A stretch of DNA of 32,000 nt from Candidatus Brocadia sp. (GCA_021650915.1 CP091279.1:3780001-3812000), one strand, 5' to 3'. Counted from the first letter of the stretch, positions 1-32,000 are shown. Numbers and translations are program-made. Notes: generated by a model not told the origin, from the letters alone.

Positions 1-980
1 TCTATGTCCTGAACGTCTTTAAAGTGGTTTTCCAGGGTATTTTTATAAGCCACCAGCTGTTTATATACCGCGGGCATCTCTTTTTCAAGATGTGCAATCG
101 GCTCCGGCGTACGGATACCGGCAACAACGTCCTCGCCCTGGGCATTGATAAGGAATTCGCCATAGAATTTGTTTTCTCCCGTTGAAGGATTCCTGGTAAA
201 GCATACCCCTGTGGCGGAGTGATTTCCCATATTCCCGAAAACCATGGTCTGAATGTTCACAGCCGTTCCCAGGAGTCCTTTAATTTCATAAAGTTGTCGG
301 TATTTCACGGCCCGCGGGTTATTCCATGACGCAAAAACGGCTTCGATTGCCTTCTGGAGTTGTACTTTTGGATCGGTTGGAAAGTTTTCGCGTGTCTTTT
401 TTTTGTAAACAGATTTAAACTCTTCGACAATCTTTTTTAATTGATCAGACGTCAGTTCGGTATCACTTTTTATCCGAGCCTTCTTTTTGTACGCGTCAAG
501 AATCTCTTCAAAGTAATGACGTTCAACACCCATAACGACGTCGCCAAACATGGTGATAAACCGCCGGTAGGCATCCCAGACAAATCGCTCATTATTCGTT
601 TTTTTTATCAGTCCGGCAACGGCATCCGGGGTTAATCCCAGATTTAAAACCGTGTCCATCATGCCGGGCATGGATGCCGCAGCGCCGCTTCGCACAGAGA
701 CCAGGAGCGGGTTCGCTGGGTCACCCAGCTTTGCTCCCATGAGTTTCTCCAGGCGCGAGAGGTTCTGTTCTATTTCTTTGGCAAGACCATCAGGGTACTT
801 TTTATTGTTCTTATAATAGGCATCGCAAACTTCTGTCGTGATGGTAAACCCTGGAGGTACGGGAATACCCAGATTGGTCATTTCCGCAAGATTGGCTCCC
901 TTGCCACCGAGCAGGTGTTTCATGTCAGACTTCCCGTCAGCAGAGCCATTGCCAAAGAAATAAACATACTTAGGCGCCAT
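1..980 (-). CDS. ppdK: Pyruvate, phosphate dikinase, N-terminal ~326 aa (rest of gene lies beyond the window start)
   Basis: Absent from the ORF track because it runs off the edge. My reverse-strand translation from the ATG (complement of 978..980) reads MAPKYVYFFGNGSADGKSDMKHLLGGKGANLAEMTNLGIPVPPGFTI..., the canonical PPDK N-terminus. The frame stays open to base 1. Confidence 0.85.
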   Translation of the reverse strand, partial: MAPKYVYFFGNGSADGKSDMKHLLGGKGANLAEMTNLGIPVPPGFTITTEVCDAYYKNNKKYPDGLAKEIEQNLSRLEKLMGAKLGDPANPLLVSVRSGAAASMPGMMDTVLNLGLTPDAVAGLIKKTNNERFVWDAYRRFITMFGDVVMGVERHYFEEILDAYKKKARIKSDTELTSDQLKKIVEEFKSVYKKKTRENFPTDPKVQLQKAIEAVFASWNNPRAVKYRQLYEIKGLLGTAVNIQTMVFGNMGNHSATGVCFTRNPSTGENKFYGEFLINAQGEDVVAGIRTPEPIAHLEKEMPAVYKQLVAYKNTLENHFKDVQDI

Positions 981-1274
981 CCAGCTACTCCTTTCACTAT
1001 GATATGTATATAAAATTACTATACACAAAAAGCACGGTTTTTGTGCCTGAATTGCACAAGAAAAGGGAAATTATGCTATCAAAAACAAATTTAACACGCA
1101 AGAAAATTTCATGAAAGACCAAAAGTTATATGAAAATGAAAAATAATATGATACCATAGGGTAGCAAAGCTGCAACGAAATAATCACCAGCGCGTAAAAT
1201 AATCCGTATCAGACGCTCAGGCAAACAGAATTACCCGTTTTTCCCGTCTTTATTACCGTTTTGACGAAAAAACC

Positions 1275-2522
1275 ATGGGGCGTGTTATTGGGATAACCGA
1301 GGTGTTCAGGAACCGGAACTTTTTAAAGCTCTGGATCGGGCAAATAGTATCCGCACTCGGTGATCGATTCAACCAAATGGCGTTATTAGGGCTCATGATA
1401 AAAAAGGGGGGGAATGTAGGGCAGGAATTATCGAAGATTACTTTTTGGAGCATTCTGCCTTTTTTTGTGTTTAGTCTTTTTTCTGGTGTCCTTTCTGACC
1501 GATGGTCAAGAAAACGCATCCTGATAGGCTCAGATATAGCCCGGATTTTTTTGGTATGCTCCATGCCCTGGGTTATCCGCGATCCAGCCTGTGTTGCTCC
1601 GGCCTATCCCGTAATCTTTGCCATAGGTATTTTCACCTGTCTCTTTTCTCCGGCAAAATTTTCAATCATTCCCAATCTTGTTGAGAACCGCCACCTCCTG
1701 ATCGCAAATTCCCTGATTGCGTCCTCCGCGCTCTTAAGCGTTTTGGCCGGCACTGCTTTAGGGGGTATTATTTTTGATTCGATGGGATTTCAGGCATCCC
1801 TGTACCTCAATGCCGCAACCTATCTTTTCTCTGCATGCGCCCTGTGGAAGCTCACGGTAAACGAAAAGAAACGCCCCGCAGGGAAGGGCATGGCCTTTGT
1901 TTTTACGGATATCAAGGAGGGTATGAAATATCTCTGTCGCGATGGCAGACTGATAATTCTCATTTTTTTTGGTGCATTTTTCTGGCTTCTCGGCATAAGT
2001 TTTTATATCGTACTATCCGATTTTGCCGGGAAGGTATGGGGGTTTACTTCCTTAATGCCTCTGGGACTCATCTTCTCCCTGCTTGGTGGCGGGCTTGTTA
2101 CCGGCGCCGTTTTGACGGGTAAGTATGGCGATCGGGTGAAGAGAAATATCCTTTATACCGGGAGCGTTCTGATGCTGGCATGCGGCATAATAGTTGTTGC
2201 CGTGGTATCATCATATACAGCAGCTTCGTGCACGGTTTTCTTTGTTGGAATTGCCGGCGGGGCATTTCTTGCCCCCATCAATGCGGATATCCAAAAGATT
2301 ACCCCCGACGAGTTACGAGGCAGGTCTTTTGCCTGTAAAGATATCATTATGAACGCCACCATGATCGCGCCGATACCCGTTATCGGCAAATTAACAACCT
2401 TCATTGCGGCCAGAGAAATGATGCTCTCGGTGGGCATTGGAGGGCTTCTGGCCGGTATCTTCGTGGCATGGCAGAGTGTCAAGCTGAATGCCATACAGGA
2501 GTTTGCACGGGAAGATAGATAA
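1275..2522 (+). CDS. MFS transporter, LplT-like by context (lysophospholipid transporter candidate)
   Basis: 415-aa polytopic protein. N-terminus FRNRNFLKLWIGQIVSALGDRF is typical of MFS. The stop abuts a PlsC-type acyltransferase gene, as in LplT-acyltransferase pairs. Confidence 0.7.
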   Translation: MGRVIGITEVFRNRNFLKLWIGQIVSALGDRFNQMALLGLMIKKGGNVGQELSKITFWSILPFFVFSLFSGVLSDRWSRKRILIGSDIARIFLVCSMPWVIRDPACVAPAYPVIFAIGIFTCLFSPAKFSIIPNLVENRHLLIANSLIASSALLSVLAGTALGGIIFDSMGFQASLYLNAATYLFSACALWKLTVNEKKRPAGKGMAFVFTDIKEGMKYLCRDGRLIILIFFGAFFWLLGISFYIVLSDFAGKVWGFTSLMPLGLIFSLLGGGLVTGAVLTGKYGDRVKRNILYTGSVLMLACGIIVVAVVSSYTAASCTVFFVGIAGGAFLAPINADIQKITPDELRGRSFACKDIIMNATMIAPIPVIGKLTTFIAAREMMLSVGIGGLLAGIFVAWQSVKLNAIQEFAREDR

Positions 2523-2552
2523 TTGCAAGCGGGCCGTCCTCATTTCCTAAGT

Positions 2553-3257
2553 ATGAAAAAAAAGAGAGAAAATACCGATCACGAAAAGGCTGCGTTTTTT
2601 CCCGGCATGCTTTCTCGCCTTCGTGAATTCCTGAATAATTGCTTCTTCTTTGTGCTCAAGACAACGGGCGTTGTGTTATTAAAGGTTTTTTTTCATATCC
2701 AGGTGCAAAATGCAGGATATATCCCCCGGGAAGGGCCTCTTATTGTTGCTGCGAACCACTTCAGTTATATGGATCCCGTGGTACTGCAAGCCATGTTTCC
2801 AAGACGTATCGCTTTTATGATGACGGAGATCTATTATGAGGGTCGTGGAAAATGGCTTTTTCAATTACTGCATTGTATTTGTGTCACAGAGAAAGGCTCA
2901 AACAGGGCTGCGCTGAAACAGGGTATGACGGTGTTGAAAAAAAACGACGTTTTAGGCATCTTTCCCGAAGGCGGAGTGAGCCGGGAGGGTCTCCTTCAGG
3001 AGGGAAACCCCGGTATCGGTTTTCTCGTCGCAAAGAGCGGGGCGCCCGTCATCCCGGCATTTATTTCCGGTACGTATCAGGCATTGCCAAAGGGCGCAAA
3101 GATACCGAGAAGTACCCGGATTACCATAATTTTTGGCAAGCCGATGGCTTTTGAAGATATGAGTGAGTGGGGAACAAAGAAAGGGTTTGAGGAGATTGCA
3201 AAGGTAGTTATGGAGCGTATTGCAGCGCTGGCTCTTTCTGACAAACGAACGGAGTAA
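2553..3257 (+). CDS. 1-acyl-sn-glycerol-3-phosphate/lysophospholipid acyltransferase family protein (PlsC-like)
   Basis: HX4D motif (NHFSYMDP) and FPEGG motif are present. I prefer ATG 2553 (MKKKREN...) over the track's TTG at 2523. Confidence 0.8.
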   Translation: MKKKRENTDHEKAAFFPGMLSRLREFLNNCFFFVLKTTGVVLLKVFFHIQVQNAGYIPREGPLIVAANHFSYMDPVVLQAMFPRRIAFMMTEIYYEGRGKWLFQLLHCICVTEKGSNRAALKQGMTVLKKNDVLGIFPEGGVSREGLLQEGNPGIGFLVAKSGAPVIPAFISGTYQALPKGAKIPRSTRITIIFGKPMAFEDMSEWGTKKGFEEIAKVVMERIAALALSDKRTE

Positions 3258-3279
3258 CTGCGGGAGCTTGTTTAAGACC

Positions 3280-4062
3280 ATGCAAAAGAATGAAATACTC
3301 AGCGATTTATCGCGCTATAGAGAAGAATTTATCCTGGGCCACAGCAATACCGCGTGCCTGCTTATCCATGGGTTTGGTTGTGGACCAATTCAGATGCGGG
3401 AACTTGCGGAAAAGTTATCTCAGTGGGGCTTTACCGCCCGGGGCATACTCCTTCCGGGGCATTGCAAAAATATGGGTGGTTATTCATCAACCGCACATCA
3501 CGACTGGATTGCAAAGGTAGAGTCTGAATATCATCAGTTAAAGAGGGTATACCGGGAGGTCGTTGTTATCGGGTTCTCCCTCGGTGCGCTCCTGACCTTG
3601 CAATTGTCTATCCGCTATTCCCCGGAAAAAATAATCCTCATGGGCACCCCCCTGTATTTACTCCGGAAGTATCTGCCGGTGCCTTTGGCAATCAGGATAT
3701 GCAAGAATTTTATGAAAAAGGTAAAAACCCGGCAGAGGCGGTGTTATATGGAATCGGAAGGATATACCGGTTACCTGCGCCAGCCTGTCGATACCCATTT
3801 TTCAATCCCCGCTTTATACGGGCTTACCGAGATCATGAACGTCGTCAATACCGGATTGCAGGAGGTACGGTCGCCCGCGCTGGTTATCCATTCCAAAAAA
3901 GACCTTCTTGCTGCCCCCGCAAGCGCACAACACGTGATGAGACATCTTGGCTCCGACTACAAACGGCTGGTCTGGCTTGAACGAAGTCATCACCTGGTAA
4001 TGTACGACAAGGAAAAGGATAGGGTTTTTCGGGCAATAAAAGAATTTGTAACGGATGCCTGA
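3280..4062 (+). CDS. Alpha/beta hydrolase (carboxylesterase / lysophospholipase / monoacylglycerol-lipase-like)
   Basis: HGFGCGP oxyanion region, GFSLGA nucleophile elbow (GxSxG) and a C-terminal H. ATG 3280 (MQKNEILSD) lies just after the previous stop at 3257. Confidence 0.7.
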   Translation: MQKNEILSDLSRYREEFILGHSNTACLLIHGFGCGPIQMRELAEKLSQWGFTARGILLPGHCKNMGGYSSTAHHDWIAKVESEYHQLKRVYREVVVIGFSLGALLTLQLSIRYSPEKIILMGTPLYLLRKYLPVPLAIRICKNFMKKVKTRQRRCYMESEGYTGYLRQPVDTHFSIPALYGLTEIMNVVNTGLQEVRSPALVIHSKKDLLAAPASAQHVMRHLGSDYKRLVWLERSHHLVMYDKEKDRVFRAIKEFVTDA

Positions 4063-4080
4063 CCCGACCGCATCAGGCAT
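4055..4080. terminator. 8-bp stem-loop between convergent genes (weak bidirectional terminator candidate)
   Basis: ATGCCTGA (4055..4062), a 10-nt loop, then TCAGGCAT (4073..4080). It overlaps the hydrolase stop codon. There is no clear T-tract. Confidence 0.25.
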
Positions 4081-4091
4081 GGCTGCCATGT

Positions 4092-5078
4092 TCAGGTGAT
4101 CTCAAACTCCGCGATGACGGGGGCATGATCCGACTCCGGAAATTTCACGTCCTGCCGGAATGCGCCTGATTCGTCCGGTAATGCCTCATTGTGAATCTCA
4201 GCGTTCCGGAAGAATCTCAGCAATGGCCTTGAAACGATGATGTGATCCAGCATTTCACCCTTTCCCAGGTGCAGTAGTGAAAACCGGGAGGATTCAGGAA
4301 TATTCTTTTCGCAGGGTATCATGATGCGGGGCGCGTGTTCCGAATTTCCCGTTTCCTCAACGGGTCCGCAAATCGCCTGTACCGGCACTTCGTCTGCCCC
4401 GGCATTAAAATCACCGCACAGGGCAATCAGGGTGTCTTCTCCCTGCTGATCGAAGATGTCATCGATCAGCAGCCTTGCCTGCAATGCCTGTCCTACGCGC
4501 TTCATGGACGAGATGAAACTTCCTTCTGCCCATGCCGACACCGTTTTCCAGGTGGAGTTGTCAAGCTTTTGTCCCGGAATGCTGGAAGCAAGTTTGGATT
4601 TAAGATGTACATTAATCAGATGCAGATTCATTCCGGTAGCGACCCTGATTTGGGTGTAGAGCATGGGACGTTCCCATTCGATGGGATTTGCTAATGTGTC
4701 CGGTGGGTTAGCCGTAGCCATTTGGTATTGTGGGCGCGGCCCGGAGCTATCCCGAATGATCTGGGCAGGTGCTGCAAATGAAAATCGTGACAGGGTAACG
4801 ATATTGCGCACATCATAGAGTGCACCGCTGGTGGTCGACGTTGTTTCACGATGAAATCCGGCATACTCGGTGCCGGCAAGAAGGTCATCTAAAGCCGCAA
4901 GGGTGCGGGAATCGCTGGCGCCCTGGCTGTTAACTTCCTGAAAGCAAAGAATATCTGCGCGCAGCCGCTGCAGCTGTGGCCGCATGATCCGGATTCGGTC
5001 AGCCAGTGCGGGCACAACGTTGGGACCCTTGTCCAGGTTTTCCAGGTTATAGGTGGCGATACGAAGAAACATTGGCAA
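4092..5078 (-). CDS. Endonuclease/exonuclease/phosphatase (EEP) family protein
   Basis: The N-terminus RIATYNLENLD, ILCFQEVN, a central NVHLKS and C-terminal SDHAPV are typical EEP motifs. A strong SD (AAGGAGGG) sits upstream. Confidence 0.75.
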   Translation of the reverse strand: MPMFLRIATYNLENLDKGPNVVPALADRIRIMRPQLQRLRADILCFQEVNSQGASDSRTLAALDDLLAGTEYAGFHRETTSTTSGALYDVRNIVTLSRFSFAAPAQIIRDSSGPRPQYQMATANPPDTLANPIEWERPMLYTQIRVATGMNLHLINVHLKSKLASSIPGQKLDNSTWKTVSAWAEGSFISSMKRVGQALQARLLIDDIFDQQGEDTLIALCGDFNAGADEVPVQAICGPVEETGNSEHAPRIMIPCEKNIPESSRFSLLHLGKGEMLDHIIVSRPLLRFFRNAEIHNEALPDESGAFRQDVKFPESDHAPVIAEFEIT

Positions 5079-5531
5079 CCCTCCTTGTCATAGAGAACGG
5101 TTTGGAGTCAGCGCAACGATTAGGAGTTGAGAAAGGGGCACGATCCGGTTACCGGTAAGAAAGCCCTTGTCTGGAAAAATACTGCGCAGACTGCAAACTA
5201 TCAAAAATAAAAGACCTCTCTGTGATTCGACTTCACGACGCTGGCGTGTTTGAATCTCATGGTTATAGATACGCTTATAACAAATATGTTAACAGGGAAT
5301 TCATGCTAATATCAAGACGAATAACTTCTCAGTCCTGTTCATGAAGTGGCGTCACACCCGGCTTGGCAAGCCGTTATCTCCCAGATTGCTGTTGAGACAC
5401 GGATTTAAATAGCGGTTTCATCAATTCTTCAAACGGTCGTATTTCTTGTTCAACCGGAACGAAAATGCTCGTATCGCTTCTGCCAGAGTCGTCCTGTTTT
5501 TTTCAGCGCTACGCTTGCAGCCAGTTTTTTC

Positions 5532-5561
5532 TTGACAACGTTATGTCTCATGAGATATAAC
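5532..5561 (+). promoter_or_regulatory. Sigma70-like promoter (TTGACA-N17-ATATAA) overlapped by a 22-bp palindromic Mo-box-like operator
   Basis: TTGACA at 5532..5537. The palindrome GTTATGTCTCA|TGAGATATAAC at 5540..5561 has half-sites matching 10/11. The same outer half-sites recur at 6599..6620. Confidence 0.5.
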
Positions 5562-5573
5562 CAATCCTTAATT

Positions 5574-5915
5574 ATGAACGTTAGATGCAAGATATGGTTT
5601 GAGAAAGATAGTAGCGTGGCCTTTGCTGAGGGGCGGCGAATGCTGCTTGAGGCCGTAGACCGTTTAGGCTCCCTGAATGCCGCAGCAAAGGAATTGGGTA
5701 TGTCATACCGGGCTGCATGGGGAAAGATCAAGGCCACAGAGCAGGTATTGGGGATAAAATTATTGGAGGTTACTACCGGGGGGAAAGGCGGGGGCGGGGC
5801 AACTTTGACGGCAGAGGCAAAGGAACTGATTTCAAAGTACAGGAAATACACCGACAAGATGACCCGCGCTATGGAAAAGGAATTTCAGCGCATTTTTCAA
5901 GACAAGAATTCGTAA
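5574..5915 (+). CDS. modE: ModE-type molybdate-responsive regulator, N-terminal DNA-binding domain only
   Basis: Collinear with my recalled E. coli ModE residues ~10-120: GSLNAAAKELGMSYRAAWGKI (wHTH) and the invariant TGGKGGGGATLT. It stops after ~114 aa with no Mop domains. Confidence 0.8.
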   Translation: MNVRCKIWFEKDSSVAFAEGRRMLLEAVDRLGSLNAAAKELGMSYRAAWGKIKATEQVLGIKLLEVTTGGKGGGGATLTAEAKELISKYRKYTDKMTRAMEKEFQRIFQDKNS

Positions 5916-6001
5916 TGCACGGGACTTTAATTTTTTGCGATTCCCCTCTAAAATAAGGATTCAAGGGCGCGTATAAATGTCTTTAACACATACCCGACAC
6001 T

Positions 6002-6045
6002 CTCCCCGGAAGGGGGGAATAAAAAAGTCCCCTCTTGGGAAGGGG
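6002..6045. repeat. Two short GC-rich hairpin repeats in the modE-N/di-Mop spacer
   Basis: CTCCCCGGAAGGGGGGA (6002..6018) and CCCCTCTTGGGAAGGGG (6029..6045), each self-complementary. Confidence 0.5.
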
Positions 6046-6070
6046 TGGAGGATGGGTAAAAAAGTCATCT

Positions 6071-6478
6071 ATGGCAAACAAACTTTGCGGGACGATTGTC
6101 GCTATAACTCAGGGACATATCCATGCCCACATTAAAATTCTCTGGAAGGAGATACCGCTGAATGTCATCATCACCAGGGCATCGTGTGAGGATATGCATC
6201 TTCTGGCGGGTGATACGATTTCGGTGCTGATCAAGGGCACGGATATCATGATTGCGAAGGCATTTTCGGGGATGCTGAGCGCCCGCAACAGGGCACGGGG
6301 AATGGTAAGGCAAATCATTCAGGGAGACGTATTATCGAAGATTTATGTGGAATCCCAGGGTGATATGCTCTATGCCATTATTACGAACGCGTCTCTGGAG
6401 GAAATGGGTATTAAAGAAGGTGATGAGATTACGGCAATTGTAAAATCTACGGAACTGATACTATCGAAAGGGGTGTAG
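6071..6478 (+). CDS. Stand-alone tandem Mop/TOBE (di-Mop, ModG-like) molybdate-binding protein
   Basis: Two ~65-aa Mop repeats. The second starts with the SARN motif (LSARNRARGMVRQI...KSTELILSK). ATG 6071 is preferred over the track start at 6035. Confidence 0.75.
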   Translation: MANKLCGTIVAITQGHIHAHIKILWKEIPLNVIITRASCEDMHLLAGDTISVLIKGTDIMIAKAFSGMLSARNRARGMVRQIIQGDVLSKIYVESQGDMLYAIITNASLEEMGIKEGDEITAIVKSTELILSKGV

Positions 6479-6598
6479 TAGTTATGAAGAGATTGCGGAG
6501 ATGGGTGCGGTCAGGGATGATTGTTTTCCGGTATGCTGTTTGGAATGTTTTGCCGGGCTGGACATTTTAAAATCTAAAGCCCATTTTTATTTCTATGC

Positions 6599-6620
6599 GT
6601 TATGTCATTTATGATATAAC
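6599..6620 (+). promoter_or_regulatory. 22-bp palindromic Mo-box-like operator upstream of the porin gene
   Basis: GTTATGTCAT-TT-ATGATATAAC, half-sites matching 9/10, ending 23 nt before ATG 6644. CGTTATGTC-N7-ATATAAC is shared with 5539..5561. Confidence 0.5.
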
Positions 6621-6643
6621 AGTAATGAAAGGAGGAGGAGTAG

Positions 6644-8143
6644 ATGCGGAGTAAAGGGTTTTGCTATGGTTTATCGCTGGCGATAGCATTCTGCGCTGTA
6701 TATGCTGATAATGTGGCGCAGAATGCACGCGCCCAGGATGTTGTTCAGAGCCAGGGAACATCGGAAGGTGGAATGGATGATTTGAAGAGACAGTTAAAAC
6801 AGATGGAAGAGGCGTTTCTCGTGCAGCAGAAAATGATGAAACAGATGGAGGCAATGGCGTTAAGCCAGCAGGAGCAAATCAAGGAATTGAAAAACCATAT
6901 CGAAAGTATTAGTGAAAGACCTGTAGCGGTTGCAAAAGAAGAGATCAAGAAAGAGGTAAAGCAGGAAATGAAACAAGAGGTACACCAGGAGGTGGGGAAC
7001 TATCTCGCATCGAATGAGGCGCGGGAAAAACTGGGGTTAGGCTTACCCGGCAAAAATGAACCGGTTAACGGCTATTATCTGCCCGATAAGGCAAAGGCCT
7101 CCATCGGTTTTCAGACAAGGGATGGAAAATACTCCTTAAACGTGGGCTTCAGATTCCAGACGCGCTTTACTTACAAGGACAAGGATGAGGATTTTGATGA
7201 AGGTGATATAACCGATATTGACGTGCGCAGGGCAAGGCTTTGTTTTGGCGGCAATATCTACAGCAAGGATCTCTTTTATAACGTGGAAATTGACGCGGAC
7301 AGCTTTGATGTGAATCTGAGGGATTATTATATCTGGTGGACCCCAGCGGCAGCCGAGGAAGCACTCAGTATAAAAGGAGGGTATTTTAAGGTGCCTGCCA
7401 ACCGCCAATGGAATTCATCGGGTTTTTCGCTCTTGCTCCAGGACAGGTCCATCGCCAGCGACAACTTTAAACAGGACCGTGATTACGGCCTGGACATCTT
7501 TGGAAAACCATTTGATGGTCATATGGAATACCACGCAGCCGTTTTCCGCGGCGCTGGCCAGAATCCCTCAAAGGCGTTTGGTCGGGACGAAAATGTCGAC
7601 AACGAGCTCATGTATGTGCTTACCGCACGATATTATCCTTTTGGATGGTATCAATCCTATAATTTAGCAACGGGTTGGGATGAGACTGACCTGAAATACG
7701 AAGAGCAACTGAAGGCCGTCATAGGTGCATCATTCGTCTATAATGCAAAGGAAAAAGATAAAAAGCTGGATGATACCAATTCTGCAATCGGCAACGTTGA
7801 CCTTGGCATGAGGTACAGGGGGTTTACGTGGGATAGTGAGTACTATATAAGGGAGAATGACCCTGAAGGTGACGGCGATACAATAACCTCCGACGGTTTC
7901 TATACCCAGGCTGGATATTTTGTGCTGCCCAAAAAACTGGAACTTGCAGCCCGTTACTCCGTGCTTGATCCGAATGAGGATGTACGGGATGACGTTCAGA
8001 CGGAGTATACGGTTGGCATCAATTATTACTTCCGTGGGCATCGCCAGCAGATACAGGCCGACGTGGGTCACTTCGTAACAGAGACTACAGAGACGGATAA
8101 AAACGAAAACAGAATCAGATTACAATATCAGATGATATTTTAG
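6644..8143 (+). CDS. Outer-membrane anion porin, phosphate-selective porin O/P-like, with N-terminal coiled coil
   Basis: Signal peptide (LAIAFCAVYA|DN), a coiled-coil stretch (LKRQLKQMEE...IKELKNHIE), then alternating beta-strand pattern ending in the OMP signature ...RLQYQMIF. Confidence 0.65.
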   Translation: MRSKGFCYGLSLAIAFCAVYADNVAQNARAQDVVQSQGTSEGGMDDLKRQLKQMEEAFLVQQKMMKQMEAMALSQQEQIKELKNHIESISERPVAVAKEEIKKEVKQEMKQEVHQEVGNYLASNEAREKLGLGLPGKNEPVNGYYLPDKAKASIGFQTRDGKYSLNVGFRFQTRFTYKDKDEDFDEGDITDIDVRRARLCFGGNIYSKDLFYNVEIDADSFDVNLRDYYIWWTPAAAEEALSIKGGYFKVPANRQWNSSGFSLLLQDRSIASDNFKQDRDYGLDIFGKPFDGHMEYHAAVFRGAGQNPSKAFGRDENVDNELMYVLTARYYPFGWYQSYNLATGWDETDLKYEEQLKAVIGASFVYNAKEKDKKLDDTNSAIGNVDLGMRYRGFTWDSEYYIRENDPEGDGDTITSDGFYTQAGYFVLPKKLELAARYSVLDPNEDVRDDVQTEYTVGINYYFRGHRQQIQADVGHFVTETTETDKNENRIRLQYQMIF

Positions 8144-8218
8144 CAAGATAGAAAGGAGGTGTACCGGCAAGGATAAATTGTTTTCGGGTGCCCGATCGAG
8201 ATACCCTGTGGAGCGGTT

Positions 8219-8292
8219 CATTTTAAAATCTGGCATCCATTTTTACTATTAACGTAAATATTTCAGGTTGGCCAGATACCTGGAAATATAAC
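8219..8292 (+). promoter_or_regulatory. Paralogous copy of the porin promoter region containing a 39-bp extended palindrome
   Basis: CATTTTAAAATCT-N5-CCATTTTTA (8219..8245) matches 6563..6589. GTAAATATTTCAGGT-TGGCCAGAT-ACCTGGAAATATAAC lies at 8254..8292. ATATAACAGT is shared with the porin operator. Confidence 0.4.
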
Positions 8293-8310
8293 AGTTACAG
8301 GAGGGAAATA

Positions 8311-8862
8311 ATGAGAATCTTTTCAATTTTTAGTTGGTTAATAATCGGTCTTTTCTTTGTAACAACTTCGGTTCCCGTAGAAGTCGTTCAAGCCCAAACG
8401 GATCCGTGCCCGGGAGGCTATTCCAATCAATTTCGTTTAAACGGGAAGGTGGAAAACCCTCGCAGGTTTAGTTTGACCGACTTGCAGCAGTACCCAACGC
8501 ATTCCCATCTTACCATCAGCTATTATTCCGGCAGCCAAGGCCTTGTCACCAAGACTTATATCGGCGTGCCTCTGATTGATTTGTTAAATGACGCTGTTAT
8601 CATCACTGACTCTACCCGCAAGAACGATATACTTAGAAAATATGTGGTAGTAAGAGCCACCGACTGTTACGAAGTCGTTATTTCGTTGGCCGAACTATTA
8701 TCCAATTTCGGCCACCAGCAGGTTCTTGTTGCCTTTGCAACTAGCGATGGGCAACCTCTCGACGACACAGAAGGAATGGCACGTCTGATTGTTCCCGGAG
8801 ATAAATCGGGTGGAAGGTGCGTAAGTAACATCACCATGATTCAGGTTCGTTCTGCTCCATAA
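8311..8862 (+). CDS. Small secreted protein resembling the molybdopterin-binding (SUOX-fold, Oxidored_molyb-like) domain
   Basis: Signal peptide ending VVQA|Q. The pattern FRLNGKVENPRRFSLTDLQQYP ... YIGVPLIDLL ... ATDCYEVVISLAEL ... LVAFATSDGQPL ... ARLIVPGDKSGGRCVSNITMIQV follows the SUOX-fold domain layout. I see no obvious Moco-ligand Cys motif. Confidence 0.45.
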   Translation: MRIFSIFSWLIIGLFFVTTSVPVEVVQAQTDPCPGGYSNQFRLNGKVENPRRFSLTDLQQYPTHSHLTISYYSGSQGLVTKTYIGVPLIDLLNDAVIITDSTRKNDILRKYVVVRATDCYEVVISLAELLSNFGHQQVLVAFATSDGQPLDDTEGMARLIVPGDKSGGRCVSNITMIQVRSAP

Positions 8863-8883
8863 CTTTTAGCTGCTATAGTAGTA

Positions 8884-9199
8884 TCGTATAAGATCTTTTT
8901 TTGCGAGTTTTGGCACCTCCCTTCGCCCACTTTTCTGAGAGGCGACTTGGTTGTGGCGGTGCCGCGCCATAGTATTACCGTATAAAATCTTTCTTTTTTT
9001 GCAAGTTTTCTCGCAACCCTATTTATCCCTTGTCAGAAGGCGCCATTTATTTATCAGAGAAAGATTGCTTCGCTTTGCTCGCAATGACAACGTGCCGTAT
9101 GTCGTCAAAGACATAGCCAGTGTCATTGCGAGGGTCTTGTCCGAAGCAATCTCCCGCTTTCACAACGGAGAATTGGTTGCGGCCTTGCCGCGCTATGCA
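8884..9199. repeat. Cluster of intergenic direct and inverted repeats
   Basis: Direct pair 8884..8917 / 8978..9018 (CGTATAArATCTTT..TTTGCrAGTTTT). Direct pair 8947..8972 / 9174..9199 (TTGGTTGyGGC..GCCGCGCyATr). Inverted pair AGATTGCTTCG..CTCGCAATGACA 9062..9089 / 9121..9152. Confidence 0.7.
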
Positions 9200-9622
9200 A
9201 TTAGGAAATAGAAAGGATGTTGGAGTAGTTCAACTTTAATACACAGACAAGACAGTTGTGAAGCAGGCACAAGCCTCCTCTGTAGTTATCGGTAAAAAAA
9301 AGACCCTCGGAATGTAACTTTCCGTAGAGGCTTTGATCCGCGGAATGGGTTTGAGGTGACCTGCAACTCGCGGAGCAATTGATCAAGTAGGACGTGATGA
9401 TGATACTTTTGTATTCCCTGGATACTAACAGTTCAGGGAAGTATATGATGGCCTGGACTGTGTGTTCAAACTGGTTCCTCAGTAAAGCAACATGAATTAT
9501 GTCTGGCCGTGAGGAAACTTATTTTGATCGCGGCGGGCGGGAGGAGATCGTCAGACGGAAAAGGCATTCTCTTCCCGCTTACCGTATGCATTTTGATACA
9601 GATTATTTGGTTGCATTCATAA

Positions 9623-9734
9623 CATCGTGAACTTAATCAGACAAAGGCTGACACGGGTCATTGCATAACTGAGACTACGGAGACAGAAAACAATGAAAAC
9701 AAGATTCAAATTACAATATCAAATGACATTTTAG
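9623..9734 (+). pseudogene. Relic of the 3' end of a porin paralogue directly upstream of modA
   Basis: Translates HRELNQTKADTGHCITETTETENNENKIQ..., compared with the 3' end of the 6644..8143 porin (HRQQIQADVGHFVTETTETDKNENRIRLQYQMIF*). There is a 1-nt indel near the end, a homologous TAG at 9732..9734 and no upstream body. Confidence 0.6.
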
Positions 9735-9742
9735 AGGAGGAC

Positions 9743-10555
9743 ATGATGCGCTTGATCATACCGGAAAAACGGATTACAAGATTTTTAGCGATAGTATGTG
9801 CAACCTGGCTACTCTTTTTATTCATGGCTTTTCATCATAGTGTCCGCGCAGATGAAAAAATCCTTATTGCCGCCGCCGCCAACCTGAATCCTACCATGGA
9901 CAAGATCTGCAAAGGATTCGAGAAGAGATACCCCACCATCGATGTGGATGTGTCGTACGGTTCTTCCGGTAATTTTTTTGCTCAGATCAAGCAGGGGGCA
10001 CCTTTCGATATTTTTTTCTCGGCCGATACAACCTATCCCGCACGCCTGGAAGAGGAAGGTTTGGCGATAAAAGGGAAGAGTAAAATTTATGCCTTTGGAA
10101 GCATTGTGCTCTGGATACCGAGGAAATCTGCGTTAAATCCCCGAAAGGGATTACAGGTTGTTTTGGATAAAGAAGTGAAAAAGCTGGCCATTGCAAACCA
10201 AAAACTTGCGCCCTACGGGATGGCGGCAGAGGAGGCGCTTCGGTACTATGGGTTGTGGGACAAGGTTCAGGACAAACTGGTCTTCGGGGAAAATATTTCC
10301 CAGACGGCACAATTTGTCCAGTCGGGCGCTGCCGACGTGGGAATTATCGCACTGTCTCAGGCAATTTCACCAAAAATGGAAAAAGACGGAGATTATTGGG
10401 TCGTCCCTGCAGAATCGTATAACAAGCTGGGACAGGCCTATGCTATCCCGCAAAGAGGCAAGGATAAGCCGGGTGTGAGGAAATTCCTGGAATTTGTGCA
10501 AGGGAAAAAAGGGGGAAAAATATTTTCTCAATACGGTTATTCACTTCCAAAATAG
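9743..10555 (+). CDS. modA: Molybdate ABC transporter periplasmic substrate-binding protein
   Basis: Signal peptide, then ILIAAAANL...VSYGSSGNFFAQIKQGAPFDIFFSAD...LAIANQKLAPYG, the classical ModA pattern. SD AGGAGG precedes the ATG. Confidence 0.9.
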   Translation: MMRLIIPEKRITRFLAIVCATWLLFLFMAFHHSVRADEKILIAAAANLNPTMDKICKGFEKRYPTIDVDVSYGSSGNFFAQIKQGAPFDIFFSADTTYPARLEEEGLAIKGKSKIYAFGSIVLWIPRKSALNPRKGLQVVLDKEVKKLAIANQKLAPYGMAAEEALRYYGLWDKVQDKLVFGENISQTAQFVQSGAADVGIIALSQAISPKMEKDGDYWVVPAESYNKLGQAYAIPQRGKDKPGVRKFLEFVQGKKGGKIFSQYGYSLPK

Positions 10556-10638
10556 ATCAACAATATTTACGTAGAGGTATGGTCAATTTACTTATGGAGG
10601 GGGAATAGTTTCCCCTGAGGATCCAGATATCTTAATTT

Positions 10639-10789
10639 GTAACACTTTAGTTTTTTGAAAAATTACAATAATAACAATGTTACCGCACGGTGTAAGGGCG
10701 AAGCATTTGCCATAAATTGATATAAATGTATTCACATCCCAAGCAGGCAAATGCTTCGCCCCTACTTTTTCAAAAAACTAAAGTGTTAC
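10639..10789. mobile_element. 151-bp MITE with perfect 24-bp terminal inverted repeats and an 8-bp target-site duplication
   Basis: TIR GTAACACTTTAGTTTTTTGAAAAA at 10639..10662 has its exact reverse complement at 10766..10789. It is flanked by CTTAATTT (10631..10638 and 10790..10797). No ORF. The interior has a 16-bp stem (10696..10711 / 10746..10761). Confidence 0.75.
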
Positions 10790-10849
10790 CTTAATTTTTA
10801 TCATGGAGATTGGTGATCTGGAACCGTCTCCGCAGGAAAGGAGAAAGAC

Positions 10850-11059
10850 ATGAAGATCAGCGCTCGTAATATTTTGAAAGGTAAGGTCAAAGAGGTGAAG
10901 CATGGTATGGTGGATACAGAAGTGGATATAGAGTTGCCGGGAGGGGGTGAAATTGTATCGGTCATTACCAAACATTCCGCAGAAACGATGAAACTGGCAA
11001 AAGGCAAAGAGGTTTATGCGGTTATCAAGGCCTCCAACGTGATGATTATGGTAGACTAA
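10850..11059 (+). CDS. mop: Molbindin (single Mop/TOBE domain molybdate-binding protein)
   Basis: 69 aa, MKISARNILKGKV...AVIKASNVMIMVD, collinear with clostridial Mop proteins. SD GGAAAGGAG precedes it. Confidence 0.85.
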   Translation: MKISARNILKGKVKEVKHGMVDTEVDIELPGGGEIVSVITKHSAETMKLAKGKEVYAVIKASNVMIMVD

Positions 11060-11098
11060 TCAGGAAGAAAACAGATACCATGCAGAGGGTAATAATAA

Positions 11099-11137
11099 TT
11101 CAAACACAGCCACAGTACTCCTGTGGCTGCGTTTGAA
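11099..11137 (+). terminator. 17-bp stem hairpin downstream of mop (terminator/attenuator or RNA-stabilising hairpin; no T-tract)
   Basis: TTCAAACACAGCCACAG-tactc-CTGTGGCTGCGTTTGAA, one mismatch, 40 nt after the mop stop. Confidence 0.35.
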
Positions 11138-11226
11138 ACCTCTCAGACATAGTAAGACTCTTACAATAAACAGGAATAATGCACAGCAATTCATTAGGCC
11201 TTCAGATACTTTGTTTGCAGCCAGAC

Positions 11227-11301
11227 GTAGGGGCGAAGCATGTGCTGTTCAAAGGTTATCATCTCATGGAAACATAACAACAGCACATGCTTCGCCCCTA
11301 C
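11227..11301. repeat. Hairpin repeat of the GGGGCGAAGCAT family (23-bp stem, 29-nt loop)
   Basis: GTAGGGGCGAAGCATGTGCTGTT at 11227..11249 pairs with AACAGCACATGCTTCGCCCCTAC at 11279..11301. The same core occurs inside the MITE at 10696..10761. Confidence 0.7.
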
Positions 11302-11428
11302 CATAAATATTAAAATTCCCATACATTAAATTATGTTAACTACTTGCATATTAATTGTTATCAGGTAAAATATCCGTGTCCGCAGGCGCATAGAGACCAC
11401 ATATCTTTTAAACTACAATATTAGTTTC

Positions 11429-12100
11429 ATGAATTTTACGGCTCCCTTCCTTTTAACCTTAAAGCTTTCTACCATTACAACGCTTTTATTATTTGTCTTG
11501 GGTATCCCTTTCGCCTACTGGCTTGCCTTTTCAAGGTTTCGCGGAAAATTCTTCGTTGAGTCTGTGGTAGCCTTACCCATTGTTCTTCCACCAACGGTCC
11601 TGGGCTTTTATCTCCTCATGGCTATTGGCGGAAATAGTTTTATCGGGCGCTGGTATGAAGGTATTTTCCATAAGACGCTCGCCTTTTCCTTTCAAGGACT
11701 TGTTGTTGGTTCATTCATCTACAATCTGCCCTTTGCAGTGCGGCCTTTTCAATTGGCTTTTGCCGGGGTGGATAAAAAATTGCTTGAGGCTTCATGGAGC
11801 CTGGGCAGGTCTAAATTATATACCTTCCTTTTCGTTATTTTCCCACTCTCCCTGCAAGGGGTGATTACTGGCTGTATACTCTCCTTTGCACACTGCGTGG
11901 GTGAATTTGGGGTGATACTTATGATCGGAGGAAACATACCGGGAGTTACCCGGGTTGCATCAGTAGCTGTCTATGACGAGGTGCAGGCGCTGAATTACGG
12001 AACTGCAAATATCTATGCGGCCATTCTGCTGGCATTTTCATTTGTAATACTTGCAATAGTTTACTTTATTAACAGGCGCTTTTTTATGCGCATGTTCTAA
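11429..12100 (+). CDS. modB: Molybdate ABC transporter permease
   Basis: 223 aa, 5-6 TM segments, with the EAA-loop LLEASWSLGRSKLYTFLFVIFP. It sits between mop and modC. Confidence 0.9.
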   Translation: MNFTAPFLLTLKLSTITTLLLFVLGIPFAYWLAFSRFRGKFFVESVVALPIVLPPTVLGFYLLMAIGGNSFIGRWYEGIFHKTLAFSFQGLVVGSFIYNLPFAVRPFQLAFAGVDKKLLEASWSLGRSKLYTFLFVIFPLSLQGVITGCILSFAHCVGEFGVILMIGGNIPGVTRVASVAVYDEVQALNYGTANIYAAILLAFSFVILAIVYFINRRFFMRMF

Positions 12101-12121
12101 TGGTAATGTGGAGGCCTTGCC

Positions 12122-13000
12122 TTGATAAAAGTCCGTATTAAAAAAAGATGGGGAGGGTTCGGGCTGGATGTAAACTTTGAGATTCCTCACGAAAAAGTAA
12201 CAGCCTTATTTGGCCCTTCAGGGTCGGGAAAGTCGAGTATATTGCGCCTGATTTCCGGTCTGGAAAGGGCTGACGGAGGGATGATCCATAAGGGAGAAGA
12301 AGTGTGGTATGATGAATCAAAGGCAATTAACATCCTCCCCCAGCAACGTTCCGTAGGGTTCGTATTCCAGGACTATGCCTTATTTCCTCACGTAACGGTG
12401 GAGAGAAACGTAGCGTATGGAATAAAAGAAAAAAAGAGGTTGAAAGAGGCAAAAGACCTTTTATCCCTGGTAGGATTGTCAGGATACGAACATTTCTATC
12501 CCGCCCAGTTGTCCGGGGGGCAAAAGCAAAGGGTTGCCCTGGTCCGTGCCCTGGCCAGAAGACCGGACATCCTGCTCCTGGATGAACCGCTTTCAGCGCT
12601 GGATTGGGAAACACGCAGGCAATTACAGGAGGATTTAAAACGGATCATCAAACAGCTTTGCATAACCACGCTCTACGTGACTCACGATGTGACGGAGGTG
12701 TACAAACTGGCTGATTATGTGATCGTGCTGGAGGCAGGGAAGGTAGTCAAGCAGGGGATACCGGAAGAGATATTTATGGGCAGGCGGCTCAGCACCCGTA
12801 TCCAGATCGCAGGGAAGGTGGTAGATATAGAATCAGATGCTATCATGGCTGCGGTTACCGTTCTGCACGAAGGTCAGTATTTTAAGACCCTTATCGATAC
12901 AGAAGAAGTGCGTCGTTTGAACCTGAGAATAGGGGATGATGTGGTGATTGGCGCCAAGTCTTCCGATGTCATCTTATGCAAGGTCTTCACGGAAACATGA
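12122..13000 (+). CDS. modC: Molybdate ABC transporter ATPase with C-terminal TOBE/Mop domain
   Basis: Walker A GPSGSGKSS, signature LSGGQKQRV, Walker B ILLLDEPLSALD and a C-terminal TOBE (IAGKVVDIE...GAKSSDVIL). TTG start with GGAGG 7 nt upstream. Confidence 0.9.
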   Translation: MIKVRIKKRWGGFGLDVNFEIPHEKVTALFGPSGSGKSSILRLISGLERADGGMIHKGEEVWYDESKAINILPQQRSVGFVFQDYALFPHVTVERNVAYGIKEKKRLKEAKDLLSLVGLSGYEHFYPAQLSGGQKQRVALVRALARRPDILLLDEPLSALDWETRRQLQEDLKRIIKQLCITTLYVTHDVTEVYKLADYVIVLEAGKVVKQGIPEEIFMGRRLSTRIQIAGKVVDIESDAIMAAVTVLHEGQYFKTLIDTEEVRRLNLRIGDDVVIGAKSSDVILCKVFTET

Positions 13001-13492
13001 GATGTATGAAATACTGTAGCGCTGCAGATAGCACGGTGTCTCGTTGAAGGCAAGAAAGCCGATTACCGCTTTACCGTAAAAGACAATCAACCCATCCTCA
13101 AACAAGGTATCGAAGACCTTTGTCTGGTCTCTTTTTCCGCCCCAGCATGAAACCATTAACAGGTGTTACGGACGCATTGAAATTAGCCAGATCTGGACCA
13201 GCGCCGATTTGAACCATTCCCTTATATTCCCTCTTGTTGGATGGTTCTTTTGTATCCACAGAAAATGTACCAACCTCAAATCCCGTCTTTCTCTTGCCTC
13301 GCCACACTCTTTTTTGTTTATCATGACTTTGATGTTACCCTGGGGTAATTTCAGGGTAACGTCAAAAACAAGATAAAAAGTAAAATGGGGAGACATGGGG
13401 GAGCAGGGTAAAGAAGAAAAAAATGGGTATGAAAGAAGATGAAATCCTCTGAGCAAAGTCTGCGGAAACATAAAAGTAATCCGATGCGGCAA
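12974..13492 (-). pseudogene. Possible decayed gene (three head-to-tail ORF fragments in three frames), unknown function
   Basis: ORFs 13492..13166, 13307..13098 and 13156..12974 overlap successively. The joined reading is ...VTLKLPQGNIKV...TGFEVGTFSVDTKEPSNKREYKGMVQIGAGPDLANFNASVTPVNGFMLG/GKRDQTKVFDTLFEDGLIVFYGKAVIGF... No RBS or family was recognised. Confidence 0.25.
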
Positions 13493-13600
13493 AGGTACCG
13501 TGTTTTCGAAGGGGTGTTGAATTTGTCTTTAATCAAGACGCCGTTTGTCTTCTTGCTACGAGAATGACAAAAGTTGGATTTACAAATATAAAAGATTTCA

Positions 13601-15319
13601 GTAACTATTCAGCGAAAATATTTTAGAATTTAGTTGACAGTCAACATGAGAAAAGGGGGCCGTAGAATTGGTTGGTAGAATAAATGGCTGTGGAGGATGC
13701 CACTGTAGCCCATCGGAGGTTTTTGCAAAGAGAGGTGTGGGGTATGTTCGGCCAGAGAATTACAGAGTTTTGTAGGGCGGTAGAGGGTGAAAAAAATGGG
13801 TGAAAAAGCCTGTGGTATAATAGCCGCAGGAGATGATTTCAGGCTATTAATACCGGTGCCATCCATTGACGATAGAGAATATAGATATAGATGCAACGCT
13901 GCGGAAAGTAGAAAAGCTGCTTTCAGAGGAAAAAGGTCTGTCACCTGCCATAAGGTCAATGATAGAGTTGTTGGTGTTAGTGATAACGCTGCTGGTAGGA
14001 CGTCTGAACCGGAACAGTCGCAACAGTAGTAAGCCGCCCGCAAGCGATCCGAATCGCACGAGAAAGAGCAGGGCGAAAGGAGAGAGGAAGGCAGGTGGGC
14101 AAGAGGGTCATGATGGAGTAACGCTGAAAAAGGTAGCCAATCCTGATAAGGTGGAAGTAATAAAAGTAGACCGGAGGAAGTATCCGAGCGGCAAATACAG
14201 GTTGATCGGTTATGAGTCGCGTCAGGTGTTTGATATGAAGATTTCAAGGGTGGTAACGGAGTATCGGGCAGAGATAGTTGAGGATGCGGAGGGAAGTAGG
14301 TTTGTAGCGTCATTTCCGGAAGGGGTGACAAAGGCAGTGCAGTATGGGCCGGATTTGAAAGCGCACGCAGTATATATGTCACAGTATCAATTGATACCCT
14401 ATAAGAGGATCCAGGAGTATTTTGAGGAGCAGATGGGGATACCGCTGAGCGAAGGCTCTCTTTACAACTTTAACAAGGATGCCTATGAATCTCTGGAAGC
14501 CTTCGAGGGGAAAACCAAGGAAGAACTTGTCAAATCAGAGGTATTGCAGGCAGATGAAACGAGCATCAACAAGAACGGAGACAGGTATTGGCTGCATAGT
14601 GCATCCAATAGTTTGTGGACACACTTTTTCCCTCACGAAAGACGTGGGACGGAAGCGATGGATAGTATCGGGATACTGCCCCAGTTTCGGGGGATTCTTT
14701 GTCACGACCATTTGAAGGCGTATTACACCTACACCCGCTGTACACATGCGCTCTGTAATGCACACCACCTGAGGGAATTGGAGGGGGTGTGGGAAGAGGA
14801 TAAGAAGCAACCGTGGGCGAAAGAGATGAAAGCCCTGCTCGAAGAGATAAACCGTGCGGTAAAGGATGCGGGGGGTTTGTTGGAAAACGGCGAGTCTGAG
14901 AAATACCGGCAAAGGTACCGGGGGATATTACAAAACGCAGAAGCTGAAAGCCCGCCCCCTGATGAAACGAACCGCAAGGGGAAAAGAGGGCGGGTAAAAA
15001 GGACAAAAGCACGGAATCTCCTGGAACGATTACGGGAGTATGAGGGTGATGTGCTCAGATTTATGGACAATAAAAACGTCCCCTTCACGAATAACCTGGC
15101 CGAAAACGATATCAGGATGACGAAGGTTCAGCAGAAGATATCGGGCTGTTTTCGTTCTCTGGACGGAGCGAAGATCTTCTGCCTCATCCGTAGTTATCTC
15201 TCGACTTGTCGAAAACAAGGGGTAAATTTAAGTCAGGCATTACGGATGGTATTTCGCGGCAAATTGCCTGATTTTGCCAGCTCGTAACGATAGGGGGCGA
15301 TATTACGCTGAATAGTTAC
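13601..15319 (+). mobile_element. Intact IS66-family insertion sequence (single-ORF type), 1719 bp
   Basis: IRL GTAACTATTCAGCG... at 13601 and IRR ...CGCTGAATAGTTAC ending at 15319 (14/14 match plus an imperfect extension). The 8-bp direct repeat AGATTTCA lies at 13593..13600 and 15320..15327. Confidence 0.85.
13866..15287 (+). CDS. IS66-family transposase
   Basis: LNRNSRNSSKPPASDP, LQADETSI, CNAHHLRELEGV and FTNNLAENDIRMTKVQQKISGCFRS are IS66 hallmarks. The apparent start is TTG. Confidence 0.9.
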   Translation: MTIENIDIDATLRKVEKLLSEEKGLSPAIRSMIELLVLVITLLVGRLNRNSRNSSKPPASDPNRTRKSRAKGERKAGGQEGHDGVTLKKVANPDKVEVIKVDRRKYPSGKYRLIGYESRQVFDMKISRVVTEYRAEIVEDAEGSRFVASFPEGVTKAVQYGPDLKAHAVYMSQYQLIPYKRIQEYFEEQMGIPLSEGSLYNFNKDAYESLEAFEGKTKEELVKSEVLQADETSINKNGDRYWLHSASNSLWTHFFPHERRGTEAMDSIGILPQFRGILCHDHLKAYYTYTRCTHALCNAHHLRELEGVWEEDKKQPWAKEMKALLEEINRAVKDAGGLLENGESEKYRQRYRGILQNAEAESPPPDETNRKGKRGRVKRTKARNLLERLREYEGDVLRFMDNKNVPFTNNLAENDIRMTKVQQKISGCFRSLDGAKIFCLIRSYLSTCRKQGVNLSQALRMVFRGKLPDFASS

Positions 15320-15690
15320 AGATTTCATGCTCTTGGAACAATTTGGGCAGACAAACCTACGGTACCGTGAGTCGTTTTGCGTATGAGTAGTGCCGAAACA
15401 GTAATAATGATGCTGCTGCGTAGAATAATGTCCTGATGCTTCGGAAACAGTTTGGTCCCGTTTTCACTGGTAAAAAATAGCCCCTGACCATCACCGTTTT
15501 TTTAAGGTACCGGTGAGTGTTGGCAAATAATTCCATAAAATTAATACCAGCAACGATGCCTTCAGAAGGACAGAATTCATTTATTCCTAATGATTAACAT
15601 TTTGTTTGCAATTGCCGATTATATGACGTACTTATGACTAGTTTATGACGAGCAAGCAATCATGTGTGAATCAAGAGACAGGAGAATGCT

Positions 15691-17844
15691 ATGAGCAAAG
15701 AGAAGTTGAAAATACTTCTTGTCGATGACGACGAAGACGATTATATCATAACACAAGATCTGCTCTCGGAAATACGATTGATGAAATTTGAATTGTATTG
15801 GGAAAAGACGCATGAAAATGTGCTCAAACTATTGACTAATAATCAATTTGATCTATGTCTTTTCGACTATCGTCTTGGCGCAAAAACAGGATTGGATCTT
15901 TTGCAGGAGGTAGTGAAGATCGGGTACAAGGGACCCATCATTATATTGACCGGGCAAGACGATTATGAAATTGATAAAGAGGTCATGAAGGCCGGTGCAT
16001 CAGATTATCTGGTTAAAGGGCAGATATGTGCATCTTTGCTCGAGCGTTCTATTCGTCATGCTTTAGAGCGAAAACGCACGGAGGAGGCATTGGTGGCATC
16101 CAAAGATTATGCAGAAAATCTTATTAATAGTTCGATTGACATGATCATAGCCACCAATACAGATCTCCTGATTACTGAATTTAATCCAGCCGCACAAATG
16201 GTATTTGGGTATAACAAATATGATGTGCTTTACAAACCAATTCATTTTCTTTTTGCCCATCCCGACGAATGGCAAGATATTAGCGAAAAAATTGGACAGG
16301 AAAAGGTGTTTTCCGGAGAAGTAATGAAAAAAAAGAAAACTGGAGAAACCTTTCCCTCCTACCTATCTGCATCCGTTTTAAGGGATTTGAAGGGCGAGGC
16401 GGTAGGAATTATCGGTATATCACGAGACATTACTATGCAAAAGCGCCTTGAGGCACAACTGTTATATAATGCCTTTCATGACTCATTGACCGGCCTTCCT
16501 AACAGAAAGTTGTTTATGAATCATCTGGAGAAAGTGTTAGAATCTGCACGGACGAATAAAGACTTTTTATTTGCCGTGCTTTTTCTCGACATCGATCGTT
16601 TTAAGGTCATAAACGACAGCCTTGGGCATGCAACCGGGGACAAACTACTAATTTCGATTGCAGAAAGACTCAAGGAGTGCCTTCGTCATAATGATATTGT
16701 TGCACGTTTTGGCGGAGATGAGTTTGTTATTCTCCTTAACGATATAAAAGAGAGTTCGTGCGCAAAAGTCATTGCCGAAAAAATTTTAAAAAGACTGAAG
16801 GACCCTTTTTGCCTGAATGGGCACAGTGTATTTACCGGCACAAGCATAGGGATTGTTCTGAGTGAGGAATATTACGACCGGCCGGAGGATATTCTGAGAG
16901 ATGCCGATACGGTAATGTATCGTGCAAAAATGAATGGCAGATCTAATTATGCGATGTTTGACAAAGAGATGCACGCCCATGCGGTAAAGGCGTTACAGAT
17001 GGAGGCAGACCTCCAAAGGGCAATTGTAAACAACGAATTCAAAATGTATTATCAGCCCATCGTCTCTTTAGCGGATGGTAATATCATCGGCGTTGAGTCT
17101 CTCATTCGTTGGGAACACCCACAAGATGGTTTAGTTTTTCCCGCAGAATTCATACCCCTGGCTGAAGAAACGGGCATGATCGAGCCTATCGGCAGATGGG
17201 TAATAAAAGAAGCCCTCTCTCAAAACAAGGTCTGGCATGACGCGGGATATGCGAATACGTCTCTTTCTGTAAATGTTTCAGCACGGCAATTCCGGAGTCA
17301 TGATTTACCGCAAATTATCCGGAAGATATTAGAAGAAACGGGCATGAATTCGAGGGCCTTAGATTTGGAGATCACGGAAAGTACTGTTATGGAAGACATG
17401 GATAGAAGCATAAAAACGTTGGAAGAACTGTGCGGCATGGGTATAAAAATCATTCTTGATGATTTTGGCACCGGCTTTTCCGCAATTAATAACCTGCGAT
17501 TCTTGCCCGTGAGCGGAATAAAAATAGATTTGTCTTTAATGAAAGACGTTGCGAGCAGTCCAGGCGCTGTAACGATAGCCAAGGCGATTATCAATATGGC
17601 ACATGGACTCAACAAGAAAGTAGTAGCTGAAGGTGTGGAAACGGAAGCGCAATTGGAATTTTTACGTTCCCATAATTGCGACATGGCGCAGGGCTATCTT
17701 TTCGGTATGCCCATGCCCGCAAATGAACTGATAAAGGTATTAGGGAAAAACACTATGCATTACGGGGTATTGAGTCATAAGAAATGCGGATCATCCAAGG
17801 CATCAGCCAGAAGAAAGGTTGTTAATTCATTTTCGTCATTATAG
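15691..17844 (+). CDS. Response regulator with REC-PAS-GGDEF-EAL domains (c-di-GMP turnover)
   Basis: REC (LLVDDDEDD ... FDYRLG), PAS, GGDEF (RFGGDEFVIL) and an EAL domain with an ESL variant (GVESLIRW, DDFGTGFS, EGVET). The final stop TAG 17842..17844 lies in the IS630 end. Confidence 0.9.
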   Translation: MSKEKLKILLVDDDEDDYIITQDLLSEIRLMKFELYWEKTHENVLKLLTNNQFDLCLFDYRLGAKTGLDLLQEVVKIGYKGPIIILTGQDDYEIDKEVMKAGASDYLVKGQICASLLERSIRHALERKRTEEALVASKDYAENLINSSIDMIIATNTDLLITEFNPAAQMVFGYNKYDVLYKPIHFLFAHPDEWQDISEKIGQEKVFSGEVMKKKKTGETFPSYLSASVLRDLKGEAVGIIGISRDITMQKRLEAQLLYNAFHDSLTGLPNRKLFMNHLEKVLESARTNKDFLFAVLFLDIDRFKVINDSLGHATGDKLLISIAERLKECLRHNDIVARFGGDEFVILLNDIKESSCAKVIAEKILKRLKDPFCLNGHSVFTGTSIGIVLSEEYYDRPEDILRDADTVMYRAKMNGRSNYAMFDKEMHAHAVKALQMEADLQRAIVNNEFKMYYQPIVSLADGNIIGVESLIRWEHPQDGLVFPAEFIPLAEETGMIEPIGRWVIKEALSQNKVWHDAGYANTSLSVNVSARQFRSHDLPQIIRKILEETGMNSRALDLEITESTVMEDMDRSIKTLEELCGMGIKIILDDFGTGFSAINNLRFLPVSGIKIDLSLMKDVASSPGAVTIAKAIINMAHGLNKKVVAEGVETEAQLEFLRSHNCDMAQGYLFGMPMPANELIKVLGKNTMHYGVLSHKKCGSSKASARRKVVNSFSSL

Positions 17845-18935
17845 TTCGTTGCATTGATTATGTTAAATAATTCTCAAAGAATTTCTTGGTCAATTCAGGG
17901 TTCTTCTGTATTTTTCTAAGCGCTCCAATGACTAAACGTCCAAGTTGTTTTTTGTTCTGTGCCTGGTGATTCTTTAGCGTGACATGCTTCATATGCCGCC
18001 AAACTTTTTCATCCGGATTCAGATCCGGTGAATACGGCGGCAGATGGAATACGCGTAGCTTCGATGACCCCTCATTCAATGCTTTAATTCTTTTGGCAAC
18101 ATGGCAAGGCGCTTGGTCCATGATCACCGCCACCTTACGCCGCGGATGTTGCACGCTAATTTGATTCAGAAATTCCATAAGAACCTGGGCGTTAACTTTT
18201 CGTTTCTCCAGACGGAAACACATCCTGCCAGATGGCGAAATCGCCGACATGGCCAAAACGCCGCCCCGTTTCCCGGTCACACGCACAACGGGGGTTTCTC
18301 CTATCGGAGCCCGTGTTTTTCCAATAACAGGCGCAAGGGAAACGCCCGACTCATCCTCAAAATAGATAATAGCCCGGTTTTTCTGAGCCCACTTCTGAAT
18401 TTCAGGCCACTCCTTGCTAATCCATGTCTTTACCAAATCCATGTCTTGCTGTGAATAACGTTTTTCCGGCTTTTGAAAACTCAAACCCAACCGAACCAGA
18501 TATCGTCATATTGTGCTGCGATCCAAATTCACTTTTCCTTCTCGCCGGAAAAGAATTCTAACATATGTTCCGGTCCACAGCGGAGTCGAAAAACCATATT
18601 TTGTCGCGACATTCTGCAAAACACTTTGCAACCATCTTAAATCATCCGCATTTACAATTCGCGTCTTGCCCTTTGCTTTGCGTTCCTTAAGCGCCTCTAT
18701 ACCACCACGACGGTATTGAGAGAACCACCTTGAGACACTTTCATACTTAATGCCAAATATCTCGCCTATTTCTTTAACGGAATAATGCATCTTATCCCTG
18801 AGCGTGATCGCCCGGATTCGATAAGACTCCAATACCTCCCTTGACAGCTTCCTTCCGTCATCTTTCATGCTCCTATTTTACAACATTTTATCTAGCAATG
18901 AAACTAATTATTAACTTAATTAATGCAACAATCTA
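17842..18935 (-). mobile_element. IS630-family insertion sequence, ~1094 bp, with TA target duplication
   Basis: Imperfect ~30-bp IRs: TAGTTCGTTGCATTGATTATGTTAAATAATT at 17842 against the reverse complement of 18905..18935, TAGATTGTTGCATTAATTAAGTTAATAATT. TA lies at 17840..17841 and 18936..18937. Confidence 0.85.
17858..18868 (-). pseudogene. IS630-family transposase interrupted by one in-frame TGA
   Basis: Track ORFs 18868..18506 and 18490..17858 are in the same frame (offset 378 nt). The read-through sequence is ...VNLDRSTI*RYLVRLGLSFQKPEKR. DDE-region motifs (IYFEDESG, VIMDQAPCH, SPDLNPDEKVW) are intact. Confidence 0.75.
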
Positions 18936-18964
18936 TATCTTCTACCACAGCACGATTATAGCCC

Positions 18965-20176
18965 TTAAACCCGTGTTGCTATTGGCGGTTTATTGAAGAC
19001 CCATTCACGCATCAGTATCTCTTGTTTCACCAGATTGAAGATTTCTTGTAATTGTGCTTCATCGGGGACGTACTGAACCTTTATGCTTTTCATCATCTCA
19101 AAACCGCAGTCCTTTAATATGTCTTCCACATGGGTAACTGCCTGACCTCCCCAACCATACGAACCAAAGGCCAGCCCGATTCTGTTTTTTGGAGACAAAC
19201 CTTTTAAGTAGGTCAGAAAACCCGCTACGGTCGGCAACATATTGCTGTTTAAGGTAGGCGAGCCAACACAAATAAATCTGGTGGTCAATACGTCAGCAAC
19301 AATATCCGAAATATGACTATGCCTGAGACTTGCCATTTTTACGGGAATCCCATGAGATTCAAATACTTCCTGTAAAATACCGGCAATTTTCTCTGTAGAC
19401 TTCCACATGGTATCATAAATTATCAGGCATTTATTCTCAACCTGATTGGAAGCCCATTTTTTATATTCTTCTACAATGGTCTTTACATGCGAACGCCAGA
19501 CAATCCCATGGCTTGGAGCAATCATGTCAATCTTTAATGGGGTAACGGCATCCATGGCCTTTTGTACCTGGCTCGAATAAGGCAAAACAATATTTGCGTA
19601 ATATTTTTCAGCCTCATCAATAACGATACCAAGAGGATATTCATCGTCAAATCTTTCAGACGATGCAATATGCTGCCCAAAAGCATCGTTTGAAAAAAGA
19701 ATTCCGTCTTCAGTCAGATAACTCACCATGTTGTCCGGCCAGTGTACCAGCGGAGTAAGAACAAATTTGATATTTTTCTTACCAAGAGAGATGGTTTCAT
19801 CAGACTTGACAATTTTAAAATTCCAGTCATTCCTCTTGTAGTGAGCCAGCAATCCTTTCTGCCCAAGTGGCGAGGTAATAAGGGTGGCATTTTTTGCGGT
19901 TTTTGTAAGAAGCGGGAAACTACCTGAATGGTCCATCTCTACGTGGTTTGAAATAATGTAATGAATGTCTGCTGGATCGATGAGAGACGACAGCCTCTTT
20001 ATCATTTTGTCATAGAGATAGGGCCTTACACCGTCAATTAAGGTAATTTTTTCATCAAGGATCAGATACGAATTATAGGTTGATCCCCGTTGAGTTGCAT
20101 ATCCATGGAAATTTCTTAATTCCCAGTCAACCTCTCCAACCCAATAAACGCCTTCTTTTAGTTTAATTGGATTCAT
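18965..20176 (-). CDS. Flavodiiron protein (metallo-beta-lactamase-like + flavodoxin domains; O2/NO reductase type)
   Basis: Diiron motif HVEMDH, N-terminus IKLKEGVYWVG..RNFHGY...GSTYNSYLI and a C-terminal flavodoxin-like half. ATG 20176 has SD GGGAGGAAG. The track start at 20254 is rejected. Confidence 0.85.
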   Translation of the reverse strand: MNPIKLKEGVYWVGEVDWELRNFHGYATQRGSTYNSYLILDEKITLIDGVRPYLYDKMIKRLSSLIDPADIHYIISNHVEMDHSGSFPLLTKTAKNATLITSPLGQKGLLAHYKRNDWNFKIVKSDETISLGKKNIKFVLTPLVHWPDNMVSYLTEDGILFSNDAFGQHIASSERFDDEYPLGIVIDEAEKYYANIVLPYSSQVQKAMDAVTPLKIDMIAPSHGIVWRSHVKTIVEEYKKWASNQVENKCLIIYDTMWKSTEKIAGILQEVFESHGIPVKMASLRHSHISDIVADVLTTRFICVGSPTLNSNMLPTVAGFLTYLKGLSPKNRIGLAFGSYGWGGQAVTHVEDILKDCGFEMMKSIKVQYVPDEAQLQEIFNLVKQEILMREWVFNKPPIATRV

Positions 20177-20307
20177 ACGTCTTCCTCCCTTAACATAAAA
20201 GCCACAAATGCCGCGTATAGTATCTTTACCCGCAGGCATTCCATAAGCGATCACCTATGAAGTTAAATATTAGCAAATCATGGTATGAATAGGAAACAAA
20301 ATAAAGG

Positions 20308-20328
20308 TGAAAGCGCTCTATGCTTTCA
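20308..20328 (-). terminator. Candidate intrinsic terminator downstream of ispD
   Basis: On the minus strand, TGAAAGC-atagagc-GCTTTCA is followed by CCTTTATTTTGTTT. Confidence 0.35.
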
Positions 20329-20378
20329 TTTGGACAATTTTTTTTCTGTGGATTTTGCTGTCTGCAAGACATCACCCT

Positions 20379-21065
20379 CTATCCATTGGTAAGTAATGCC
20401 TCTGCAATACGTATATCTTCAGGGGTGGTAATTTTAATATTGTCATCTGTGCCGGGGACAATCTCTACCCGGTAACCTGCCTTTTCTACCATTTCCGCAT
20501 CATCCGTAAATTCCCTCTCTTCGGTTTTAAATTGACCGAAGACTTTTAGAATAAGTTCTCTGTTAAATCCCTGAGGGGTTTGTGCCATCCACAGATTATT
20601 CCTTGGGATAGTTTGCCGGATGCATAAATTACCTGATGCTTCTTTGACCGTGGCCTTCATGGGTGCAGCAAGGATTGCGGCGTGAGATTCTTTTGCCTTG
20701 CTTATCACGGTCTCGATATGCTCTTTTCTTACGAGTGGTCTTACAATGTCATGAATCAGTACGACTTCGGCGTCAGTTTCAGTCTGGCAGAGTCCGTTAT
20801 ACACGCTATCCTGCCGTCTTTTCCCGCCAGGAACAATTTTCTTAACTTTATGAGCAATCAGGGTATTTTGCCATTGATCGCGAAGAGACGGGATTTCAGT
20901 TTGGCCAACGACGAGGATGATTTCGCCAACTGTTTCGATTTGAGAAAAGCGTTCAATCGTATAAAGAAAGATGGGTTTACCCCGTATTTGCAGGAAGGGT
21001 TTTTTAACGGATCCGCCCATACGTAATCCAAGTCCTGCTCCGACTAATACAACGGATACGTTCAT
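20379..21065 (-). CDS. ispD: 2-C-methyl-D-erythritol 4-phosphate cytidylyltransferase
   Basis: VVLVGAGLGLRMGGSVKKPFLQIRGKPI..., VLIHDIVRPLV and a length of 228 aa. Confidence 0.9.
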   Translation of the reverse strand: MNVSVVLVGAGLGLRMGGSVKKPFLQIRGKPIFLYTIERFSQIETVGEIILVVGQTEIPSLRDQWQNTLIAHKVKKIVPGGKRRQDSVYNGLCQTETDAEVVLIHDIVRPLVRKEHIETVISKAKESHAAILAAPMKATVKEASGNLCIRQTIPRNNLWMAQTPQGFNRELILKVFGQFKTEEREFTDDAEMVEKAGYRVEIVPGTDDNIKITTPEDIRIAEALLTNG

Positions 21066-21151
21066 GTTACATCCGCGAGTAATTCATTAAAAAAAGCAAA
21101 GTGCTCGAAATTTCCATAACCTTTGGCTTATGCCCCGTGTGTTGAATCGTG

Positions 21152-22306
21152 CTAAACCCTTTCATAGGGATAAAAGAGCTTTTTGTATTCATCCTGGGCG
21201 AAACGGTCTGTCATTCCGGCAATATAGTCACACACTGCCTGATAAAGACCGGCTTCTTCTATCCATTTTTGATATTCAACGGGAAGTTGTTTGGGATTTT
21301 TAATAAATGCAATAAAGAGTTCTTCCAGAAATCGCTTTGCTTTATCAGCCATCCGGGCTACCCGGTAATGCTGATAAACATGTTTAAAAAGAAATTCCTG
21401 AAGTTTTTTTTTCTGCTCGGACAGGAGGGGGGAAAAAGACACAATCAGACCGGGATACGCTCTAACATCCCGGATCGTATCGATACCCTCTTGTTTAATC
21501 CTGAACATCGTGTGTTCAATGAGATCGGTGACTTCAAGATTAATGAGCGTCTTGATCGTTTGAGCAATAACGATATTGCGATCGCAAATTGCATATTTTT
21601 GTTTCACTTTTTTCTGTGTCTCCCGCCACAAATCAACCACCTGCAGATCATCGTCCGTGATAATACCCGCCTTCAGGCTATCATCCAGATCGTGGTTGTC
21701 GTAAGCAATGGAGTCTGCTTTATCCACGATTTGCGCCTCCAGCAGTGGCTGCTCGTTGACACGATACTCGGTTGCGACTGAGACATTATTGTAAGGAGAC
21801 TTATGTTTGACTATGGATTCCTTGAGTTCCCATGACAAATTCAGCCCGGGGAAATCGGGATATTTACGCTCAAGGATATCAACAACTCGCAGCCCGTGGA
21901 GATTGTGCTCAAACCCCCCGTGCCCTTCCATGAGTTTTTTTAAAGCGTCCTCGCCTGAATGTCCAAAGGGTGTGTGTCCTAAATCATGGGCAAGGGAAAT
22001 GGCTTCCGCAATATCCTCGTTCAGATTCAATACCCGCGCAATGCTTCGTGCGATCTGCGAAACTTCCATGGTATGGGTCAATCGGGTACGGTAATAATCC
22101 CCTTCATGATTCACAAATACCTGGGTCTTGTATTCAAGTCTCCGAAAGGCCGTGGAGTGAATGATGCGGTCCCGGTCTCTCTGATAAACACTGCGGTACG
22201 GATGCTCCTCTTCGGGATACTTCCTGCCGCGTGAATCTTTGCTTTTCATAGCGTAAGGGGCAAGCTCCCGGTCTTCTCTCAACTCTATTTCTTTACGAGT
22301 CAGCAT
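21152..22306 (-). CDS. dGTPase-like HD-domain triphosphohydrolase
   Basis: YRSVYQRDRDRIIHSTAFRRLEYKTQVF, an HD motif SLAHDLGHTPFGHSGE and C-terminal DYIAGMTDRFA. Confidence 0.85.
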   Translation of the reverse strand: MLTRKEIELREDRELAPYAMKSKDSRGRKYPEEEHPYRSVYQRDRDRIIHSTAFRRLEYKTQVFVNHEGDYYRTRLTHTMEVSQIARSIARVLNLNEDIAEAISLAHDLGHTPFGHSGEDALKKLMEGHGGFEHNLHGLRVVDILERKYPDFPGLNLSWELKESIVKHKSPYNNVSVATEYRVNEQPLLEAQIVDKADSIAYDNHDLDDSLKAGIITDDDLQVVDLWRETQKKVKQKYAICDRNIVIAQTIKTLINLEVTDLIEHTMFRIKQEGIDTIRDVRAYPGLIVSFSPLLSEQKKKLQEFLFKHVYQHYRVARMADKAKRFLEELFIAFIKNPKQLPVEYQKWIEEAGLYQAVCDYIAGMTDRFAQDEYKKLFYPYERV

Positions 22307-22318
22307 GTTGATAGACTG

Positions 22319-22801
22319 CTACACGTGTTTTTTGAATTCCTGATAGAGATCTTCCAGGGATTGCGGAATCACCTTTACCTCTGAAATGACGGGCATAAAG
22401 TTCGTGTCACCATTCCAGCGCGGCACGACATGGAGATGGAAATGACCGACAAGCCCTGCACCGGCGGGTTTTCCTAAATTCACGCCAAGGTTAAAACCCT
22501 CCGGCTTCATCATGGTTGCCAGAAGTTCCTTCATGTCTCGCGTCAGTTTCATAATTTCCAGCATCTCGTGATCAGTAAGGTCTGAAATATCAGGCTTGTG
22601 TTTGTTGGGCGCAATCATGAGATGGCCGCTGTTATAAGGGTATTTGTTAAGGATACAAAAACACTCTTTCCTTCGAACCACGAGGAGATGTTTTTCATCC
22701 TGATTATCCAGAAAAGCGTTGCAGAGGAAACAGCCATTATCTTTCGGATGTTCCTGAATATAGGCAATACGCCAAGGCGCCCAGAGATTTTTCATCGACA
22801 A
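22319..22801 (-). CDS. HIT-family nucleotide hydrolase/transferase
   Basis: Histidine triad GHFHLHVVPR and N-terminal LWAPWRIAY. Confidence 0.85.
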   Translation of the reverse strand: MSMKNLWAPWRIAYIQEHPKDNGCFLCNAFLDNQDEKHLLVVRRKECFCILNKYPYNSGHLMIAPNKHKPDISDLTDHEMLEIMKLTRDMKELLATMMKPEGFNLGVNLGKPAGAGLVGHFHLHVVPRWNGDTNFMPVISEVKVIPQSLEDLYQEFKKHV

Positions 22802-22848
22802 TTACTCATTCGTATTTAAAAAAGAGAAAGTCTGCAAGGGGGAGTGTA

Positions 22849-23082
22849 TTATGAACCACACCCGGTACATGAAGAAGCGGTGCAACTTCCGCAACCGCCG
22901 GAACCACTGCCGGAAGCGGCGTCTCCACCGCCTTTCACCGACATTCCAAACACAGAAAATATCTTTTGGACATTTTCACTCTGGCAGGACGGACAAAACA
23001 ACTTTTTCCGTTCTGAAGCACTCCGAAAATATTCGTCAAATTTCGTATTGCACTGGCTGCATTGAAAATCATATATTGGCAT
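22849..23082 (-). CDS. FmdB-family zinc-ribbon protein
   Basis: MPIYDFQCSQCNTKFD...FCPSCQSENVQKIFS with a Gly/Ser/Cys-rich tail. ATG 23082 has GGAG 8 nt upstream. Confidence 0.8.
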   Translation of the reverse strand: MPIYDFQCSQCNTKFDEYFRSASERKKLFCPSCQSENVQKIFSVFGMSVKGGGDAASGSGSGGCGSCTASSCTGCGS

Positions 23083-23288
23083 GGCGAACACTCCGGCACC
23101 GATAAAACTTCATCGGTTTCCCAAATAAAACTGAGGAAAATGTAACGCACTGAAAGATAATACGGATTGTTAGCGGGGCATCGTCCATTTCCACGGTGCC
23201 TATTTTGTGGGTCATAATTGATGCTCCTGACAATCTGATTCTCCTTATTTCCCAGGAATTATCTCACGACGTTGTTGTCTTCTGAGCG

Positions 23289-24074
23289 TCATGGTAAATA
23301 ATTTTTGGGATTCACCGGTTTATCTTTTACGTAAATTTTAAAAGTAATCCCTTGTGATTTATCAGCATTCGCTGAATCAACATCTGCAATCGGCTGTCCG
23401 CGCTCCACGTAACTGCCTTCTCCCACTGCCGGGCAGCCACAAGATTCATAGATAGTGCGTATTCCATCATCATGTTTAATCACAATAACTGACATGCCGT
23501 CTCCTGCATTAGAAATTGCCTCGACGGTGCCCTTCTTTGCGGCAACAACTTTTTGTCCTGCCTCAGGCAATATATGGATACCGGAACTTTTAGCTCCATT
23601 TCTCACTTCGCCGAATGGTGACACGATGCGCCCTTTTACGGGCCATATAAAACCCCGGGACGACACACTGCCCGCAGTGTCTTTTATGGACACATAGCTT
23701 GAGCGGGAGGACAATGGAGATGATGTCTGCGATTTCCCGGAAACGGGGATAATAAGCTTCTGACCCACCTTCAGGTCTTTTGTATTCGTGGCATGGTTCG
23801 CCCCGCGAATTGCGTTCACAGATACCCCGTAATTTTTTGATATGCGCCATAGGGTATCCCCTTTCTTTACCACATAATATGTCGCCTTCTCGCTTTGAAT
23901 CGGCGGTTGATACGTTTTTCTGGATTGCTGGTCTTCAAGGGACTTCATTTCACTCTTCAAAGGCGCTGGTGTCTCTGTCTTCTTCGGTTGCACGGCACAA
24001 CCACCTCCGGAGATCAAGAGGAAAATAACAGAGCTGGCTTTTATCATAAAATGTATTGGAAAATTCTTTTTCAT
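23289..24074 (-). CDS. LysM + LytM(M23)-domain lipoprotein, NlpD-like, with a degenerate catalytic site
   Basis: Lipobox LISGGGC, LysM (YYVVKKGDTLWRISKNYGVSVNAI...GQKLIIP) and an M23 fold (GIHILPEAGQKVVAAKKGTV...VIKHDDGIRTIYES). The HxxxD and HxH metal motifs are missing. Confidence 0.8.
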   Translation of the reverse strand: MKKNFPIHFMIKASSVIFLLISGGGCAVQPKKTETPAPLKSEMKSLEDQQSRKTYQPPIQSEKATYYVVKKGDTLWRISKNYGVSVNAIRGANHATNTKDLKVGQKLIIPVSGKSQTSSPLSSRSSYVSIKDTAGSVSSRGFIWPVKGRIVSPFGEVRNGAKSSGIHILPEAGQKVVAAKKGTVEAISNAGDGMSVIVIKHDDGIRTIYESCGCPAVGEGSYVERGQPIADVDSANADKSQGITFKIYVKDKPVNPKNYLP

Positions 24075-24312
24075 ACCACTCTGGGATGATGCTCCTCTGA
24101 TAAACCTGATCAGTATTCTCCGCGATTGACTGCAATTTTATCAGCACCTATGAGCAAATTCAAGCGAGAATCGTTCAAGGCTTGCGCCAACATCTTTGCT
24201 CTCTGTTTTTCGGGAGATTGTTTTACTGTCTGGAAGTATCCTGTTGGTTTTGTATTCTTTGCCGGTACTTCGCCAGTAAAGACAAGGGCTTTCATGACAA
24301 TCAGTGAGTCTT

Positions 24313-24350
24313 CATAAAACGAAAAAGGCAACTCACCGGAGTTGCCTTTT
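24313..24350 (-). terminator. Intrinsic terminator after peptide gene copy 2
   Basis: 12-bp stem AAAAGGCAACTC / GAGTTGCCTTTT (24323..24350), followed on the minus strand by TCGTTTTAT. Confidence 0.7.
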
Positions 24351-24398
24351 CGCATATCTTTTCACACCTTGCCAAATAGTTACATCTGGCTTACTGCA

Positions 24399-24575
24399 TT
24401 AGTGTTTGTGATGGCATTCACACTTGCAATCTTTGCCCTCTTTTGCGGTGTGTCCGCATTTGTCGCACTTTGCTTCGCTTGCGATAACCGTGCCAACCAA
24501 TGCTGAACTTGCTGCGCCAACACCAACTACCAATGCACCAACAACCAACAGGCTATAACCAAACTTCTTCAACAT
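24399..24575 (-). CDS. 58-aa membrane-anchored/secreted Cys/His-rich peptide, copy 2
   Basis: MLKKFGYSLLVVGALVVGVGAASSALVGTVIASEAKCDKCGHTAKEGKDCKCECHHKH. SD AAGGAGGAGGAGGAA lies directly before the ATG, and a terminator follows 48 nt downstream. Confidence 0.65.
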   Translation of the reverse strand: MLKKFGYSLLVVGALVVGVGAASSALVGTVIASEAKCDKCGHTAKEGKDCKCECHHKH

Positions 24576-24763
24576 TTCCTCCTCCTCCTTAAGATAGAGA
24601 AACTTGAGACAAGCCATTGAGAACACTCTCAAAATATTCGGTTTGCCTCTTCGTAATATAATATGTTACATACCCGACATAATTGCAATAAAATTATTAC
24701 TCTCTCCTTGAAAATGATGTATGTTTTTGCATACACCCACAAACTATTTAACAGCGATGCCAT

Positions 24764-24828
24764 TCACACATTAAGCTCAACAAAATCAACATGTTGCCCG
24801 TCGTAGACGTCTAATCCTTTTTCCCCTG
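24764..24828 (-). pseudogene. Dead copy of the last ~65 nt of the DUF362 gene created by the tandem duplication
   Basis: Encodes ...LDVYDGQHVDFVELNV*, compared with ...LGVYDRQNIDFIELSV* at the 3' end of 25446..26510. Homology ends abruptly at the duplication junction 24828/24829. Confidence 0.8.
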
Positions 24829-24995
24829 ACCTATGAGCAAATTCAAGTGAGAATCGTTCAAAGCTTGCGCCAACACCCTTGCTCTCTGTTTTTTGGGGGA
24901 TTGCTTTGCTGCCCGGAAATCTCCTGTTGGTTTTGTATTTTTTGCCAGTACTTCGCAAATGAAGACAAGGGCTTTCATAGCAATCAGTGAGTCTT

Positions 24996-25033
24996 CATAA
25001 AACGAAAAAGGCAACTCGCCTGAGTTGCCTTTT
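24996..25033 (-). terminator. Intrinsic terminator after peptide gene copy 1
   Basis: Stem AAAGGCAACTC / GAGTTGCCTTT (25007..25032), followed on the minus strand by TTCGTTTTAT. Confidence 0.7.
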
Positions 25034-25082
25034 CGCATATTTTTTTCACACCGTGCCAAATAGTTACATCTGGCTTACTGCA

Positions 25083-25259
25083 TTAGTGTTTGTGATGGCA
25101 TTCACACTTGCAATCTTTGCCCTCTGTTGCGGTGTGTCCGCATTTGTCGCACTTTGCTTCATTTGCGATAACCGTGCCAACCAATGCTGAACTTACTGCA
25201 CCAACACCAACTACCAACGCACCAACAACCAACAGACTATAACCAAACTTCTTCAACAT
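25083..25259 (-). CDS. 58-aa membrane-anchored/secreted Cys/His-rich peptide, copy 1
   Basis: MLKKFGYSLLVVGALVVGVGAVSSALVGTVIANEAKCDKCGHTATEGKDCKCECHHKH. SD AAGGAGGAGAAGGAA precedes the ATG and a terminator follows. Confidence 0.65.
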   Translation of the reverse strand: MLKKFGYSLLVVGALVVGVGAVSSALVGTVIANEAKCDKCGHTATEGKDCKCECHHKH

Positions 25260-25445
25260 TTCCTTCTCCTCCTTAAGATAGAGAACCTGAGGCAAGCCAT
25301 TGAGAACACTCTCAAGATATTCGGTTTGCCTCTTCGTAGTATAACATGTTCCATACCCGGTATAATTGCAACAAAATTATTAATCCCTCGTTGAAAATGA
25401 TAGATGTTTTGCATACGCTCACAAACGATTTAGCAACGATGCCAT

Positions 25446-26510
25446 TCATACACTAAGTTCAATAAAATCGATATTTTGTCTGTCATAGACACCCAATCCT
25501 TTTTTTCCTGCGGTGGCGATATGTTTTGCTTTTTGAAATACTGATGGGTAGTTGTTTTCCTTGCGTTTTCTATCAATGATTTCAAGACCTATCCGGTCAA
25601 TGGCTACGGGGTCCGTTCCCAAAAAAAGTCGTTCCTCATTCCAGATCGTCCATGTCTTCATACTGGCGGGGCCTCCATCAAAACAGGCCTGCAATGCATC
25701 AACGATGTGCAAACGTACTTTTTCTCTGAGCGCCGGATGCGCACAGACTTCTGCTGAAGCCGGATCGCAGAAGTAAGGTGACGGATGAAATCTGGGGGTA
25801 TTATTAACGGCGCCGAATGCCAGATTTTTAAGACATAAAGTTACACCTGCAATTCCATGGTCCTTCATAACCGGCACGTTAATGATGGCGCTAACGTGTT
25901 GAGTGACGATTGTGCTAAAGAGTGACCGCGCCCCATCATCCTGACGCAGGGAGAAGTCGTCATCGAGCGATTCATAATAGGTCTTTTTGTCATATCCGGC
26001 AGTTGGTTCCGTGCCATAGCAGCGAACCCCACTATTCCCCTGATTTAAAGGGAAGCCTGCAGTAATCAGATGGTAGCTAAAACGGTCCCAGATAATGATA
26101 TTATTCTCCTTAACCCCTGCTGCGATGAGGCTGCGGATGATAGCATTGACAACCTCAGGCCGTGTGGAAAGTTTTATACCGCCGATTGGATTTATCTTTA
26201 TCCCAACAACATCTTCCGGTGTGAAAAATGTTTTCCATGCATCAGCAATGGTTCTTTTCCCGGTGAGAGCAAACATCCCTTCATTCATCATCCGTTGTAC
26301 ATTTTCTGCTTCAGGTTTTCCGGCGCTTATAATTCCGCTGCTTTTAACCCCAACTACGGTGCTTTTTTTGCCGGCGGAAGACGGTATATCCGACCCAATC
26401 GCCCATTGCAAACCTTCAAACCCCCCAATGCCTGCCCCTAATCCGGCAATACCAAAAGCTGAATGTTTTAAGAAATTTCTGCGGGAAAGGTCGTTGTTTT
26501 TTGTATCCAT
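25446..26510 (-). CDS. Tat-signal DUF362-like protein of unknown function
   Basis: Twin-arginine signal LSRRNFLKHSAFGIAGLGAG. The body resembles DUF362 (IKINPIGG...; VMKDHGIAGVTLCLKNL; GTDPVAIDRIG). ATG 26510 has SD GGAGAAACGG. Confidence 0.7.
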   Translation of the reverse strand: MDTKNNDLSRRNFLKHSAFGIAGLGAGIGGFEGLQWAIGSDIPSSAGKKSTVVGVKSSGIISAGKPEAENVQRMMNEGMFALTGKRTIADAWKTFFTPEDVVGIKINPIGGIKLSTRPEVVNAIIRSLIAAGVKENNIIIWDRFSYHLITAGFPLNQGNSGVRCYGTEPTAGYDKKTYYESLDDDFSLRQDDGARSLFSTIVTQHVSAIINVPVMKDHGIAGVTLCLKNLAFGAVNNTPRFHPSPYFCDPASAEVCAHPALREKVRLHIVDALQACFDGGPASMKTWTIWNEERLFLGTDPVAIDRIGLEIIDRKRKENNYPSVFQKAKHIATAGKKGLGVYDRQNIDFIELSV

Positions 26511-27089
26511 TACCGTTTCTCCTAAATATGAACCCATCAGGATTGTACATTGATCTTAGCTTGAAAAATTTTTTTTCAAACGAGGTATTTTGCCATTCAA
26601 TACTGTTGTGAACGCCTGAGGAGCCGATTGTATCTTTGTCTTGTATGCCGATCATTGAATTACGAGGAGGAGCAATTTTTATAATTGACAAATGGTTTTT
26701 CTCTGATATTGTCTTTGATATTTAGCATAAGAATATTTACCCAGCGAATGGATTGAAAAGTATCATTTGTTTATTGTATACTACGTTTGCTGGTTCTTAA
26801 AACAAAAAACTTTTCCAATTTGGCTGAGGTAGGATTATAACCAGCCCTCTTCCCGGCAGGTCAATTTCACCGTTCTGCAATCCTTTCCGTGATAATGCAG
26901 AGCAATGGGGAGATTCTGCGGCTGTGAGTGCGGATACAAAAGGACATTGAAGGACGCAGATCGTCAGGGGAAAGATCGACAAATCCATGGTCTAAGGCAG
27001 TTGCATTCGTGAAACCGGGTTCTCAGGAGCGTCAAACTTCAACAACAAGGAAACGTGAACTCCTGCCTCTTTATTGATAATATTCCTTT

Positions 27090-27770
27090 ATGAAGGCGAT
27101 AATATTTGATATGGACGGCGTACTTGTCGATTCTATGTCCTATCACGCAGAGGCATGGGATATTGTGCTGAAAACAGCGGGAATCAGCATTGACAAGAAA
27201 ATTATCTATGAGCTTGAAGGCGCAAATTGCCGACAGGTAATTGATATCATCCTGCGGCAACATAACCAAATACCAACGGAAACAGAGATACGAGACCTTG
27301 GTCGCAAGAAAATGGAAGTTTTTGAACTGATAGAACGTGTGAGACCCTTTGACGGTATGCCAGAGCTCCTTGAAACGCTTAAACTAAAATATCAACTTGC
27401 CGTTGTCTCCGGTTCTAATAAAAAGACCGTACAGACAACGCTGAATACCTTTTTCCCCGACACTTTTAAGGTTATTGTTGATGGAGAAGAAACCAGGATA
27501 GGCAAACCGTCGCCAGAGCCGTATTTGCGGGCTATAGAAAAACTTGGTATTCCAAAGAACCACTGCCTCGTCATCGAGAACGCCCCCCTCGGGATACGAT
27601 CAGCGAAAGGCGCCGGCTTGCGATGTATAGCCATTACTACCTATCTCAGCAGAGAATTCCTGAAAGAAGCCGATTTCATTGTTGATGACCACCGCGAATT
27701 AAGAAAGTATCTTGAAAGAGAAGCAGAACGGGAAAATGACAAAGGATACAACCACGTAAATACGCCATAG
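27090..27770 (+). CDS. HAD-superfamily phosphatase (beta-phosphoglucomutase-like subfamily)
   Basis: Motif I FDMDGVLVDS, motif II VVSGS, motif III K..P.PYL and motif IV ENAPLGIRSAKGAG. Confidence 0.85.
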   Translation: MKAIIFDMDGVLVDSMSYHAEAWDIVLKTAGISIDKKIIYELEGANCRQVIDIILRQHNQIPTETEIRDLGRKKMEVFELIERVRPFDGMPELLETLKLKYQLAVVSGSNKKTVQTTLNTFFPDTFKVIVDGEETRIGKPSPEPYLRAIEKLGIPKNHCLVIENAPLGIRSAKGAGLRCIAITTYLSREFLKEADFIVDDHRELRKYLEREAERENDKGYNHVNTP

Positions 27771-28047
27771 ATGGAGGTTATAAGATCAAAAGATTTTCCA
27801 TCTTTTTGTTTTTTTCTTCGGTGTTAACCCCTCCCATATGCTTCTTGCATTCACCCACCGTATGTGCTAAACTTTTTCGCATAAATTTCTTTTTTACGAT
27901 TTTTCTGCGAAAACAGGCATCCTTTCCACCCGCTGCCGATGAAATGGGTCATCCTGAACTCCTTGGAACAGAATTGGAACCGGAGGATTGTGTGATAAAG
28001 GCGCCCGTTTTTTCCTCGCTCTATTACCTGTACAGAGGATTGAAACG

Positions 28048-30651
28048 ATGTTTATAAAGGACACGAGTTTTGATTCCAAAAGGATAGACGATCACTATAT
28101 CATCGAGGCATATATCCCCGAAGAATATAATCTGGAAATTTCTGGCGAAGGCCTTCAACTGGCAAGCCGAAACGAATTACGACATCCTGTTGGGGTTGTT
28201 GCAGCCAGATCATTGCGGTATTTCAGCATCAATGGAGAAGATTTTAATATCTTTCGTATACGAGACATGGTTGTCTGGCGGCTCAGGCACATCTATAACA
28301 GCTTCAGCTGGTGGAATGCCTACGTGGTAAACGCAGAGGGGGAACGGAAATATTTGCCCATGCTATATATCGGGGAAAAATTTGGTACCGTAACAGGGAA
28401 TGTGGATGAAGCTGATATTGTGCCAAGCGCATTTGAAAACGACCGGTGTATTGTCAATGAAGGATGTGAGGGTGGGGCGATTTTTGCCGTTGGTTACAGT
28501 GAAAGGGGCGGATTGTTTAACGCCCCCGATATGTATGGGGCCAAGACGATTGTCGGGAACAAGTATAAAGGTGCTGGTGTCAGTGTAATCCATGGCATTA
28601 CCAAGAATCTCAGACTTATGGCAGAACACACGCTGAGGGCCAAAGGCAGTGAGATTACTCCCGGGAACATTCATGATGAAATCAAAGAGATGAAAATTGT
28701 TATTCTGGACAGACCAAGGCATGCAAAACTCATTAAGACAATAAAAGAACTTGGCGCCCAATTGATTCTTGTGAAGGATGACGATCTGACGCCCACCTTT
28801 GCGACAGCAAGAAAGGAGATAGATCTGATCACGGGTGTGGGCGGAATTCCTGAAGCCATCCTGAGTGCAATTATTATTGAAAAATTGGGTGGAGAGATGA
28901 GCTTAAGGATATTGCCGGCTGACGTGGCGCAGGACGAAAAATTATCAGGAAAACTGAGTAACTGGGACCTCTTCAGGAAGAACGAAATAGATATTTTAAA
29001 GAATTTTAAAATTGTAAAACCCGGCACAGAGAAAACGGGCGAAAAAGCCTGGGATACCGTGTGGATCTCGAAGGATTTAGCCAGCGGCATGGATATGGTG
29101 TTTACGGCCTGTGTCATTAAAAGAACTCCGTGGATAAGATTCCCCGATGGGAAAGACGTCCCGGGAGTAAAGCTGGATCCTGAAACTGGGAAAGTAACCG
29201 TCCATGTTGTTCGTATTGCCAATGAAACTTTTGAAATTATCCCCATCATTTATACAACAGCGATTAGTGAATGTATTAAGCGCTACTCTGCTATGGAGGT
29301 AGTCCACGAAGGAATTGATGGTGACTTACTTATTCAATTGGGAGAGTCGTATGCAGAGTTTGGCATGTTTCAAAAAGCAAAGGAATGCATCCAAAAGGCA
29401 AGGATATTGAAAAACTCCCCTGAGCATTTTGTTCAGAAATGTGATTCCCTGTACGAGTATATTGAAGGGTTAGATGATCTTACAAGCAAACCTATTCAAA
29501 CCCCGGAAGCTTTGATAGAACATTTCAAAAAGGTATGTCGTTTGGGACGAAGAGATGATATATGGTTGAAATCCAAGATCATGATTAAGAGATTTTTTGA
29601 GTACCTCGGGGACAAAAATTATCATGACCGTCATTACGAGGCGGCTCTTGCCTGTTACCGGGAGGCGTTGCAATACAGCCCCCAGCTGAATCTCTACCGC
29701 AAGGTCAATTCTATTCAAATGAAGGATATCCTGGAAAAATATTTTCATCTGACCGACAAAATATACAAAGAATATCATTACAAGGAATCAAGGGATCTGG
29801 AAAAATACAAACTCGAAATTGCGTTGAAGGTCTTTTATCAAAGCGAGGGGCAGGTAAAATCATCGTGCAGGGAACCATGGCTAATCTTCTTTCGGAGAAC
29901 GGTATTGCATGGGAAAAGGCCTTCGTACAAACTGGTCATTCTCATCAGGTTATTGAGATTATACAAGAAGTTAAATAGAGCCCGTGAAGACGAGATTTCT
30001 CTCTTCCTGAAAAGAGAATTTAAGATGACCGAGGATGAAATAGCGTGCATCCTTCGTTACAAGAACGAGCAGAAACGATTTCATTCTGTGGGTGAACTGT
30101 ATCGTGTGTCGGGATTGAGTCTGGAAGGCTTGTCGAAATTACTTCTCCCGCAGGTGACCATTGAGAGCCAAAATGAACTGGAAGATGCCGATATTCCCCT
30201 GAGCATCAGTCTTGTTGAGGTAATGGAAAAGCGGTATAAGAACATGCTGGATGAACTGAAAGAGGGATACCGGAAGGAGGCGCAGGAACATTCGTATGCG
30301 ATGGCAGAGGCGTATCACTACGTAGGTCTGGCGCTCTACGATATTGGCGATGACGAGGGGGTAAAAATATATTATGAAAAGGCGCTGGTAAAATTTCAGG
30401 AGATTATAGAGAAGTTTGAGGGGATAACACCGGTTCACGCCCAGTATCGTATCGGCAATCTTTTCGAGGAATTAGCCTTGCTCTACGAGAAAGAGCAGGA
30501 AGAATACAACAAAAAGGCGATAGATGCCTACACGCGTATTATCGATGAGCAGCAATCGGCAAGATTATTTGGCGCTATACGCGAGTTGGTTTCAGTCAAA
30601 ATAGACCAGGCCAGGGAAAGGGTGGAATACCTGAAAAGAGAATGGTTTTAG
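28048..30651 (+). CDS. GlpX-like (class II FBPase fold) domain fused to a ~430-aa TPR-like helical domain
   Basis: PMLYIGEKFGT, FNAPDMY, ILDRPRH, KDDD and GVGGIPEA are collinear with my recalled E. coli GlpX. The C-terminal half has TPR-like repeats (YAEFGMFQKAKECIQKA; HYEAALACYREALQYSP; YHYVGLALYDIGDDEGVKIYYEKAL). ATG 28048 has GAGGA upstream. Confidence 0.7.
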   Translation: MFIKDTSFDSKRIDDHYIIEAYIPEEYNLEISGEGLQLASRNELRHPVGVVAARSLRYFSINGEDFNIFRIRDMVVWRLRHIYNSFSWWNAYVVNAEGERKYLPMLYIGEKFGTVTGNVDEADIVPSAFENDRCIVNEGCEGGAIFAVGYSERGGLFNAPDMYGAKTIVGNKYKGAGVSVIHGITKNLRLMAEHTLRAKGSEITPGNIHDEIKEMKIVILDRPRHAKLIKTIKELGAQLILVKDDDLTPTFATARKEIDLITGVGGIPEAILSAIIIEKLGGEMSLRILPADVAQDEKLSGKLSNWDLFRKNEIDILKNFKIVKPGTEKTGEKAWDTVWISKDLASGMDMVFTACVIKRTPWIRFPDGKDVPGVKLDPETGKVTVHVVRIANETFEIIPIIYTTAISECIKRYSAMEVVHEGIDGDLLIQLGESYAEFGMFQKAKECIQKARILKNSPEHFVQKCDSLYEYIEGLDDLTSKPIQTPEALIEHFKKVCRLGRRDDIWLKSKIMIKRFFEYLGDKNYHDRHYEAALACYREALQYSPQLNLYRKVNSIQMKDILEKYFHLTDKIYKEYHYKESRDLEKYKLEIALKVFYQSEGQVKSSCREPWLIFFRRTVLHGKRPSYKLVILIRLLRLYKKLNRAREDEISLFLKREFKMTEDEIACILRYKNEQKRFHSVGELYRVSGLSLEGLSKLLLPQVTIESQNELEDADIPLSISLVEVMEKRYKNMLDELKEGYRKEAQEHSYAMAEAYHYVGLALYDIGDDEGVKIYYEKALVKFQEIIEKFEGITPVHAQYRIGNLFEELALLYEKEQEEYNKKAIDAYTRIIDEQQSARLFGAIRELVSVKIDQARERVEYLKREWF

Positions 30652-30953
30652 GTATACTCAAAAGGTTCACAATCAGTGAATATTTAGATTGATAAACAGG
30701 GTGGCATGGACAAACTCTGTTTGTCCGTGTTGAACTTGCACGACGTTGTTTATAGAGCCTGCGCATAAACTAAAAAACAAGCCATGAAAAGGCGGAACTG
30801 CATCATGTGTGCATTGACAGAGAAACGGATTTCACTCAAAAGCGAGGTCAAAGAGAGAGAAAAACGATTCGTCAGAGGACACCAGACCAAATAAGCCGAA
30901 TTCCAGACGTACCATCCCTCCACACGACGACTCTTTTACGCTGAAAACCAGAT

Positions 30954-32000
30954 TTAGTTTCTTAACAAGACATGAAACGCAATCATGGTTTTATCCAGGT
31001 ATGCCTGGAACGAATCGTTTCCCCGCTTCGTGAGCCGATCATCCCCAAAGTCACACTTCAACCGTTTTATCATCCTTTCCACCGCAGGACGACGGGACAT
31101 GATGGCCTTGTACCTCTTCGCCATCGGAGGGTCTTTGGGGTCTATGTGTGGCAAGAGATCAAACGAGATATTGATTATCCTGCCACCGGTAGCGTTTGGG
31201 CAACAATCCTCGCGATGATAACAAGCGCGACATACCGGCGCATTGTCTGAATCCTTTGGCGCTTGATAGATAAACTTCTCATGTTCGTATCTCATCCCCC
31301 TGATATTCCATCTCGTATCCCGCCTTACACACCGGAATACCATACGGTGTAATCTTGTCTATTCCTCGTGGCAAATCTTCCGTGATCTCCTTTTTCCTTC
31401 TTGGATTGAAAGACACCTTTACCTCTATACCCAGATTCTCCCTGAATTTCTTCTTGATTTCATCACTATCGCCTGCGCTATCATACAATACCCTTTCTAC
31501 CGACGGTTGAATCTCCGGATACATCTCAAAGACTTCCTTCACGTGCGGGTATAAGGTCATTCCATCAAAGGTCGCCGCATCCTTTATCGCACGCGCATCT
31601 AAGGGTATCCCTTGACGGGGATACCCAAGCACACTTGCCTTGTGACCCCAATACATCTTCCCCCCGGATTTTACGATTGTCCCCGCCCCATCATCACTCA
31701 ATCCCCACGAATGACTGCACCCCTGCTTATCTTCGCAACCACACCTCTTGGTTACCTTTGACTGCGATTTCTTCTGCTCTTCGCCACTCGCATCTTTATA
31801 TACTACGGTCTCAAAGCCCGAATACGCGTAATAATGGGTCGTGTCTCCCACCAACTCATTTTCCTTTCTTATGATCCCACTCGTTATGTTCGCTTTCACC
31901 TCTTCCACTTTTATCCTCGCCCATATCCCGCTTTCTTTCATGATCTGGTCAAACTGCTCCAGCTTCCGAAGGCTTGGTATGTGCTCACTGCAATACTCGT
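30954..32000 (-). pseudogene. IS4/IS5-superfamily DDE transposase, frameshifted, with its 5' end beyond the window
   Basis: The N-part frame is open to base 32000 (...WGHKASVLGYP, LYDSAGDSDEI). The C-part is in another frame (..RRPAVERMIKRLKCDFGDDRLTKRG). The frames overlap at 31279..31343 around a C5/G5 run at ~31305. Element ends are not visible. Confidence 0.7.

Follow-up and report, generated by a model that had tools for sequence, protein, structure and literature searches.

The locus examined here, on the minus strand of a 32,000-nt stretch of Candidatus Brocadia sp. DNA (the window), raises the question of why a gene for a DUF362 protein is followed by two near-identical 58-aa ORFs and whether the three products act together. 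A first-pass annotation had placed both small ORFs correctly and proposed a periplasmic metal-handling or redox module that joins them to the DUF362 protein. The reading towards which we lean, with a confidence only somewhat above even, is that they are paralogous copies, produced by a lineage-specific 683-bp duplication, of a free-standing Brocadiaceae gene for a secreted metal-binding peptide.

Table 1. Features of the duplicated locus; positions are counted from the first nucleotide of the window.
Feature	Position	Strand	Basis and remarks
DUF362 gene, 354 aa, Tat signal	25446..26510	minus	PF04015 and TIGR01409 profile matches
Duplication unit A, DUF362-proximal	24829..25510	minus	Repeat search, segment identities
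Degenerate palindrome of copy A, CGTATGC-AAAA-CATCTA	25401..25417	minus	Pairwise unit alignment
Promoter A (putative), TTGCAA-N17-CATGTT	25343..25371	minus	-35 at 25366-25371, -10 at 25343-25348; sequence reading
Leader RNA hairpin A	25289..25332	minus	cmsearch 47.5 bits, E=2e-11; MFE fold; covariation
Shine-Dalgarno region A, AAGGAGGAGAAGGAA	25260..25274	minus	Sequence; conserved in alignment A3; fold
Peptide gene A, 58 aa	25083..25259	minus	ORF; signal residues 1-32, predicted mature peptide NEAKCDKCGHTATEGKDCKCECHHKH
Intrinsic terminator A	25005..25034	minus	13-bp stem and T-run
Duplication unit B, distal	24146..24828	minus	Repeat search, segment identities; in three independent assemblies
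Decayed relic of the DUF362 3' end, ending in GEKGLDVYDGQHVDFVELNV*	24764..24828	minus	76.9% identical to 25446-25510
Intact palindrome TGTATGCAAAAACATACA, 7-4-7	24718..24735	minus	Sole exact match in the window
Promoter B (putative), TTGCAA-N17-CATATT	24660..24688	minus	-35 at 24683-24688, -10 at 24660-24665; sequence reading
Leader RNA hairpin B	24606..24649	minus	cmsearch 47.3 bits, E=2.4e-11; folds
Peptide gene B, 58 aa	24399..24575	minus	ORF; predicted mature peptide SEAKCDKCGHTAKEGKDCKCECHHKH
Intrinsic terminator B	24322..24351	minus	Terminator scan

Both small ORFs lie within a head-to-tail tandem duplication of 683 bp, with a repeat spacing of 682-684 bp (repeat families D1-D4). Unit A comprises the last 65 nt of the DUF362 gene, the intergenic region, peptide gene A, its terminator and ∼175 nt of downstream sequence. 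Since the duplicated unit begins within the 3' end of the DUF362 gene, a relic of that end precedes copy B and marks the duplication junction. Identity between the units is 96.0% in the CDS, 94.6% in the terminator, 88.3% in the upstream intergenic region, 86.1% downstream and 76.9% in the relic. The duplication is not an assembly artefact, because both copies are found in three independent assemblies of the B. fulgida/UTAMX2 type that share 99.3% identity with the window (L165, from JGI; L166, GCA_002050315, UTAMX2; L167, GCA_009612775). It is specific to the fulgida/UTAMX2 lineage; the syntenic locus of relatives holds a single copy.

By alignment, copies A and B differ at 7 of 177 nt, resulting in the changes V22A, N33S and T45K with every Cys and His retained, in agreement with an earlier hand count. 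At position 45, the threonine of copy A is derived and the lysine of copy B ancestral. The dS between the copies (0.11) is close to the divergence of the flanks, and dN/dS is 0.20. The earlier view that both copies are maintained is supported. Compared with orthologues, the peptide genes give dN/dS values of 0.08-0.26, and the mature tail KCDKCGHTAKEGKDCKCECHHKH (23 residues) is identical in 12 Brocadia-clade loci at a dS of up to ∼1. These substitution patterns show that both small ORFs, annotated as hypothetical so far (the exact sequence of gene A as BROFUL_02020 / L3J18_16925; gene B as BROFUL_02021 / B6D35_13840 / L3J18_16920), are real genes under purifying selection.

As judged from its sequence, each peptide gene is a self-contained monocistronic cassette that runs from a palindrome through a sigma70-like promoter, a leader hairpin, a Shine-Dalgarno (SD) region, a signal peptide and a Cys4(+Cys/His) unit to a terminator. 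The first four of these elements are conserved upstream of family genes with unrelated neighbours. The 18-bp palindrome (consensus TGTATGC-N4-GCATACA), presumably a transcription-factor site, occurs once per family locus in 21 loci, at a fixed spacing of 27-29 nt to the -35 element. In copy B this spacing is 29 nt; in copy A the palindrome has lost 1 nt and its 3' half-site is mutated, and only copy B matches the consensus (≤3 mismatches, ungapped). The promoter TTGCAA-N17-CATATT, put forward as plausible in the first-pass annotation, scores below the threshold of a generic promoter scan, yet its position is conserved in 17 distinct upstream regions from unrelated contexts. Strong SD sequences and intrinsic terminators had likewise been claimed for each small gene, and both claims hold.

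The leader (∼77 nt) carries a conserved 44-nt hairpin almost at its start, as counted from the predicted transcription start; in copy A it consists of P1, P1b, a 6-nt 5' bulge, P2 and a GUGU loop. Every member forms the extended hairpin on folding (mean z = -3.5). In the inner helix, 96.5% of cells are paired and compensatory changes affect five of the six pairs, giving a covariation score that was equalled by 0/500 shuffles and lies far above slid controls, while outer-stem pairing falls from 8.5 to 6.2 pairs once members exchange their 5' arms. The covariance model returns 39 matches at E≤1, of which those that are confident sit directly 5' of family genes; a cmscan of positions 23000-27500 on both strands (E≤1) returned 0 Rfam matches. 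The leader hairpin is a structured, covarying RNA absent from Rfam. Folding further predicts that the very strong SD pairs with a preceding UUCUC(U) tract. In the mechanism that we propose, a transcription factor would bind the palindrome ∼29 nt upstream of the -35 element, and the pyrimidine tract of the leader could pair with the SD.

Homology searching recovered 34 homologues of the peptide; 30 loci were counted across the species representatives of GTDB, and a complete scan with HMMER gave 43 cluster representatives. The family is restricted to Brocadiaceae, unannotated and undescribed; no significant match was found in Pfam, NCBIfam or the PDB, nor any mention in the literature, in line with the earlier statement that the tail belongs to no characterised family. 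The pair of leader hairpin and signal peptide also precedes paralogues with other tails, namely tandem Cys units, a YHS domain, (EEKK)n, acidic repeats and a weak, sub-threshold PepSY-like match. The Cys unit is repeated two to five times in the longer relatives P0037, P0040, P0046 and P0076, with the Cys kept and the spacers varying. The YHS domain, a putative metal-binding domain, is found in a sister paralogue that has leader and signal in common with the peptide genes (Pfam, E=2.6e-15). Some paralogues have purely charged tails without obvious metal ligands.

The first-pass annotation had hesitated between a long signal peptide and an N-in anchor. The N-terminus consists of MLKK, 17 hydrophobic residues and N/S-x-x-x-V-G-T-V-I-A|N/S-E, thus displaying the positive n-region, the h-region and the small -3/-1 residues of a predicted Sec-type (SPase I) signal. 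A32 (-1) is invariant in 36 Cys-unit sequences, and conservation of the -1 alanine is at least 90% among the N-termini of 24 paralogues. Family-wide, position -3 is small or aliphatic (A/V/S/I), G/S/P/N occupy -4/-5, helix breakers lie at -4 to -6 and acidic residues at +1/+2; the A/V-x-A site recurs in paralogues with entirely different mature parts. This conserved -1/-3 site favours the signal peptide, and the description of the peptide as membrane-anchored becomes the less likely one. The N-terminal segment is long (32 aa) and more conserved than ordinary signal peptides; that it has a particular role in sorting is conceivable.

It is nevertheless conceivable, if unlikely, that the products are uncleaved N-in/C-out single-pass proteins whose Gly/Val/Ala-rich helix docks into a membrane complex or defines a membrane domain, displaying a short metal-binding or charged tail as do Mms6-type biomineralisation proteins or small accessory subunits. 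Mms6 combines a Gly-rich hydrophobic N-terminus with a charged C-terminus, as does the peptide family. The unusual conservation of M1, L2, K3, F5, Y7, S8, V11, G13, A14, L15 and V22, and an N-terminal segment common to paralogues with different tails, would fit such an anchor, as would the AF2 model, in which residues 2-33 form one continuous helix followed by an unstructured tail; at a pLDDT of 66, this model is uninformative. However, a canonical signal-peptidase site is kept throughout the family, a polar N-T breaks the hydrophobic stretch, and the passengers include the soluble folded YHS domain and the weak PepSY-like match. A cleaved Sec signal seems the likelier arrangement: residues 1-32 (MLKK, hydrophobic core, V-I-A) would act as the signal peptide, and signal peptidase I would most likely cut after Ala32, so that a Lys/Cys/His-rich peptide of 26 residues would reach the extracytoplasmic space, either the periplasm or, possibly, the anammoxosome.

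A bolder and rather doubtful extension is that the leader hairpin and the near-invariant signal together constitute a Brocadiaceae-specific expression/export cassette that sorts mini-proteins to one compartment for metal supply. If so, translation or stability would be controlled by a dedicated protein or ligand that recognises the RNA element, and the signal would direct its cargo to one compartment of the anammox cell, possibly the anammoxosome. This cargo (Cys4 mini-metallothionein, tandem-repeat forms, YHS protein and polyampholyte (EEKK)n or acidic-repeat proteins) would manage the Fe, Cu or Zn supply for a very large metalloprotein load.

What the released peptide might do is suggested by its tail, for which the pattern C-x2-C-x9-C-x-C-x-C-H-H-x-H of the first-pass annotation proved correct. 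It has five Cys in 26 residues, arranged as CxxC and CxCxC, with C37, C40, C50 and C52 invariant, and it joins a CxxCG knuckle to a Lys-Cys alternation as in metallothioneins. An exported metal ligand is the most plausible role, and the best reading of the sequence is a secreted mini-metallothionein or zinc-knuckle-like peptide, a putative metal binder. C37, C40, C50 and C52, with C54 and H55, would chelate a metal ion or a small metal cluster, and the peptide would serve as a buffer or chaperone; we infer the transcription start, export, cleavage, metal binding and identity of the metal from sequence features. The ligand set is not fixed, since D or N takes the place of H42 in P0015, P0021, P0029, P0030 and P0034 and the second Cys cluster varies among relatives (CxCxC, Cx3CxxH or CxCPCQ). 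Extracytoplasmic thiolate ligation needs a reducing compartment. Neither the peptides nor their multi-repeat relatives match a metallothionein profile in Pfam (including PF02069) or NCBIfam. For zinc ribbons and rubredoxin knuckles the best scores are non-significant (RPA12 in the PDB, E=0.059; zn-ribbon_14 in Pfam, E=0.04), the first half-site being a CDKCG knuckle and the second CKCEC or Cx3C, not CxxC.

Two other candidates were rejected. For c-type haem attachment, CXXCH is absent; CKCECH can be read as CX3CH, and this Cys-His adjacency is not conserved, as relatives have CxCPCQ or Cx3CxxH. For a RiPP precursor, neighbour-ORF clustering over 35 loci found no enzyme common to the context classes, and the N-terminus resembles a Sec signal instead of a RiPP leader. 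We regard as improbable a redox or cluster peptide, be it an Fe(Cys)4 site of the rubredoxin/desulforedoxin kind, a small Fe-S/Rieske-like centre (CxH...CxCH) or a thiol/disulfide relay, with a part in electron transfer outside the cytoplasm or in the detoxification of reactive N species. The knuckle is indeed rubredoxin-like, CGH and CECH in the tail resemble the CxH and CxCH of Rieske boxes, and the extracytoplasmic redox proteome of anammox bacteria is very large. Against this, H42 and the second box are variable, a spacing of 9-10 residues is far below that of Rieske or rubredoxin folds, haem c would lack its CXXCH, and Sec exports an unfolded apo-peptide, whereas clusters are not known to be assembled outside the cytoplasm.

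Coming back to the upstream gene, its ORF spans 25446..26537 and likely starts at the ATG at 26510, with AGGAGA just 5'. Its earlier designation as a DUF362-like protein with a twin-arginine signal is confirmed by matches to PF04015 (67.1 bits, cut-off 24; E=2.9e-18; positions 1-199 of the 200-position profile) and to TIGR01409, TAT_signal_seq (22.8 bits against 16.7). The motif SRRNFLK occupies residues 9-15 of this predicted Tat-exported protein, R10, R11 and F13 being at least 90% conserved among 38 homologues, and the protein is 99% identical to B6D35_13830 of Brocadia sp. UTAMX2. A Foldseek search of the PDB with its AF2 model (pLDDT 82) puts only chains of LarA, of malate racemase or of LarA-like proteins in the first nine places (E = 6e-6 to 6e-4, TM ∼0.4, identity ∼13-15%); a Pfam profile search gave no match to the DUF2088 HMM. 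DUF362 and LarA (DUF2088) belong to one Pfam clan, CL0471, and characterised LarA enzymes use a nickel-pincer cofactor (PMC11770544).

A dedicated periplasmic module of DUF362 protein and peptide, for instance with the peptide delivering or buffering nickel for a LarA-like DUF362 enzyme, could draw on this predicted fold. At the orthologous locus, at least six Brocadia species or assemblies have the two genes side by side (L018-L023, L165-L167), no terminator separates the DUF362 gene from peptide gene A, and both products are predicted to be exported. Yet by tblastn only 6 of the 41 loci of the family have DUF362 close to the peptide. Five of these six represent one orthologous HAD-DUF362-peptide-LysM/M23 locus of close Brocadia relatives, and in the sixth (L014) the DUF362 gene lies ∼2.8 kb from the peptide gene, so that adjacency is limited to one orthologous locus of a Brocadia subclade. 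The family occupies at least six unrelated context classes. Away from that locus its neighbours include AIR-synthase-like, RecQ and FGE-sulfatase/PfkB genes, sigma54 two-component systems, ABC transporters and a sigma70 factor. DUF362 homologues number more than 1000, far beyond the peptide-bearing taxa, and within 3 kb of the Jettenia and Kuenenia orthologues (66-80% identity) there is neither a peptide gene nor a leader hairpin. Moreover, the peptide gene has its own conserved promoter and candidate operator, and genomes with a DUF362-linked copy hold other paralogues elsewhere (L035, L036; P0266, in a 4.05-Mb genome). Synteny thus largely refutes the partnership, which we now rate as quite improbable, and points to a bystander: an unrelated, more widely conserved neighbour of the peptide cassette, predicted to be Tat-exported and to have a LarA fold.

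Very improbable, finally, is a secreted bioactive peptide (Sec-dependent bacteriocin or signal) or a type I toxin with the hairpin as antisense RNA target: a small hydrophobic-plus-charged product, a structured 5' UTR, an unfixed genomic context and tandem, multi-copy arrays (three copies each in L029 and L033), tandem duplication being common for such loci, would suit it, but the mature peptide is near-invariant across Brocadia at saturated synonymous divergence where toxins and bacteriocins normally diversify, and none of the genes for immunity, transport or maturation is a regular neighbour. The net charge is about neutral, and the AxA site speaks against a toxin, as does the folded YHS domain that follows the same N-terminus in a paralogue; the covariation of the hairpin is on the sense strand, immediately before a strong SD.

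The free-standing gene for a putative secreted metal binder invites comparison with several known systems. Like conotoxin superfamilies and the variable lipoproteins of Mycoplasma and Borrelia, the family keeps its hairpin and signal while mature parts differ; unlike them, it shows no sign of phase or antigenic variation, and in the Cys-peptide subfamily no portion is more conserved than the mature part. The DUF362 neighbour shares a Pfam clan and a predicted fold with the LarA superfamily, whose characterised enzymes are cytoplasmic, whereas the DUF362 protein is predicted to be Tat-exported. With ZraP/CpxP and CusF/CopM the peptide has in common its small size, a signal and a putative extracytoplasmic metal-binding role under its own promoter, and in one groundwater Brocadiaceae lineage its genes adjoin a sigma54-type two-component system as zraP does zraSR. 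However, there is no homology, the peptide is much smaller and the two-component linkage is confined to that lineage; sequence reading found no sigma54 promoter (GG-N10-GC) upstream of the peptide genes. The half-site KCDKCG is a classical CxxCG, and four Cys in two pairs recall zinc ribbons and rubredoxin knuckles, from which the peptide differs by an inter-knuckle spacer of only 9-10 residues and by its predicted export. Small metallothioneins (fungal Cu-MTs of ∼25 aa; bacterial BmtA/SmtA, PF02069) are cytosolic, whereas the peptide, a preprotein that begins with a predicted signal peptide, is expected to be extracytoplasmic, and it has only 4-5 Cys per unit. It nonetheless resembles them in being very short and Lys/Cys-rich, in its CxC/CxxC motifs and His co-ligands, in a Cys number that varies among relatives (5-7), in the tandem repetition of its Cys unit and in a plausible role in metal buffering.

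Two near-identical genes for a small Cys/His-rich peptide lie in tandem behind a DUF362 gene, copy A proximal to it and copy B distal, and they are real, strongly constrained genes under purifying selection. A repeat search assigned each copy to one unit of a tandem duplication that starts 65 nt inside the DUF362 3' end, which is why a decayed relic of that end precedes copy B. Both copies recur, at 99.3% identity to the window, in three assemblies of independent origin, so the duplication is not an assembly artefact. Every sequence-level particular of the first-pass annotation is borne out, from the near identity of the two ORFs, with few nucleotide and three amino-acid changes, to the greater divergence of the non-coding flanks and the clean intrinsic terminator 3' of each ORF. 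By the Nei-Gojobori method, dS between the copies is 0.11, much the same divergence as in the flanks, with a dN/dS of 0.20; against orthologues dN/dS ranges from 0.08 to 0.26, in agreement with the earlier proposal that both copies are maintained. Identical proteins are deposited as "hypothetical protein" in Candidatus Brocadia fulgida (BROFUL_02020, BROFUL_02021), in Brocadia sp. UTAMX2 (B6D35_13840) and as L3J18_16925 and L3J18_16920. Two ORFs of 81/82 aa with starts within the terminators (24110-24355 and 24811-25059, minus) are not coding despite being duplicated with the unit, because their translations differ by ~12 amino-acid replacements (our own count), with 19 nt differences in the downstream segment; they probably lie in what is the region upstream of the LysM/M23 gene.

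Features of the duplicated locus (window coordinates) and identity between its two units
Feature	Position	Strand	Remark
DUF362 ORF	25446-26537	minus	likely start ATG 26510; AGGAGA ahead of start
Duplication unit A	24829-25510	minus	head-to-tail tandem repeat, 682-684 bp
Peptide ORF copy A	25083-25259	minus	58 aa
Duplication unit B	24146-24828	minus	head-to-tail tandem repeat, 682-684 bp
DUF362 3'-end relic ahead of copy B	24764-24828	minus	decayed; 76.9% identical
Peptide ORF copy B	24399-24575	minus	58 aa
Unit A vs B, CDS			96.0% identity; 7/177 nt; V22A, N33S, T45K
Unit A vs B, terminator			94.6% identity
Unit A vs B, upstream intergenic			88.3% identity
Unit A vs B, downstream			86.1% identity

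The peptide family is confined to Brocadiaceae. Protein searches returned 34 homologues, all named ones belonging to Brocadia or unclassified Planctomycetes MAGs, and a scan in which a single genome represented each GTDB species yielded 30 loci in Brocadia, Brocadiaceae and related groundwater lineages including Ca. Subterrananammoxibius, with none in Kuenenia, Jettenia or Scalindua. Across the family, M1, L2, L15, A32, E34, C37, K39, C40, C50 and C52 are invariant, and C54 and H55 nearly so. In 12 Brocadia-clade loci the tail, KCDKCGHTAKEGKDCKCECHHKH, does not differ at all, even at a dS of ~1, and all replacements fall in the N-terminal segment; T45 of copy A is derived, the ancestral K45 being retained in copy B. 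Several genomes hold more than one family locus at separate sites: WS118 and B. carolinensis each combine a DUF362-linked copy (loci L019 and L020) with a paralogue elsewhere (L035 and L036), and a third Cys paralogue (P0266) is present in a 4.05-Mb fulgida-like genome.

These genes come with a self-contained and conserved expression cassette. Upstream regions from unrelated contexts can be aligned and carry the same elements in fixed order, which upholds the strong SD, conserved upstream region and promoter reported earlier. The first element is an 18-bp palindrome, TGTATGC-N4-GCATACA, found once per locus in 21 loci and each time upstream of a family gene. In 17 distinct promoters 27-29 nt separate its end from the -35, placing its centre near -73, a position typical for an activator site. 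A metagenome-contig scan with the palindrome TGTATGNAAAANCATACA gave at least 120 loci, but the matches listed are due to chance, since none of them has a family gene or a hairpin. The second element is a promoter made of TTG(C/A)AA, 17 nt and a TANNNT-like -10. A sigma54 promoter was considered because NtrC-type regulators adjoin the family gene in groundwater lineages; no GG-N10-GC lies ahead of family genes, and their conserved hexamers agree with sigma70. The third element, a leader hairpin of 38-45 nt, begins ~3 nt past the inferred start site. Behind it come a pyrimidine tract, (G)UUUCC/UUCUCU, for which pairing with the SD is predicted, and finally the SD itself, AGGAGGAGAAGGAA.

The hairpin is an RNA element with clear covariation. 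Two helices, P1 (5-7 bp) and P1b (3 bp), flank a 1x1 or 0x1 loop; next come a 5' bulge of 0-7 nt, often RGUAUK, and the helix P2 (6-7 bp), which is capped by a G-N-G-U loop. Pairing in P2 reaches 96.5%, five of its six pairs show compensatory changes, and the covariation score is matched by none of 500 shuffles and stands well above every slid control. The outer stem is only 56% paired in the covariance-model alignment, which captures it poorly because the length and register of the 5' bulge differ between subfamilies; its support was taken instead from per-sequence folds and an arm-swap test. All 27 members folded singly form the extended hairpin (mean z = -3.5), and when 5' arms are swapped from one member to another, outer pairing drops from 8.5 to 6.2 pairs. 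The loop and the pairs that close it are conserved in sequence, which suggests that a protein recognises them. Confident matches by nhmmer and covariance model occur only upstream of family genes, and Rfam contains no match. At one locus (L027, 4884-4924 and 4930-4970), tandem leader hairpins (36.9 and 42.2 bits) precede a single family gene.

The two copies probably no longer respond to identical regulation, as judged from their upstream sequences. Copy B retains all ancestral features of the single-copy relatives and every cassette element, including the only palindrome occurring in the window (24718-24735, minus). The palindrome of copy A (CGTATGC-AAAA-CATCTA, 25401-25417, minus) is degenerate through a 1-nt deletion and a mutated 3' half-site, and its -10 is weaker (CATGTT). 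Alternatively, copy A may depend on transcription reading through from DUF362.

When 1.84 billion representatives were scanned in full with HMMER, 43 matches emerged, most of them alike only in the N-terminus, MLKKFGxxLxVxGALMFGVGxVNTxxVGSxxA. The passengers behind this module are single Cys units, low-complexity charged tails, 2-5 tandem Cys units (P0037, P0040, P0046 and P0076; core C-E-K-C-G-H-x8-10-C-x(1,3)-C), a YHS domain (P0053; Pfam E=2.6e-15) and, in one case, a weak PepSY-like match under the Pfam cut-off. Hairpin-preceded paralogues include ones with (EEKK)n...KH tails (L021, L024, L030 and L033), with acidic EDK-rich repeats (L001 3735 and L016 2663) and with a YHS domain (L171). 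Jettenia has the module with a KE-rich tail, and no Cys unit was found there. The first-pass annotation had left a choice between a long signal peptide and an N-in anchor. Across these differing passengers, the predicted cleavage site has Ala at -1 in at least 90%, A/V/S/I at -3, G/S/P/N at -4/-5 and usually acidic residues at +1/+2; Ala at -1 with a small residue at -3 is the classical signal-peptidase I pattern, and this fit makes a cleaved Sec signal peptide the likely identity of the segment, in preference to a membrane anchor. Its conservation is unusually high for a predicted signal peptide.

The paralogues also display particular gene arrangements. Groundwater Brocadiaceae have arrays of 2-3 family genes (L021, L024 and L030, ~4730-5170; L033, 4700-5434; L029, 3300-5168) shortly 3' of the genes for an NtrC-type sigma54 response regulator and its kinase, and in several of these arrays an (EEKK)n...KH paralogue directly precedes a Cys-unit gene, each with its own leader hairpin. 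At L003 (6240-6441; also L002, L004 and L032), a second copy directly 3' of the first is divided between two reading frames, one encoding the signal peptide and the other the Cys unit EKKCEKCGHLPSERAKNDCKYDCQ; a pseudogene is the probable explanation, a programmed frameshift being less likely.

The upstream gene product was correctly recognised as a DUF362-like protein with a Tat signal: PF04015 matches at E=2.9e-18 (67 bits, cut-off 24), and SRRNFLK in the N-terminus passes the TIGR01409 model. The protein is predicted to have a LarA-like fold and to be exported by Tat, its AF2 model (pLDDT 82) having PDB matches solely to LarA, malate racemase and LarA-like structures (E = 6e-6 to 6e-4), consistent with Pfam clan CL0471 (PMC11770544). 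An exported protein (25446-26510, minus) with such a fold, resembling that of the nickel-pincer racemase LarA, would be unusual and is uncharacterised. Homologues exceed 1000 at E<=1e-20, with orthologues at 66-80% identity in the anammox genera Jettenia and Kuenenia and more distant relatives (40-47%) in Poribacteria and others.

The seemingly most novel claim, that DUF362 and the peptide form a functional module, is not supported. By tblastn, the window DUF362 was found at six of 41 family loci, five of which (L018 from B. pituitae, L019, L020, L022 and L023) are one orthologous locus with adjacent DUF362, single-copy peptide and LysM/M23 genes; at the sixth (L014), DUF362 lies ~2.8 kb from the family gene. 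Elsewhere, family genes neighbour AIR-synthase-like and Band_7 genes, RecQ, FGE-sulfatase and PfkB, sigma54-type two-component systems (one groundwater lineage), a sigma70-family factor or ABC transporters, and the Jettenia and Kuenenia DUF362 loci have neither peptide gene nor leader hairpin within 3 kb. Because of these few co-occurrences, the unrelated contexts elsewhere, the peptide-less orthologues and the family copies at other sites, the linkage is local synteny, the peptide gene is independent of DUF362, and annotation should not pass on the adjacency as a functional link. A HAD gene is also upstream in three of the five orthologous loci. Beside the HAD gene, relatives keep an unusual fusion, present here as an 887-aa ORF (27988-30651, plus), of a GlpX-type class II fructose-1,6-bisphosphatase domain (residues ~110-378) with ~500 TPR-containing residues. 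The window also encodes an FmdB-type zinc-ribbon protein (22849-23091, minus; Pfam Zn_ribbon_8) with a Gly/Ser/Cys-rich C-terminal tail, ...GGGDAASGSGSGGCGSCTASSCTGCGS.

We propose that the peptide gene would be transcribed on its own under a factor bound to the palindrome, that the 5'-terminal hairpin and anti-SD tract may control stability or translation, and that the preprotein would be exported via Sec and cut after A32 to release a 26-mer binding metal through the four invariant Cys and C54/H55. Four points argue for metal binding: the ligands combine a CxxCG knuckle with a metallothionein-like alternation of Lys and Cys; it is the Cys that are conserved, while the spacers between them vary; relatives repeat the Cys unit in tandem; and a sister paralogue has the putative metal-binding YHS domain. 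The AF2 model of the peptide (36-sequence alignment, pLDDT 66) has one helix and an unstructured tail and is too poor to be informative. Reading the tail as a haem c or Rieske site fails because the relevant His/Cys spacings are not conserved, and RiPP precursors or toxins, also considered, fit poorly. A link to heavy-metal efflux was dismissed, since P0040, a multi-repeat relative, adjoins an RND pump that is best matched by multidrug-type MdtB/C, not CusA/CzcA.

Anammox bacteria are exceptional in their load of extracytoplasmic haem and metal proteins; how metals are buffered or delivered outside the cytoplasm is, to our knowledge, poorly known. The Cys/His peptides, which are Brocadiaceae-specific, predicted to be exported and encoded several times per genome, are a concrete candidate for anammox metal handling and should moderately interest those who work on anammox or on small proteins. 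The Rfam-absent leader hairpin is a new candidate regulatory element and the fixed-phase palindrome a further candidate site, in an organism group that, as far as we know, is not open to genetic manipulation, and the common N-terminal module may bear on the sorting of exported proteins in anammox cells. Neither Pfam, NCBIfam, Rfam nor the literature has a record of the peptide family, leader RNA or palindrome, all deposited copies being "hypothetical"; searches of literature and supplements for BROFUL_02020/21, KKO19264/5, GAN34194, B6D35_13840 and motif strings, and for anammox metallothionein or cysteine-rich peptides, returned nothing relevant. To conclude, these are small Cys-rich, putatively metal-binding peptides within an undescribed lineage-specific cassette for expression and predicted export. 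The first-pass annotation did not recognise the tail as a characterised family, and none is matched significantly in Pfam, NCBIfam or a PDB profile search. In predicted function the nearest parallels to the peptide are metallothioneins of very small size and zinc-knuckle peptides, but no HMM or structure match places it in either family and, unlike them, it is predicted to be exported.
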